Source: Candidatus Multivoraceae bacterium
Lineage (GTDB): Bacteria; Acidobacteriota; Thermoanaerobaculia; Multivoradales; Multivoraceae
Assembly (NCBI GenBank): GCA_965223385.1
Contig: CBDCWR010000006.1
Coordinates: 27,369 to 91,368 of the forward strand
DNA: 64,000 nt
Reading direction: 5' to 3'
The position numbers and the translations under genes are program-made. Shown here piece by piece: positions 1 through 64,000 of the stretch; within the stretch, counting starts at the first letter, position 1, and each line of letters starts with the position of its first letter. The notes under the pieces are model-generated. The model was not told where the DNA came from. It did not search any database and saw only the letters and a list, made by a program, of their open reading frames with translations.

Positions 1-1
1 C

Positions 2-94
2 GGTCTGAGACGAGCTCTGCGTGTGTGCAGCAGAGACCACCCATGCCGCGAGCCATGCCGTGACGGCGGCCGGCTGGAGTCGAATCCGCTTCAC
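2..94 (-). CDS. Partial (5' end only) probable secreted protein running off the window edge
   Basis: GTG at 94 opens VKRIRLQPAAVTAWLAAWVVSAAHTQSSSQT, a basic-hydrophobic signal-peptide-like stretch, 10 bp behind the CoA-transferase stop. Too short to be sure. Confidence 0.35.
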   Translation of the reverse strand, partial: MKRIRLQPAAVTAWLAAWVVSAAHTQSSSQT

Positions 95-103
95 GCGGTG
101 CGC

Positions 104-1297
104 CTATTCGCCTTGTGCGACGACGCCGTCTCGGATCAGGTCGTCGATCTCGCTGGTGGAGTAGCCCGCTTCTTCGAGCACTCCTCGGCTGTGCTCGCCC
201 AGCCGCGGTGCAGGCCGCTGGATGGCACCGGGGCTGCCGTGGAAGTGCACCGGAGTGCCGGCCACTCGAAGGCGGCCGGCGGAAGAGTGCTCGACCACGG
301 GGTTCATGTCCATGGCGCCCACCTGCTCGTGCTCGAAGAACTCCTCGTGGGAGCGCAGCGCCGCGCAGGGCATCCCCGCGTCGACCAGCTTCTTCTCCAG
401 CTCGGCCGCGTTCTGTGTCCGCATGAGCGGCTCGAGGATCTCGTTGAGCTCCTCCGTGCGCTCGACGCGCTGCGGGTTCGTCTCGTACTCCGGCCGCAAC
501 GCCAGCTCCGCCATGCCGAGGGTCTCGCAGAAGATCTGCCAGAACTTGTCGGTGCCCGCCGCGATGAACATGGGGACCGTGGCGGTCTCGAACATGCGGT
601 ACGGATAGATGCCCGCGGCACCTTCGAACTCGCCGTCGAGCGGCTGGACGTACTGGTGCGACTGGATCGACATCACCGCCTGCAGGAGCGAGGTCTCGAG
701 CAGCTGCCCCTCGCCCGTGCGCTCGCGGTGAAAGAGAGCGGCGTTCACGCCGGCGAGCATCAACATGGCGGCCTGGTAGTCCGAAACGGCCACGGAATTG
801 ATCGTGGGGCGCTCCGACATGGCCGTCTGCGCGAAGGCAGAACCGCCCATGGTCTGAAGCACAGGGTCGTAGCCCGGACGGTGGCCGGCAGGGCCTCGCG
901 ACCCGAAGCCACTCGACGAAGCGTAGATGATCCTCGGGTTCACCTCGCGCAGGGACTCGTAGTCGATCTGCAGCTTCTTGGTGACCCCCGGTCGCATGTT
1001 CTCGGTGACCACGTCCGCCTGCTCGACCAGCTTGTGCACGACAGAGCGCCCCGCGTCCGTTCGGAGGTCGACCGCCAGGCTGCGCTTGTTGCGGTTCCAG
1101 CCCTGGAACATCTTGCCTTCGCCGCCGACCCACGGGCCCCAGTGTCGGCAGAGGTCGCCGCCCAGAGCTTCGACCTTGATGACGTCGGCGCCGAAGTCGC
1201 CCATCAGCATGCCGGCGAACGAGCCGGCGATGAAGCTGCAGAAGTCGACGACCCGGACGCCTTGGAGCGGCCCGGACGGGGGAGCGTGGGTGGCCAT
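104..1297 (-). CDS. Family III (CaiB/BaiF) CoA-transferase
   Basis: GPLQGVRVVDF, DFGADVIKVE, NRNKRSLAVDL, ENMRPG, GYDPVLQ, putative catalytic Asp in VSDYQA, C-terminal APRLGEH. Confidence 0.95.
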   Translation of the reverse strand: MATHAPPSGPLQGVRVVDFCSFIAGSFAGMLMGDFGADVIKVEALGGDLCRHWGPWVGGEGKMFQGWNRNKRSLAVDLRTDAGRSVVHKLVEQADVVTENMRPGVTKKLQIDYESLREVNPRIIYASSSGFGSRGPAGHRPGYDPVLQTMGGSAFAQTAMSERPTINSVAVSDYQAAMLMLAGVNAALFHRERTGEGQLLETSLLQAVMSIQSHQYVQPLDGEFEGAAGIYPYRMFETATVPMFIAAGTDKFWQIFCETLGMAELALRPEYETNPQRVERTEELNEILEPLMRTQNAAELEKKLVDAGMPCAALRSHEEFFEHEQVGAMDMNPVVEHSSAGRLRVAGTPVHFHGSPGAIQRPAPRLGEHSRGVLEEAGYSTSEIDDLIRDGVVAQGE

Positions 1298-1434
1298 GAG
1301 GTCTCCTCGCGGAAGGGAAGAGGGCGATGTGCTGGGAAGAAGGCGATTCTGTCACTGGCCTCGACCCGTCGAGGGCGAGTTTGCGGCCCTCCACGCGAGG
1401 ACGGTCGGATCGGACCGCCACGGAGAGGCGGACC

Positions 1435-2439
1435 TCAGGCGCGGAGCTCCGCGAGCAGGCCGGCCAGCTCGTCGTCGCCGAGACCTTCGGCTGCAAACCC
1501 CGTCCGTGAGATCAGGCCGTCGAAGCGCTCCTTCATCTGCGCGACCACCTGGCTCGGATGCCCGACGATGCCGATCGTCTCCACCACTTCGTTGGTGACG
1601 AGCCCGGGCGTCTCCTCGGTGCGCCCCTCCTTGTGGAGGCGGATCAGCTCGTCCTGCAGCTCACCCCAGCCGTGGATCTCGAGCACGGGGCGGTACGCGA
1701 CGGTGCGGCCGTAGAACGCGATCCGCTCGCGCAGCCGCTCGACTGCAGCGGCAAGATTCTCTTCGGTCGCGCCGACCGCGGTCATGGGCGCGTAGTCGAG
1801 CTCGAAGCCGTCCAGGGTGCGGCCGCGAGCCGCCAGCCCTTCCTCGATGGCGGGCACCGTCACCTCGCGCATGTACTTCTCGCTCGAGAACGGATGCATG
1901 ATCATGCCGTCCGCGCACTCGGCAGCCACCTTCGTCATGAGAGGCCCGGTGGCCGACAGCGCGATGCGCGGCCTCGGTCCTTCCACGTTCTCGGGCGCGA
2001 ACGTCTTCGGCATGAGCGTGTGCTGGTAGTACTCGCCGACGTACTCGAGCCGCCGGCCGTCGTACCAGGCGTCGAAGATCGCCTGCATCGCCTCGATGAA
2101 CTCCCGCATCTGGGCGGCCGCCTTGTGCCACGGCATGCTGAAACGACGCTCGATGTGCGGCCGCACCTGCGACCCCAGACCGAGAACGAATCGGCCTCCG
2201 GAGAACGCGTTGAGGTCGTGGGCCTGGAGGGCCATCGACATCGGGTTGCGCGCGAACGCGACGGCAACGGAGGTGACGAGGTCGATGCGCTCCGTGTGCT
2301 CCGCGGCAACGGCGAGCGGCAGGAACGGGTCGTGGTTGAGCTCGGCCACCCGCAGGCCGTCGTATCCGAGCCTCTCGAGACGCTGGGCTTCGGCGCCGAT
2401 GTGGTCGAGCGAGGCGGATGCCGAGGCGTCGATCTTCAT
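1435..2439 (-). CDS. LLM-class (luciferase-like, probably F420-dependent) oxidoreductase
   Basis: AELNHDPFLPL, VAFARNPM, SGGRFVLGLGSQVRPHIERRFS, ADGMIMHPF. Confidence 0.9.
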   Translation of the reverse strand: MKIDASASASLDHIGAEAQRLERLGYDGLRVAELNHDPFLPLAVAAEHTERIDLVTSVAVAFARNPMSMALQAHDLNAFSGGRFVLGLGSQVRPHIERRFSMPWHKAAAQMREFIEAMQAIFDAWYDGRRLEYVGEYYQHTLMPKTFAPENVEGPRPRIALSATGPLMTKVAAECADGMIMHPFSSEKYMREVTVPAIEEGLAARGRTLDGFELDYAPMTAVGATEENLAAAVERLRERIAFYGRTVAYRPVLEIHGWGELQDELIRLHKEGRTEETPGLVTNEVVETIGIVGHPSQVVAQMKERFDGLISRTGFAAEGLGDDELAGLLAELRA

Positions 2440-2463
2440 CCGATGTGCTCCGCTGTCGGGAGG

Positions 2464-3852
2464 CTAGCCGGCGGCTTCGCCTTCGTTTGCGATCTCGACC
2501 ACCAGAGCGATGAATGCCTCGGCGAGGCGCTCCGTTTTCGGCAGATCGACCGAGTCGGGCCAGCGGTCGAGGGGGGAGTGGAACTGGCCGTTGGCGCCGA
2601 GCAGCGAGATGAAGCGGCCGCCGCCGTCGTGGATCTCGCGCGCCTCCCCGAACGGCCGCGTCTCGACCTCGGTGACGACGTCGGGCGGCACCTCGCGCGC
2701 GGCCATCGCGCCTCGGGCCCGGTCGAGGAGCTCCGGCGACGACGCCTGGATCCGCACGGCAGGGCCGACGGCTGCAGCGAAGTTGGCGCCGAGGTGCAGC
2801 CAGAGGTGGGCGTGTGCGATGCGGTCGTGGTTCTTCTCGAGGTAGTGATCGAGCCCCACGTGCCCGAGCTCGTGGCCCGTGGAGGCCACGAAGTGCACGG
2901 TACGACGCGGCGGCTCGGCGGCAAGGGTGCGCAGGATCTCCACCCAGAGGGCGATGCCGCCACCGCGCTCCGAAGCGACTTCCCACCAGCCGCTGCGCGG
3001 TGTCATTACCACGAGCGGTGCCGCACTGGGCTCGCGCCCCGTGACGCTGGCCTCGACGTTGTAGATCGAGGTTGGCGTGCGCTTGGTCTGCACCACGACG
3101 CGCCCCACCAGCCGCTGCTCGCGGGCCCGGACGAGCGCGGGGCCCGCGCCGCTCGGGAGCTGCAGCACCGGAATGCCGTAGGGGTCGGAGAAGCGGTCGG
3201 CGTTGATCAGCGCGTAGCCGGGCGGCTGCGCGCGCACGAGCGGCCCCTCGGGCATGTCGAACGCGTCCCCGCCCGTGACGACCACCAGTGCGCGGTGCTC
3301 CGACCGGGTGCGAATCTCGTGGAACTCGGGCCAGTACTGCACGGTCGCCGGGTAGCGGGCCACGGCGATCGGCGTGCCGTGCTCGGGCCGGCCCAGCTCG
3401 CCCCGCACGCCTTCGGCGTCGGTGAAGGTGGCGCTGTCGACGAGCGGGATGCCGTCGTAGCGCGCCGTGCCGCCGTACTCGTTGGTCACCTCGAGATAGG
3501 CGGCCACCGTGTCGACCCGCTCGAACGGCAAGGAGTCGAGAACCGGTTCGACTCCTGCCTCGCGGACGAGGCCAGCCAGCCAGTGGGCGGACGCCGTGTC
3601 GACCTCGGTTCCCGTGCGGTGCACGCCCTGCGCGTCGTACTCGCGAATGGTGCGTGCGATCCGGCCGCGCAGACTCGTCAGATCGTCGTTCTGCATCGTG
3701 GGCTCCGGGTCGGCTGTGGGGCCCTCGCCGGCACACGCGAGGGCCGCCAGCACGAGGAGTGCGCCGGCGGCTCGCGCCGCGACGTCCAGGGCCCGCGCGC
3801 TCCTCCCGCGGCGGGGCAGGTGGCGGGCCACGGCAGGGGACAAGGCCCTCAT
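2464..3852 (-). CDS. Lipoprotein with M28/Zn-exopeptidase-like fold
   Basis: Lipobox LAALAC; HRTGT, NVEA...LVVMTPRSGW, GHELGHVG, HLGAN, FHSPLD resemble M28 peptidase motifs with altered metal ligands. ATGA overlap with the upstream gene. Confidence 0.7.
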   Translation of the reverse strand: MRALSPAVARHLPRRGRSARALDVAARAAGALLVLAALACAGEGPTADPEPTMQNDDLTSLRGRIARTIREYDAQGVHRTGTEVDTASAHWLAGLVREAGVEPVLDSLPFERVDTVAAYLEVTNEYGGTARYDGIPLVDSATFTDAEGVRGELGRPEHGTPIAVARYPATVQYWPEFHEIRTRSEHRALVVVTGGDAFDMPEGPLVRAQPPGYALINADRFSDPYGIPVLQLPSGAGPALVRAREQRLVGRVVVQTKRTPTSIYNVEASVTGREPSAAPLVVMTPRSGWWEVASERGGGIALWVEILRTLAAEPPRRTVHFVASTGHELGHVGLDHYLEKNHDRIAHAHLWLHLGANFAAAVGPAVRIQASSPELLDRARGAMAAREVPPDVVTEVETRPFGEAREIHDGGGRFISLLGANGQFHSPLDRWPDSVDLPKTERLAEAFIALVVEIANEGEAAG

Positions 3853-4712
3853 GCGGCCAGCTCCGCGAGCGCCTCGAGGCGGGTGCGGCTCCCGGGCTTC
3901 TGCGTGTCGCCGTGGAACGGGCTGAGGATCACGCGGTCGGAGCCGGCGTCCAGGTAGTCCTGGATGCGTCGCCGCACGTGCGCAGTGTCGCCGAAGGCGC
4001 CGATCTGGTCGACCAGCTCGTCGCCGCGGCTGGTGTCCAGGCCGAAGTGGGCCCAGGCTCGGTGGTACGCCGACAGCTCCATGTACATCGCGAGGCCCTT
4101 GTGTGCCGACTGGAGGGCACGCTCCCGATCGTCGTTCAGGCAGAACGGCAGCACGGTGAGCAGGGGCTTGTCACCCAGGGCCGCCTTCGCGCGCTCGCCG
4201 TGCGCGGGCGGCATGAGGTAGCCGAGGGCACCGTCGGCGAGATCCGCGGCGGCGCGGAGGAGCAGGGGGCCGTGGGCCGCGACGTAGATCGGGGCCGCCT
4301 GTGACGGCGGCACGCTCTGCACGTCGGTTGCGCGGATCGCCTCCAGGTAGGAGCGCATCTTCTTCGCGGGCGGCACCCACTCGTGCCCGCGGGCGGCGGC
4401 GAAGTGCGGGTGGGAGACGCCGAACCCCATCGCAAAGCGCCCGCCCGAGAGCTCGGCCAGCGTCTGGGCGCTCTGCGCCGCCGCCATGGCGTCGCGGGCG
4501 TACACGTTGGCGATCCCGGTGGCCACCTGCAGTCGCTCGGTGCGCGCGAGAAGCCAGCTGGCGGTGGTGAACGGCTCGCGACCCATCAGCTCCGGCAGCC
4601 AGATCGAGCCGTAGCCCATGGCCTCGATCTGCTGCACGTAGCCCTCCAGTTGTGCGCGCGGCTGCGCGTCGGTGAGGGAGATGATGCCGAGCGCGGAGAT
4701 GTCGAGAGTCAT
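3849..4712 (-). CDS. LLM-class flavin/F420-dependent oxidoreductase
   Basis: GYGSIWLPE, VATGIANVYARD, GGRFAMGFGVSH, AAHGP...ADGA. Confidence 0.9.
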   Translation of the reverse strand: MTLDISALGIISLTDAQPRAQLEGYVQQIEAMGYGSIWLPELMGREPFTTASWLLARTERLQVATGIANVYARDAMAAAQSAQTLAELSGGRFAMGFGVSHPHFAAARGHEWVPPAKKMRSYLEAIRATDVQSVPPSQAAPIYVAAHGPLLLRAAADLADGALGYLMPPAHGERAKAALGDKPLLTVLPFCLNDDRERALQSAHKGLAMYMELSAYHRAWAHFGLDTSRGDELVDQIGAFGDTAHVRRRIQDYLDAGSDRVILSPFHGDTQKPGSRTRLEALAELAA

Positions 4713-4845
4713 GCCGGGTCCTCGTGGTGCCTTGACACTCTCTCATTGCGCGTCCTTTCGTAGGTGAGCCTTGCCACGGCGTGACGTGGGACTCGGCGGC
4801 CGCGGGTCGGAGACGCGGCGGCTGCGCTCTTCATAGACTCGGCGG

Positions 4846-5382
4846 ATGCCCCACGTGTTCGAGCACGCGCCGAGCGGGCGCTCCAAGTGCCGCGGCTGCG
4901 GCCAGGCGATCGCGAAGGACGACCTGCGCTTCGGAGAGAGCGTCGAGAACCCCTACGGCGAGGGGGACCGCATCCTGTGGTTTCACCCCACGTGCGCGGC
5001 GCTCAAACGCCCGGAGCCTTTCCTCGAGGCCGTGGAGCACGGTGCGCCCGAGATCGACGGCCTGGACGAGCTCCGGAGCGAAGCGTCCCTCGGAGTGAGC
5101 CATCGCCGGCTCCCGCGGATCGACGGTGCCGAGCGCTCGCCCACGGGGCGGGCGCGCTGCCGCTCGTGCCGTGAGCTCATCGAAAAGGACGCCTGGCGTA
5201 TCCGCCTGGTGTGGTGGGAGGAGGCGCGCTTTTCGCCGTCGGGCTTCATCCATGCCCAGTGCGCCAGGGAGTTCTTCGAGACGGATCAGATCGGCGCTCG
5301 CGTCGCGCACTTTTCGTCGGGTCTCGGTGACGACGACGTGGCCGAGGTGGAGCAGCTCGCGAAGGACGGCACAGCCTCGTAG
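4846..5382 (+). CDS. Tandem PARP-type zinc-finger protein (stand-alone)
   Basis: Two CxxC...HxxC units: EHAPSGRSKCRGC...WFHPTC and ERSPTGRARCRSC...FIHAQC, matching the zf-PARP pattern E-x-A/S-x-S/T-GR-x-x-CxxC...HxxC. Confidence 0.85.
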   Translation: MPHVFEHAPSGRSKCRGCGQAIAKDDLRFGESVENPYGEGDRILWFHPTCAALKRPEPFLEAVEHGAPEIDGLDELRSEASLGVSHRRLPRIDGAERSPTGRARCRSCRELIEKDAWRIRLVWWEEARFSPSGFIHAQCAREFFETDQIGARVAHFSSGLGDDDVAEVEQLAKDGTAS

Positions 5383-5409
5383 CCGGGTCCCTGCCGATAG
5401 AGTCCCGGC

Positions 5410-6981
5410 ATGGACTCCAAGAACCCGACCCGGCGTGACGTCATCCAGGCGGTGGCGGGTGCGGCGGCTGCAGGCTCGCTCATCGCCTGCACCACACCCG
5501 ACGCGTCCACCGACGCCCCTGCGAGAAAGGCCGATCTCATGACCGAGCAACCGCTGCACTACAAGACGCTGTCCGAGGTGGCGGCACGCATCGAGCGCGG
5601 CGAGCTCACGTCGGTGGAGGTGACCGAAGCGCAGCTGCAGCGGATCGAAGCCCTCGAGCCGAAACTCCACTCCTACATCACCGTGATGCGCGACTACGCG
5701 CTCGAACGGGCCGCGGCGGCGGACGCGCAGAGCGCGGAGGGTGCGCCCCGTGGGGCGCTCCACGGAGTGCCCATCGCAGTGAAGGACCTCTGCCACAAGA
5801 CCGGCTTCCCGACCACAGCCGGCCACTCGTTCCGTCGCGACCACGTGGCGACCGAAGACGCGACGGTCGTCGAACGGCTCGAAGCGGCAGGGGCCGTGCT
5901 GCTGGGCAAGCTGGCGACCACCGAAGGCGCGATGGTGGGCTACCACCGCGACTTCGGCGTCCCGCGCAATCCATGGGGTGATCTCGATCGCTGGCCCGGC
6001 GTTTCGTCGGGCGGCTCGGGCGTGGCGACGGCCGCAGGCCTCTGCTATGCCTCGCTCGGCACAGACACCGGGGGCTCGATCCGCTTCCCGTCGGCCGCCA
6101 ACGGCATCGTCGGGCTGAAACCCACATGGGGGCGCGTGAGCCGTCGCGGGGTTCTCGACCTCGGGCCCACCTTCGACCACATCGGACCGATGGTGCGCAG
6201 CGTCCGCGATGCGGCGCGCGTGCTCGGCGTCATCGCGGGGCGGGACCCGGAGGAGCCCACGTCGCTGCCGGATGTGGTGCCCGACTACGAGACCGACATG
6301 GAGCGGGGAGTCGCCGGCCTCCGCATCGGCTGGGACGAGACGTACGCAACGCAGGACGTCAGCCCGGAGGTCGCGGCCGCGGTGCGCGGTGCGGTGGAGC
6401 AGCTGGCTGGGCTCGGCGCGGAGATCGTCGAGGTGACCATGCCCGCCATCCCCGACGAAGAGGCCAACGCCTGGTCGGTGCTCGCCGCCGTGGAGGCGGC
6501 GGCCGTACACGAGGCGACCTACCCTTCGCGGGCCGACGAGTACGGGGAGTACTTCCGCGCCTTTCTGGCGGGTGGCCATGCCACTTCGCAGATCGACTTC
6601 GCCAAGGCCACGTTCCTTCGCCGGAACGCGGCGGGGCGCGTTGCGCCCGTCTTCCAGGGCATCGACCTGATGCTCTCGCCCACCCTCGCCGACGAGAGCT
6701 TCCGCTACGACCCGGAGCAGGCCTACGGCGGAATCGACGCCGAGAACGGCGTGCTCGCGGGCGTGCCGCTCTCGTGGTTCGCGCGCAGCACCCGCTTCGT
6801 CGGCATCTGGGACTACAACGGCTACCCGACGCTTTCGGTGCCCTGCGGGTTCTCCCCCGACGGCATCCCGTTGAGCCTGCAGTTCGTCGGCCCGCCGCTC
6901 AGCGAAAGTGCCCTCTGCCGGGCGGGTCATGCGTACGAGCAGGCGAATGACGTGCACCTGCAGCACCCCGATCTGAGCTGA
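5410..6981 (+). CDS. Amidase signature family protein with Tat/lipoprotein leader
   Basis: GVPIAVKDL, GVSSGGSG, GTDTGGSIRFPS (Lys-Ser-Ser triad). N-terminal TRRDVI...LIAC. Confidence 0.93.
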   Translation: MDSKNPTRRDVIQAVAGAAAAGSLIACTTPDASTDAPARKADLMTEQPLHYKTLSEVAARIERGELTSVEVTEAQLQRIEALEPKLHSYITVMRDYALERAAAADAQSAEGAPRGALHGVPIAVKDLCHKTGFPTTAGHSFRRDHVATEDATVVERLEAAGAVLLGKLATTEGAMVGYHRDFGVPRNPWGDLDRWPGVSSGGSGVATAAGLCYASLGTDTGGSIRFPSAANGIVGLKPTWGRVSRRGVLDLGPTFDHIGPMVRSVRDAARVLGVIAGRDPEEPTSLPDVVPDYETDMERGVAGLRIGWDETYATQDVSPEVAAAVRGAVEQLAGLGAEIVEVTMPAIPDEEANAWSVLAAVEAAAVHEATYPSRADEYGEYFRAFLAGGHATSQIDFAKATFLRRNAAGRVAPVFQGIDLMLSPTLADESFRYDPEQAYGGIDAENGVLAGVPLSWFARSTRFVGIWDYNGYPTLSVPCGFSPDGIPLSLQFVGPPLSESALCRAGHAYEQANDVHLQHPDLS

Positions 6982-7004
6982 GCGAAGGAGGCTAGTTCGG
7001 CTCG

Positions 7005-9743
7005 ATGGCTCTCAACCCAGGGGACCGAATTGCGCAGTACGAGGTTCAGGGGCTCCTGGGCTCCGGAGGAATGGGCGAGGTCTACCTTGCGCGCGATACC
7101 GAGCTCGGCAGAGAGGTGGCGATCAAGATCGTCCGCGACGACGTTGTGCACGGCTCGATCAAGTCGCGACTGCAGCGCGAAGCGCGCGTGCTGGCCAGCT
7201 TGAATCATCCGAACGTCGCGACCCTCTACGGACTCGAGCAGGAGGCTGGTCAGAGCCTCCTCGTGATGGAGGTGGTCGCCGGCGGTAGCTTGGCTGAGCG
7301 GCTCGAGGGCGGCCCACTTTCGTCATCTCAGACCATCGCCGTTTTTGCACAGGTCGCCGATGCCTTGGCCTCGGCACACTCGGCCGGTGTGGTGCACCGG
7401 GACCTCAAGCCGAGCAACATCTGCCTTTCCGAAGACGACCAGGTCAAAGTGCTCGACTTCGGCCTCGCCAAAGACCCTCGCGGGGTTGGTCGTGCAGAGT
7501 CCTCTGGAGAGACCTCTCAGATGTCGACTCTTACGCATCTGACCCAGGCTGGTCAGGTTTTGGGTACCGCCGGGTACGTGTCGCCCGAGGGGGCGACTGG
7601 ACAGCCGGTGGACTGGCGCTCTGATATTTGGGCCTTCGGCTGCTGCCTCTACGAGTGCTTGGTCGGGGATCGACCTTTCGAAGGGCGTTCGGTTCAGGAG
7701 ACCCTCGGTGCTGTCGTGACAAGAGATCCTTGCTGGGCCAAGTTGCCCAGAGATCTCGATCCGGGTCTCGCCACCATCATCCGACGGTGCCTCGAGAAGG
7801 ACCCTCGTCGCCGATTGCAGAGCTTGGCTGACGCCCGGATCCAGCTCTTGGAAGTGGCTTCGCCTCCAGCATCGATCGCACCCCAGGAGCGAACGGCCGC
7901 ACTGCCGGCAGCAGCTCGACGAGGTGGCGTGAGCGTCACCCGCGCCGCGATTGGCGTGGGTCTACTCCTGGCAACCGGGTTCCTGTTGCGTGATCTGTAC
8001 TCTGCGTCGAGCGAGCAGACCACAGCGCCGGTCCATCTCTCGTTTCAAGTTCCCGGGAACATCCCCCTGCGAACTGTCTCCGACTCTCCCAACGTGCAGG
8101 TGTCACGCGAGGGCGACCAGGTGTTCCTGTTGGCGGGTCGCGGTCGGCATCGACAGATATACCGGCGTTCCCTCGCCAGTTCCGATCTGGTGCCGATACC
8201 GGGCACCAGCGGTGCAGACGACCTTGCGTTTGCGCCGTCTCCTGACGGAGCGGAGCTAGCGTTCGTCCGAGACGGTCGCCTTCAGCGTCTGCTGATCGAT
8301 GGCGGAATTGCTACGGAGATCGCAAAGATCAGCACCATCGACCCCGACTTCTTCTCGTGCTTCTGGGCGGACGATGGGCAGATCTACTTCACCTTCGGCA
8401 ATGCGGGGAACTGGACGATTCACCGAGTCTCGAGGGATGGTGGCGTTCCGGAAAGACTGTCGAAGCTGGACACCCGCCGCGGTGAGATCGGACACACCGA
8501 CCCGTTCGTCTTGCCCGGAGCGGAGGTGTTGCTCTACTCCGCCAAGCAAAGGAGTGCACAACACTCCGACATTTGGATGCTGCGGCTCGCGACGGGTGAG
8601 ACCTCCTTGCTGGTGGAAGATGGTCATCATCCTGTCGTGACCTCGACAGGGCACCTCGTGTTCAGCCGAGGCGCAACGATCTTTGCTGCCGCGCTCGATT
8701 CGAGGAAGCGGACGGTCGGTCGGACCGTACCGGTGGCGGCGGCCGTTGAGTCCGCTGCACTTGCGCGGGCCGCACTCTTCTCGATCTCTGAGGGTGGGAC
8801 CTTGGCTTACGTGAAGCAAGGCCAGATCTACAACCGCCGCCTCGCTTGGTTAGACCGAGATGGGGCCACCAGCTACCTTGGGGTCGAGGCGGATCGGTAC
8901 CACTCTGTTGGGCTATCGCGAGATGGAGCATGGGCGACCCTGGGAAGGCTCGCGGTCGGGGACGTCGTACGTGAGGACCTCGTCATCGTTGCGCTCGAGC
9001 GTGTGCGTAGAGAGATCCTGCTCTCCGATGGGAGCATCAACAACTATCCGCTCTTCTCGCCTGACGGGAGTGAGGTTGCCTACACATCCAACAGCGAAGG
9101 CCAATGGAACCTGTTCACGGTGAGTGTCTCGGGAGATCAAGAGCCAAGGCGGCTGACCACCTCCACGATGATCCAGGAGCCCGTCTCCTGGTCGCCGGAT
9201 GGCCGCTATCTCGCCTATCGAGAGGACTTCGGAGACGGGAAGACCGACCTCTTTGCGCTCCCGCTCCGGGGTGATGAACTGCCGATTCCAATCTCGGTCG
9301 TACCCGAGCACTTCGAGGCCAGCGCGTCGTTCTCGCCCGACGGACGTTGGGTCGCGTACAGTTCAGATCGCGACGGCCGTCAAGAGGTCTATGCGAAGCC
9401 GTTCCCAGCATCTCCAGGGCAGAGGCCGATCAAGGTCTCGGTGAATGGCGGTTGGTACCCGGTTTGGTCATCCAAGGGAGACGAGCTCTTCTTTCGAGAC
9501 CTCGAAGGAAGCGCAGTGATGGCCGTGGCCGTGAGTCCCGGCTCGAGTCCGCGTTTCGGAGCGCCGCGGGTGCTGTTCGAAGATCAACAGATGTATCTTC
9601 CTGGACCGTTTCGTGAACCGGATTTCGATGTAGCACCTGATGGCCGGTTCATTGCTCTCGTCACGGACGAGAGCAGCTCGACCACGGTCGAGGTGATTCA
9701 AAACTGGCTCAAGGTGCTCGAAGAGCACGTTCCTTCTAGCTGA
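7005..9743 (+). CDS. Hanks-type Ser/Thr protein kinase with TM segment and C-terminal TolB-like (PD40) beta-propeller
   Basis: GSGGMG, VAIK, HRDLKPSN, DFG, GTAGYVSPE; hydrophobic AAIGVGLLLATGFLL; repeated SPDG motifs. Confidence 0.95.
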   Translation: MALNPGDRIAQYEVQGLLGSGGMGEVYLARDTELGREVAIKIVRDDVVHGSIKSRLQREARVLASLNHPNVATLYGLEQEAGQSLLVMEVVAGGSLAERLEGGPLSSSQTIAVFAQVADALASAHSAGVVHRDLKPSNICLSEDDQVKVLDFGLAKDPRGVGRAESSGETSQMSTLTHLTQAGQVLGTAGYVSPEGATGQPVDWRSDIWAFGCCLYECLVGDRPFEGRSVQETLGAVVTRDPCWAKLPRDLDPGLATIIRRCLEKDPRRRLQSLADARIQLLEVASPPASIAPQERTAALPAAARRGGVSVTRAAIGVGLLLATGFLLRDLYSASSEQTTAPVHLSFQVPGNIPLRTVSDSPNVQVSREGDQVFLLAGRGRHRQIYRRSLASSDLVPIPGTSGADDLAFAPSPDGAELAFVRDGRLQRLLIDGGIATEIAKISTIDPDFFSCFWADDGQIYFTFGNAGNWTIHRVSRDGGVPERLSKLDTRRGEIGHTDPFVLPGAEVLLYSAKQRSAQHSDIWMLRLATGETSLLVEDGHHPVVTSTGHLVFSRGATIFAAALDSRKRTVGRTVPVAAAVESAALARAALFSISEGGTLAYVKQGQIYNRRLAWLDRDGATSYLGVEADRYHSVGLSRDGAWATLGRLAVGDVVREDLVIVALERVRREILLSDGSINNYPLFSPDGSEVAYTSNSEGQWNLFTVSVSGDQEPRRLTTSTMIQEPVSWSPDGRYLAYREDFGDGKTDLFALPLRGDELPIPISVVPEHFEASASFSPDGRWVAYSSDRDGRQEVYAKPFPASPGQRPIKVSVNGGWYPVWSSKGDELFFRDLEGSAVMAVAVSPGSSPRFGAPRVLFEDQQMYLPGPFREPDFDVAPDGRFIALVTDESSSTTVEVIQNWLKVLEEHVPSS

Positions 9744-9831
9744 GACCGCGAGACCGACACCTCGCTTGCCTGAGAGGCACACCCACGATAGGGCTCCATG
9801 GAGCACCAGGAGTGGACGAGACCGCAGGCCC

Positions 9832-10605
9832 TCAGACGACGCGGCCGAAGAAGGTCTCCATGGCGGTGTCCGAGAGGCGGACGCCGGGGGCGTCGTTGTA
9901 CGCGAAGACCACGAGCATGCGCGAGACCGGGCCTTCGGTGGGCGTCACCCGGTGCAGGGCGTCGCGCCCCCGGAAGAGCACGAGGTCTCCCGGCTCGAAG
10001 TCGAGGGTCTTCACCTCTTCGCGGCCGCGGAGGATTGCGCCGACGCGCTCGAACGCCTGGTCACCGCGCGCCGCGTCGCGCACTGCCGGCACGTACTCGA
10101 AGCGACCGCCACCTTCGGGCGCGCGCAGCAGCAGCGTCACCGCAAACGAAGAGTTGTCGAAGTGCCACCCGAGCTCGCGCCCCTCGGGTGCGAAGTGCAC
10201 GTTGATCGACGACAGCGGATCGGCGTAGGGGTAGAGCTGGGGGATGTCGAGCACGCGGCAGAGAAACGTCTGAAAGGAGGGGTCGCCGTACACCTCGCGC
10301 AACGGGGAGTCGGCCGGAATCTGGTCGTCGGCGAGGAGGCCTTTGCTGCTCGCGACCTGGAGGTTGAAGGGGTGATCTGCAGGGAGCGTCGGGTTGCTGT
10401 CCGTGAGGTAGACGTTGTGGCTCGAGTGGGCGAAGAACGCCTCGTCTTCCATGGACGAAAACTCCTCGACGACCTTTGCGACCGCTTCGGGGGCGAAGAA
10501 GCGGGAGAGAACGAGCGCGCCGTCGCTCTCGAGCGCCTCGCGACACCGCGCCGCGTAGGTAGCGTCGTCGAGGCGGTGGAGATCGGTGCGGATGTGGCGG
10601 CTCAT
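9832..10605 (-). CDS. Fe(II)/2-oxoglutarate-dependent oxygenase (BesD/HalD-like fold, hydroxylase-type HxD triad)
   Basis: GWHFD...GGRFEY...GDLVLFRG..ALHRVT...R. Start moved to ATG 10605, which follows the GST stop. Confidence 0.8.
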   Translation of the reverse strand: MSRHIRTDLHRLDDATYAARCREALESDGALVLSRFFAPEAVAKVVEEFSSMEDEAFFAHSSHNVYLTDSNPTLPADHPFNLQVASSKGLLADDQIPADSPLREVYGDPSFQTFLCRVLDIPQLYPYADPLSSINVHFAPEGRELGWHFDNSSFAVTLLLRAPEGGGRFEYVPAVRDAARGDQAFERVGAILRGREEVKTLDFEPGDLVLFRGRDALHRVTPTEGPVSRMLVVFAYNDAPGVRLSDTAMETFFGRVV

Positions 10606-10618
10606 GTGCACCCCAGCC

Positions 10619-11383
10619 TCACGCCAGCGTCTGGGGCGGCCACAGCACGCGGTCTTCGCGGATCTCGCCGAAAAACCAGTCGTGCTGGCCGTTGGCGAGC
10701 ATCCACTCGATGCGATCGCCGCGCCAGAAGAGCTTGCGGCGCTCGACCTGTGCGCCGTCGACGTTCTGGAGGAAGCTGCGCACCCGTTTGAGATCGGCCA
10801 GAAAGACCGGGTTCTTGCGCAGCTGCTTGAGCCAGGCGGCGACACGCCCGTGGCGCTCGAAGTCGTACGGCAGGCCGAGGGCTCCGGCCCCGGAGATGTG
10901 CGGGAAGAGCGCGACGTCGGCGATGCTGAGGTCGCCGCAGAGATAGGGCCCTTCCTCCAGGTCCCGCTCCATCGCGTCGTACACCGAGCCCAGGCTCCGC
11001 CGGCCCGCGTCGAGGAGGCCCTCCGGCATGGTGTCGTCGCGCTCGGCCCAGGACCAGTACGAGACGTTGGTGAGCGCCGCGTCGACGAGCGTGTCGGCGA
11101 TGCGCTGCCAGTACCTTGCTGCAGCCCTCTTGGCCGGGTCGGCGGGAAGCAGAGGCGTCTCCGGATAACGATGGTCCAGGTAGTCGACGATGTCGCTGGA
11201 GCCCACGATCACGAGGTCGCCGTCCACGAGCGCCGGCACCTCGAGTCGGCTGTTCACCGCGCGGAGCGCGTCGTGGTTGCGCCGGTCGAGGCCATCGACG
11301 AACTCCGCGTCGAGCCCTTTGAGCTCGATGGCGAGACGCACCTTGCGCGCGAAGGGACTGAATGCACTGTCGAAAGCTCGCAT
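10619..11383 (-). CDS. Glutathione S-transferase family protein
   Basis: SPFARKVRLAIELKG, EVPAL, GSSDIVDYLD, LSIADVAL. Start at ATG 11383. Confidence 0.9.
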   Translation of the reverse strand: MRAFDSAFSPFARKVRLAIELKGLDAEFVDGLDRRNHDALRAVNSRLEVPALVDGDLVIVGSSDIVDYLDHRYPETPLLPADPAKRAAARYWQRIADTLVDAALTNVSYWSWAERDDTMPEGLLDAGRRSLGSVYDAMERDLEEGPYLCGDLSIADVALFPHISGAGALGLPYDFERHGRVAAWLKQLRKNPVFLADLKRVRSFLQNVDGAQVERRKLFWRGDRIEWMLANGQHDWFFGEIREDRVLWPPQTLA

Positions 11384-11420
11384 CTCGCTCTCCCTGTCTA
11401 CTGCGCCCGCCGGGACGCCC

Positions 11421-12575
11421 CTAGAAGACGGCAAGCGCGTTGATCGGCGAGCCGGTTCCGGTGGGCACGACGAGTGGCCCGGCCGTCAGCAGGAACTCCC
11501 ACTGGCCGAGCTCGGCGGCCTTCTGCGACAGCGCCTCGAGATCCTGGTTGTCGAAGATGTCGACGCCGAGGGCCACGATCACCATCAGGTGGACGGGCAG
11601 GTCGACACCCTCGACTCCCGACGGGATCACGTCGAGAGCCGCGTCGCTCCCGAGGAACGCCACGTCGCGCGCCTTGAACCACGGCACGGTGGAGGCGTGG
11701 AGCCCGGCCGAGCCCTGGGAGACGTCCCAGGGGCCCTGCGCGGCGCGCCGTGCCCAGCGCCCGGTTCGGATGAACACCGCGTCGCCCGGTTGGACGTGGA
11801 GGCCGGCCATCTCCTCGAACGCTTCGAGGTCTTCGACGAAGATCGGTGTGCCAGGCTCGAGCGAGCTTTCACCGCGCAGGTGCGGGATGTCGATGAGGAC
11901 ACCGCGCGTGACGATGCCGCCGCGCAGCGCGGCGATCGACGCGAACGAGCAGCCGGCCTCGGTGACGCTCTCTCGGGAGCGCCCGTTGTACATCTGGCCG
12001 CGATAGAGGATGTGGCACAGCGAGTCGATGTGTGAGTGCGAGTAGCCGTGGTAGCTCACGCGGTACGTGTCGCTGACGCCGCCGCGCAACGGCGGCTCGG
12101 CTGCGAGATCGGGCAGCCGGATGATCTCGCGCTCGAAGGGAGCCGGAACGTCGATCTCCGTGGCCGTCAGAAGCGGGTGGGCAAGCGACACCACCTCACC
12201 CCGAGTCGCGAGCGCGAGCGCCGCGCGGCGCTTCTCGGGCGTGATCAGGTTTGCCGCCCCGAGCTCGTCGTCGGCACCCCAGCGGCCCCAGTTGGAGAGG
12301 CTCTCCATCAGACCTTCGATATCGGCCTGGGTGAGGTTGCGCCCGACGCCCTCGAACGCGGGTGGCGTGTAGGTGCTGACGGGGGTGGGCTCGGGTGATT
12401 CCGTGGTGCCGGGAGCGCAGGCCAGGACGGCGGCGAGCGCGAGCGCCCAGGTGCAAGGTCGCCATCGCCACACGGCCGAAGAGGCGTGTGCGTCGCGACG
12501 TGGTGCGGACGCACGCGCGACCTCGGAACGCCGGGTGGCGGTGGGCGGAGTGAGTTGGGATTCGGGCGTGTCCAT
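11421..12575 (-). CDS. Cyclase/kynurenine-formamidase-like metal-dependent hydrolase, lipoprotein
   Basis: NWGRWGADDELGAAN, HSHIDSLCH, RGVLID, PGDAVFIRTG, TGSPINAL; lipobox AAVLAC. Confidence 0.88.
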   Translation of the reverse strand: MDTPESQLTPPTATRRSEVARASAPRRDAHASSAVWRWRPCTWALALAAVLACAPGTTESPEPTPVSTYTPPAFEGVGRNLTQADIEGLMESLSNWGRWGADDELGAANLITPEKRRAALALATRGEVVSLAHPLLTATEIDVPAPFEREIIRLPDLAAEPPLRGGVSDTYRVSYHGYSHSHIDSLCHILYRGQMYNGRSRESVTEAGCSFASIAALRGGIVTRGVLIDIPHLRGESSLEPGTPIFVEDLEAFEEMAGLHVQPGDAVFIRTGRWARRAAQGPWDVSQGSAGLHASTVPWFKARDVAFLGSDAALDVIPSGVEGVDLPVHLMVIVALGVDIFDNQDLEALSQKAAELGQWEFLLTAGPLVVPTGTGSPINALAVF

Positions 12576-12648
12576 TCCGACGTCCTTTCTTCCGAGCTCG
12601 GCCCACGTGCCGTGGACCCGGGTATCGGCGTGATGCGAGAGCGTGCAG

Positions 12649-13404
12649 CTACACCAGGTTGATCCGGACTCCGCACAGGGTGACCTGGCGGTCGCCGGTA
12701 ACGACCCCGCGCGCCTCGCCCGCTTCCATCACGGCGTCTGCGTTGCCCCGAACGTCGAGCTCCGACAGACCTTCGGGGCGCCCATCGGCACACGGCACGA
12801 AGCGCAGCTCGGCATTGTCGAGGGGCAGCACGTTGCCCTGCAGCGGAATCTGTGCGATCTCGGCCCAACGTGCCGCGGTGCTCGGCGGATCGTCGCACTG
12901 CATCGTCGCCGCTGTGATCGCGGTGACGCGGTCGGTCATCGCCGGCTTCCAGTCGTGCCCGGCCGGGTGCCAGGGGCCGTCCGGGCTCTGCCCGCCGTCC
13001 ACGTTCATCTGGTCGATCTCGAAGAACGAGCCGCCCGTGTCTTTCGGGTGCAGCTGCATGTGCATGAACTCGCCTTCCGCGCGGCTGGAGACGAGCCGGA
13101 TGCCCAGCTCCTCGACGCGCGCGCGCCGCGGCGGGTGATCGTCGCACTGCGTGATCACCATGTAGCCGCCGTCACCGCCGCGCCGATCGAGGTAGCGCTT
13201 TCCCGCGGTGTCCCCCGCGAGGTCCAGCGGCGCGACCACCTCGAGAAACTGGGTGCCGATCGGGTACAGCGCGTTGTGCAGCCCGAACCTCTCGACGCCG
13301 GGGTCGTTGTAGCAGACCTTCAGTCCGAGGACGTCCAAGAGCTCTTCTTCGACGGGAGCGAGCTCGGCCGCCACGAACGCGATCTGTCGGAGCCATAGGT
13401 GCAT
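12649..13404 (-). CDS. VOC/glyoxalase-like protein
   Basis: LRQIAFV, FGLHNAL, FLEVVAP, RRGGDGGYMVITQ, QLHPKD. Confidence 0.8.
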   Translation of the reverse strand: MHLWLRQIAFVAAELAPVEEELLDVLGLKVCYNDPGVERFGLHNALYPIGTQFLEVVAPLDLAGDTAGKRYLDRRGGDGGYMVITQCDDHPPRRARVEELGIRLVSSRAEGEFMHMQLHPKDTGGSFFEIDQMNVDGGQSPDGPWHPAGHDWKPAMTDRVTAITAATMQCDDPPSTAARWAEIAQIPLQGNVLPLDNAELRFVPCADGRPEGLSELDVRGNADAVMEAGEARGVVTGDRQVTLCGVRINLV

Positions 13405-13693
13405 GACCGGCCTCCCTCTGGTGACCCAGTGCTGTCACTCGTGTTCCAGTGAAACGAGAGACTCGCCGAGTCTCCCTCATTCTGCGGTCCGATGTCTTGT
13501 CTCCGGATGCCTCGCGCGCCGACGCCGAGGTTCCCTGAGAGCTTTCGCGAGGCCAGCGCGTCTACAGGAGCATGGCGGCTGTGAGCACGCGAGTGCGTAC
13601 AGGAGCCATCGAGACCGATGGACTCGGTCTCGAAGCACGAACCCAAGGCGCCCGTCCAATGGGCGAGCGCCCGCAAGATAGCGAGGCAGAAGA

Positions 13694-14371
13694 ATGAACA
13701 GAAGGGAAGCCATGCGAGCGGCCGTTCTCGTGTTCGCGTCATTGCTGATCGCCGGTGCGGCGGCAGCACAACCAGACATTCCGAATCTCACCGTCTCCTC
13801 GATCCAGGACTTCTTCGGCGACCCGCAGCCCGGTTCTTCCACCGTGCAGCGTGGGCGCACCAACATCTCCGTGGGCTGGGGCTCTCAGGGCCGCGGCATC
13901 TATCCCGGCTACACCTACACGGTCTGGGCGGTGGTCTTCAACGCACCCGAGAAGTGCGTCAGCCCCGACGGCGAGGGTGGCACCATGTGTGGGGAAGACG
14001 ACGTCTTCGGCCCACTCCTCAATGGAGCTCCGAACCTCGCCGAGGTGGACGTTCTGTACGCCGGTGGTGCGGTGGCGGATGCGCGCGGCGTCCGGATCGA
14101 AGGCCGGATCTTCAAGGGACAGGCGCCGGGCTCGGTGTACTCGGTCCTCGGCGCAGAGTCGCTGGGGCTCACGAACCCGCTTCGGGCGGAAGTGCACCTC
14201 GTTGCGCGGAGTCACGGGCCGCTGGTGGAGTCGCAGATGCCGGAGCAGGTGACGACCTATGCGGGCGGCTGCCTGAACTTCATCGGTCCGCCGCTTGCAC
14301 CGGCGATCGCCAATGAGGAAGGTGAGTGCGCCGATACACAGTTTTCGGTGCATGTGTCCGGCATCCGCTGA
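13694..14371 (+). CDS. Secreted hypothetical protein
   Basis: Signal peptide ending AAAA-QP, four Cys, host-like codon usage, followed by a terminator-like hairpin. Confidence 0.75.
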   Translation: MNRREAMRAAVLVFASLLIAGAAAAQPDIPNLTVSSIQDFFGDPQPGSSTVQRGRTNISVGWGSQGRGIYPGYTYTVWAVVFNAPEKCVSPDGEGGTMCGEDDVFGPLLNGAPNLAEVDVLYAGGAVADARGVRIEGRIFKGQAPGSVYSVLGAESLGLTNPLRAEVHLVARSHGPLVESQMPEQVTTYAGGCLNFIGPPLAPAIANEEGECADTQFSVHVSGIR

Positions 14372-14390
14372 AGTCGCACGACGTTTCGTG

Positions 14391-14434
14391 GAACCGGCCG
14401 GCCCTCGCGGGGCGGCCGGTTCTGTTCTTCGTTT
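14391..14434 (+). terminator. Probable intrinsic (possibly bidirectional) terminator
   Basis: GAACCGGCCG...CGGCCGGTTC stem followed by TGTTCTTCGTTT, between convergent genes. Confidence 0.6.
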
Positions 14435-16527
14435 CACGAGAGCTCAGCGAGAATCCGATCGTTGTGCTCGCCGACGTCAGGGGAGTTGCCCCAGATCGTC
14501 ATCGTGTGACGACGGAACTGGAAGGGGAAACCCTTGACGAGAGCACCGTTGGGGCTCGAGCTGAAGATCTCGGCGTCGAGGTACCTCCGGGCCCGGAGGA
14601 TGTGGGAGCCAGCCTGGGCGATGGCTGCTCCACCTCCTGCGGCGAGGAAGTGGGCAACGGCTTCTTCCGCGGGCCTCTGTGAGGTCCACGCGGCGACGGT
14701 CTCATCGTCCAGGCTGTCGAGGTCGTCGATCGCAGCCGCGACGGTCGCTTCGGGGTCGCTGAGTGCCACGTACCCGCCGCAGCCGCAGCGGTAGAGGCGA
14801 GCAAGCGCGTGTCTGCCGACCGCCTGCTGCAGCCCGACCTCGGAGCTGCTGCCGCCCTGCGCGACGGCCGCAATGGCGTCGCCCAGCTGGTAGACCGCGC
14901 AGTCGCGCTGCGAGACGTCGAGATGTAGGGCCACGCCGCGCCTGCGGCAGTCGGTGACGGCGAGCGCCACCATGGCGGCACCGTACAGACAGACGATCTG
15001 ATCGGGGTAGTTGAGGTTGCGGCCGGAGATCACCGGCTCGCCGTCTTCGTAGGTGGTCAGCGAGGCGAAGCCGCTGCTCGCCTCCAGGGTGGAGCCGAAG
15101 GTGGTGTGGCTCGCGCCGGGCCCGTCGAGCCCCTGCGACGAGATCGACGCGAGGAGGATGTTCGGATTGGCGCTCCGGAGCGTGTCGAACGAGAGTCCGA
15201 GGCGGTCGAGGACACCGCGCCGGTAGTTCTCGAGCACGATGTCGGCGCTCTGGGCGAGCTCGAGGAAGCGCTCCTTGCCCTCCTTGGTCTTGAGGTCGAG
15301 CGCGAGGCCGAGCTTGTTCCGGTTGTTGCTCTTGAACACCGGTGAGTCGTCGTCGCTCGCCCACCGCCGGAAGGGGTCGGCGCGCGTGTGCGACTCCACT
15401 TTGATCACCTCGGCGCCGAGGTCCGCGAGGAGCGCCGAGACGCCGGCGCCCGCCGTGATGATGCCGAAGTCGAGCACGCGGATGCCTGCGAGTGGCAGAT
15501 CACCCGAGCTTTCGCCTGCCGGCTCAGCTGCCCCCTGGGCCTCTGCGGCAATGCGATGGGGCGGCCGGACGAGCCGCACTCCGTCTTCGCGCACCTGAAA
15601 CGACTCGCGATGTCGAAGGAGCGGATCGTGCGGGAGGTCGAACACGGTCGAGACCGGCGCGGCCGGAATGGCGTGCTCGAGAAAGAGCTGCATGAGCTCG
15701 CTCTTGGTGCGCTTGCGGCACCACTTTCGCAGGATCGCCAGGTACGCGTCCCTGTTCTCGGCTCGGCCCTGGAACGTGGCGAAACGCTCCTCCTCGAGCT
15801 GCGGGTCGCCGACCAGCTCGACGAGTGGCTGCCAGTCACGCTCCGTGTAGACGAGTGCGATCTCGCCATCGGCGCAGGTGACGATGGGCCACTCGGCACG
15901 GTGCCCGCGGCGGTTCATCTCCCGACCGAGCGATGCGGAGACCGCCGCCTTCCAATTCACCCAGGCGAGCACCCCGGGCCCGTCGACCGTGGCGCTGTCA
16001 CCCTTGCCGAAGCGGCGCCAGCGCGCCGCGATGCCTGCGAGAGCGGCGAAGGCGGCATAGCCGATGGTGTGGGCTCCGAAGTTGGCCGAGGGCACCAACG
16101 GCTCCCGCTCCGGATCCCCGAGCAGGGTGGCGATGCCCGACTCCGCGAAGAGCGTCTCCTCGGTGTGCCATGGTTCCATGGCGACGGAGACGACGGACGC
16201 GCCCTCACCGAGGTCGACGTGATCCTCCCCGGCGACGAGCACGACGCGCAGGGTGTCCGGCGGCGCAGCCAGAGCCCAAGCGAGCGGATCGGTTTTGGTC
16301 TGGGCTTCGTCGACGTCGTAGAAGCCGAAGCCCCTCTCGGGAGAGTCTCCCTTCGTCGAGGTCGTGGCTCCGAGCTCGGCCGCGGTGCGCGTGGCGAACC
16401 GAACGGCGCGCCGCGCGGGCTCCGCAGCGTCGGAGTGGTACCACTGAAGGACCTCGAGGTGGTCGAGCAAGGCGCCTCCTCGTGGGAGTGTCGGTGCGGA
16501 CGAGGCAGTGTAGTCGAAGCGGGCCAT
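14434..16527 (-). CDS. Two-domain family III CoA-transferase (degenerate N-terminal half, intact C-terminal half)
   Basis: C-half has PLAGIRVLDF, LGAEVIKVE, NRNKLG, ENYRRG, NYPDQ. N-half keeps only partial motifs. Confidence 0.85.
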   Translation of the reverse strand: MARFDYTASSAPTLPRGGALLDHLEVLQWYHSDAAEPARRAVRFATRTAAELGATTSTKGDSPERGFGFYDVDEAQTKTDPLAWALAAPPDTLRVVLVAGEDHVDLGEGASVVSVAMEPWHTEETLFAESGIATLLGDPEREPLVPSANFGAHTIGYAAFAALAGIAARWRRFGKGDSATVDGPGVLAWVNWKAAVSASLGREMNRRGHRAEWPIVTCADGEIALVYTERDWQPLVELVGDPQLEEERFATFQGRAENRDAYLAILRKWCRKRTKSELMQLFLEHAIPAAPVSTVFDLPHDPLLRHRESFQVREDGVRLVRPPHRIAAEAQGAAEPAGESSGDLPLAGIRVLDFGIITAGAGVSALLADLGAEVIKVESHTRADPFRRWASDDDSPVFKSNNRNKLGLALDLKTKEGKERFLELAQSADIVLENYRRGVLDRLGLSFDTLRSANPNILLASISSQGLDGPGASHTTFGSTLEASSGFASLTTYEDGEPVISGRNLNYPDQIVCLYGAAMVALAVTDCRRRGVALHLDVSQRDCAVYQLGDAIAAVAQGGSSSEVGLQQAVGRHALARLYRCGCGGYVALSDPEATVAAAIDDLDSLDDETVAAWTSQRPAEEAVAHFLAAGGGAAIAQAGSHILRARRYLDAEIFSSSPNGALVKGFPFQFRRHTMTIWGNSPDVGEHNDRILAELS

Positions 16528-16587
16528 TCACTTCGGCCCATACAATCGTCGGGCTCCGACTCCACTCCAGTTCTTCGGGAGGTCGAC

Positions 16588-17421
16588 ATGACGCGAAGAC
16601 TCGAAGGCAAGGTGGCCTTCATCACCGGCGCGAGCCGTGGGCTCGGGGAGTACTGTGCCGTCGGGTATGGCCGTGAAGGGGCCAAGGTGGCGATCGCTGC
16701 GCGCACCGAAGAGGTCCGCGATCCGCGACTCCCCGGCACGATCCATCACGCCGCAAGGCTGGTCGAAGAGGCCGGCGGCGAGGCCCTGCCCGTCGTGTGC
16801 AACGTGGCCGACCCGGCGTCCATCGCGGCCGCCGTGGAAGCTGTGCTCGAGCGGTGGGGCCGCATCGACATCCTGATGAACAACGCCGCCATCCAGCCTC
16901 CGGGTGGCAACGCCGACGTCCAGGCGAAGCACTGGCGCCTCATGTACCGCGTCAACGTACACGGCTGTTTCGACTGCGTGCGGGCGGTCCTGCCGACGAT
17001 GCGCGCGCAGGGCTCCGGCAACATCATCAACATCTCGTCTGCTGCCACCCTGGGAGGTACGCCGTACGGCGGCAGCAAGCGGGCGGTGGAGGCGCTTACC
17101 GAAGGTCTCGCACACGAGCTCGCGGCCGAAGGCATCGTGGTGAATGCGCTCAAACCCGTGGGCGCCATCGAGACGCCTGGGTTCCTGTTCGCCCAAGTCA
17201 CCCGGGACGACGATCGCAGTGCACGCAACGAGCTCCCGCCGAAAGACAGCTACGTCGAAGCGGCGGTGCTGCTGGCGTTGCAGACCCCGCAGTCGTTCAC
17301 CGGGCGGGTCCACAACGACGCGCAGATCATCGGCTACCTGGCCGACGAAGAGACGAAGGAGCGCTTTCGGGAGATGAACCCGAAGCGTTGGGTGACGATG
17401 ATGGAGAGTGTCGACGCCTAG
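16588..17421 (+). CDS. Short-chain dehydrogenase/reductase
   Basis: TGASRGLG, NNAA, NISS, YGGSK; GGAGG RBS before ATG 16588. Confidence 0.92.
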   Translation: MTRRLEGKVAFITGASRGLGEYCAVGYGREGAKVAIAARTEEVRDPRLPGTIHHAARLVEEAGGEALPVVCNVADPASIAAAVEAVLERWGRIDILMNNAAIQPPGGNADVQAKHWRLMYRVNVHGCFDCVRAVLPTMRAQGSGNIINISSAATLGGTPYGGSKRAVEALTEGLAHELAAEGIVVNALKPVGAIETPGFLFAQVTRDDDRSARNELPPKDSYVEAAVLLALQTPQSFTGRVHNDAQIIGYLADEETKERFREMNPKRWVTMMESVDA

Positions 17422-17508
17422 TTGTGGGCGTCAGCAGCGGCCTCGCGCAAGCACCCGGGGCTGCTAGCCTTGCCCTCTTCCCGATTTACAGGAGAGGAGG
17501 AGAGTCCC

Positions 17509-19467
17509 TTGCCAAGACTCCTCAGGTCCGATGTTCCGCGTGCCTCGATCTTCGTGTCGATCCTGCTCTATCTTGCGCTTCCCGGCGGCGCGCAGGACGT
17601 GGAGTGGCGCCACTACGCCGCCGACCGCGCCAGCACCAAGTTCTCGCCCGCGGCGCAGATCGATCGCGGCAACGTCGGCCAGCTCGAGATCGCCTGGCGC
17701 TGGACCACGCCGGACGGCGGCATCGAGACGCGAATGCCTTTTGGCAATCTGAAAGGTACGCCGCTCATGGTCGGCGACGTCGTCTACGCGGTGTCGGCGC
17801 TCAATCAGGTGAGCGCGCTCGATGCGCAGACCGGTGAGGAGCTGTGGACCTACGATCCAAAGGCGTACGAACGGGGGCGGCCGACCCACGGTGGCTTCAC
17901 GCAGCGTGGCCTCGAGTTCTCGACAGCGGGTGGCAAGGAGCGTGTGCTCCTGGTGACGGGAACGCACCAGCTCGTGTCCCTCGACGCCAAGACCGGCAAG
18001 CCCGATCTCGAGTTCGGTGAGGCCGGCATGGTGGACATGCGCGGCGACATCGGTCCGCCGAGTCACATCCGTCAGACGGGGGCCAACTCTCCCGGAATCG
18101 TGTGTGGCAACACGATCATGATGGGCATGACGGTCGCCGACTTCGCGGTGTCGCAGGAGATGCCGGCCGGTCACATCCGCGGCTACGACGTGCACACGGG
18201 CGAGAAGAAGTGGGTCTTTCACACCGTCCCGCAGGGTGAGGAGTTTGGTGCCGACACCTGGCACGACGAAGCCTGGCGCTACTCGGGCAACACCAACGTG
18301 TGGTCGTGGATGAGCTGCGACGAAGAGACGGGGTGGGTCTACTTCGGCACGGGAACTCCCACGAGCGACTACTACGGTGGCCATCGCCACGGCGACAACC
18401 TCTTCGCCGAGTCTCTGGTGGCGCTCGATGCGGCAACTGGAGAGCGCCAGTGGCACTTCCAGGCGGTCCGCCATGGCCTGTGGGACTACGACTTCCCGTG
18501 CGCTCCCATCCTGCTCGACCTGGAGACAGGCGGTCGCAAGATCAAGGCGGTCGCCCAGGTCAGCAAGCAGGCGTTCACCTACGTCTTCGATCGCACCACG
18601 GGCGAGCCGGTGTGGCCCATCGTCGACCGGAAGGTGCCCGAGAGCTTCGTCGACGGTGAGTGGACGGCGCCGCTGCAGCCTTTCCCCACCAAACCGCCAC
18701 CCTTCGACCTCCAGGGCTTTCGCGAGTCCGACCTGATCGATCTCACGCCCGAGCTGCACGCCGAGGCGCGCGAGATCTACGAGACCCTCCTCGGCGGACC
18801 CCTGTTCACGCCGCCCATCGAAGTCGGTTGGCAGGGGCGCCAGACCCAGATCCTGGTTCCCGGCCAGGCGGGCGGCGCGAATTGGGGCGGCGCCGCCGTC
18901 GACCCAGCGCGGGGCATGCTCTACGTGCCGTCCCAGACCCGCATCGGTGGCAACGCAGTGGTGCGACCGACCGAGCGCCAGGGCTCCGATCGCAGCTTCC
19001 TGCCCAAGATCGGCGGCGTCGAGGGCCCGCAGGGTCTACCGCTCGCCAAGCCCCCGTGGGTTCGGTTGACGGCGATCGATCTCAACCGCGGCGAGATCGC
19101 CTGGCAGGTGCCGCTCGGACACGGGCCCGCAGATCACCCGGCTCTCGAGGGCATCGACCCCGCCACGCTGGGGGCGTACCCGACCGACGGGCTCGCTCCA
19201 GGCTGGCCGATGGTGACCGAGACGCTCGTCTTCGTGACGCAGGCGGTGAAGAAGCCCGGTGTCACCGACCGTCGCGGCCCCTCGACGGGCCACCTCTACG
19301 CATTCGACAAGGAGACCGGCGAGCAGCTGCTCCGCCTGGAGCTCCCGAAGACTCCGGGGGGTGGTCCGATGACGTACGTCTCGGGCGGCCGACAGTACGT
19401 CGTGGTGCCAGTGGGCAGCCGCGGCGAAGGGCACGAGCTCGTGGCGCTCCGTCTGCCGGCGCGGTAG
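17509..19467 (+). CDS. PQQ-dependent dehydrogenase (glucose/quinate dehydrogenase-like, soluble exported type)
   Basis: GHIRGYDV.TG, GDNLFAESLVALDA.TG, HGLWDYD, GGANWGG, KPPW. Start TTG 17509 chosen after a GAGGAG RBS (ORF track starts at 17422). Confidence 0.88.
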   Translation: MPRLLRSDVPRASIFVSILLYLALPGGAQDVEWRHYAADRASTKFSPAAQIDRGNVGQLEIAWRWTTPDGGIETRMPFGNLKGTPLMVGDVVYAVSALNQVSALDAQTGEELWTYDPKAYERGRPTHGGFTQRGLEFSTAGGKERVLLVTGTHQLVSLDAKTGKPDLEFGEAGMVDMRGDIGPPSHIRQTGANSPGIVCGNTIMMGMTVADFAVSQEMPAGHIRGYDVHTGEKKWVFHTVPQGEEFGADTWHDEAWRYSGNTNVWSWMSCDEETGWVYFGTGTPTSDYYGGHRHGDNLFAESLVALDAATGERQWHFQAVRHGLWDYDFPCAPILLDLETGGRKIKAVAQVSKQAFTYVFDRTTGEPVWPIVDRKVPESFVDGEWTAPLQPFPTKPPPFDLQGFRESDLIDLTPELHAEAREIYETLLGGPLFTPPIEVGWQGRQTQILVPGQAGGANWGGAAVDPARGMLYVPSQTRIGGNAVVRPTERQGSDRSFLPKIGGVEGPQGLPLAKPPWVRLTAIDLNRGEIAWQVPLGHGPADHPALEGIDPATLGAYPTDGLAPGWPMVTETLVFVTQAVKKPGVTDRRGPSTGHLYAFDKETGEQLLRLELPKTPGGGPMTYVSGGRQYVVVPVGSRGEGHELVALRLPAR

Positions 19468-19485
19468 CGCGGCTTCCCCTGGCGG

Positions 19486-21855
19486 TCAGCGCTGAATGAG
19501 GTAGGTGAACTTCACGATCACCTGCCGGTCCACGGTCTCGCGCGAGCTGAAGGTCGGAGCGTCCCAGCGCTGGTTGTACACCACGAACAGATCGGCGCCC
19601 GGCTTGTAGATCCAGTTGAAGCGCACGTTGAGCCCCAGGAGCTCGCTCGCTTCGTTGTACTGGAGGAGCGAGTCGAGCAGGACGTTCGGAGTGGCCGTCA
19701 CCGACAGGCGCTGCGAGAACACGTTGCGCTGGAACTCCGCCTCGGGGAGCGTGATGTCGTTGACCTGCACGCCGGTCGAGATCTCGAAGTGCTTCGACGG
19801 GTTCAGCTGGATGTTCGCCGAGGTCCGATCGTTCGTGCCGTTGTAGAAGCCGCCCGAGCTGACGCTGCCGAAGAAGGAGACGGGTCGGCTGCTGCTCGTG
19901 AACGTTCGCGCCGACCATCGTTCGTCGAAGTCGTACCTGCCGGCCGGAATCGTGACCTCGTCGGTGATCTGGAAGTCCTCGACGAGGCGCTCCGTCTGGT
20001 CGGCGACGCTGAGGCTGAACGAGTCGCCGCGCTGGGTGCGAAAGCCGAAGAAGTCGACCTCGTGCTCGCGCGACTCCATGAGCCCGCTCGTGTTGGAGAC
20101 GTACTCGCTCTCCACTCCGAATCGCAGAGTGCGGATGAAGCCCTTGTTGATGAGCGGGTCCCACTCCACGTTCGGTTTGTAGCGCCGCACGTCGCGTCGC
20201 AGCAGGAATCCGATGCCGGGCTCGAAGCCGCCGGAAACCTGGGTCGCGTCGAAGGATGCCTCGAACCCGCGCGCCTCGTAGTTGAAGCCGATGCCGCCGG
20301 ACCAGTCCTCTTCATCGGGCTCCGCGTCTTCGTCGTCGCTTTGCACGTAGTTGCCGTTGAAGCTGATCTTGTTGGTCGGCTTGTAGTCGAAGTCGACCCC
20401 GAGCACCTGGTTCTTGCCCGCGCCGCTCTCGCGACGATCGGTGTAGATGACACCCACGCTGGAGCGCTCACCCAGGTTTCGCTTGGCGCGCACCACGGCG
20501 AAGTTGGTCTGGCCGACCTCTTCGCCTTCGCTCGTGACGGCGGCCTCGGTCTGCACGTCCAGCACGCCGAAGTTCCAGCCACCGACGCGCCCGGTGTAGC
20601 GCGCACCCCAGTCCACGGGCACCGGGACGCCCTCGCTGTCGATGCCGATGCGTCGGGAGAAGAAGACCTTGAGGAGCGGGGCGCCGCCGCCGCCGCGCCC
20701 CCGCCCGAAGCCTCCGCCTCCCGGGCCAAACTCGAAGATGCCGGCGTTCTCCAGGAAGAACTCGCGCCGTTCCGGAAAGAAGAGGGAGAAGCGGGTGAGG
20801 TTGACCTGCTGCTGGTCGACCTCCACCTCGGCGAAGTCGGTGTTGTAGGTCAGGTCGAGCCGCGTCGAGCGCGTGACCCCCCACTTCACGTCGAGGCCGG
20901 CGTCGCCGTCTTCGCTCGTGCCGTCCTCCTCGGAGTCGACCGCGTTCGCCGTGACGAACGGTTTGATGTCGAGCTGCCTGGAGGGCAGGAGACCTTCGAG
21001 CCCGGTCAGCGTGCCGGCGAGAGAGATGCGAAACGAGCTGAAGCCGCGCGGGATGGGGGCCCAGAACGAGCCTTCGTTGGTGCGCGCGACGCTTCGGCGG
21101 ATCTGCAGGCCCCAGGTCGTCTGTGTGGGGTCGAAGCGCAGGGTGGAAAAGGGGATCTCGAGCTCGGCGACCCAGCCCTTGTCGGTGCGTCGCGACACGA
21201 CGTCCCACACTCCGTCCCACTCCCGGTTGAAGTCGCGCCCCTCGTCGGTGACGAGCGCGTCGCCCCTCGAGCCGTTCGGATTGGTCTCGAAGCGGAAGAA
21301 GTTCCTGCGGTCGAGGAAGGTGTCCAGCATGATCGAGATGCTGTCTTCACTGAAGAGCGACGCGTCGCGGCTCATCTGGTTGGCGATGACACGGTGCGGC
21401 TCGCTGTCTCGCGCATCGACGCCGATGTAGAGCGCCGACTGGGTGAAGAGCACACGGAAGAAGGTGTCCTGGGTCGCCGGCTCACCCTCGAGCGGGTCGC
21501 GCTGCACGAAGTTGGTTCCGACCTCGGCCTGCTGCCACTGTGGGTCGTCGAGCCGTCCGTCGATCCGCGGGCCTTCTTCGATCCTCACCGCGCGGATGGT
21601 CGGACGCTCCATCGACGCGGGGTCGCGGAAGCCGTCTCTTGCGGGCTTGCCCCACGTCGGTGCGGCGACGAAGAGAAGCACCCCGAGGCACATCCACGCC
21701 GCGCGGCGGCGAACGGAGATTCGTGGAGCGCGCAGAGGCGCAAGGTAGGAAAGGTGCGCTGGCAAGGTGAACCGGGAGACGCGGGAGCTCGGATGAGGTG
21801 GGAGTGGCGGGAATGGACCCGGCCGTAGGACGCCCGACCCGCGACTTTGTTTCAC
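19486..21855 (-). CDS. DUF5916-type outer-membrane beta-barrel with N-terminal CBM9-like domain
   Basis: IDGRLDD, ELEIPFSTLRF, NTDFAEVEVD, FFPERREFFLE, FFSRRIG, C-terminal KFTYL. True start probably downstream (e.g. ATG 21693). Confidence 0.85.
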   Translation of the reverse strand: MKQSRGSGVLRPGPFPPLPPHPSSRVSRFTLPAHLSYLAPLRAPRISVRRRAAWMCLGVLLFVAAPTWGKPARDGFRDPASMERPTIRAVRIEEGPRIDGRLDDPQWQQAEVGTNFVQRDPLEGEPATQDTFFRVLFTQSALYIGVDARDSEPHRVIANQMSRDASLFSEDSISIMLDTFLDRRNFFRFETNPNGSRGDALVTDEGRDFNREWDGVWDVVSRRTDKGWVAELEIPFSTLRFDPTQTTWGLQIRRSVARTNEGSFWAPIPRGFSSFRISLAGTLTGLEGLLPSRQLDIKPFVTANAVDSEEDGTSEDGDAGLDVKWGVTRSTRLDLTYNTDFAEVEVDQQQVNLTRFSLFFPERREFFLENAGIFEFGPGGGGFGRGRGGGGAPLLKVFFSRRIGIDSEGVPVPVDWGARYTGRVGGWNFGVLDVQTEAAVTSEGEEVGQTNFAVVRAKRNLGERSSVGVIYTDRRESGAGKNQVLGVDFDYKPTNKISFNGNYVQSDDEDAEPDEEDWSGGIGFNYEARGFEASFDATQVSGGFEPGIGFLLRRDVRRYKPNVEWDPLINKGFIRTLRFGVESEYVSNTSGLMESREHEVDFFGFRTQRGDSFSLSVADQTERLVEDFQITDEVTIPAGRYDFDERWSARTFTSSSRPVSFFGSVSSGGFYNGTNDRTSANIQLNPSKHFEISTGVQVNDITLPEAEFQRNVFSQRLSVTATPNVLLDSLLQYNEASELLGLNVRFNWIYKPGADLFVVYNQRWDAPTFSSRETVDRQVIVKFTYLIQR

Positions 21856-21975
21856 CGAGCGGGTCTGGGCGCGTCGGAGAAGGGTACGCCGCTGCTGCTT
21901 GCCCGGATCCGCCGGTTCACTGCTCGTGTCGGCACCGACAGAGATGCCGCGAGCATCACGTCCGGAACGGCTCTG

Positions 21976-22698
21976 TCAGAGGTGCCTGCGGAAGAGGGCG
22001 TGCACACGCTCCCAGTGGAGCTCGGAGGCGTACCGGTCGTAGCGCTCGCCGTAAGGCGGGGCATAGCCGTGGAGCGCGTCGGTGAGCCAGTCGAGCGTGT
22101 AGGTGACGCCCGCGTCGTCGAGAGCCTTCCGCATCACGGGCACGTCCTCGGGAGGCGCTGTCGGGTCGTTGTCGCACCAGCCGAAGTAGATCTCTGCCTG
22201 GACGGTGTCGAGCCCGAGGTGGGGCGAGTCCGGCGTGTCGCGCACCAGCCAGGCGCCGTGAATCGACGCCACGGCGGCCACGCGCTCCGGCATCGCGCGC
22301 GCGAGAGAGATCACGAGCCCGCCGCTCATGCAGAAGCCCACCGCGCCGATCTTGCCGTCGGCTGCGGCATCGTCCGCGTCGGCGATCGCCAGGAGCGCGT
22401 CGGCGTCGCTCAGGATGTTGGTGGGCGTCACGGTGCCCATGAGCTCCTGGCGCGCGTGCATGTCCTCGTCACTGGCGCCGAACTCCCGGAAGGGGCCGCC
22501 GCGGTAGAAGAGGTAGGGCAGCATGACGTAGTAGCCCGCCGTGGCCAGGCGTGACGCCATCTCGTGGAGCGCGGGCCGGATGCTCGGCGCGTCCATGAGG
22601 TAGAGCACGACGGGGTGTGGCCCCTCGTGCTCCGGGTGGTAGATGAAGGTCTTCATCTCCCCTTCGGGAGTGGTGATGTCGAGCTCGCGTTGGATCAT
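21976..22698 (-). CDS. Dienelactone hydrolase family protein
   Basis: GFCMSG nucleophile elbow, D in CDNDP, HGY. Confidence 0.92.
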   Translation of the reverse strand: MIQRELDITTPEGEMKTFIYHPEHEGPHPVVLYLMDAPSIRPALHEMASRLATAGYYVMLPYLFYRGGPFREFGASDEDMHARQELMGTVTPTNILSDADALLAIADADDAAADGKIGAVGFCMSGGLVISLARAMPERVAAVASIHGAWLVRDTPDSPHLGLDTVQAEIYFGWCDNDPTAPPEDVPVMRKALDDAGVTYTLDWLTDALHGYAPPYGERYDRYASELHWERVHALFRRHL

Positions 22699-22740
22699 GG
22701 TGGGGGAAGCTTGCCACAGGCCCTGCGCGTCCCCCTGCGG

Positions 22741-23559
22741 CTAGAGCTGCTTGCGCAGGATGATCTGTGGCCCGTAGCGGCTGGTCCGCCGGCCGACGGC
22801 CCCGAACCCGTGCGCGCCGTTGAGCGCGAGCATGCCCTGGTTCGAGTGCGCGGTGATCGTCTCGATCTCGCGGAAACCGGCCCGGCGCGTCCATTCGTGC
22901 TGCGCCTTCATCAGCGCAAGGCCGATGCCGCGCCGGCGCTGCGCGGGATGCACGCCGCCGAGCCAGCTGTAGTAGCGCGTTTCCGAAAGGGCGTAGCCGG
23001 CTTTGAACGCCACGGTTTCCCCGTCCTCCAGAGCCGTGAACACCGTCACCCTGGGCATGTGCGTGAGGCGCCACGACAGGTAGCGTCGCTGCTCCTCCTC
23101 GTCGTCTTCGAAGATGGTGGCGCTGAGAGGCGTCAACGTGTCGAGAAGCTCGTGAGAGAGCGGGGGCTCGTGCAGCACGACCTCGCACGTGGCGGGCGGC
23201 CGCTCCGGGTCGCGGAAGGCTGCGGCACTCGCTGCCAGCTCGGAGGTGGCTCCGAACTCCATCAGCTCGACCGGCGCCCCGTTCACCTCCACGAACGCCA
23301 CCGTCAGGCCGTGGCTGGGGCTGTTGGGCTCGATCAGCACCTTCTGTCCCTCGAGCGCGGCGTCGAGGTCGTTCACCTCGAACGCGACGTGCGCAACCGT
23401 CTGCACGAGCTCCGGGTACGGCGCGTCGTCGTGGTAGCGCATCCACTGCAGCCCGTACGGGTTGTTCTCGTGATCCGAGACCGTGATCTTGAGGTGGGGT
23501 AGGTCGATCTCACCCTCGAAGCGGCTTTTCGTGGGGATGCCGATGTGGTTGAACTTCAT
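22741..23559 (-). CDS. VOC-like domain fused to GNAT acetyltransferase
   Basis: N-terminal FNHIGIP...HVAFEV..L...VELME; C-terminal GGVHPAQRRRGIG and N..ML.LN...GF. Start ATG 23559. Confidence 0.8.
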   Translation of the reverse strand: MKFNHIGIPTKSRFEGEIDLPHLKITVSDHENNPYGLQWMRYHDDAPYPELVQTVAHVAFEVNDLDAALEGQKVLIEPNSPSHGLTVAFVEVNGAPVELMEFGATSELAASAAAFRDPERPPATCEVVLHEPPLSHELLDTLTPLSATIFEDDEEEQRRYLSWRLTHMPRVTVFTALEDGETVAFKAGYALSETRYYSWLGGVHPAQRRRGIGLALMKAQHEWTRRAGFREIETITAHSNQGMLALNGAHGFGAVGRRTSRYGPQIILRKQL

Positions 23560-23651
23560 CGTTCGATGCTTCCGCAGCCGCGTTCGCTCATGCAAGCGCC
23601 CGCCCCGATGAATCAAGGCGGACTTCTGGTCCGTCTAAGGAGGCAGAAGTT

Positions 23652-24370
23652 GTGATTCGAGTCGTCCCTTCGCCCGAGAGCAGGACGCCGCCGGTGTCGC
23701 GGCTCTCTTCGGCCCCGACGGCGCCATCTACTGGGAGAACCAGCCGCCGGCAAAAGGCACGGCTGCGCTCGAGGCCGCGTTTGCCCGCAGCTATGCCACG
23801 AGCGCAGGAGGCGAGGCAGGCTTCTCCGCCGACGAGATCCTCATGTCGGCCTCGGGCGACCTCGCCGTGGAGATGGGGAACTTCGACAACGGCGAAGCCG
23901 TGGGACGCTACGCCACGATCCATCAGAAGGTCGACGGCGCCTGGCGGGTGCACAGCGACTACTCGGTGAACACCGATCCCTCCGGTGGTGCGCCGGAGTG
24001 GGCGCGCACGGCGCTGCGGGCGTTCTACGAGGCGTACAACGCCGAGGACGCGGCGGGCCTGGCAGCGCAGTTCACGGAGGACGGCCGCGTGGGTGATCTC
24101 GAAAACGGAGCCAAGGGTCGCGCTGCGATCCAGACGTACTTCGAGGCCGAGTTCGCGGAGAACGACGTCACCTGCAACGGCGAGCACTCCGAGTTCATGC
24201 AGGTCGGCTCGGCGGCCGTCGGCTGGGGTGTGGACGTGTGCGAGCGTGTCGGCGAAGGCGGCGAGACGATCACGTCCTACGTGAACTGGCTGTCGCAGTA
24301 CGAGCAACAGGCCGACGGCAGCTGGCTCACCGCGCGCGACATCGGCGAGACGATCGGTGGCGACGCGTAG
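23652..24370 (+). pseudogene. Tandem SnoaL/DUF4440 (NTF2-like) protein with disrupted 5' end
   Basis: The frame containing two NTF2-like repeats (QDAAGVAALF / EDAAGLAAQFTEDG) is open from 23639 but has no start until 23843. A perfect TAAGGAGG RBS + GTG 23652 lies in a different frame. Confidence 0.6.
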
Positions 24371-24442
24371 GGCCGTCTCGCGCGCCGCGCGGGTCCAGTG
24401 AGGTCGGCCAGCAGGGTGGGCGCTCGGCGCCGGTAGAGTGGC

Positions 24443-26242
24443 GTGCGCGTGACGAACCTCACCGCAAAGCGACCCAGATCGATGCGCTCGGATACCAGGG
24501 ACTGGCTCCGCTGCGGGCTCCTGCCCCTCGGCCTGGGCCTGGCTGCGTCTGCGGAGAACACCTGGGCGAACGGCTGGATCGGAGCGGGGTTGGGGTCACT
24601 TGCCCTGGAGCAGTTGGGCGAGACTCTGCGGGCGTCGCTCGTCATCGCGCTCGTGGCACTCACCGTGGGATGGCTCGGCGGATGGAGCGCCTCGCGCGCC
24701 CTTCCTCGCGTGTCGTGGGCGGGGAGCGTCACGACGCGCCTGTTGACCCTCGGCGTCGGCGCGGTGCTCTCGTGGAACCAGGCCCTGCCGTGGAGTGGGT
24801 GGCACCAGGTGCAGGCGGTCGGACTGGGAGAGGTGCCCCTGGTCATTCTTGCCGTGGCGCTGCTGGTGATTGCGGGCGTCGCGCTCCTGCTGCAGAGAAC
24901 GTGGCGCGAGCCGCATCCGGTGCTTTGGCCGCGCTGGACGTTGCTGATGATGGCGATGGCAGCCCTCGTCGGCCTCGGAGTCGATCTCTCGCGAGAGCAG
25001 CCGGCGCCCGATGCACCGGATGTCCTCCTGGTCACGATCGACACTCTCCGTGCCGACCGGGTGGGGTTCGGCGGGGCCTCTCCTTCGTACACGCCCCACA
25101 TGGACGCGCTGGCCGCGACGGGGATCGTCTTCGATCGCGCCGTGGCTCCCGCGTCGTGGACGCTGCCGAGCCTGGCGAGTCTTCTGACCGGACGTCATCC
25201 CCACGAGCACCGCGCGACGAGCTTCGGCTCTCGGCTGCCGCGCGCGCAGACGACCCTGGCCGAGGTGGCGCGCGACGCCGGCTACGCGACGGGTGCCGTG
25301 ACGAGCCACGTCTTGTCGAGCCGGCGCTACGGTCTGGCGCAGGGCTTTCAGATGTTCTCCGATCGACACGTGGAGTCCCACCTCGAGATCTCGTCCCCGC
25401 GTCTGACCGACGTCGCCGTACGGTGGCTTGCAGGCGCAGGGGATCGGCCGGTCTTCCTCTGGGTGCACTACTTCGATCCGCACTCCTCGTATGTCGATCA
25501 CGACGATCAGTCCATCGCTCAGACCGGCGTCTTCCGGTCGGCCTACCGGGAGAGCACTCTGCGGCACAAGGACGTCTCCGACGAGGAGCTCGCCCACGTC
25601 CTGGACCTGTACGACGAGGAGATCGCAACCACCGACGCGCAGATCGGCCGCCTCCTCGAGGCCTGGCACGCCCGAGAGTCGTCGCGCCCCGACGTCGTGG
25701 TCGTCACCGCGGACCACGGCGAGTTGTTCGGTGAAGGTGGCCGCTACGGTCACGGCTTCGCCGACCAGGAGGTCCTTGCAGTGCCGCTCGTGCTCAGCGG
25801 GACCTCGATCGCCTGGTCGCCAGAGCCGGTGTCCCGGGTGGTCGAGACCCGCGCCGTCGCCGGCACGTTGGCTCGGATCGCCGGCTTCCCGCGCAGCTCC
25901 ATGAGCGACTCCACGAGTCTCCTGGACGATGTCGGGGAGCCTCGCCCGATTCTGGTGGAGGCGTCGTCGTCCACCGGAGATCGCGACGCGAGATGTGTCT
26001 ACTTCGGCAACTACAAGTACATCTTCGACGAGCTCTCATCGCGGGAGGAGCTCTACGATCTGCGCCTCGACCCGGAAGAGCGGAACGATCTGCTCGAGGC
26101 GGGCGACCCGTCCACCGCGCAGCTGGCAGCCAAGCTGCATTCGTTCCTGAGGTCGACGGGCCCACGCGCACCGGGAGAGTCGGCCGGGAAGCTGAGCGGG
26201 GCCGAGGAGGAGTCGCTGCGCAGCCTGGGCTACCTGAACTGA
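24443..26242 (+). CDS. Membrane-anchored sulfatase-like (alkaline phosphatase superfamily) hydrolase/transferase
   Basis: Several N-terminal TM segments; VTIDTLRAD, SWTLPSLASLLTG, HYFDPH, TADHGE, ELYDL..DP.E, LRSLGY. Start uncertain (24443-24482). Confidence 0.88.
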   Translation: MRVTNLTAKRPRSMRSDTRDWLRCGLLPLGLGLAASAENTWANGWIGAGLGSLALEQLGETLRASLVIALVALTVGWLGGWSASRALPRVSWAGSVTTRLLTLGVGAVLSWNQALPWSGWHQVQAVGLGEVPLVILAVALLVIAGVALLLQRTWREPHPVLWPRWTLLMMAMAALVGLGVDLSREQPAPDAPDVLLVTIDTLRADRVGFGGASPSYTPHMDALAATGIVFDRAVAPASWTLPSLASLLTGRHPHEHRATSFGSRLPRAQTTLAEVARDAGYATGAVTSHVLSSRRYGLAQGFQMFSDRHVESHLEISSPRLTDVAVRWLAGAGDRPVFLWVHYFDPHSSYVDHDDQSIAQTGVFRSAYRESTLRHKDVSDEELAHVLDLYDEEIATTDAQIGRLLEAWHARESSRPDVVVVTADHGELFGEGGRYGHGFADQEVLAVPLVLSGTSIAWSPEPVSRVVETRAVAGTLARIAGFPRSSMSDSTSLLDDVGEPRPILVEASSSTGDRDARCVYFGNYKYIFDELSSREELYDLRLDPEERNDLLEAGDPSTAQLAAKLHSFLRSTGPRAPGESAGKLSGAEEESLRSLGYLN

Positions 26243-26260
26243 ACGATGGCTGCGTGAGCG

Positions 26261-26857
26261 TCAGCCGAACTGCTGCGCAGCCGGCACGGCCGGATCGTAG
26301 GCCTCGAGGCCCTCGCTGGTGAGGCGAAAGAGCGACGCGTCGGCGCGTGCGCCGTCGATGTCGAGAAACCCCACTGTGCCGAGCTGCGTGTCGTAGTGGT
26401 GTGGATAGGTCGGCGACCCGGGGTTCACGCACAGGATGCCGTCGATCTCCTTGACGATCGCCTTGTGCGAATCGCCGGAGACGATCACGTCGGGCCGCTT
26501 CTCGGGGAAGAAGCGCTCCAGGAAGTGGGCGAGCTGGAGCCGCGGCGAATTGCTCGGCTCCACCGGGATGAAGTGGGTCAGGCCCACCGTAACCTGCTCG
26601 AACTCGAGGGTCCACGCATGACGTGCGCGGGGGTCGTCCGGCTGCCGGACCCGGCCCCCTTCGCCGTCGTCGCCGTTCCCGCGCGCACAGAAGACCGGCG
26701 CGATGCGCTCGAGCTCGTCGAGGAGTGCGAAGTCGTGCACGTCCCCACCATGCAGGATGTGGTCGACGCCATCAAACGCCTCGAACACGTGCGGCCAGAG
26801 CTCCGAGCGCGACTCGGGCAGGTGTGTGTCGGAGAGGAGACCGAGGCGGAGGGGCAT
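26261..26857 (-). CDS. YfcE-like metallophosphoesterase
   Basis: SDTH, HGGD, GNGD, NPGS; the final motif reads GDSH instead of the usual GHTH. Confidence 0.88.
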   Translation of the reverse strand: MPLRLGLLSDTHLPESRSELWPHVFEAFDGVDHILHGGDVHDFALLDELERIAPVFCARGNGDDGEGGRVRQPDDPRARHAWTLEFEQVTVGLTHFIPVEPSNSPRLQLAHFLERFFPEKRPDVIVSGDSHKAIVKEIDGILCVNPGSPTYPHHYDTQLGTVGFLDIDGARADASLFRLTSEGLEAYDPAVPAAQQFG

Positions 26858-26906
26858 GGCGAGGGGGTTCGTTGCGGGCGGGCAGGACTCTACCCGACGC
26901 GTCCGG

Positions 26907-28721
26907 CTAGCGCGGCAACGCGAAGACGAAGAGGCTGCTTCCTCTGGGTACCTGCACCTTCTTCACCACGTCGGGTGCGCCGCTCCCCGTCGCAACGGCG
27001 ATGTACTGGCGCCCGCCCACGGCGAAGCTGATCGGGTAGCCGACCACCGCGGAGCCGAGGTTCACCTCCCACAGGATCTCCCCGGTGTCGTCGTCGAAGG
27101 CGCGAAATCGGCCGTAGCCGTCACCGCCGAAGACGAGGCCGCCGGCCGTCGCCACGAGCGAAAGGGTCCACGCCTCCTGCTCGTGGAGCCACCGCGTCTC
27201 GCCCGTCGACGCGTCGATGGCCCGGACGGTGCCCTGGTGCTCCACGCCCGGGGCGAGCTCCTGGCGCGCGGCGAGCGAGTAGATCTCGAGGCCAGCCTGC
27301 CCGCCTTTCGTGAGCGCTCGCGCGCGGCGGCTCTCGAAGTTGCGCGTGGCGAGCATCGTGGCGCACGTGTTGCGCAGCGGGAAGTACATCGTGTTGTTGA
27401 TCGGGTTGTAGGAGCCGGCCTCCCAGTTCTTGCCGCCGGTCCACGTCGGGCACACGTGCACCTCCTGCTCGATCTCCTCGAACACGATCTCCCGGTTGAT
27501 CCGAGGCGCACCCGTGCGTCCGTCGATGTCCTGGATGACGTTCTGCGGCACGGTCGGGTTGGCCCACAGGAACTCGCCGGTCGCGCGGTCGAGCGTGTAC
27601 ACGATGCCGGTCTTGCCGGGAATACCGGTCACCACCTTGCGCGTCTCGCCGGGCGTGAGGCTGGGGTTGATCCACGCAACCTCGTCGGGGTCGGGTGCGA
27701 CCCGGGTCTCCACGAGCATGCGCTCGAACGGATGGTCGAGATCCCAGGAGTCGTTCAGGTGCTGGTAGTACCAGCGGATCTCGCCGGTCTCGATGTCCAG
27801 TGCGAGGGTGGAGTTGTGGTACAGATGCGACTTGTCGGTGCCGCCGAGCAGGAACTTGGGTGCCGGAGACGTGACGGAGGTTCCGGCGAAGACGAGGCCG
27901 AGCTCCGGGTCGTAGCTCGGCACCATCCAACTGCCCACGTGCTGCCGGTCTTCGTACGCGACGTCGCCCCAGGTCTCGTCACCAGGCTCCCCCGGGGCCG
28001 GGATGAGGCGCCGCCGCCACGCCTCATCGCCCGTCTTGGCGTCGTGTGCGGTGATGATGCAGGCGTCGGGTCCGCCCCAGGGTCGGCAGCTGCGTCCGGA
28101 GATCGCGAGCCCTCCGGCGATGATCGGCCCGGAGCTGTGTGTCGCCGACTGCGTCTCGTAGTCGAGGATCTTCGTCTCCCAGACCGTCTCCCCGGTCAGG
28201 GTATCGAGCGCGAAGATGAAGTTGTCGTCGCTCGTGTTGATGATCGTGCGGCCGTAGATCGCCAGGTTGCGGTTGTTGCGCGCGTTGAACCCCACCCGGG
28301 CGTAGATGCTCTCCGGCAGCTCGCGCTCGTAGCGCCAGTGGCGATCGCCGGTGGCCGCGTCGAAGGCTTCGATGATGTCGCTCACCTGGGGCACGAAGAG
28401 CATGCCGCCGTAGGCGAGCGGCGTGATGTCGCTCGTGCCTTCGGCGAGTGGCCGCGTCCAGACCAGGCCCAGCTTCCGGACGTTGCTGCGGTCGATCTCG
28501 GAGAGCGGGCTGAACCCCCACGAGTCCTGCGTACGCCGCCACATGAGCCAGTCGCCAGGAGCAGGGCTCTCGAGCATCGCGTCGGTGACCGGCGGAAAGT
28601 CGGAGGGCTGGGCAAAAGCGCTCACGCTGAGGAAGAACGTGACCACAGCGAGGAGACACGCGTCGCTTGCGAGCCCGAACGAGCTGGGGCGAGTGGTGTC
28701 CGTGAGCCGTGCGCTGCGCAT
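26907..28721 (-). CDS. PQQ-binding beta-propeller dehydrogenase (alcohol dehydrogenase-like)
   Basis: Signal peptide, DWLMWRRT, LALD..TG...WYYQ, WDLD, GGKNW, GLVFGGD..G.FRAFD..TG. Confidence 0.88.
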   Translation of the reverse strand: MRSARLTDTTRPSSFGLASDACLLAVVTFFLSVSAFAQPSDFPPVTDAMLESPAPGDWLMWRRTQDSWGFSPLSEIDRSNVRKLGLVWTRPLAEGTSDITPLAYGGMLFVPQVSDIIEAFDAATGDRHWRYERELPESIYARVGFNARNNRNLAIYGRTIINTSDDNFIFALDTLTGETVWETKILDYETQSATHSSGPIIAGGLAISGRSCRPWGGPDACIITAHDAKTGDEAWRRRLIPAPGEPGDETWGDVAYEDRQHVGSWMVPSYDPELGLVFAGTSVTSPAPKFLLGGTDKSHLYHNSTLALDIETGEIRWYYQHLNDSWDLDHPFERMLVETRVAPDPDEVAWINPSLTPGETRKVVTGIPGKTGIVYTLDRATGEFLWANPTVPQNVIQDIDGRTGAPRINREIVFEEIEQEVHVCPTWTGGKNWEAGSYNPINNTMYFPLRNTCATMLATRNFESRRARALTKGGQAGLEIYSLAARQELAPGVEHQGTVRAIDASTGETRWLHEQEAWTLSLVATAGGLVFGGDGYGRFRAFDDDTGEILWEVNLGSAVVGYPISFAVGGRQYIAVATGSGAPDVVKKVQVPRGSSLFVFALPR

Positions 28722-28890
28722 GGGCCGACCGTCCTTCTCTTCGGGGTCCCGTCAGGTACATCTGCGGGGGTCTGGATTGTGGTGAGGGCGTAGGAGCGTA
28801 GCATCTGGCTTGACTCGGACGTTGGGGTTCGGGCCAACGCACGTCCGCTGGGGCGCTCAGCTCGTCCCTCGTTTGACCGAGGAGGACACG

Positions 28891-30075
28891 ATGCCGATCG
28901 ATTTGGAGGAGCTCGTCGAGAGGTTGGAAGACCGTCTCCCGTGGATCAGTGACGCCGAGCCGCAAGAGCCGCACGGATTGGCCATCGAAGAAGGCGACTC
29001 GGAGGACGATGCCCCGGTCCTGGAGCGCGCGCGGCTGATCCGATGTGAATGCTGCACGGCGGTCCTCGGTCACCTCGCGCCGGGAGTCGAGGTTCCGGGT
29101 GTCCGCGTCCTCGTCCGTGTCGAGGTGCGCGACAACGAGTCAGGCGACGAGTCGTCAGGCCTCCGGCGAGCTCGGCTGCACGTGGCGAAGCCGAACAACG
29201 GCGGCGGGCTTCAGATTCTCGGCAACCTAACGGGCGACCAGCTCGTGTGGATTCCGAGCCGGGAGGAGTCCCGCCAGTCGAGATCCCGCAAGGTGTCGCA
29301 CGACTTCAGCGTTTGCATTCCGTGCTCCGCGATCAACAAGGAGCGTGAGTTCCTCCTCGTGCTGACACAGTGGGATCACGCGGGAAATGTCTCGACGCAG
29401 TTCATCCAACTACGGGTGCCTCGAGATCACTATGAGCGGTGCTGCGCGGGTGCACCCTACGAGCTCCCGCCGATGGGGAGAGAGCCAGAGGATCAGAGTG
29501 ACCGACCCCACGGCGAGCCAGAGGACTGCCCGTGCTTCGTTCGTGTCTACTACGTACCGGTCTCCACGTGGTGGCTCACTCTCGTGGCAGACTTCGAGCT
29601 CGAGAACCCCCACGACTACGACTGGTATCACTCGGCGCTCGAAGTGCAATACCGGGACGGGGACGGGGTCTGTCGCCGCTTCGTGTTGGAGATGCAGTCA
29701 CCCTCCTCGAGCTCCCCGACGGTGGGCCAGCTCACAACGCGCCCTGTGAAGGGGAGTGACGAAGAGGACAAGCTCGATCTCGACTATTCCCTCTGGAAGG
29801 TAGAAGACGGCAAGGTCGAAGACGAAGAGACCGCTCTCTGGACGATTCTCGTGTCGCGGGACTGCGCCAAAGCTCGGCGGATCGTCGAGCTCTTCGAGAA
29901 GGTACCCCTGGACCCCTACAACTCGTTCGACGAGGGTCGCGACCCGAAGCGATGGACCAGTAATTCCTTCGTGTACTGGCTGTTGAAGGAAGCGGGTGTG
30001 AATGCCCGGCGCATTCCAGGGCCTCCCGATGGAGGGCGCACGCCTGGCTGGCCACGCGGCCGTCGCGTCTCCTGA
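28891..30075 (+). CDS. Hypothetical protein, Cys-rich N-half and possible permuted papain-like C-terminal domain
   Basis: GGAGG RBS before ATG 28891; YHSALEV...WTSNSFVYWLL..AG...P.GGRTPGW; CECC, CIPC, CC and CPC motifs. Confidence 0.65.
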   Translation: MPIDLEELVERLEDRLPWISDAEPQEPHGLAIEEGDSEDDAPVLERARLIRCECCTAVLGHLAPGVEVPGVRVLVRVEVRDNESGDESSGLRRARLHVAKPNNGGGLQILGNLTGDQLVWIPSREESRQSRSRKVSHDFSVCIPCSAINKEREFLLVLTQWDHAGNVSTQFIQLRVPRDHYERCCAGAPYELPPMGREPEDQSDRPHGEPEDCPCFVRVYYVPVSTWWLTLVADFELENPHDYDWYHSALEVQYRDGDGVCRRFVLEMQSPSSSSPTVGQLTTRPVKGSDEEDKLDLDYSLWKVEDGKVEDEETALWTILVSRDCAKARRIVELFEKVPLDPYNSFDEGRDPKRWTSNSFVYWLLKEAGVNARRIPGPPDGGRTPGWPRGRRVS

Positions 30076-30206
30076 CGACGGAGAAGGCTGCGAACGCCTC
30101 ACATCACGCGAGGCCTTGGCCCGCTGCTAGCATGGTCGACCCCGGACCCAAGACGTAGCACTGCTCCGGCGGCGGCAGCCGCAAGAGTCCTGAGAGGAGT
30201 CGACGC

Positions 30207-31325
30207 ATGAAGACACGGATGCCTCGCAAAGCCTCGTTGTTCCTCCTTGCCGCTGCGGCGGCGCTCACCGTGGCCACGGCACCGCTGGTTGCCGGCATGA
30301 CGCTCGGCGACGGCCAGACCACCGGCAAGGTGCCGGTCCGGTCCGCCGGCCCGCTCGCCTTCAGCCCGGACGGTGTGCTGTTTCTGGGCGACTCGCTGTC
30401 GGGCGCGCTTTTTGCCGTCGACAGCTCGGGTGACGCCGGCTCGCCGGGCGCGATCGCGCTCGACGGGGTCGACGCCAAGGTTGCAGCGCTGCTTGGTAGC
30501 CCGAAGGGCGAGATCCGCATCGTCGATCTCGCCGTGCACCCGAAGAGCGGGCGCGCCTATCTTTCGGTCGCCCGCGGCAGTGGCCCGGAGGCCCAGGCGG
30601 CGGTCGTGACGGTCGATGCGTCGGGAAAGGTCGATCTCTTCTCGCTCGACCAGGTCACCTACTCGAAGCTCGAGCTGCCGAACCCTGTGGGTGAAGAGGC
30701 CAAAGACCGGCGCGGGCGTCCGCTGCGCATGCAGGCGATCACCGACATCGCCTACGCGGGGGGCAAGGTGCTGGTGGCCGGGCTCTCCAACGAGGAGTTC
30801 TCGTCGCGCATGCACACGCTCGACTTCCCCTTCAAGGCGGCGAAGGCTGGAGCGGGGATCGAGGTGTACCACGGCGCCCACGGCAAGTGGGAGACCCACG
30901 CGCCGGTGCGCACGTTGACCACCTACGACATCGGCGGCACGGCGCACGTGCTGGCGGCCTACACCTGCACGCCCCTCGTCACGTTCCCCGTCTCCGACCT
31001 CACCGACGGGGCGGAGGTGCGCGGCACGACGGTCGCCGAGCTCGGCAACCGCAACCGGCCGCTCGACATGATCGTGTACAGCGAAGGCGGGCAGGACTAC
31101 GCACTCATGGCCAACAGCAGCCGCGGCGTCATGAAGGTCGACTTGTCGTCCATCGAGCAGCAGGAAGGCATCACCAGCCGGATCGCCGACAAGGCGGGAC
31201 TCAAGTACGAGACGATTGCCGAGCTCGAGAACGTCACCCAGCTCGATCGGCTCGACGCGAGGCATTCGCTCCTGCTCATCGAGAGTGACAGCGGCGCGAA
31301 GCTGCAGACGGTGCCGCTGCCGTAG
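30207..31325 (+). CDS. Secreted conserved hypothetical protein, probable beta-propeller
   Basis: Signal peptide; GPLAFSPDGVLFLGD, DLAVHP, GLSNEEFSS, YHGAHGKWETHAP, AYTCTPLV; strong host codon bias. Confidence 0.8.
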   Translation: MKTRMPRKASLFLLAAAAALTVATAPLVAGMTLGDGQTTGKVPVRSAGPLAFSPDGVLFLGDSLSGALFAVDSSGDAGSPGAIALDGVDAKVAALLGSPKGEIRIVDLAVHPKSGRAYLSVARGSGPEAQAAVVTVDASGKVDLFSLDQVTYSKLELPNPVGEEAKDRRGRPLRMQAITDIAYAGGKVLVAGLSNEEFSSRMHTLDFPFKAAKAGAGIEVYHGAHGKWETHAPVRTLTTYDIGGTAHVLAAYTCTPLVTFPVSDLTDGAEVRGTTVAELGNRNRPLDMIVYSEGGQDYALMANSSRGVMKVDLSSIEQQEGITSRIADKAGLKYETIAELENVTQLDRLDARHSLLLIESDSGAKLQTVPLP

Positions 31326-31366
31326 GCGCCGAGGCGCGGCGCGTGGGTTCGCTTCGAGGTCCTCGG

Positions 31367-32557
31367 ATGTCGAACCACGTGCCGCATCCTCTTCGCTGTG
31401 CCTCGTTCGCAGGCGTGGCGCTCGCTCTCCTGACGGTGGGCTGCGCGGGCGAGCCGCAGGTCGCTTCGCTGCACTTCGACGAAGACCGTGGCGCGGTGTG
31501 GGCGGTGCTGCCCGAAGAGCTCGTGGACGAGCTGGGGGCGCTCCCTGTCGGTCGCGATGCGTCGCAGGCGCTTCGGGTCGAGGTGTTGGGTGAAGCCGAG
31601 GAGATGAGGGTCGACCGGGTCTTCGTGCACGGCACCGTGGCGCTCGAAGGAACCGCGCTGGCGTTCGAGCCCAGCTTCCCGTTCATGGCGGGAGTGCGCT
31701 ACCTCGCCTCGCTCGACGGCGACGTGCTCGCGGAGTGGTCGAGGTGCCCGGGTTCGTTCGCGAGCGCGACGCTGGAGTTTCGAATCGAGCCCGAGATGTC
31801 GACGAAGCCGGAGGTGATTGCCGTCTACCCCAGCGGGCCCGTCCTGCCCGAGAACCTCCTGCGCATGTACGTGCACTTCAGCGAGCCGATGCGCCAGGGT
31901 GTGGCGTGGGACCACCTGCGCCTCGAGGACGAGCGCGGGCAGGAGATCGAGCTGGGCCTGCTGGAGCTCGACCACGAGCTCTGGGACCCCTCGGGGACGC
32001 GTCTGACCCTGCTCTTCGACCCCGGGCGGATCAAGAGCGGGCTCGTTCCCAACCGCGAGGTGGGCCGGCCGCTCGAGGGGCAGCCGTCGTTCTCCCTGGT
32101 GCTCGACGCGGCCTGGCCGAGCGCTGCGGGTGAGACCCTCGGCGCCCAGCACCGCAGCACCTTCGAGGTGGGTCCGGCGGATCACGAGCAGCCGCGCCCC
32201 GAGGAGTGGGTCCTGCGGCTGCCCACGGTCGGGAGCCGCGAGCCGCTCGTGATCGCCCCGGGCCAAGTGCTCGATCGAGGGATGCTGGCGAGGTCTCTGC
32301 GCGTCGAGCTCGAACAGCAGGTCTTCGCAACCTCTCTCCGAGTGGGCCGGGGAGGTCCGGGAGAGCGCACCCTCGAGCTGTTCCCCGAAAGGCACTGGAT
32401 CGCGGGCAGCTACGAGCTGCGGGTCGACCCCCGCCTCGAGGACCCTTCCGGCAACAGCGTCCGGCGTCCGTTCGAGACGGACCTCGAGGAGGAGGAGAGC
32501 GCGACGTCGAGCAACGCGGAATGGAGGACGGTCCGCTTCGAGCTGGTGTCGTCGTAG
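31367..32557 (+). CDS. Conserved hypothetical lipoprotein with Ig-like (Big_5-like) domains
   Basis: Lipobox LTVGC; VYPS...LPENLLRMYVHFSEPM, ELWD...RLTLLFDPGRIKSGL, Y.L.VD..LEDPSGN. Confidence 0.75.
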   Translation: MSNHVPHPLRCASFAGVALALLTVGCAGEPQVASLHFDEDRGAVWAVLPEELVDELGALPVGRDASQALRVEVLGEAEEMRVDRVFVHGTVALEGTALAFEPSFPFMAGVRYLASLDGDVLAEWSRCPGSFASATLEFRIEPEMSTKPEVIAVYPSGPVLPENLLRMYVHFSEPMRQGVAWDHLRLEDERGQEIELGLLELDHELWDPSGTRLTLLFDPGRIKSGLVPNREVGRPLEGQPSFSLVLDAAWPSAAGETLGAQHRSTFEVGPADHEQPRPEEWVLRLPTVGSREPLVIAPGQVLDRGMLARSLRVELEQQVFATSLRVGRGGPGERTLELFPERHWIAGSYELRVDPRLEDPSGNSVRRPFETDLEEEESATSSNAEWRTVRFELVSS

Positions 32558-32578
32558 CGAAGCCGTGGTCCCGCCTGA

Positions 32579-33655
32579 TCAGGGCAGCTCGCAGGGCACT
32601 CCGAGATCGTCCATCGTCTTGCGGTACCACTCGATCACCTCGGGGTGGTACGGAATGCCCATCTCCCGGCGCTCGAGCTCGGCCTCGTGCTCGGGGATGC
32701 CGGGGTAGACCACGCGCTCCTCACCGGGTGCCGGCTTGCACTCGAGCAGCGCGCGGAGGTACTCGTCCTGGTCGGCCTTGAAGGTGGCCAGGTCGGAGAA
32801 GGTCTCGACACGGAAGGCCATGAACACGTGCGACACGCCGGCGCGACGGAAGGGTCCGCCACCGGTGCCCGCGAGCATGGTGGTGAGGGTCTCCACCATC
32901 ATGGAGAGCCCGTAGCCTTTGTGCGACCCGATCTCGCGTGTGCCGCCGAGCGGCAGCATCATGAACCCCTCGGGCACCTCCGCCTCTTCCATGATGGGGG
33001 CGCCGTCTGCGTCGCTGATCCAGCCCGGCAGCACCGTGCCGCCGATGCGTTTCAGCAGCGAGATCTTGTTGCCCGCGACCGAGCTCATCGACGCGTCGAA
33101 GATGAACGGCACCTCCTGGCTCGAAGGGACAGCGATGCCGAGCGGGTTGAGGCCCAGCATGCGCTCCGCGCCCTGGGTGGGGGCCACCAGCACGCCACCC
33201 GTAGTCATGGACATACCGATCATGTCGTGCTCGAGCGCCATGTGGGCGTAGTAGGCCGATGCGCCGTAGTGCCCGCCGTTGGATGCGTTGAGCACGGCGA
33301 CGCCGGTGGTCTTCGCGCGCTCGATCGTCTCCTCCATGAAGGCACGGCCCTGTGCGAGGCCGAGGCCCTGTTTGCAGTCGTAGCGCATCGCGGCGCCTTG
33401 GTCCTGGGTCTTCTCCGCGACCGCCTTCGGGTCAAGGTGACCCTCGCTGAAGAGCCAGACGTAGACCCGCATCATGTTCGACACGCCGTGGGAGTCGATG
33501 CCGCGGATGTCGGCGTAGAGCAGCACGTCGGCCGAGGCGGCCGCGTCGGTCTCGGACATACCGAGTGCCTGGAAGACGTCCTCCGTCGCACGGCGCATGT
33601 CGGCCTCCGGAACTCGCACGGCGATGTCGTCGGGTACCTTGAACTGTTCGAGCAT
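32579..33655 (-). CDS. Ldh_2 (malate/L-lactate/ureidoglycolate dehydrogenase type 2) family oxidoreductase
   Basis: ADIRGIDSHG, HYGA, GLNPLG, HKGYGL, VYPG. Start ATG 33655. Confidence 0.92.
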   Translation of the reverse strand: MLEQFKVPDDIAVRVPEADMRRATEDVFQALGMSETDAAASADVLLYADIRGIDSHGVSNMMRVYVWLFSEGHLDPKAVAEKTQDQGAAMRYDCKQGLGLAQGRAFMEETIERAKTTGVAVLNASNGGHYGASAYYAHMALEHDMIGMSMTTGGVLVAPTQGAERMLGLNPLGIAVPSSQEVPFIFDASMSSVAGNKISLLKRIGGTVLPGWISDADGAPIMEEAEVPEGFMMLPLGGTREIGSHKGYGLSMMVETLTTMLAGTGGGPFRRAGVSHVFMAFRVETFSDLATFKADQDEYLRALLECKPAPGEERVVYPGIPEHEAELERREMGIPYHPEVIEWYRKTMDDLGVPCELP

Positions 33656-33757
33656 GGAGGGGCTCCTGGCCGCGCGCACGCAGGCTCGCGAGGGTCAGCA
33701 GGTCTTTGTGGGGGAGAGTCGCGGCATTGTGTCGGTGGAGGGCAGGTGCAGGCTACT

Positions 33758-34435
33758 GTGAGCGGGCCAGAAGACGATGGGGAGGGGCCTCGATGGCGCG
33801 ACGGGTGTGGCGGTCGAAAGAGTGCGGAGAGTTGCAGGGGTGGCTGGCGACTCGGCCTCACCCTGCTGTGCGGCCTCGCATTTGGTGGCTGCAACGTCTA
33901 CTACGGCCTCTTTCAGGGGACGCCGCTTCCGCCCGAGATCGTGAACGCCGTCGAGCCCGACGAGCGGGTCCTCGGAATCTCCCACTGGGACATGTCCGAC
34001 CCGTTGAAGCCGTCGACGGAGATCCGGTGCGAGCTCGGTCGGCCCTTCATCACGACAGGCGCGAAGCTCCTGACAACCGCTCGACCTCTCGCGAACGTTC
34101 GACTGGTGGGTGTCCTCCTGATCTCCCAGTCGGGCTGGGTGATCTACACGAACGACCAGCGTCTGAGCCCGAGCGGACCCCCGGTCCGCAAGCAGCGCCT
34201 CGACCGCGCGCTGGCCGAGACCCTGGCGGAGGATGTGTTGGCCGAGCGTCCGCTGGCTGCGCTCGGCCACCTCCAGCGACGGAGTCGGAGCGAAGAGACG
34301 TACCTGAACCCCTGCTTCGACCAGCCCGACGGGCCCGCGCGCCTGAACGCCGAGGCGGAGGAGAGGCGAATGGTCGCGGAGTTCCTCCACCAGATGGAGC
34401 TTGCCTCTGCGGAGAACGATGGCGAGCGAAGGTAG
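33758..34435 (+). CDS. Hypothetical lipoprotein
   Basis: 3' part of the long ORF 32645-34435 that lies outside the Ldh gene; LGLTLLCGLAFGGC lipobox-like segment. Start uncertain. Confidence 0.55.
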   Translation: MSGPEDDGEGPRWRDGCGGRKSAESCRGGWRLGLTLLCGLAFGGCNVYYGLFQGTPLPPEIVNAVEPDERVLGISHWDMSDPLKPSTEIRCELGRPFITTGAKLLTTARPLANVRLVGVLLISQSGWVIYTNDQRLSPSGPPVRKQRLDRALAETLAEDVLAERPLAALGHLQRRSRSEETYLNPCFDQPDGPARLNAEAEERRMVAEFLHQMELASAENDGERR

Positions 34436-34637
34436 GGTCGTGGGCGATACGGTCCTCGAGTCGCTGACAGGGGTGTTCGTGTGAGCGCGCCACGGCGAAG
34501 CGATTCCGGACAGGTCGCTTGAATCGAGGCGGAAAGTAGTAGGGCTTCGACTTTCATTCGCACTAGGAAGTGCCGACGGAATCCGAAGCCACTTCTTCAA
34601 GAGCGACCTCGCGGGCTACGCGGCCTGGCTCGAGCGG

Positions 34638-35141
34638 ATGGAGAGCGAGTTCCCGGGTGACCTGGATCCGAGTCTGCCGGGCGCGCTCGCCCGACTTCGC
34701 GAGGGAGGGCCCGCAGTGCTCGAGGTGTCGACGGGGAGGGATGCGTGGGAGATCGATCGTCTCCTCGACGGGTTCTACGGCCTCTACTGTGACTTCGAGA
34801 GGCCCGATTTCCTTCGGTCCTTTGACGACCTGGTGAGACTCCACGAGTACGAGCGTGCCGGTCGCTACCTACCCGAGCCGTTCAGGGAGCTCTGGGCCTA
34901 CCTGCAAACCGGGAGAGCTGTCGGGCGCGACAGCCGTCGTTTCCCCTACGAATCAGAGGACGGCGAATACCGACTCGGCTACTGGACGGCCTCCGAGTGT
35001 GTCGAGCTCCTTGGAGCGATCGATCCGCCGCGGATGGGCTTCTGGACTGATCCCTCGTCCGAGGAATCTGTCGTCGCCGCTCGCGTGGCTCTCCGGTCCG
35101 CGATCGACGAGGGTCTCGGCCTCATCTTCGCCGCCGGCTGA
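34638..35141 (+). CDS. Hypothetical protein (possibly 5'-extended to ~34539)
   Basis: Globular-looking composition; the frame is open from 34485 and fills the gap between neighbouring genes. Confidence 0.55.
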   Translation: MESEFPGDLDPSLPGALARLREGGPAVLEVSTGRDAWEIDRLLDGFYGLYCDFERPDFLRSFDDLVRLHEYERAGRYLPEPFRELWAYLQTGRAVGRDSRRFPYESEDGEYRLGYWTASECVELLGAIDPPRMGFWTDPSSEESVVAARVALRSAIDEGLGLIFAAG

Positions 35142-35164
35142 GGAGCAGGTTCTCCCACCGCGAC

Positions 35165-36409
35165 CTACGGCCGCCCATGCCTCCGTGTCAGCGGGCTGTA
35201 GTAGTTCTTCCCCTCGATCCCGTTCTTGCGCATCGCGATGCCGGTCAGGCACTCCTGCACGAGGCGGTTGGCGTTGAGCGCGGTGGTGTAGCCAGGATCG
35301 ACGAGCGGGTTGAGCTCCACGAGCTCGAAGCCGACGAGGTTGTTCTCCGCGCACAGGCGACGGATCAGCGGGAACATCTCGCGCGGGTAGAGGCCGCCGG
35401 GCTCGGGGGTTCCGGTGCCTGGCGTGAACGCCGGGTCGAGCACGTCGATGTCGAGCGACACGTAGAGGTACTCGGGGCCATCGCTCGCCTCGGCGAGCAC
35501 CTTCTTCATGACCTTGTCCCAGCCGTCGGCTTCGATCTCGGCCATGGTGTGGTAGCGGAAGCCCTGCTCGCGCATCCAGCGGAAGCCGTCCTCTCCGGGC
35601 CAGTAGCCGCGCAGCCCCACCTGGATGTAGTTCTTGCCGAGCACGTGCCCCTCTTCGATCAGTCGCCGGATGGGCCGGCCGTGGGAGATGAGGTGCCCGT
35701 CGCTGCTCGCCCCGGCGTCGTAGTGGGCGTCGAAGTGGATGACGCCGACGTTCTCCTTGCCGTACACGTCGGCGATGCCGGCCACGTTCGGGTACTCGAT
35801 GGAGTGATCGCCTCCCACCACGAACGGAATCGCCGTCGTATCAGCGATCTCGCGCACCATGCGGCGGATTCCGGGCATGCTGTTCTCGAGGCTGAGGAAG
35901 TCGACGGGCGCGTCGCCGTAGTCGACCACCCGGAGGTCCTTCCGCCAGTCGACCATCACGTGCATGTGGGGCTCGCTGAAGTTGCCCCAGCCGCTGTAGA
36001 TGTCGGAGCCGCGGAAGTTCTTCGGCCCGAAGGCGGCGCCGCGCATGCCGGAGCCCATGTCGACCGGTGCGCCCATGATCGCAACGTCGACGGAGCCGGC
36101 GATCAGGTCTTCCTGGGTGAACGCCACCGGCAGGTGGAAGAAGGTTGGGATGCCGGTCCAGCCCAGGCCACCCTGGAGGCGCTGGATGTCGATCGGACCG
36201 GGCTCGCGCGTCGCCTCGCTCCCGAAGTCGCGCATGCGTCCCCAGGGGTCGCGGAGCCGCCGCTCGCCGTCGCCCGCCGGGTCGACCACGCCGGTGCGGG
36301 GTTCGGGAGGAAGAACTGGCTGAGGCCCGGTGACCTGTGGCTCACACGCGAGCACTCCAACCGCCAAGGCGGAAACCAAGTGGTTCCGCGAAGGCTTCTG
36401 CCTACTCAT
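35165..36409 (-). CDS. Agmatinase/ureohydrolase family protein with lipoprotein leader
   Basis: GGDHS, DAHYD, SHG, SLDIDVLDP...PGTGTPEPGG, ELNP; N-terminal ALAVGVLAC. Confidence 0.92.
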   Translation of the reverse strand: MSRQKPSRNHLVSALAVGVLACEPQVTGPQPVLPPEPRTGVVDPAGDGERRLRDPWGRMRDFGSEATREPGPIDIQRLQGGLGWTGIPTFFHLPVAFTQEDLIAGSVDVAIMGAPVDMGSGMRGAAFGPKNFRGSDIYSGWGNFSEPHMHVMVDWRKDLRVVDYGDAPVDFLSLENSMPGIRRMVREIADTTAIPFVVGGDHSIEYPNVAGIADVYGKENVGVIHFDAHYDAGASSDGHLISHGRPIRRLIEEGHVLGKNYIQVGLRGYWPGEDGFRWMREQGFRYHTMAEIEADGWDKVMKKVLAEASDGPEYLYVSLDIDVLDPAFTPGTGTPEPGGLYPREMFPLIRRLCAENNLVGFELVELNPLVDPGYTTALNANRLVQECLTGIAMRKNGIEGKNYYSPLTRRHGRP

Positions 36410-36760
36410 GACGATCCCTCCTTGAGTAACGGAAGCACTCAGTGTGTCAGGCGGCGCCTCAGTCCAGAACTCGGTTGCGCCATAGTAGCCGTGGTTGTTC
36501 GAGGCGCTTGGTGCAGCTGTTAGCAGGACCAGACCGTCTCGCTCTGCCTAGCTCTACAGGGTTCAAGTTGGCACCAGCCGGACCCAGGCATGGAGTGGCG
36601 GAGAAGGGAGAGAACCGAGGGCGCAGAGATACGTCGTTCTGTCCGTCCATTGGAAGTAGGCAGGTCCGCCTCGCGGGCAAGGACTTCAACGAGCTCGCAA
36701 GAAACGCCCACTCCTCACTAGTGAGGTAGCGACATTCATGACCCCTACCGTGAGAGGCTG

Positions 36761-39754
36761 ATGTCGACTCCAAGCTACTTCCAATCCCCTGGTCTCGATG
36801 AAGCAACTCGTCAGTTCATCCTGACGGATGCTGCGCTGTCGATCTCCAGATCCCTAGCGAATGTCAAGAGCACTACGGGCGACAAGAGCAGATGGCTAGC
36901 GGCGGTTGCTGGCTCCAAGCTGTCTGGCCGATCTCCGGTAGCCTCGGTGAGGCAGGATTCTCGCAGTTTGGGCCTGTCTGCGCTTGGACTAAGTTGGCTA
37001 GCGAAGGCCGTCGTAAGGAACACTGGAGAATTGGATGGGGGCTCCCAGCGTCTCTTGGACGCGCACCGCGAGTTGGACCCCTTAGAGAGAAGAGACGCTC
37101 AGCTAGTAGCTACTGCATCAAGGGCAATCGAGGGGCTGTCTCTTCTCTTTCCGTGGCAGGAGGACGTTGCGTCTAGCACTCCAACTGACCTGCTGGAACT
37201 TGCTCGCCTAGTTCGAGAGTGCGGGGATTCGGAAAGTACGGTTGCTTGCTGCTTGTCAGCGATCAACCTCCGAGTCGTGTCGCAAGACAGCGAGCGGCTT
37301 CTTCGTGCAGCGGTCGGCGAGCTCGTGTGCGAAGGCAATCTTGCGGCCACCTGCATGGCCTTTTCCTCTCTAGCGCTTGAAGTCTGTCTCTCGGCTGACG
37401 ACAGTCCGGGCAGGCGCAGAGAAGCCTTCGATCTAACGGAGCAATCCTTGATTGCTTTGAGGTATGTTGGGAAGCCGGGCGCCGGATTCCTTGAGACGAT
37501 GGAGTCCCGGGCGGGAGCCACGGACTACTTGAGATCGCTTTCGATCCTGGGACTGCGGGCTGACGACCTGCCTGCGACGGAGGGCCATTCAGTAAGCGAC
37601 CAGATGCTGAGAGCCGGCACGTGGCCGAGCTGGCCCAGTCAGCCGGCTGAGTGGTTTGGAATGATCGCTCAAGGTGGCAGCGCTGTAGCTACGTTTCTTG
37701 AAAACAACCGACTCGCTGCTGCGGGAGAGACTCCTGCGATGGCTCCTCGAACTCTGTGGTCTTCGTGGGATGTCGAGCACCCTTCGCTCCTTCGGTGCGT
37801 TCCTCACAACCGGTCGCTGCTGAAGCTAGGAGAGCAGCGCCTCTCCGACTTCCTTCTCGACCTGATACACGAGTTGACTCACGTCTACTCCCTAATGGGC
37901 GCACTTGGCCTTGCGACATTGGGGGCTCGGTTTGCGATCGCTGATCTTGAAGTCACGAAGTGGGCAATCCGGCTAGGAGACGGAGCGGGCGGGATCCCTG
38001 ACCTTCGCGTCGTGGGGTCACGGTGTCCCTTGGACGGCGCCCACGTCGGGCTCCTGCTCAGGACCGAACAGCAGCTCGAGATCGCATTGAAGATCCGAGC
38101 AATTGAGTCAACGTGGAGTTGCTGGCTAGAGGGCATCGCGGTGTTCGGTGAGCTGGCCCCGGACCCCCTGCTTGATGAAGAACGGACCACACTAACAACC
38201 CCCGTGGTACTCAACTTCTTGGACCACCACAGAGCAGAAGGTGCCAACCAGGAAGATGTCAAACGGGAGATAGCCGAAAGCTACGAAAGTGCTGAGCGTC
38301 TAGTCTCGGCCGCGATCAAGACGTCAGGAAAGTACCGCCTGCGCTCGTACTTGGATAACCCAACGAGTCCCTATCCGTACGGCTATGTCTTGGTCAGGAG
38401 GCTTGTAGCAACTTGGAGAAGCAGGCTAGATGAGGGTCTGAACGGGCTAGATGCCTTCAACATGCTCCTAGCCGTAACTACGAAGACCGACGACTTGATC
38501 CCCGACCTGTCGTTGCCGCTGTCGAGATTCAAGGATGAGGCTCGCACCAAGTTGATCGAATGGTATGGGCGAATGGTGAGGCTCACGGATGAAGAGCTTC
38601 GGAAGCTAAGGCGGTCGACGCGTGATGATCATCCAGATGCTGGTGTAGCAGTACTGATGGAGGGCCTGGCGAGCGTCTCCGACCTGCCGGAAGAGCGGAC
38701 GGACGGAGAGAGTCTTCTCGCTTCGTGGCGAGATGAGGCAATAGCCTCGCTGACAGGACTGAACGACGTCACTAGTCGCTTCGGCGTAGAGACGGGCGCG
38801 TTTGTTGACCTGCTCTCTGTTGCGACTGCCGCAATCGAGGATGGTAGGCAGGAAGGGAAGTCCCCCAACCTGGCGGAGTCTACGGCCCTGTTTGTACTCA
38901 ACGAGCGCATGGTCCTCCCGGTCGCTCGGGCCCGGTGCGCGTTCTGGATGTTTAGAGCGGAGAGAAGGATTGCTTGCCTGCTGAGAACCGCTGAACCTGA
39001 ACAAGGTCAGTACGACGCGTCTTACGACCTGCGGTCGATCGTCGTGCCGGACGCGTCCTTCCGAAATCTGATCGAAGAGTGGGAACGGCTCCCCACGAGG
39101 CGAATCCTAGTTACCCGAGTCGTGGATCTTGGACGTTGGGATCCCGAGTCAGATTCTGTCCGCCCCGGTGGAATTGGCCGCCATTTCTATGTCTATTCGT
39201 ATGGCGAGTGGTGCCATGTGGAACCTGCCGGCTTCGGTTCCGGAACCCAGATGGTGATTCCGGAGGAGGTCCAGGCGGCGATCGCCAGGAGAATAGGTGC
39301 AAGAAGTGATCGCCGGACGTTTCTCGAGTTGATTGAAGACCAAGATGCACTCGCCCGAGACGCCTTGGAGTGGGTCGAGAAGGAAACTCGCTGGCACGAC
39401 GACGCGCTGGGCACACCGATAGATGTCGAACCCTTGGCGAGACGGATTGAGAAGCTCGCCAGAGAGCTCTCGGAAGTCGATGTCGACGAGGGCAGGGCCG
39501 GACGCGCTCTGGCCCGCGACGTGTATACGAGCTTGGGCCTGGAAGCCGGGCCCGACCTCTCGAACGTACTCGCGAGGTTGAGTAGAGACGGGAGCCTACA
39601 GGCTTGGCTGGAGGCAGTGCTCTGGTCCGGTCTTGAGCCGAGTCGGGCCAGTTGGGAGGATGAGTCCCTGTCAGGAAGCACCGGCCAAGGGCAGCTATTC
39701 TGCCGAACGGGCCGCGGGTGGGACTTCGCTCCGCTTTCTAAGGAGACAGCATGA
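36761..39754 (+). CDS. Large alpha-helical hypothetical protein with gluzincin-type metallopeptidase motif
   Basis: 997-aa ORF with GAGAGG RBS; LIHELTH (H370, 37868-37882), WLEGIA (E457), YPYGY (Y538). Confidence 0.8.
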   Translation: MSTPSYFQSPGLDEATRQFILTDAALSISRSLANVKSTTGDKSRWLAAVAGSKLSGRSPVASVRQDSRSLGLSALGLSWLAKAVVRNTGELDGGSQRLLDAHRELDPLERRDAQLVATASRAIEGLSLLFPWQEDVASSTPTDLLELARLVRECGDSESTVACCLSAINLRVVSQDSERLLRAAVGELVCEGNLAATCMAFSSLALEVCLSADDSPGRRREAFDLTEQSLIALRYVGKPGAGFLETMESRAGATDYLRSLSILGLRADDLPATEGHSVSDQMLRAGTWPSWPSQPAEWFGMIAQGGSAVATFLENNRLAAAGETPAMAPRTLWSSWDVEHPSLLRCVPHNRSLLKLGEQRLSDFLLDLIHELTHVYSLMGALGLATLGARFAIADLEVTKWAIRLGDGAGGIPDLRVVGSRCPLDGAHVGLLLRTEQQLEIALKIRAIESTWSCWLEGIAVFGELAPDPLLDEERTTLTTPVVLNFLDHHRAEGANQEDVKREIAESYESAERLVSAAIKTSGKYRLRSYLDNPTSPYPYGYVLVRRLVATWRSRLDEGLNGLDAFNMLLAVTTKTDDLIPDLSLPLSRFKDEARTKLIEWYGRMVRLTDEELRKLRRSTRDDHPDAGVAVLMEGLASVSDLPEERTDGESLLASWRDEAIASLTGLNDVTSRFGVETGAFVDLLSVATAAIEDGRQEGKSPNLAESTALFVLNERMVLPVARARCAFWMFRAERRIACLLRTAEPEQGQYDASYDLRSIVVPDASFRNLIEEWERLPTRRILVTRVVDLGRWDPESDSVRPGGIGRHFYVYSYGEWCHVEPAGFGSGTQMVIPEEVQAAIARRIGARSDRRTFLELIEDQDALARDALEWVEKETRWHDDALGTPIDVEPLARRIEKLARELSEVDVDEGRAGRALARDVYTSLGLEAGPDLSNVLARLSRDGSLQAWLEAVLWSGLEPSRASWEDESLSGSTGQGQLFCRTGRGWDFAPLSKETA

Positions 39755-40260
39755 AAACCGTAGTTGTGGCTCGCCATCGGGCGATTGAGACGGCACTAGA
39801 AGCAGCGCGCCATGGGGGTGAAGAGGCCGTGGGCAAAGAGGGCGGTGCCCTCTACACGGTGAGAGATGCCGGAATACGTGGTCGGTTAGAAGAGGTTTGG
39901 GATCAGGTTGAACGGGCTTTGCGCTCCGGCTTCGAGCGGGGGAAGGACGGCGCCCAGTCTTTGTTCGCAGAAGCCGTTTCGGCGGTTGAGAAGCTACTGC
40001 AAGACGTAGGATCCCAGAGCGCCGAGATACACGGAGCCCTACTCGAACGGCTCGCCCGGTTCGTTGAGGCTTTGATCGAAGATGCTCTAAGTCGAGTGCC
40101 GATGACCGTGGAAATCGCAGGCCAGCGCTTCGCACTAGAGAGCGTAGAGATCAGTCAGAAACTGCTCGCGAGCGGATCCATCAAGATGAATCTGTCCGAG
40201 GCCTTCCTGGTGGCTTCACAAGGCGAGATCGAGGTGAGAGGAAGCTACGTGCAGAAGTAA
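39751..40260 (+). CDS. Small hypothetical protein, helical N-part and Trypco/Pepco-like C-terminal beta-hairpin
   Basis: ATGA overlap with the upstream stop and TAAGGAG RBS; C-terminus FALESVEISQKLLASGSIK...ASQGEIEVRGSY. Confidence 0.72.
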   Translation: MKTVVVARHRAIETALEAARHGGEEAVGKEGGALYTVRDAGIRGRLEEVWDQVERALRSGFERGKDGAQSLFAEAVSAVEKLLQDVGSQSAEIHGALLERLARFVEALIEDALSRVPMTVEIAGQRFALESVEISQKLLASGSIKMNLSEAFLVASQGEIEVRGSYVQK

Positions 40261-40579
40261 GGACGTCTCGTAGCAACCAGGAGCGGTTTTTGGTTCTGGG
40301 TCGGTCTAGCTGGCGGCGTGAGCCGGAGAAGCGGCGGTGCGTCTTGAGGTGTCGATTGTGGGGCGTTTGTTCCGCAAGTGAGCCGTCGGTGGGTTGTGGC
40401 GCAGTCGAACCGATTGGTGCGGTCTGTGCTTGGAGTAGCCCGACTATGAGGCGCCACGGACGGTGCTCGGATCTCTGGCCTGCCTGGAGTGGACGCTAGA
40501 TTCGATAGAGAACGTCTGGCGCGGTAGGGTTGAGAACCGGCACCCCGAGTGCTCCGCCTTCAACTTTGAGATGACACCC

Positions 40580-42076
40580 ATGCGAGGAAATCCGAGCCGA
40601 CTCGCAGCATCTCTTTTGCTGGTTCTCATCCTCGGATGCCAGAAGGGGAGGTCAGAGCGCCCGACCGGGCAAGCGGATGCGCCCACCACCGTGGCGGGCG
40701 CTCCCACTCGCGCGCAGACCGAGGACGGGCTCTTCATCTCTTGGCGCGAACACCTCATCGACGACGAGTCGATCTCCGGCGTGCCGATCAGCGGCGCGGA
40801 CGGCCTGGAGATGGGAGACCTCGACGGCGACGGGCATCTCGACATCGTGTCGGTGCACGAGTCGGACACGAAGTACGACGGCACCCCCGACGGGCACGTG
40901 CGGCTGGCGTTCGGCACGGGCGACCCGCTCCGGTGGGAGCTCGCCACCCTCGGCGAAGGCGAGGAGGTGGGGGCCCCTGAGGACGTGACCCTCGCCGATC
41001 TCGATGGCGACGGCGACCTGGACGCGGTGGTGGCGTGCGAGCTGGCGCATCTCATCGTCTTCGAGAACCCCGGGGCCGACGCGGAGGCCCTCCGGACCGG
41101 GGAGTGGCCGCGGACGGTTGTTTCGCCCACGCAGAATCGGGGCTCCTACATCCGCGTCTTCGCGGCCGACTTCGACCGCGACGGCCGCCCCGAGATCGTC
41201 ACTCCCAACAAAGGGGCACAGAGCCCCGATCGGCAGAGTGACGCCACCTTCCCGATCTCCTGGTACGACGTCACCGACGACCCGTTCTCGGGCCAGTGGA
41301 CAGAAAACGAGCTCACTCGCGTGATCTGGCCGATCAACTCCCAGCCGGTCGACCTCGATGGCGACGGCGATCTGGACGTGGTGGGTGGATCCACCGGCGA
41401 GGGACGGATCTTCTGGTTCGAGAACGTCACCGAAGATGCCATCGCGTTCACGGAGCACCGGGTCGAGATCGAAAGCCCGATCGCAACTCCCCCGGAGCGC
41501 CGTCCGCCGCACGCGGTGGACTCCCCGGCGCTGGTCAACGGCTTCAACATGGCGTTTCTCGATCTCTCCGGCGACGGGCGGCTCGACATTGCGCTGCGCG
41601 AGTACAGCGGCGAGCTGGTCTGGCTCGAGCAGCCTCCGACGCCCGACGGTCTCTGGCGCCTCCGGGTCATCGGCACGTTGCGACCGGACAACCTCGTCGG
41701 CTTTGCGGCCGCCGACATCGACGGCGACCGCGATCTCGATCTGTTTGGCGGCGCCTACAGCTCGGGGGAGCGCGCCTTCGATGGCGATGTCGCGGTCGAT
41801 CAGGCGCTCGGCCGCCTCGCGTGGTTCCAGAATCCGGGAACTGTGGACGGCGTGTGGCAGCGTCATGACGTCTCGCGGCGCAAGCGCGGCATGTTCGACA
41901 AGTTCATCGCCCGCGACATGGACGGGGACGGCGATCTCGACTTCGTGGGGACGCGAGGCAACAGCCTGCCCTACGACGGTGTCTTCTGGCTCGAGCAGGT
42001 GCGCAGCGAGACGCCGGTTCCCGTGTTTTCGCAGGCGCGCGAGTCGGAAAGCGAGCAGATGCCGCTGCCGGAGTGA
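40580..42076 (+). CDS. FG-GAP/VCBS repeat beta-propeller lipoprotein
   Basis: Seven DxDGDGxxD-type repeats; lipobox LILGC. Confidence 0.88.
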   Translation: MRGNPSRLAASLLLVLILGCQKGRSERPTGQADAPTTVAGAPTRAQTEDGLFISWREHLIDDESISGVPISGADGLEMGDLDGDGHLDIVSVHESDTKYDGTPDGHVRLAFGTGDPLRWELATLGEGEEVGAPEDVTLADLDGDGDLDAVVACELAHLIVFENPGADAEALRTGEWPRTVVSPTQNRGSYIRVFAADFDRDGRPEIVTPNKGAQSPDRQSDATFPISWYDVTDDPFSGQWTENELTRVIWPINSQPVDLDGDGDLDVVGGSTGEGRIFWFENVTEDAIAFTEHRVEIESPIATPPERRPPHAVDSPALVNGFNMAFLDLSGDGRLDIALREYSGELVWLEQPPTPDGLWRLRVIGTLRPDNLVGFAAADIDGDRDLDLFGGAYSSGERAFDGDVAVDQALGRLAWFQNPGTVDGVWQRHDVSRRKRGMFDKFIARDMDGDGDLDFVGTRGNSLPYDGVFWLEQVRSETPVPVFSQARESESEQMPLPE

Positions 42077-42237
42077 GTCGCTGTGTGACCGGGACGGACG
42101 AAGTGTCCGAATCTCCGTTCTGGTACCGTTAGGAGTCGCCCCACAGCACAGTTCAGACCGCGTCCGCACATGAGGCGCGATCGCCGCTGGCCCCTCGCGG
42201 CCCTCGGCGCGGCTCAGGAAGAAGAAGGAGACCTTCT

Positions 42238-43857
42238 TTGAGACATCTGCTCGTTCTTGCCGCCTGTCTGCTTGCGCTTCCCGCTGTCGCTGCTGCAGCC
42301 GTTCCGGCCGAAGCACCAACCTACACGAAAGACATCGCACCGCTCTTCTTCGAGAAGTGTGTGACGTGCCACCGCCCCGGCGAGGTGGCCCCGATGTCGC
42401 TGCTCAGCTACCAGGAGACACGCCCGTGGGCCCGCTCGATCGCGCGCCAGGTGGAGAGCCGCCGGATGCCTCCGTTCAGCCCCGAGTCGGACAGGGTGAA
42501 GTGGCAGCACGACATGTCGCTCTCCCAGGATCAGATCGACACCGTCGTTGCGTGGGTCAAGGGTGGTGCTCCGCAGGGCGACACCTACATGCCCGACGTG
42601 CCGACGTTCAACGACGGATGGGTGCTCGGGGAGCCCGACATGATCATCACGCTCGACCGGGTCGACGTTCCGGCAGACGGCCCCGACCTGTTCCCGAAGC
42701 AGTGGGTCACCCTCGATCAGCTCGAAGAGACCAAGTGGGTCAAGGCCATCCAGTTCAAGCCGGGTGACCGGCGCGCCACGCACCACTTCCTGGCCACCTA
42801 CAACAACGGCGCCGCCGGTGCCGATGGCCGCGGCGAGTTCGACCGCAGCGAAGGCAACGCCAATGGCATCTTCGGCGTTTGGACGGCGGGCATGCAGCCC
42901 TATGTGTTCCCCGAAGGCATGGGCCGGCAGCTCAAGCCAGGGGCGAAGATCCTCTTCGACAACCACTACCACCCGTTTGGTGAGGCCACGTCGGACGTGA
43001 GTCAGGTCGGCATCTACTTCGGCGAGGGAGAGCTCGAGAAGGAAGTGGCGACCATGGCGGTGGTGAACACCGGCATCCGCATTCCGCCGGGTGACGGCGA
43101 CTACGCCATTCGCGGCTTCCACCTGTTCGACAACGACATGCAGATCCTCGCCTTCAGCCCACACATGCACGTGCGGGGCAAGGCGATGCGCTACGACCTC
43201 ACGTATCCCGACGGCCGTGTCGAGAACCTGCTCGACGTGCCGCGCTACGACTACAACTGGCAGTGGCTCTACTACCCGACCGAGCCGATCGACATTCCGG
43301 CCGGAAGTCGCCTCGACGTGACCGCCGTGTGGGACAACTCCGAGGAGAACCCGGCGAATCCGGATCCCGAGCAGGAGGTCATCTACCGCGGCGACACCTT
43401 CAACGAGATGTTCGTGGCGTTCTTCGAGGCCGTCGAGGCTCGGCCGGACCGCATCTATCACCAGATGAGCGATGCCCCGGCGAAGCTCACCGAGCTGCTC
43501 TCCGCGCACCCCGCTGAAGACTCCTACCTCGTTCCGGGCTTCCTGCCGGTGGGGCTCTACGTGCCGAAAGAAGGCAAAGGCTGGGCCTACATCGTGCAGG
43601 GCAACGGCATGACCACGGTCACACTCGACGACTTCCGGTGGAGCGGCGACAAGCTCGAGGTGCACACCCAGTTCCCGACGGCGGACGCGAGCGCCATCAC
43701 CACCACGATCGTGGCGGAGCTCGACGACAAGGGGTATCTCAAGGGCACGTTGACCTACGGCGACAAGGAGGAGACGGGCGTCGACCCGATCGTTCTGCCT
43801 GTGAACGGTCAGCCCATGCAGAACGACGCCGCGGCGGCCGGAGCCGGCGGACAGTAG
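42238..43857 (+). CDS. Secreted c-type heme + copper type II (PHM-like) monooxygenase-fold protein
   Basis: Signal peptide; CVTCH...RMPP; HH (ATHHFL), PHMHVRGK, YDYNWQ, NEM. Confidence 0.82.
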   Translation: MRHLLVLAACLLALPAVAAAAVPAEAPTYTKDIAPLFFEKCVTCHRPGEVAPMSLLSYQETRPWARSIARQVESRRMPPFSPESDRVKWQHDMSLSQDQIDTVVAWVKGGAPQGDTYMPDVPTFNDGWVLGEPDMIITLDRVDVPADGPDLFPKQWVTLDQLEETKWVKAIQFKPGDRRATHHFLATYNNGAAGADGRGEFDRSEGNANGIFGVWTAGMQPYVFPEGMGRQLKPGAKILFDNHYHPFGEATSDVSQVGIYFGEGELEKEVATMAVVNTGIRIPPGDGDYAIRGFHLFDNDMQILAFSPHMHVRGKAMRYDLTYPDGRVENLLDVPRYDYNWQWLYYPTEPIDIPAGSRLDVTAVWDNSEENPANPDPEQEVIYRGDTFNEMFVAFFEAVEARPDRIYHQMSDAPAKLTELLSAHPAEDSYLVPGFLPVGLYVPKEGKGWAYIVQGNGMTTVTLDDFRWSGDKLEVHTQFPTADASAITTTIVAELDDKGYLKGTLTYGDKEETGVDPIVLPVNGQPMQNDAAAAGAGGQ

Positions 43858-43889
43858 CTTTTTGAAGGAGCTCGCGTAACGAGCGGATC

Positions 43890-43929
43890 GCGCCCGGCCC
43901 CGCGTGCGGTGGCCGGGCGCTCTTGTCTT
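43890..43929 (+). terminator. Possible intrinsic terminator
   Basis: GCGCCCGGCC...GGCCGGGCGC stem followed by TCTTGTCTT. Confidence 0.5.
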
Positions 43930-44023
43930 CGGGCGAGCGATCCTACTCGGCTGCCTCGTCAGCAACTTCTGAGCGAGCGGGTTCCGCGATGGAGCGCGAG
44001 CACCGCCCCGAAGGCTCGCCGAG

Positions 44024-45832
44024 CTAGCCGGACGCGGAGCAGGGAAACGCTTCGATGTCCGAGATCGGAGCTGCGAGTGTGCCGCCGGCGTGGGACGTCG
44101 TCCAGAGCTCGCCGGCCCCTCCGTCAAAGATCTCGAGGTCGAAGGCGACGTCGGTGAGCGCCGACACGAACACCCACCAGTGGCCGTTCACGCCACAGCC
44201 GTCGAGCACCTTCAGGAAGATCTCCGGGTTGGTCTCGTCGAAGAAGGTGAATGCCGCTCCTGCCTCGGGGCCGGATGCGGCCACCTGGGCCTCCGTGCGC
44301 CCTGATCCCGCGTCAAACCATGCGCGTGCGCGGAACTGGTCACCGGTCTCCCGGCCTGGAAGGCACGCCTCGGGCGAGAACCCGGTGCCGCACGGGCCCG
44401 ACCTCACTCGCTCCAGAGATCGTGTCGCCGAGAACAGAGGGCGGAGGTGTCTTCCGAGATCGAGCTGTACGACGACCCGCTGAGGCTCGAAACCAGGGGC
44501 GGGATAGCTTCCGAAGACGCGCTCGACGGCGACGGGTGCACTCGACGTGTCGCAGCCGGGAGGGGCGGTGCCGACGAATCGCAGGCTGTCGGTTGCGAAG
44601 AAGTCGATCCAGTCCGTCGGCTGGCAGTCGCCTGGAACGACCGCGGTCACGCTCGCCCCCAGCCCTCCGGAGGGTGAGCCCCCAATCGTGGCGTCTGCCC
44701 AGAAGTTGCCCTGCAGAGTGACGGGGACCGTCGAGAGCAGCAGCGGCGTGGCGCCGAAGCGGTTCAGGTTGCGGAGTTGGACGACGTACTGTCCAGCCGG
44801 CAGTCGATACGGCCCGACGGTACGATCCAGAAATCGCTCCGGTGCCGCGCAGCCGGGGACCTCGATCAGGTCGATCGTCAGTCTCTCATGCTGTCGATCC
44901 CAGAGGATCGGGAAGGCAGGGCACCCCTCCCGCGCTCCGCGCAGGCGGAAGCTCACGGAGAGGTCGTCGCTGCCCGGGATCGGCGCCGCGATCGGGATCA
45001 CCTGGATCTCGGATCTCAGCCGTGTCGGCGCTGCGACCTCGAGGTTCGGGAGAGAGCAGACCACCGAGCTCGACACGTTGCCCTGCGTGTCGGAGACGAC
45101 CTGGCGGACGATCAGTGCATGGGTTCCTTCGCGCAGGTTCTCGACGGGGAGAACGATGCTTTCGTCCGCATCGGTGGCCGCGCTTCGGCCGAGCACCTCG
45201 ACGACCACGCGGTGATCGACACTCGGTCCGACGGTCGACCAGCGGATCACCTCGAAGCCGGGCCACGAGCCTTCGATCTGCAGGGTGTTGGTTGCACCTT
45301 CGGTGAGCGACGTGGCGGAGCGCAGCTGGACGTTCGGGCAGGGGTCGCCTTCGGCCGGAAACACCACCACGTCCGGGCGCGGCCCCGGGAGAACCTCGAG
45401 GCTCTGCACGCTGCAGTTGCTGCGGTCTCCGGAGTCGTCCGTCAGGACGAGCGCGAGGACGTAGGCTCCCGCGCGGAGGAGCGGACCCTGAATGAGCCGC
45501 GTCCTCTCGATCTGCTGGCCGCTCGTGCCGGAGAAGTCGCTGTAGAGGACGACCTCGATCCGCCCCTGGGCGTCTGGCCCGTTGACGTGCGAGAAGGCCG
45601 CGAACCCGGTGGCCGCCTGAACGCGAAGGTGCAGCTCCAGCGGCTCGAGCTCGAACAGCGGTGGCGGCGGTGTGCTGGCGAGGATGTGCGCCGCCGGCTT
45701 GACCTCCAGGTCGAGCGTGGCCTTGCCGCAGTCGGGTTGCGCGACGGCCGCGCCTGGTGCCAGCCACAGGATGAGCGCGAGGCACGAGAGCCTCGTGCCG
45801 AGCGTGTCGACCATTGCGGTTCTACGGAGCAT
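44024..45832 (-). CDS. Secreted multi-module beta-sandwich protein with conserved Cys-containing C-terminal module
   Basis: Signal peptide ending AVA-QP; repeated ~110-aa beta modules with Cys pairs; C-terminal FTFFDETNPEIFLKVLDGCGVNGHWWVFVSALTDV. Confidence 0.75.
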   Translation of the reverse strand: MLRRTAMVDTLGTRLSCLALILWLAPGAAVAQPDCGKATLDLEVKPAAHILASTPPPPLFELEPLELHLRVQAATGFAAFSHVNGPDAQGRIEVVLYSDFSGTSGQQIERTRLIQGPLLRAGAYVLALVLTDDSGDRSNCSVQSLEVLPGPRPDVVVFPAEGDPCPNVQLRSATSLTEGATNTLQIEGSWPGFEVIRWSTVGPSVDHRVVVEVLGRSAATDADESIVLPVENLREGTHALIVRQVVSDTQGNVSSSVVCSLPNLEVAAPTRLRSEIQVIPIAAPIPGSDDLSVSFRLRGAREGCPAFPILWDRQHERLTIDLIEVPGCAAPERFLDRTVGPYRLPAGQYVVQLRNLNRFGATPLLLSTVPVTLQGNFWADATIGGSPSGGLGASVTAVVPGDCQPTDWIDFFATDSLRFVGTAPPGCDTSSAPVAVERVFGSYPAPGFEPQRVVVQLDLGRHLRPLFSATRSLERVRSGPCGTGFSPEACLPGRETGDQFRARAWFDAGSGRTEAQVAASGPEAGAAFTFFDETNPEIFLKVLDGCGVNGHWWVFVSALTDVAFDLEIFDGGAGELWTTSHAGGTLAAPISDIEAFPCSASG

Positions 45833-45935
45833 CTTCAGGTCCCTCCCTCCCCGTCGGCGCCTGTGCTCCAGCGGGCCAGTTCATGCTGCAGAAGCATAAC
45901 AGGAGGCACAGCTCTCCCAGCGCCCGGGCTGGTGC

Positions 45936-46736
45936 CTACAGGCTTGGTGTCTCGTGGAGCGCGAGCTCGAAGCCGGCTCGCGCGGAGAGACCCAGCGGGG
46001 TGTAGCCGGTGTCGCGCGCCGCCTCGTCGCCGTAGAAGGCGGCCACCTGCACCGGTCGGTCGCGCGACATGCGCAGGGGCTCGAGCACTTCGCGGGTGTA
46101 GGCGAGGTCCTCGGCCTCCAGCTGCGTCTTGCGGCCGGCGAGGCGCTGCCCCAAGCCGTCGCGACGCATCATGTCGTCCAGTGTTCGGGGAAGTCCGCGT
46201 CGGCCCACCGCCCAGGCACGCCAGGCGGCGGCTACGACCCGACGGCGCACGAGCTCCTCCTGCGGCTCTTCGGACGACCACAGCACCACCTGCGCCCAGC
46301 CGCGCGAGGGGAGATGGTGATCGCCGAAGCGTGCGTCGAAGTCGGTCAGCCAGCGATCGGTCCAGCCTCCGGCAGCGTCGTCGACCAGCACGAGAGCCGT
46401 CCGTAGCTTGGGCGGCGCCGGCGCGTCACCCTCCGGGTCCTCGAGGGCGGAGGTGTAGAGGCTCCACGCCGCCGCGAGGTCCGGCGGGAGTTGCTCGATG
46501 GTGTCGCGGGCCATGTCCTCTGCGCCCAGCGCGATCCAGCCATCCAGCCGCTCGGCAACGTGCTCCTTGCTCATCGGGTTGAAGAGCGTCAGGGGTCGCA
46601 CGAGCTGGTCCGCCTTGCCGGTCGGGCTACCGGTCATCAGCTCGAGATAGGCGGCGAAACGCTCGCGGCCGCGCGGCACGTCGAGCAGCCGGCGCTGCTC
46701 TTCGAGCTGTGGCAGGTGCTCGAGTCGAGTCTCCAT
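45936..46736 (-). CDS. Conserved hypothetical protein
   Basis: Host-like codon usage; FNPMSKEH, LVDDAAGGWTDR, YGDEAA..GY..LG look like conserved motifs. Confidence 0.7.
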   Translation of the reverse strand: METRLEHLPQLEEQRRLLDVPRGRERFAAYLELMTGSPTGKADQLVRPLTLFNPMSKEHVAERLDGWIALGAEDMARDTIEQLPPDLAAAWSLYTSALEDPEGDAPAPPKLRTALVLVDDAAGGWTDRWLTDFDARFGDHHLPSRGWAQVVLWSSEEPQEELVRRRVVAAAWRAWAVGRRGLPRTLDDMMRRDGLGQRLAGRKTQLEAEDLAYTREVLEPLRMSRDRPVQVAAFYGDEAARDTGYTPLGLSARAGFELALHETPSL

Positions 46737-46795
46737 CCACTGATTGTGCGGCGGAAACCGGGAAAGAGCGAGCGACCGCGTGTGCGGCGCGCCGC

Positions 46796-49279
46796 CTAGG
46801 TGATGACGCCGCGAGAGCGGAGGTCCTCGAGCTCGGCGGCGCTCACTCCGAGCGCGCCCAGAACGAGATCGTTGTGCTCCCCGAGCAGGGGTGCGTGCCG
46901 TGGCGTCAGGTCGTGGCCGCGCAGCTGAAACGGCGCTCCCGGGAGAACGAGCTCACCCAGCTGCGGATGCTCGACCGTGGCGAAGGAGCCACGCTCGCGC
47001 AGGTGGGAGTCGGCGTAGAGATCTTTGGCGTCGCGCACCGGCGCCGCGACCAGACCTGCCCCGTTGAGGGTGCGGGCGAGAAAGTCGCGGTCGCGCTCGC
47101 GGGTCCAGGCTTCGATCGTCTGGTCGAGCGCGGCCTCGTGCTCCTTGCGCGCCGCGTTGGTCGCAAACCTCGGGTCTTCGGCGAGGCTGGGCTGCTCCAT
47201 GACCTCGCAGAGCGTGCGGAAGTCGTCGTCGGTGTGCACCTCGAGCGCGATCCAGCGATCGACACCCCACGTGCGGTACACGCTGTGAGGAGCAACGCGC
47301 GGATGCGCATTGCCCATGCGCTCGGCGACGTTCCCCGTGAGCTGGGCGTCGAGGAGGACCTCGCCGATCAGCGACGTCACGCCCTCGCACTGGGAGTAGT
47401 CGATGAACTGCCCTTCGCCCGTCTGCTTGCGGTGGTGCAGGGCGGCGACCACGGAAAAGGCTAGGGTGATCGCGTTGAGCAGGTCGACGTCACCGCCGCT
47501 GTGCGTGGGGTGATCGTCGGGATAGCCGGAGATGTAGGCGCCTCCGCCCACGGCCTGGTGGACCATCGCATAACCGAGATACTCCGACTCGGGCCCGCCG
47601 TGACCGCGCCCGGACGAAGACGCCACCACGAGCTCGGGCTTCAGCGCGAGCAGGTCTTCGGGGCCGAGGCCGAGCTTTCCGAGCGCGCCCGGGCGCATGT
47701 TGTCGTAGACCACGTCGCAGCTCGCGGCCAGCCGTCGGGCCAGCTCTCGCCCCTCCTCCTGCGTGAGATCGAGGGTCACCGAGCGCTTGCCCAGGTTCAT
47801 CGTGTTGTAGGCCATCCCCTCTTCCGGACCGATGGAGAACGGCTGTTCTTCGTGCCGCGGCCAGAGCACGGAGCGGCGCGTGAGGTCGAGGCGCTTGGGT
47901 CCTTCGACCTTGATCACCTCGGCGCCGAGCATGGAGAGGAGCACTCCGGCGTAGGGTCCGGCCCAGACCCAGGTGAGCTCGAGCACGCGAATGCCGTCGA
48001 GAGGGAGGGTGCTGCGGTTGGCACCCCCGTCGCGACCCGCTGGGTCGCGCTCGTCTTCGGCCGTCGGCTCCCGGCGGTTGCGATCTCCACCTGAGCCGCG
48101 GGTGGCACCTTCCTTGTCGAGCTCCGTGCGTACCTCCTCCTCGTGCTCGCCGAGGCGCGGTGCGTGGCGCCCGATCGTGGGCCGCGAGGCGCCCATGCGA
48201 TATGGCCAGCCCGGGTAGCGCAAGACCCCCGTGCCGGGATGATCGACCTCCACGAAGTAGTCGCGCGCCTCGTACTGCGCGTACGACATGACGTCGTCTG
48301 CGCTGTAGATCGGCCCGCACGGAATCCCGACACCCGCCGCGCGGTGGTACAGGTCGTCGCGGTCCTGCGTGAGTGCCCACTCGTCGACGCGCGTCGCAAA
48401 CTCGAACAGGTGGTGCACGCGGTACGTCATGTCGAGCCACTCGTCGCCCGCGCACCAGTCCGGGTTGCCCATGAGCTCGCGAAAGAGGGCGAAGTGATGG
48501 TCGTCGAAGGCGTTGAGGATGATGTAGCCACCACCCTTCGTCTGGAGGCGGCCCATGGCGGGAGGCCGGTCCGGGACGCGGCACCAGCTGCTCTCGTGGT
48601 AGCGGACGCCGGCGACCATCGGCGCCATGAGCGACACCATGACGTCCTGCAGCGACACGTCGACGAGGCCTCCGGCGGGTGCGTCGTGCCGGCGCTGCAG
48701 CAGGATCGATGCGGTTGCGAGTGCCGCCACCAGCGCGCCCTGGTAGCTCACCTGGTAGCCGCCGAGCATGACCGGCGCGCGCTCCGTGTCGCGGCACCGG
48801 ATCGGGAGCATGCTGAAGAGGCCGCCGCCGTGGCCGAGCGTGAGCTCACCTCCGGGCACCTGGCTCCGCGGACCGGTGAGGCCGTACGGTGTGATGCAGG
48901 TCACCAGCAGGTGGTCGAGCGCGTGGGGGTCGCCGAGATGCGCCTGAGCCAGATCGGTGAGCCCGAGATCCTCGGGGGTGCGATCCGTGACGACGGCGTC
49001 GGCGCGGGCCAGCAGGCGCGCCACGAGCTCACGACCTTCTTCGGTCTCGAGGTCGGCGACGACGCTGCGCTTGCTCGTATTGCAGTACAGGAAGAGCGGC
49101 GACGTCTCGGGCGACGCGCCGAGCGCCCGCGAGGTGTCGCCCGAAGGCGGCTCGACCTTGACGACGTCGGCACCGAAGTCGGCGAGAAGCTTGGTGCAGT
49201 AGGGGCCGGCGACGGAGTGGGCGATCTCGACGATGCGCAGGCCGGCGAATGGGCCCGCCGGGGGAGATTCAGCGGTCAC
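46796..49279 (-). CDS. Two-domain family III CoA-transferase (fused BbsEF-like architecture)
   Basis: Two CaiB repeats (FGADVVKVEPP / LGAEVIKVE, each ending AP.LGEH); catalytic-position Asp apparent only in the second half. Confidence 0.92.
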   Translation of the reverse strand: MTAESPPAGPFAGLRIVEIAHSVAGPYCTKLLADFGADVVKVEPPSGDTSRALGASPETSPLFLYCNTSKRSVVADLETEEGRELVARLLARADAVVTDRTPEDLGLTDLAQAHLGDPHALDHLLVTCITPYGLTGPRSQVPGGELTLGHGGGLFSMLPIRCRDTERAPVMLGGYQVSYQGALVAALATASILLQRRHDAPAGGLVDVSLQDVMVSLMAPMVAGVRYHESSWCRVPDRPPAMGRLQTKGGGYIILNAFDDHHFALFRELMGNPDWCAGDEWLDMTYRVHHLFEFATRVDEWALTQDRDDLYHRAAGVGIPCGPIYSADDVMSYAQYEARDYFVEVDHPGTGVLRYPGWPYRMGASRPTIGRHAPRLGEHEEEVRTELDKEGATRGSGGDRNRREPTAEDERDPAGRDGGANRSTLPLDGIRVLELTWVWAGPYAGVLLSMLGAEVIKVEGPKRLDLTRRSVLWPRHEEQPFSIGPEEGMAYNTMNLGKRSVTLDLTQEEGRELARRLAASCDVVYDNMRPGALGKLGLGPEDLLALKPELVVASSSGRGHGGPESEYLGYAMVHQAVGGGAYISGYPDDHPTHSGGDVDLLNAITLAFSVVAALHHRKQTGEGQFIDYSQCEGVTSLIGEVLLDAQLTGNVAERMGNAHPRVAPHSVYRTWGVDRWIALEVHTDDDFRTLCEVMEQPSLAEDPRFATNAARKEHEAALDQTIEAWTRERDRDFLARTLNGAGLVAAPVRDAKDLYADSHLRERGSFATVEHPQLGELVLPGAPFQLRGHDLTPRHAPLLGEHNDLVLGALGVSAAELEDLRSRGVIT

Positions 49280-49402
49280 GGTGTCCTCGTGGCGATCGAA
49301 AGTGGCCCGCCAGTCTACAGCTCGCTGGGTTTGGGCCCCGTGGCGTCGGTTTCCGAGAGAACCTCTCTTGGGAGAGGCGGGCGCGGCGCTGCCGCACGAG
49401 GG

Positions 49403-51058
49403 TTACCCGCGGCGAATCGTGTAGCTGTGGTACGGCTCGAGCGTGTCGATGGCTTCGGGAGGCGCTGGCTCTCTCCAGCGGAAGAGGCGGACGCGGACCT
49501 CTCCCGGCGTGATGTCGAGGAGGGTGAAGCCGTTCTTCTCCTCCACCTCGGCATGCGTCTCGTGCACGACGTCCGTGGCGGGGAGCGGCTTCGTGCCGCG
49601 CGCGGCCGAGGGCCAGGTGCGGCGACTGCCGACCGGACCGGTCAGCACGGCGTGGACCGGGTTGCCGCGCAGGTCGAGGTCTTTGCTGCGGGTGATGGAG
49701 GCGTGGCCCACGGCGTGGAGGTCTCCTGAAAGGACCACGGCCGGCCGTTTCTCTTGTGCGCTGAGGCTCTCGAGCAGACGCTGGTGCTGCGTCCACCAGC
49801 CCGCCTGCCAGAAGAACTTGTCGCGCGCCGTGGTGAGCTCGAAGCTCCCGACGTCGACGCCGATGCGCGAGACCGCCTCCTCGCCGTCTCCACCGTCGTC
49901 GGCCACGTCGGGGTACCACTCGCGCCACTTGCCGGCCGACCAGCCGAAGGGGTGCGACGGCACGTGCACGAGCTGCGCGACGCTCTCGTCGCGGGTGCGC
50001 TGGTGGAGCCAGGCTTCGGCATCGGGTGGTACCAGCCCTGCGTGCCGACCCTTGAGCGAGAGGAAGCGGGCGCAGTCGTAGATCAACGCCTCCGCGAGCC
50101 TGCCGTAGCGGAAGGTGCCGAACGCCTCCGAGATACCGGACGCCCGGTCTCCCGCGCCGGAGCCGGCCAGCGCCAAGGGGCGCTCCGGGTCCGGCAGGAA
50201 CTCGGGGAAGTAGAGCTGGCGCGTGAAGCGTGCGAAGTCGACCTGATAGTGCTCCGGTGGAAACGTCACCATGTTGTGGTCGGCGTCGTCGTTCTCGTAG
50301 TAGTCGTGGTCGTCGCTCACGAAGTACGAGGGCACGGAGCGCAGCATCACGCCGTAGAGCTCGGCGATCTGCGGCCCGGCGAGTGCCTTGATCGACTGCT
50401 CGTTGCGCGTCCCGAAGGCGGGGAGGGTGCGGTCGAGCCAGCCGACCTGCTCGTAGAACGCACGGGTGGCACGGCCGCGCGCCTCGCCGCGGTTCTCCAG
50501 GTTCGTGCGCTGGTCCCAGTAGATGTGGTCGCCGATCGCGATCGCGGCCTGCGGCCGGAACGAGAGCGCCCGCCGGAGCAGCCGTCGCCGAACGTCCAGC
50601 GGCAGGAAGAAGGGGTCGTCGCCGCCGGAGTCGGGGTGTCCCCCTGCGCAGGTGAAGGCGAGCAGCCGCACGCGCTCGGCCTCCCTACCCGGAGCCGGAA
50701 AGGTGAGGAGGGGCCACGGGTCGCAGAGACGGGAGGCTCCGCCGAGCAGCTCGAGGGCGTACTCCGTGTCGGGCTCGAGGCCCTCCACGTCGAAACTGAA
50801 GAACCGTCGCTCGGAGCAGGTGCTACGCCCGGCGATGCGGCGCCCGGCGATGCGCAGCTCGGGCTCCCTGTCGAGAGGTCGGGCGAACGAGCACTTGATC
50901 GCGATGCGCTCGTGGTTCGCTGCGGGGATGAGGTGCGAGAGCTCGCCGGCGTTCCAGCCGTCGTCGGGCTGAGCGCGGCCGGGCTGGAAGGCGGTCCCGC
51001 CCGCTGCCGCAGCGGCCGTGGCCAGGAAGCGTCTCCGAGTCCACTCGGAGTGGCTCAT
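49403..51058 (-). CDS. Tat-exported PhoD-like metallophosphoesterase
   Basis: TRRRFL Tat motif; GDHIYWD, DDHDYYEND, LSGDLH, NGF. Start ATG 51058. Confidence 0.75.
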   Translation of the reverse strand: MSHSEWTRRRFLATAAAAAGGTAFQPGRAQPDDGWNAGELSHLIPAANHERIAIKCSFARPLDREPELRIAGRRIAGRSTCSERRFFSFDVEGLEPDTEYALELLGGASRLCDPWPLLTFPAPGREAERVRLLAFTCAGGHPDSGGDDPFFLPLDVRRRLLRRALSFRPQAAIAIGDHIYWDQRTNLENRGEARGRATRAFYEQVGWLDRTLPAFGTRNEQSIKALAGPQIAELYGVMLRSVPSYFVSDDHDYYENDDADHNMVTFPPEHYQVDFARFTRQLYFPEFLPDPERPLALAGSGAGDRASGISEAFGTFRYGRLAEALIYDCARFLSLKGRHAGLVPPDAEAWLHQRTRDESVAQLVHVPSHPFGWSAGKWREWYPDVADDGGDGEEAVSRIGVDVGSFELTTARDKFFWQAGWWTQHQRLLESLSAQEKRPAVVLSGDLHAVGHASITRSKDLDLRGNPVHAVLTGPVGSRRTWPSAARGTKPLPATDVVHETHAEVEEKNGFTLLDITPGEVRVRLFRWREPAPPEAIDTLEPYHSYTIRRG

Positions 51059-51180
51059 GGTGGCTGTCCTCGGGTCTGGGGTTCGCCGCGACTCTATCGG
51101 GGCCCGGCGCGCGGCCCGGTACAATCGCCGCCGCACTCCAACCTCCTGCACGAAGAGCCTCCACCAGAAAGGGCCACCGC

Positions 51181-52038
51181 ATGGGCTTTGAAACCATTCA
51201 GCACGATCTCGAAGACAACATCCTGACGGTCACCCTGAACCGGCCCGAGCGGCTCAACGCCTTCAACGGCCAGATGCAGGCCGAGATGATCGAGACGTTC
51301 CGGGGTGCCAACACCGACGACGACGTCCGCGCGATCATCGTCACCGGGCAGGGCCGGGGCTTCTGTGCCGGAGCCGATCTGGGCGCGGGAGCCGACACCT
51401 TCAACGTGTCCAAACGCCCGGGAGCGGGCGAGAAGACGTGGCGCGACGGCGGCGGGCTGCTGACGCTTGCGATCTACGACTGTCTGAAGCCGGTGATTGC
51501 CGCCGTCAACGGCCCGGCAGTGGGCGTCGGAATGACGATGCAGCTGCCGATGGACGTGCGCCTGGCGTCCAAGAACGCCCGCTTCGGCTTCGTCTTCGCG
51601 CGTCGTGGCCTGGTGATGGAGGCGTGCTCGAGCTGGTTCCTGCCGCGGCTCGTAGGCATGCAGCAGGCCGCGCAGTGGGCCTACAGCGGCAGGGTGTTCG
51701 ATGCACAGGAGGCCTTCGACGGAGGCCTCGTCTCCGAGCTCCTGGAGCCGGAGGAGCTGCTGCCCAGGGCGCGCGAGATCGCAAAAGACATGACCGAGAG
51801 CTCGTCCGCGGTGTCGGTGGCACTCATGCGCCAGATGATGTGGCGCATGCTCGGTGCGGACCACCCGATGGAGGCCCACAAGGTCGACACGCGGGGCATC
51901 TCCACCCTCGGCAAGATGGCCGACGCGGCCGAAGGCGTGACGTCGTTCCTCGAGAAGCGCCCGCCCGAGTTCGAGCTCAAGGTATCGGAGGACCTCCCGG
52001 ACTTCTTCCCATGGTGGGACGAGCCACGGTTCCGGTAG
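51181..52038 (+). CDS. Enoyl-CoA hydratase/crotonase family protein
   Basis: LNRPERLNA, FCAGADL, KPVIAAVNGPAVGVG, SFLEKRPP. Confidence 0.95.
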   Translation: MGFETIQHDLEDNILTVTLNRPERLNAFNGQMQAEMIETFRGANTDDDVRAIIVTGQGRGFCAGADLGAGADTFNVSKRPGAGEKTWRDGGGLLTLAIYDCLKPVIAAVNGPAVGVGMTMQLPMDVRLASKNARFGFVFARRGLVMEACSSWFLPRLVGMQQAAQWAYSGRVFDAQEAFDGGLVSELLEPEELLPRAREIAKDMTESSSAVSVALMRQMMWRMLGADHPMEAHKVDTRGISTLGKMADAAEGVTSFLEKRPPEFELKVSEDLPDFFPWWDEPRFR

Positions 52039-52132
52039 GAGGGGCGTGCTGGTAGCACGCCCTCCGACCTCGTGTGGATTCTCCAGCCGCTTGCGCGGCT
52101 TTCGCGCAGCGCGCCTCCGGCGCGCGCTTGAC
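52034..52132 (-). repeat. Inverted copy of three-hairpin intergenic repeat
   Basis: Reverse complement reads GTCAAGCGCGCGCCGGAGGCGCGCTGCGCGAAAGCCGCGCAAGCGGCTGGAG...GGCGTGCTACCAGCACGCC. Confidence 0.85.
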
Positions 52133-52371
52133 GAGACCTTGGGCTGACGCGGCTCTCTCTGGACCCATCGACAAGTCGCGGAACTGTTCACCCCGCCGAG
52201 CACTGCCCAGCGCGGCCGAACGCCGTTGCGCGGAACTCTCCGGCAACCAGGCGGAGCCTGGGTGGCGGAGTGACCGCCGTGCGCTGGGAGCGACAGCGAC
52301 CAGCTCGCAAGAAGCCGCGGAGCGGCTGGAGCATCGACCAGGATGCGCGCAGGTGTGGCATTCGCCACACC

Positions 52372-52757
52372 GGCCAAGCGCGCGCCGCAGGCGCGCTGCG
52401 CGGAAGCCGCGCCAGCGGCTGGAGCATCGACCAGGGCGCCCGGAGCCGTGGTACCACCACGGCGAGGACAGGCCAAGCGCGGCCGAAGGCCGCTGCGCGG
52501 AAGCCGCGCAGCGGCTGGAGCATCGACCAGGGCGCCCGGAGCCGTGGTACCACCACGGCGAGGACAGGCCAAGCGCGGCCGAAGGCCGCTGCGCGGAAGC
52601 CGCGGAGCGGCTGGAGCATCGACCAGAGCGCCCGGAGCCGTGGTACCACCACGGCGAGGACAGGCCAAGCGCGGCCGAAGGCCGCTGCGCGGAAGCCGCG
52701 CAGCGGCTGGAGCATCGACCAGAGCGCCCGGAGCCGTGGTACCACCACGGCGAGGAC
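52372..52757 (+). repeat. Tandem array of four ~96-bp three-hairpin units (plus partial copies at ~52205-52235 and 52311-52371)
   Basis: Units start at 52372, 52471, 52567 and 52663; GGAGCATCGA recurs at 52421, 52517, 52613 and 52709 (96-bp period). Confidence 0.95.
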
Positions 52758-52758
52758 G

Positions 52759-54084
52759 CTAGTCCACGATGGACTGGTAGACGAGGTTCTTGAACTCGGT
52801 GCCGAACTGCAGCCCGGTGTGCGGCAGCACCTGCACCATGAAGAGCCCGATGAGCTCTTCTTTCGGGTCGATCCAGAACCGCGTTCCCGCGGCACCACCC
52901 CAGCTGTACTCGCCCGCGGAGCCGAGGTTGCCGGACAGGCCGGGCTCGCGGATGACGCGGAAGGTGAGGCCGAAGCCGTCGTTCGGGCCGATGAGGGCGC
53001 CAACGCGCGGTAGGTCCCCGATGTGGTCGGCCGACATCAGCTCGACCGACTTGCGGCTCAGGAGCCGCTGGCCGTCGAGCTCACCGCCGTTGAGCAGCAT
53101 CTGGCAGAAGCGGAGGTAGTCGCCCACCGAAGAGACGAGGCCGGAGCCGCCGCCGAGCATGGCGGGCTTCTTCTTGTACGACTCCTGCGGTGGTCCCGCG
53201 TGGCGCGCGATCTGACCCGCGTCGGCGGGCGTGTACAGCACGGTCAGCCGATCGTGCTTCTGTTCCGGCACCCAGTGCGCCGTGTCCGTCATGCCGAGGG
53301 GTTCGAAGATGCGCTCCTGCAGGAACTCGTCGTAGGTCTGGCCCGACATCACCTCGACCAGTGCGGCCAGCACGTCCTGGCTCAGGCCGTACTGCCACAC
53401 CTCGCCGGGATGGTTGTGCAGCGGCGCCTCGCCGAGACCGCGCGCCATGTCGCCGATGGAGAAGTCGGCGCCGCCGCGCCCCGCGATCTGCTGGTAGTAG
53501 CGCTTACCCTGCGCGTCGACCGGGCCCGCGTAGCTGATGCCCGCAGTGTGGGTGAGGAGGTGGCGGATCGTGATGTCGCGCTTGGCTGGCTCGAGGCGGT
53601 GCCGCGGGGCGCCGGTTCCGGGATCGGTGTCGTGCACCACGACCTGCATGTCGCCGAGCTCGGGAATCCAGCGCTTGGCGGGCGTCGACAATGGCCAACC
53701 CTGCTCCTCGTGCAGCATCATCACCGCCACGCCGGTGACCGCCTTGGTCATGGAGTACATGCGGAAGAGGTGGTCCGTGCGCATGTCGATCTTGCTCTCG
53801 CGGTCGGCGTGGCCCCACGTTTCGAGGTAGGCGACCTTGCCGCGCCGGGCGATGAGCCCGATGGCGCCGGCCATGTGGCCGTCATCGACGTGCGCCTGCA
53901 TCACAGCGCCGATCCGCTCCAGCCGTTCGGCGGAGAGGCCGACGGCAGCCGGCTGCGTGCTCGGCAGGGCAGACCACTCCGCGTCTTTCTCAGCGGTGTT
54001 GGCAGCGCCGAGCGCCGCCGTGGTGAGGAGCACCAGGAGGGTCGCGAGAACGAGTCCGAACGTGGAGCGGTGCGAACGATGCAT
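52759..54084 (-). CDS. Secreted serine hydrolase (beta-lactamase class C/esterase VIII-like)
   Basis: SMTK (SxxK), LLTHTAG, WQYG, WGG; signal peptide. Start ATG 54084. Confidence 0.92.
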   Translation of the reverse strand: MHRSHRSTFGLVLATLLVLLTTAALGAANTAEKDAEWSALPSTQPAAVGLSAERLERIGAVMQAHVDDGHMAGAIGLIARRGKVAYLETWGHADRESKIDMRTDHLFRMYSMTKAVTGVAVMMLHEEQGWPLSTPAKRWIPELGDMQVVVHDTDPGTGAPRHRLEPAKRDITIRHLLTHTAGISYAGPVDAQGKRYYQQIAGRGGADFSIGDMARGLGEAPLHNHPGEVWQYGLSQDVLAALVEVMSGQTYDEFLQERIFEPLGMTDTAHWVPEQKHDRLTVLYTPADAGQIARHAGPPQESYKKKPAMLGGGSGLVSSVGDYLRFCQMLLNGGELDGQRLLSRKSVELMSADHIGDLPRVGALIGPNDGFGLTFRVIREPGLSGNLGSAGEYSWGGAAGTRFWIDPKEELIGLFMVQVLPHTGLQFGTEFKNLVYQSIVD

Positions 54085-54299
54085 GAGATCTCCCTTCGTC
54101 AGGCAGCGCAAGCCGCAGCTTCGTCGTAGGAACGGAGCGCCTGGCGCTGCGTGAGCATCTTGGACGGGGTCTCCCCAGATTGTACGCCGCGGGCCTGATG
54201 CTACGAGCGCTCATTGCGTCGGCGCGTCACAACGGAGTCGGAAACTGGATGAGCGCAAGATGGTTGGCCCCAGGCGAGCCTCTGGTCGCAGCAGGGTCG

Positions 54300-54512
54300 G
54301 GTCAAGCGCAGCCGAAGGCTGCTGCGCGGAAGCCGCGCGAGCGGCTGGAGCATCGAGATGATTTCCTAGGGTGTGCTAGCAGCACCTCTCAGGGTGGTCC
54401 GCGTGCCTTCTGGCCAAGCGCGGCCGCAGGCCGCTGCGCGGAAGCCGCGCGAGCGGCTGGAGCATCGAGATGATTTCCTAGGGTGTGCTAGCTAGCACAC
54501 CCTAGGAAATCA
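54300..54512 (+). repeat. Two further copies of the hairpin repeat ending in a perfect 42-bp palindrome
   Basis: Cores at 54300 and 54412; TGATTTCCTAGGGTGTGCTAG|CTAGCACACCCTAGGAAATCA at 54471-54512. Confidence 0.92.
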
Positions 54513-55941
54513 CGTTGTCGACGACGACGCCGGCGACGTCGGTGAGCCGGAAGTCGCGCCCCTGCGACTTGTAGGTGAGGCGCTCGTGGTCGAGCCCCAT
54601 CAGGTGCAGGATCGTGGCGTGGAGATCGTGGATGTGCACCTTGTCTTCCACGGCGTAGTAGCCGTAGTCGTCGGTTGCACCGTGGCTGAAACCGGGTTTC
54701 GTGCCGCCACCGGCCATGAACATGGTGTAGCCGTGCGGGTTGTGGTCGCGCCCGTTGCGCGCGCCGTGCTCGGCGCCGGGCGTCCGGCCGAACTCACCGC
54801 CCCAGAGCACCAGCGTCTCGTCGAGCAGCCCCCGCGACTTGAGATCGCGGATGAGGCCGGCAACCGGCTTGTCGATCTCGGCGCAGCTCTGCGGCAGGCC
54901 GGTGATCAGGCCGGAGTGGTGGTCCCACTTCGAGTCGGGCCCGTGGGTCGCCTGCACGAACCGCACACCCGACTCGGAGAACCGACGCGCGAGCAGGCAG
55001 CGCAGGCCAAAGTCCTGCGTGACCGGATCGTCCAGCCCGTAGAGCTTCTTCGTCGCGTCCGACTCTCCCTCGATGCTCATCAGGTCGGGCGCCTCGGTCT
55101 GCATCTTGAAGGCGAGCTCGAACGACTCGATCCGACCCTCGAGCGCCAGGTCCGGCCCCGTCTGCTCGAGCTGGCGCCTCTGCCAGGTCTGCAGCAGGTC
55201 GAGCTGCCGGCGCTGCTCGCTCTTCGACAGCTGCGCGTTCTCGAGAAAGTCGATCGTGGCGTCCTCGGTCTTCATGCGCGTCGTGCCGATCGGCGTGCCA
55301 TTGAACGCCTCGGGCAGGAAGGCCGACGAGTAGTTCTGCACGCCGCCGTGCTGGTACGAAGGGCAGATCGTCATGAAGCCCGGCAGGTTCTCGTTCTCCG
55401 TGCCGAGTCCGTAGGCGATCCACGAGCCCATGCTCGGGCGCACGAAGCGATCCGAGCCGGTGTTCATGGCGAGGATCGCACCGCCGTGTGCTGCGTTGGT
55501 GCCCCACATCGAGCGGATGAAGCACAGCTCGTCCACGACGCTCGCGATGTTCGGGAGCAGCTCGCTCACCCAGGCGCCCGACTCGCCGTGCTGCTCGAAC
55601 TCCCACGGGCTCTTGAAGAGGTTGCCCGTCTGGCTGAACTGCACCCGCGGCTTGGCGAACGGCAGCGGCTTGTTGTCGTCGCGGATCAGGAGTGGCTTGT
55701 ACTCGAAGAGGTCGTGCTGCGAGGGACCGCCGTGCATGTGCAGGAAGATGATGCGCTTGGCCTTCGGCGCGAAGTGAGGCGCCTTGGGGGCGAGCGGGTT
55801 CACCGCGTTGGCGTCGGTCGTGGCGGCGTGGAGATCGCGCTGGAGGAGCGAGCTGAGAGCCAGCGTGCCAAACCCGCAGCCGCAGGTCTTGAGCATGTCG
55901 CGCCGCGTGAGGGGTGGAGGCTGGACGTGGGGAAAGCGCAT
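54502..55941 (-). CDS. DUF1501 (Planctomycete-type sulfatase-like) protein, Tat-exported
   Basis: TRRDML; AKRIIFLHMHGGPSQ, CLLARR..E.GVRFV, WDHH, GEFGRTP, GRDH, DLHATILHLMG. Start ATG 55941. Confidence 0.92.
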   Translation of the reverse strand: MRFPHVQPPPLTRRDMLKTCGCGFGTLALSSLLQRDLHAATTDANAVNPLAPKAPHFAPKAKRIIFLHMHGGPSQHDLFEYKPLLIRDDNKPLPFAKPRVQFSQTGNLFKSPWEFEQHGESGAWVSELLPNIASVVDELCFIRSMWGTNAAHGGAILAMNTGSDRFVRPSMGSWIAYGLGTENENLPGFMTICPSYQHGGVQNYSSAFLPEAFNGTPIGTTRMKTEDATIDFLENAQLSKSEQRRQLDLLQTWQRRQLEQTGPDLALEGRIESFELAFKMQTEAPDLMSIEGESDATKKLYGLDDPVTQDFGLRCLLARRFSESGVRFVQATHGPDSKWDHHSGLITGLPQSCAEIDKPVAGLIRDLKSRGLLDETLVLWGGEFGRTPGAEHGARNGRDHNPHGYTMFMAGGGTKPGFSHGATDDYGYYAVEDKVHIHDLHATILHLMGLDHERLTYKSQGRDFRLTDVAGVVVDNVIS

Positions 55942-55964
55942 GGTCAGGTCCTCGTGGGAGGTTC

Positions 55965-58900
55965 TCAGCCGACGTAGATCATCTCGCTGGCCGCCAGGAT
56001 CACCTGGCACAGCCGGGTCCACGCGAAGAGCTCGCGCTCTTGCGCTGTGGTGGCGTCTGACGCGGCCCGCATCGCGTCGAGGAACTGCAGGCTCTCCTGC
56101 ACCTCGGTCTCCGTCGCCGGTCGCCCGTACGCGCGCACGAAGGCGGTCTCGACGCGACGGCTCGCCTGGCTCGACGACTCGAGCAGCCGCTCGGCGAAGC
56201 CCTCGGCCTGCTCCTCGACGAAGGGGCTGTTCATCATGAGCAGTGCCTGCGGCGGTACGACGGTCGACGAGCGCCGGCCGACGGAGTCGCTGGCGTCGCC
56301 GAAGTCGAAGCCCGTGAACACGTTGTAGATCGCGTTGCGCACCACGGGGAGGTAGACCGAGCGTCGCGGCGCCGCGTAGAAGTCGCCCTCGCCGAAGGTG
56401 GATCCCTCATCGAAGACGTAGCCCCGCGGGTCGTACTCCGCGACGCGCCCTCCCATCGTCAGATCGAGGCGCCCCGAGAGCTGCAGCAGCACGTCCCGGA
56501 TGGGCTCGGCCTCGAGCCGCTTGCGGTTCATGCGCCACAGATAGCGGTTCTGCTCGTCGACGGCCGTGTTGCTCGCGCTGTAGCTGCTGGACAGCTGGTA
56601 GGTGCTCGACAGCAGGATCTGCCGCTGGAGCTTCTTGATCGACCAGCCGTCGGTGGTGAACCTCCGCGCGAGATAGTCGAGCAGCTCGGGGTGGGAGGGT
56701 TTGCTTCCCGTCGTGCCGAAGTTGCTCGGCGTGTCGACGAGACCCCGGCCGAAGAGCCAGTGCCAGACCCGGTTCACGATCACCCGGGAGGTCAGTGGAT
56801 GCTCGGGATGGGTGATCCAACGCGCCAGCTCGAGGCGGCCGCTCGCGTCGCTCGGAACCGGTGGTTGGGGGACGACATGGTCGGTGACGCGGAGGAAGCC
56901 GCGCGGCACTTTGGTCTTTGCCAGGTTCAGATGGCTACCGCGGATGTGCACGGGAAGATCGACGGCCTCGTCCTCCTGGACGGCCATCACGTAGGGCGGT
57001 TCGGGCGGCACGAGCTTCTCGAGCCGTGCCACTTCGGCCTCGAGCCGTGCGAGCTCCTTGCGAGCTCCTTCGGGATACAGGGCCGCCTCGTCGTCCGGGT
57101 CGAGGCACACGATGCAGAAGTGCCGCCCGAGCCCGTCGCCGTAGAGGATCCAGCGCAGCTCCTCCTGCTCGCGGGGCAGCCCGCCGGCCTCCTTGCGCTC
57201 CTCTTCGCTCTGGGTGGCCAGGCGCATCTGATGCTCCTGCCAGGCGATGTCGACCACCGCGAAGAGGCTCTCGTACCGGTAGGCGAGCTGCTCGAGCGAG
57301 CGCGGCGCCGGCCCGCGCAGGATGCTGCGCGCGAGAGGCGGAATGAGCATCTTCTCGGACAGGACCTGGGTCCGCACGCGCTCGTAGGCTCCCGCCATGT
57401 CGCCGGGAGCGGCGGCGAGCCCGTTCCACACCTCGAACACGAGGTAGGGCTTGGGCGCGTCTCCCTGGGACGGCTTTCCCTCGCGGGTGCGCTGCAGCAC
57501 GCTCGCCCAGCGCTCGAGCACTGCAGCTTCGAGCGCGCGCACCTGCGCCACCTCGTCGATGACGTCGGGGCGCTCGGCCTCTTCGTCGTTGTTCTCGAGG
57601 GCGCGGAGGTAGGGGAGTGAGACGTCGTACACCTCTTCGGCGGCGAGCAGGTAGCGCGCGATGGCCTCGCGTCGCGGCGCGCGAAGCGGCGCGTCGTGGC
57701 TCCGGCGCAGCGCGGCGACCTCGGCCTTCGCCTCGCGCACCTCGTTCCGCGCCGCCTCGTACTCCTCGAGGGTCGCCTCGTCGGTGATCGGGCGCTCGAC
57801 CCAGCGCATGGCCGCGGCGTTCGCCATGGTGCGCGTGGAGCGGAGGATACCCGCCATGGCGTAGTAGTCGGACGTGGGGATCGGGTCGAACTTGTGGTCG
57901 TGGCAGCGGGCACAGCCGATGGGCTCGGCGAGGAACGCGCGCCCGATCGTGTGCACCTGCTCGTCGACGATGTCGATCAGGAGCTTCTCGCGGTCACGCT
58001 CCGCGAGCACCTTCGGACCCATCATGAGGAAGCCGGTGCCGGTCATCTGCTCGTACCGCTGCGCGTCGCTCGCTGCCGGCAGCAGGTCGCCGGCGATCTG
58101 CTCGTGCACGAACTGGTCGAACGGCTTGTCTTCGTTGAACGACTCGATCACGTAGTCGCGATAGCGGAAGGCATTGCGGTGGGCGATGTTCTCGTCGAGC
58201 CCGTTGGAGTCGGCGTAGCGGGCGATGTCGAGCCAGTGACGCCCCCAGCGCTCGCCGTAGCGCGGGGAAGCGAGCAGGCGATCGACCACCTTGGCGAAAG
58301 CCTGCGGGCTGTCGTCCGCGAGGAAGCTCCCGATCTCCTCTTCGGTGGGTGCGAGGCCGATGAGGTCGAACGTGACGCGGCGCAGCAGGGTGCGCTTGTC
58401 GGCCGGCGGGGCGGGCTCCAGGCCACGCGACTCGAGAGCCGAGAGCACGAAGCGGTCGAGGTCCCGCTGGACCCACTCTTCCGCTTCGACGTCGGGCGGC
58501 TGGGGTCGTGCGATGGCGCGGTACGCCCAGTGTTTGCGCCCCTCCGAGTAGTCGTACGTCTCGGCGGCCGACTTCTGTGCCATGACGGGGGTGTCGCCCC
58601 CCGCGCGCGGGTCGGGCGCGCCGCGCTTCACCCAGAGCTCGAAGTCGGCGATCACGTGTTGGGGCAGCTTCCCGGTCGGAGGCATCTGCGTGAGGCCGTC
58701 GTAGCGCAGGGCCTCGATGAGAAGACTGGCGTCCGGGTCACCCGGAACCACCACGGGGCCGCTGTCGCCACCGGCCATCAGACCCTCGGAGTGGGTGAGC
58801 ACGAGGCCGCCGAAGATCTTCTTGGGGTCCGCGCCGTGGCAGACGTAGCAGTTCTCCACGAGAACGGGGCGGATCTTCGACTCGAAGAGCTCGAGATCCT

Positions 58901-59009
58901 CGTCGGACAGGGAGCTCGACGCAGCCCATCCCGGGGCCACGAAGGGCGCGGCCAGAGCGACCAGGACGACCGCCCGAATGCAGGCTCGGAAAGGGTGCTT
59001 CATGAGCAC
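55965..59009 (-). CDS. PSD1/Planctomycete cytochrome c domain protein (DUF1549/DUF1553)
   Basis: CYVCH, YGERWGRHWLDIARY, CARCHDHKFDP, NRVW..LFGRG, PSHPELLD, PQAL.MMN. Start 59003 or 59009. Confidence 0.93.
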   Translation of the reverse strand: MLMKHPFRACIRAVVLVALAAPFVAPGWAASSSLSDEDLELFESKIRPVLVENCYVCHGADPKKIFGGLVLTHSEGLMAGGDSGPVVVPGDPDASLLIEALRYDGLTQMPPTGKLPQHVIADFELWVKRGAPDPRAGGDTPVMAQKSAAETYDYSEGRKHWAYRAIARPQPPDVEAEEWVQRDLDRFVLSALESRGLEPAPPADKRTLLRRVTFDLIGLAPTEEEIGSFLADDSPQAFAKVVDRLLASPRYGERWGRHWLDIARYADSNGLDENIAHRNAFRYRDYVIESFNEDKPFDQFVHEQIAGDLLPAASDAQRYEQMTGTGFLMMGPKVLAERDREKLLIDIVDEQVHTIGRAFLAEPIGCARCHDHKFDPIPTSDYYAMAGILRSTRTMANAAAMRWVERPITDEATLEEYEAARNEVREAKAEVAALRRSHDAPLRAPRREAIARYLLAAEEVYDVSLPYLRALENNDEEAERPDVIDEVAQVRALEAAVLERWASVLQRTREGKPSQGDAPKPYLVFEVWNGLAAAPGDMAGAYERVRTQVLSEKMLIPPLARSILRGPAPRSLEQLAYRYESLFAVVDIAWQEHQMRLATQSEEERKEAGGLPREQEELRWILYGDGLGRHFCIVCLDPDDEAALYPEGARKELARLEAEVARLEKLVPPEPPYVMAVQEDEAVDLPVHIRGSHLNLAKTKVPRGFLRVTDHVVPQPPVPSDASGRLELARWITHPEHPLTSRVIVNRVWHWLFGRGLVDTPSNFGTTGSKPSHPELLDYLARRFTTDGWSIKKLQRQILLSSTYQLSSSYSASNTAVDEQNRYLWRMNRKRLEAEPIRDVLLQLSGRLDLTMGGRVAEYDPRGYVFDEGSTFGEGDFYAAPRRSVYLPVVRNAIYNVFTGFDFGDASDSVGRRSSTVVPPQALLMMNSPFVEEQAEGFAERLLESSSQASRRVETAFVRAYGRPATETEVQESLQFLDAMRAASDATTAQERELFAWTRLCQVILAASEMIYVG

Positions 59010-59059
59010 GGGATGTCCGTGATTGGTGGAGTTTCAGCCGCCGATCGTACCAATCCGAG

Positions 59060-59088
59060 TTGCGACTGCTCGAGTGGGTCCGTATATT
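59060..59088 (+). promoter_or_regulatory. Candidate sigma70 promoter for the TonB receptor gene
   Basis: TTGCGA-17 bp-TATATT in the divergent intergenic region, 37 bp before ATG 59126. Confidence 0.5.
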
Positions 59089-59125
59089 GAGTCGCCGAAA
59101 TCACTGAAAAACCGGGAGATCGCGC

Positions 59126-61933
59126 ATGAAGAGCTCCAGAGGTCGTTGCAGCCTGCAGATCCCTCTCCTCCTGCTGCTGGCAGGGTTCTGCCTCCTCGGT
59201 TCTGCGACCTCCGCGGTGGCTCAGACGACCGGCAGCTTGAAGGGTGTCGTGCGCGATCAGGAGGGAGCCCCCCTCCCGGGTGTCCTCGTGACCGCCACCA
59301 GTGAGACGCGAGGCGTGGCGCGCTCGGCGGTCACCAGTCCGACCGGCTCGTACGCCATGACGTCGCTGCTCGTCGACAACTACACGGTCAAGGCCGTGCT
59401 CGAGGGCTTCCAGGAGCAGACGGTCGAAGGCGTCCGCGTGGGCCTGGGCTCGGCCGTGTCGCTCGACCTCGTCATGCCGCTCGCGACCGTGGAAGAGGTG
59501 ATCACCGTCGCGGGTGCGCCGATTCTCGATGTCACGAGCTCGAGCGTGGACACCTCCTTCACGGCGGAGTTCATCGAGGACCTCCCGACCACGCGCAACT
59601 TCTACGACATGATGGCCGTCGCGCCCGGGATCAGCCAGGGCTCGGAAGGCTCGACCGCCCTCTCCGCGTACGGCTCGAGCATCGCCTCGAACAGCTGGAA
59701 CATCGACGGTCAGAACACCACCAACGCCGACACCGGCAACGCCTGGTGGTACATCAACCCGCAGACGATCGAGGAGATCCAGGTGCTCGCGGTGGGTGCC
59801 CCGGCGGAGTACGGCAACATGTCTGGCGCGGCCCTCAACGTGGTCACGAAAAGTGGTACCAACGATCTGGCGGGTAGCTTCAGCGCCTACCTCCAAGCCG
59901 ACAGCGCGACCTCGACCAACGCCGACATCAACGGCATCGAGTACGAGCGTGACGAGTTCCGCGATCTCAGCTTCACGCTCGGCGGTCCGATCGTGAGGGA
60001 CAAACTGTGGTTCTTCGGCGCGTATCAGGAATCGCGCGACTCGTTCTCCGAGCCTGGAGTGGACCCGAACTTCCCGACGAGCTTCCCGTCCGACCGCTAC
60101 GACGTGAAGTTCAACGCACAGTTCAGCGACAACACGTCGCTCGACGCGAAGTACCACTACGAAAACTACGACTGGGTCTTCGCCGATCCGTTCCTGACGC
60201 CGGATGCGACGGGTGTGGAGACCGGCAAGAATCCGGCGTGGGGAGCCGGCCTCCAGCACCTCTTTGGGAGCTCGACTCTGTTCGAGGCCCGGTACGCGGG
60301 CTACTCGGGAGACGACGACTGGGTCTCGAGCACGGGCTCTTTTGCGGACCCCTTCATCGACTACTCACCCCCCGGTGGAGGACCGGCAGTGCAGAGCGAA
60401 GGGATCTGGTATCCGTATCGTTGGGATCTCGCCAACGACCAGGCCGACGTGAAGCTGTCCACGCACGCCGCCGACTTCCTCGGTGGCGATCACGAGTTCA
60501 AGTTCGGCATCACCTTCAGTCGGGGTGAGGGCGACACGATCGTCGCGGGCGGCGAGAACGGCGTGTACTTCTACCGCTACGAGTACAGCTACGAGTACTA
60601 CGGCTACACCTACACGACGCCGTACTACTACCGCGTCACGGCGCGTCCGTACCACTACGGCGCCGAGACCGAGACGATCTCCGCCTTCGTGCAGGACTCG
60701 TGGCAGATCGGCGACCGTCTCACGCTCAACGTCGGAGTCCGTTACGACGACGTGAGCTCCGACATTCCCGACTTCCCGCGTCTCAACCAGGATTGGACGG
60801 AGACGGGCGACATCATCCCCGGGCTGCGCAACGCGGTCGAATGGAGCAACGTCTCGCCGCGGCTCGGCTTCGCCTACCAGGTGGGAGACGCGGGTGTCCT
60901 CCGCGGCTTCTACGGCAAGTTCTTCGACGGCAACGTCACGGGCAACTGGTACGCACCACCCCCCGATGCGCCGAGCTACCTCTATGAGTTCTCGGCGAAT
61001 CGCGACGGACCTTGGACGCCGTTTTTCCTCTTCGAGCAGCTCGGCACCACGGTGGACCCAGACCTCGATCCACCCGAGACCGATCAGTACACCCTCGGCT
61101 ACGAGCAGCGGATCGGGCGCAACATGACCCTCGGGCTCCAGCTGATCCACAAGGAGACCGAGAACCTCATCGGATGGGAGATCCTCGGGGACGGGGTGTA
61201 CGAGCTCGTCCCGTGGACCAACCCGATCACGGGCGAGGTGGTCAACCTGCGCTCGATCATCGAGCAGCCGTCCACCCGCAAGGGCAACCGCCCCGGTGCC
61301 GGGTCGGCCGCGCCGGACGAGGTGTACAACCAGGAGTTCGACGGTGCGACGCTGAGCTTCAACAAGCGCTACTCGGCGGGCTGGAGCATGCAGGCGTCGT
61401 ACACCTGGTCCGATTCGGAGGGTTTCATTCCCCGGCCGCTCTCGCAGAGCCAGGGGGCTCCCTTCTATGCGGGCGGTGAAGGTCGCGATCCGAACAACTG
61501 GATCAACGCGAACCAGGCGCTGCAGAACCAGCGCGAGCACGTCTTCCAGGCGCAGGCCAACTTCGATTTGCCGTGGAGCCTGAACGCGAACGTCATCTAT
61601 CGCTATCTGGACGGCCGGCCGTTCAACCGACAGGTGCAGGTGGGTGCCGCCTCCTCCGCGTCACCTCTCAACCAGGGAATCCAGACGGTGATCGCGGTTC
61701 CTGCCAGCAACGACAGCACGCTGCCGAGCCAGAACGTCCTCGATCTCGGTGTTGGCCGGAGGTTCGTCACGGGGCCGGTCAACCTCAAGGTCGACGTGCA
61801 GGTCCTGAACCTCTTCAACGAGGACTCGAACGACTTCTGGCAGACGCTCGTGGTCAACCCGGGGAGCAACTACGTCGCGAGCGACTTCATCACGCCGCGA
61901 CGTCTGATGCTGCGTCTGGGCGTCGAGTTCTGA
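59126..61933 (+). CDS. TonB-dependent (Oar-like) outer-membrane receptor with carboxypeptidase regulatory-like N-domain
   Basis: G.V.DQ.GAPLPGV.V, LP..RNF, AEYG, NVVTKSGTN, GGPIVRDKLWFF, NVGVRYD, SPRLGFAY, C-terminal Phe. Confidence 0.93.
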   Translation: MKSSRGRCSLQIPLLLLLAGFCLLGSATSAVAQTTGSLKGVVRDQEGAPLPGVLVTATSETRGVARSAVTSPTGSYAMTSLLVDNYTVKAVLEGFQEQTVEGVRVGLGSAVSLDLVMPLATVEEVITVAGAPILDVTSSSVDTSFTAEFIEDLPTTRNFYDMMAVAPGISQGSEGSTALSAYGSSIASNSWNIDGQNTTNADTGNAWWYINPQTIEEIQVLAVGAPAEYGNMSGAALNVVTKSGTNDLAGSFSAYLQADSATSTNADINGIEYERDEFRDLSFTLGGPIVRDKLWFFGAYQESRDSFSEPGVDPNFPTSFPSDRYDVKFNAQFSDNTSLDAKYHYENYDWVFADPFLTPDATGVETGKNPAWGAGLQHLFGSSTLFEARYAGYSGDDDWVSSTGSFADPFIDYSPPGGGPAVQSEGIWYPYRWDLANDQADVKLSTHAADFLGGDHEFKFGITFSRGEGDTIVAGGENGVYFYRYEYSYEYYGYTYTTPYYYRVTARPYHYGAETETISAFVQDSWQIGDRLTLNVGVRYDDVSSDIPDFPRLNQDWTETGDIIPGLRNAVEWSNVSPRLGFAYQVGDAGVLRGFYGKFFDGNVTGNWYAPPPDAPSYLYEFSANRDGPWTPFFLFEQLGTTVDPDLDPPETDQYTLGYEQRIGRNMTLGLQLIHKETENLIGWEILGDGVYELVPWTNPITGEVVNLRSIIEQPSTRKGNRPGAGSAAPDEVYNQEFDGATLSFNKRYSAGWSMQASYTWSDSEGFIPRPLSQSQGAPFYAGGEGRDPNNWINANQALQNQREHVFQAQANFDLPWSLNANVIYRYLDGRPFNRQVQVGAASSASPLNQGIQTVIAVPASNDSTLPSQNVLDLGVGRRFVTGPVNLKVDVQVLNLFNEDSNDFWQTLVVNPGSNYVASDFITPRRLMLRLGVEF

Positions 61934-62191
61934 TCGTTCGAGAGCCTTGGCTCTCGATCGCTCAGGTGTCGGCCTCGCCGCCCTTGGGCGGCGCAGCCAG
62001 ACTGTTAGGCGAGTGCCGCGGTTCCGGGCTCTCGATGGTCTATGTGTCGGCTCCGCCACCCCGAGGGGTGGCATCTAGACTTCTAGTGCTGGTCCCCTGT
62101 TGGCCTGGGTGAACCCCGCGCGGCTCGAGACCAGCCACGTCGAGGCGGTCCGCAAGGTGGTCGAATCACTCGACGCCGACCGGGAGGGCAG

Positions 62192-63049
62192 TTAGCCTCC
62201 CGCCCGGGAACGTGAGGTTGCCGACCTTGCCGCTCTCCGGTAGAGGACACCCCTCCGGGTCGAGAACGTCTGGTCGTCCCAGACGGCCGCTGTCGCGAAC
62301 AGGTCTCCGTCCGGAGCGACCGTGCACGAAAAGCAGCCGCGGTCTGCAGCGACCGTTTCCAGGACACTCCCCTCCAGAGACACCCGACGGCAGTGACGGT
62401 TGGGGACGTCTGCGTACCAGATGCTGTGGTTCTCGGCCTGGCAAAGACCGTCAGGGGCGGCGCCCGCAATCTCCGCGACGGTCTTGCGCTCGGTGAGGTC
62501 GCCGTCCGGCTGGATCCGGAACGACGTGATGCGTCCGGCGTGAGACTCGGCGACCACGAGGCGGGAGCCATCGCACACGATGACCATACCGTTCGGAAAC
62601 GCGAGATCATCGGCGACTTTGCGGACCGTCCCGTCTGGGGCAACCATGGCGATCTGGCCGAGCCGCGGCGCCTCGCCGGCCATCATGTCGAAGCCGATGC
62701 CGTTGACGAAGGTCCAGCCAGCCGGATGAGCGGCAATCTCGTTCCAGGGCGACGGCGACACCGCTGAGAGGTCCGCCACCGTCTCGAAGCCTCCATCGTG
62801 CTCACGACACAGGCGTCGGTTTGCGCCTTCGACGACCAATAGGCGTCCGGACGGGTCCCAGTCGATGCTGATCGGGAATCCCTCGAAGCGAGCGTGCGTC
62901 CGAGTGTCGCTGCCATCGGGACGGACGCTGCGGATCTCGCCGTCGAGCCAGTCGCAGTACCAGATGCGACCGCCGTGCCAGCGCGGCGACTCGCCGAGCC
63001 CGATGTCGTCGTCGATCGGCTCCCAGTCGTCGGACACCGTCAGCTCCAC
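62192..63049 (-). CDS. SMP-30/gluconolactonase/LRE family protein
   Basis: GESPRW, PWNE, FPNG, PDG. Confidence 0.88.
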   Translation of the reverse strand: MELTVSDDWEPIDDDIGLGESPRWHGGRIWYCDWLDGEIRSVRPDGSDTRTHARFEGFPISIDWDPSGRLLVVEGANRRLCREHDGGFETVADLSAVSPSPWNEIAAHPAGWTFVNGIGFDMMAGEAPRLGQIAMVAPDGTVRKVADDLAFPNGMVIVCDGSRLVVAESHAGRITSFRIQPDGDLTERKTVAEIAGAAPDGLCQAENHSIWYADVPNRHCRRVSLEGSVLETVAADRGCFSCTVAPDGDLFATAAVWDDQTFSTRRGVLYRRAARSATSRSRAGG

Positions 63050-63822
63050 ATGTTGGAGCCGCCGCAGACGGTCAGGGCCTGGCCCGTCATGTAGGCACTG
63101 GCATCCGAGGCGAGGAAGACGGCGAGGCCCTTGAGGTCTTCCGACTCGCCGAGGCGGCGGAGGGGGATGGCGGTCTCGGCGCGCTTCTTGGCTTCGGGGT
63201 TGTCCCAGAGGGCCTTGGCGAAGTCGGTCTTGATGAGCCCCGGGCAGATGGCGTTCACACGGACACCGCTCGGCCCGAGCTCGGCGGCGAGGTTGCGCAC
63301 GAGGGCGATGTCGGCGAGCTTCGAGATGTTGTAGGTGCCCAACGTCGTCGAAGGAGAGAAGGCACCGACGGATGCGGTGATCATGATGGAGCCGCTGCCC
63401 TTCTCGACCATGTCGGGGGCCACCATCTGGCAGAGCCAGTGGTTGGAGCGCACGTTGCTCTCCATCGTCTTGTCGAAGGCCCAGTCGGGGATCTCCGACA
63501 TCGGTCCGTAAAAGGGGTTCACGCCCGCGTTACCGACCAGGATGTCGATGGGGCCAAAGGCGTCGTGGGTGGCCTTCACGAGGCCCTCGAGCTGCTCTTT
63601 GTAGCCGATGTTGCAGGCCACCGCGACGGCGCTTCCGTCACCACACCTGTCGTTGATTCTCTGGGCGGTCTCCTGGCAGCCTTCGAGCTTCCGGCTCGAG
63701 ATCACGACCTTCGCCCCCTGCTCGGCCAGACCTTCGGCCATCGCCTCGCCCATGCCCTTCGAAGCTCCCGTGAGCAGGGCCACTTTGCCGGTGAGGTCGA
63801 ACAGCTCACGCGTCGTCTTCAT
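63040..63822 (-). CDS. Short-chain dehydrogenase/reductase (DHRS4-like)
   Basis: TGASKGMG, GNAG, YNISK, VNAICPG; GGAG RBS before ATG 63822. Confidence 0.92.
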   Translation of the reverse strand: MKTTRELFDLTGKVALLTGASKGMGEAMAEGLAEQGAKVVISSRKLEGCQETAQRINDRCGDGSAVAVACNIGYKEQLEGLVKATHDAFGPIDILVGNAGVNPFYGPMSEIPDWAFDKTMESNVRSNHWLCQMVAPDMVEKGSGSIMITASVGAFSPSTTLGTYNISKLADIALVRNLAAELGPSGVRVNAICPGLIKTDFAKALWDNPEAKKRAETAIPLRRLGESEDLKGLAVFLASDASAYMTGQALTVCGGSNMWS

Positions 63823-63860
63823 GCCACTCTCCTGGTTGGTGAGGCGCGATGGTACCGCGC

Positions 63861-63998
63861 TCAAAGCAACTCTTCGGCCATGCGTCGCAGCTGCGCCTTC
63901 TGGACCTTCGTGCCGTTTGCGCTGGCCGTCGTCGGGAAGGCGCTCAGGAAGAAGACGCGACCGGGCACCTTGTACTTCGCGAGCGCGGTCGCGCAGTG
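63861..63998 (-). CDS. C-terminal fragment of an AMP-binding acyl-CoA synthetase
   Basis: Manual translation HCATALAKYKVPGRVFFLSAFPTTASANGTKVQKAQLRRMAEELL* matches the ANL C-terminal YKVP...P....G.K..K..LR pattern. Confidence 0.8.
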   Translation of the reverse strand, partial: HCATALAKYKVPGRVFFLSAFPTTASANGTKVQKAQLRRMAEELL

Positions 63999-64000
63999 CT

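Follow-up and report, generated by a model that had tools for sequence, protein, structure and literature searches.

The closest described systems are the REP/BIME repeats and the REPINs with their RAYT, which the accessible parts of the reports (PMC3733652, PMC3116915, PMC6006769) present as short, GC-rich intergenic hairpins, limited to certain lineages and found in more than 100 copies. As far as these sources describe them, they lie 3′ of genes, are enriched in convergent gaps, form tandem and inverted mosaics and show compensatory stem changes. A second line of work concerns a copying process: according to the available portions of two papers, bacterial inverted repeats become perfect through template switching (PMC5941160), which also brings about compensatory changes of several bases (PMC8794818). 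Here we describe a repeat family that has the listed REP/BIME properties and whose terminal hairpin arm mirrors the end of the neighbouring host gene. We consider it somewhat probable that this is a gene-less REP/BIME-like repeat, spread via CTAG and stop codons, whose end hairpin is re-copied from the flank by fold-back template switching.

The window, by which we mean the whole 64-kb stretch of DNA analysed, contains 8 units at two loci, 7 on the plus and 1 on the minus strand. Each unit is about 96–112 bp long and has three hairpins in the order CAAG, hairpin 1, GCGC linker, hairpin 2, GGAGCATCGA, hairpin 3. An earlier note on this DNA had correctly placed the repeats at two loci; its tally of 7 full and 2 partial copies becomes 8 units on recount, and the stems it quoted are all present, with the GCGCGCC-GGA and GGCGTGCT-ACC examples belonging to the minus-strand copy. 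The first locus starts at a host gene of the enoyl-CoA hydratase (ECH) family (51181..52038, plus strand, PF00378), whose TAG at 52036–52038 anchors the inverted unit (52039..52133, minus strand). This unit has its hairpin-3 core at 52046–52059, and its outer arm is an imperfect mirror of the gene's last bases. The plus-strand array opens with unit 1 (52205..52371), in which hairpin 1 is worn and a nested multi-stem module of 78 bp (52235..52312, plus strand) sits between hairpins 1 and 2; related modules occupy the same position in the 17 rows listed, or 16 sites once a duplicate haplotype is subtracted. The inner tandem units 2–4 (52372..52662, plus strand, 96–99 bp, with boundaries 52372–52470, 52471–52566 and 52567–52662) show CAAG, hairpin 1 with its C-GNA-G loop, hairpin 2, GGAGCATCGA and hairpin 3. 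Unit 5 (52663..52758, plus strand) is terminal and ends in a bulged, ancestral-type hairpin 3, the 4-bp foot of which pairs into the stop at 52759–52761, the anchoring TAG of a host gene of the beta-lactamase-fold serine hydrolase family (52759..54084, minus strand, PF00144). A single internal base of this array at about 52 kb differs between two haplotypes, and the array is therefore not an assembly stutter.

At the second locus, the inner unit (54300..54390, plus strand) carries the same host-derived arm as the terminal unit, with most of its hairpin-3 partner missing. The terminal unit (54412..54501, plus strand) forms a perfect 19-bp hairpin 3, in which 54471–54489 pairs with 54494–54512, and the TAG of a DUF1501 family host gene (54502..55941, minus strand, PF07394) lies within this stem. 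Here the host stop and 8 coding bases recur at 54471..54481 (plus strand) as an inverted copy of 11 nt, mirroring 54502–54512. All three anchors in the window are natural stops of the ECH, beta-lactamase-fold and DUF1501 genes. Folded as single-stranded DNA, the terminal window units give z values of −7.9 and −4.5.

The further copies that the earlier note expected are indeed found throughout the 8.57-Mb genome (G000). The core 16-mer occurs 48 times and ranks among the top 16-mers. A structural filter returns 119 copies in 63 clusters and none in the reversed genome; a slightly wider filter, after subtraction of the duplicated haplotype, gives 118 copies genome-wide. For stems resembling hairpin 3, the count is 172, compared with 5 in the control. 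The copies are dispersed and form clusters of tandem and inverted units, most of which lie 3′ of genes. Their modules are nested and shuffled among copies, and their orientation shows no clear bias with respect to GC skew, such as a single-stranded DNA MITE of the IS200/IS605 or IS91 type would show. The genes between neighbouring clusters look ordinary by eye. In an alignment of 27 copies, 92.8% of 511 cells are paired, with 66 two-sided changes and only 2 one-sided (G-U) cells, so that G-U intermediates are nearly absent; none of 500 shuffles reached the observed covariation, a test that kinship among the copies inflates. The alignment columns CAAG, GCGC, GGAG and TG-TA are invariant. The proposed hairpin covariation is thus real. 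The conclusion drawn from it, that structure is under selection, went too far: some of the covariation arises from host DNA copied into the arm, and because template switching can copy an arm in one step, covariation need not mean selection on structure.

With gene ends assigned by a dicodon model built for this analysis, 55 of 74 terminal copies have the stop of an opposite-strand gene no more than 22 nt from the hairpin-3 loop, and the remaining 19 have no stop nearby. Of 20,000 random non-coding positions, 3.1% have a stop that near. The loop-to-stop spacing peaks at 15 nt, the exact value in 17 copies. At the far end, a same-strand stop within 25 nt was seen for only 1 of 42 first units. 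From this data we conclude that the repeat family is anchored at one end only, on the stop codons of dozens of genes that are unrelated to each other. Hairpin-driven deletions that shrink both flanks were considered as an origin and rejected, since the stops are abutted by the hairpin-3 end only. The usage of the anchor stops (TGA 32, TAG 22) resembles that of the genome.

Hairpin 3 comes in two forms, a bulged one (36 terminal copies) and a long-stem, derived one (38 copies). The 4-bp foot of the bulged form pairs in 23 of 31 testable copies, compared with 10.6% across loci. In the 38 long-stem copies the outer arm reaches a score of 9.4 on its own flank, whereas other flanks give 1.5; as this stem is partly an element-derived spacer, the stop itself provides the stricter test. 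Its own base plus stop is found at the mirror position in 18 of 31 derived arms and the other stop in 0 of 31, while the exact base-plus-stop copy is missing in 12 of 31; exact copies span 4–11 nt. The stem length is nearly constant at about 17–19 bp. The arms are hence specific for their locus. A second haplotype (C7) has the same DUF1501 gene end without the repeat, which shows that the copied bases are of host origin. Among the inner array copies, 12 of 15 agree better with the flank of the terminal unit than with the one beside themselves. These inner copies carry a terminal arm that has no partner, which indicates that the arrays either expanded once the arm existed or underwent homogenisation.

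Comparison with the congener G001 confirmed presence and absence of the repeat between species. It sits at 10 genes in both genomes, at 8 only in G000 and at 5 only in G001, totals that are biased by how the loci were found; when genes were reached by region and not by motif, 4 of 12 were shared at a gene identity of about 80%. The ortholog counts exclude C4:380035 and, besides it, both a paralogous DUF1501 match and the weakly anchored C7:1676540. One gene carries the repeat in a third genus as well. At shared loci, the arm changes along with the stop of each genome, again in line with a host origin of its bases (L030, TGA as opposed to TAG in G000; L018, TAG as opposed to TGA), or blocks of 4–5 bases differ with the pairing intact (L032, L094). 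Locus L185 has a bulged arm in G000 and an 8–9-nt host copy in G001; the gene end RKL* is common to G000 (bulged arm, TAG) and G001 (8–9-nt copy, TGA). Most tested orthologs lack the repeat, as comparison of the orthologous sites, suggested in the earlier note, revealed. Six of eight empty orthologs end at the same codon as the G000 gene. In the other two the G000 gene is shorter by 1–2 codons, and the repeat may therefore sometimes create the stop. For two of the window genes the G001 ortholog likewise ends at the same codon and has no repeat, namely the ECH gene and the beta-lactamase-fold gene, the latter with TGA.

The family extends beyond the genus. A covariance model was built from the copies and used to scan this genome and its relatives, 57 genomes of the family in all, giving at least 69 matches in G000, 68 in G001, 16 in G002, 4 in G014, 1 each in G003 and G009 and none in the 51 others. 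Searched by itself, the hairpin-3 core gave 121 matches in G002 and 75 in G014 (controls 1 and 4), and in the other 17 genomes searched it was weak or at control level. Arms that copy a stop and coding bases were observed in G003, G006, G010, G014 and G015, with loci L203, L322, L323, L331, L373 and L389 as the examples from other genera. In samples that include inner copies, however, only 9 of 28 hairpins in G002 and 6 of 26 in G014 were called at stops. Exact patterns had looked limited to the genus and missed the wider family that the covariance model found: they gave no hit in 39 non-congener genomes, 1 single match in 400 genomes of the phylum, near-control counts in the order and none in viral sequences. 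In GTDB they matched 17 stretches, 10 of them from one Acidobacteriota MAG and 7 as single matches elsewhere, and in metagenomes 6 matches, all without hairpins 1 and 2. A sequence look-up of the repeat returned nothing. Taken together, the data support the proposed lineage-limited, dispersed and non-autonomous REP/MITE-like DNA repeat.

A young relative of about 140 bp, with 42 matches in G002, is bounded by CTAG. In the parsed copies from G002 and G009, CTAG stands on the left in 13 of 16 and on the right in 14 of 16. CTAG is a rare word in G000, at 0.35 of the expected count; 3059 sites are present, and 33% of them overlap a called stop. Targeting of CTAG therefore probably founded the link to stop codons. 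It does not describe G000 itself, because only 12 of 54 anchors are C-TAG there, near the genome share of 17.5%. Nor does it explain the one-sided anchoring, given that stops are no more frequent among the left-hand CTAGs of the young relative than among the right-hand ones (left 4/16, right 4/16).

The search for a mobiliser covered several enzyme classes. Y1 HUH genes, one in G000 and three in G001, are not flanked by the family, and the same is true of 24 matches in six of seven other relatives (incomplete MAGs; none in G002), so that the RAYT/HUH link suggested earlier found no family-flanked Y1 gene in any of these genomes. Reverse transcriptase genes (none in G000, one in G001) have no family-matching ends. 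Genes for GIY-YIG and DUF559 proteins are either missing or have no family copies at their flanks; Y2 genes are missing from G000 and G001, and 20 Y2 loci of relatives show no family motifs. The multi-copy IS481, IS110 and IS3 elements of G000 were rejected as partners, their ends being unrelated. In relatives, 161 ORFs lie beside copies; a Pfam analysis of 70 of these yielded a single integrase fragment, by which a copy is truncated. With no mobilising gene found, it is the presence/absence pattern that carries the case for mobility.

Dispersal, tandem arrays, presence/absence between species and CTAG-bounded young relatives are observed. On this basis, template switching at the element's end could have proceeded as follows. 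The ancestral unit would first have been brought into CTAG sites by a trans-acting enzyme; this word is rare, and about one third of its occurrences are TAG stops. The stable core hairpin would then make the nascent strand fold back, and the outer arm would be overwritten in register from the opposite flank. Copying in the reverse direction, from element to gene, would damage the gene and be purged, such that purifying selection would leave the host-to-element direction only. Local duplication would later enlarge the arrays together with their copied arm, and some copies may persist for long at the same gene, possibly as stem-loops at the 3′-end of the mRNA. The strict Watson-Crick swaps, with 2 one-sided cells of 511, count in favour of template switching. 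Against it counts that random switching would not obviously give a constant stem length. The retention at 4 of 12 orthologs at about 80% gene identity suggests selection, which template switching does not require. Three features are not fully explained in this way, namely the anchoring at one end, the constant length of the stem and the anchors of G000 other than CTAG, and for this reason programmed copying and a role in the mRNA keep some weight.

Programmed copying would mean a host-templated insertion, in which an enzyme nicks the gene end and the target serves as the template for the arm while the element integrates; each new copy would receive a matching foot and may carry the gene tail of its previous host. 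The one-sided anchoring fits this well, as do the sharp 15-nt spacing, the fixed GGAGCATCGA-to-loop distance (19–24 nt in nearly all rows) and the G000-only insertions, which are mostly not at CTAG and yet have matched arms. Additionally, a copy on C5 has an arm that resembles a gene end on C4. This is one pair, however, and one of 4 similar pairs among 43 copies. No enzyme was found, the arm of the young G002 element is fixed at most sites, and the arms at shared orthologous loci change after insertion, for which reasons we regard programmed insertion as unlikely. To a similarly tentative degree one may think of a new kind of mobile DNA that writes a copy of the target into its own end at insertion, homes on stops without a fixed word and buries dozens of mRNA stops. 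If this were true, the host would gain a portable switch for termination or stability.

Slightly less likely still is a domesticated RNA element at the 3′-end, whose stop-burying stem would be selected for slow termination or mRNA stability. The repeat is retained at the same gene in both congeners (10 loci, 4 of 12 when chosen by region) and at one in the third genus, convergent intergenic gaps are enriched (49 of 100 clusters compared with 353 of 2700 gaps), and the fold of the mRNA strand is also stable. For E. coli REPs near stop codons, the accessible text of 10.1101/2024.07.17.603846 reports REP-induced stalling. The loops speak for the other strand: hairpin 1 has a C(GNA)G loop in 66 of 74 cases, hairpin 2 has 24 GNA triloops and 17 GTCA/GCCA loops, and these match the GCGNAGC/GCGNNAGC DNA mini-hairpins as described in the available parts of PMC13037366 and PMC3201870. 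These stable GNA/GNNA loops are found on the antisense strand of the anchored gene, where isolated wobbles also favour G-T over A-C by 8 to 3, a weak signal that is not independent and partly shared by descent. Moreover, the partnerless inner copies keep their arm, and most tested orthologs are empty. An RNA function may of course be secondary and is then compatible with template switching.

An ordinary IS630-type MITE, which would duplicate TA within CTAG and need no special process for its arm, we judge improbable. The young relative is CTAG-bounded, as are the IS630 genes of G002, G009 and G014, but the terminal repeats of these IS630 elements differ from the unit ends, and the units have no terminal inverted repeats between their ends. 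Neither G000 nor G001 contains IS630; at L350 an IS630 is inserted within a family copy, which was therefore its target. The locus-specific arms would be left unexplained, and for G000 this origin is largely refuted. The structured RNA alternative of the earlier note, a family of independent non-coding RNA genes, has the covarying stems in its favour and is very improbable in view of an Rfam search with no match above chance (one at E 0.69), the triloops and non-GNRA tetraloops of DNA type, the near absence of G-U, the nested and shuffled modules and the arms that are specific to flanking DNA.

In summary, this family is a natural many-copy record of host DNA copied into a repeat stem, in which template switching, the reading we favour, is measurable at dozens of loci as well as by comparison of species. 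It also advises caution, as even strong covariation of a bacterial repeat is no proof of a functional RNA, and it raises the questions of why one end sits on stops and whether a stop-containing stem alters termination or mRNA decay. A literature search, closed-access papers excepted, gave no description of the family or of stop-mirroring arms. Compared with REP and RAYT in the accessible parts of the cited reports, the family lacks the GT(A/G)G (GTAG/GTGG) or CGTC foot tag and a flanked RAYT, and has three hairpins per unit; the mirroring of a host gene end by the terminal arm is a feature these parts do not describe for REP, BIME or REPIN. The class 3 TnpA-Y1 repeats of Acidobacteria and Planctomycetes, as described in the available text of PMC6006769, are likewise atypical high-copy hairpins and come from the same phylum. 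By description, they have a CnGA foot and flank a nuclease gene. None of the examined Y1 genes has our family at its flanks; as to the foot, CGGA precedes hairpin 2 in some copies, while CGCA and CGAA are common. With the RUP/ERIC type of TA/CTAG MITEs (PMC2229807, accessible parts) the family shares small non-coding palindromic elements beside genes and a CTAG-bounded young relative, and it differs from them in having no terminal inverted repeat pair, no end match to a resident IS630 and no fixed target word in G000. The likeness to quasi-palindrome correction, as given in the available portions of PMC5941160 and PMC8794818, lies in a stem made perfect in register, whose loop is preserved while several bases change together. 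While the cases described there are scattered single loci or RNA genes, here many copies of one repeat would be affected and would have taken up coding bases of their hosts.

Around the window, about 97 kb of the source genome (G000) is present in two versions, which share 97-99.8% identity. One version (C6:1-96944) takes in the whole window, the other lies at C7:1-99426. Apparently, these are two strain haplotypes, and we found several differences in gene content between them. The counterpart of window 54189-54501 is C7:15076-20160. Here, a low-GC island of ~5 kb, which contains a kinase-like reading frame, replaces the two repeat units (54300-54390 and 54412-54501, both on the plus strand). 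At the end of the adjoining DUF1501 gene (54502-55941, minus strand) the C7 haplotype shows clustered synonymous changes.

Two further copies of the three-hairpin repeat in the same genome, at C4:307307 and C5:1227699, have an arm in common. At C4 this arm matches the gene end and at C5 it is situated outside the gene. The C5 arm is possibly a gene tail that was carried over. Additionally, a module of the family or a related one lies close to the 3' end of ssb in two genera, at G000:C5:65439 and at L273 in the related genome G002 (contig C203).

In the related genome G014 (L350, contig C630), one copy of the family has an IS630 element in the CTAG at its foot. In G002 (L230-L259), the young ~140-bp CTAG-bounded relative carries the loop motif GTTACAG in its left module, and by eye we recognized the same motif within the ends of the three IS630 elements.

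Across G000 we detected a second repeat family, which starts with CTAGGGGGCTGCTGAA (49 matches, for example C4:472200 and C6:1122275), in many cases has CTAG on its borders and includes an internal module with 19 copies. The window itself also contains coding repeats of the DxDGDGDxD type (40811-41948) and a separate intergenic 60-nt repeat in two copies with hairpins (61949-62086). Finally, a ~1050-bp block (L055:500-1560; G000:C6:530806-531852), present in three copies in G000, combines a terminator-like hairpin with two tandem genes of ~106 codons, which by their appearance are putative RiPP precursors of the nitrile-hydratase-leader type.
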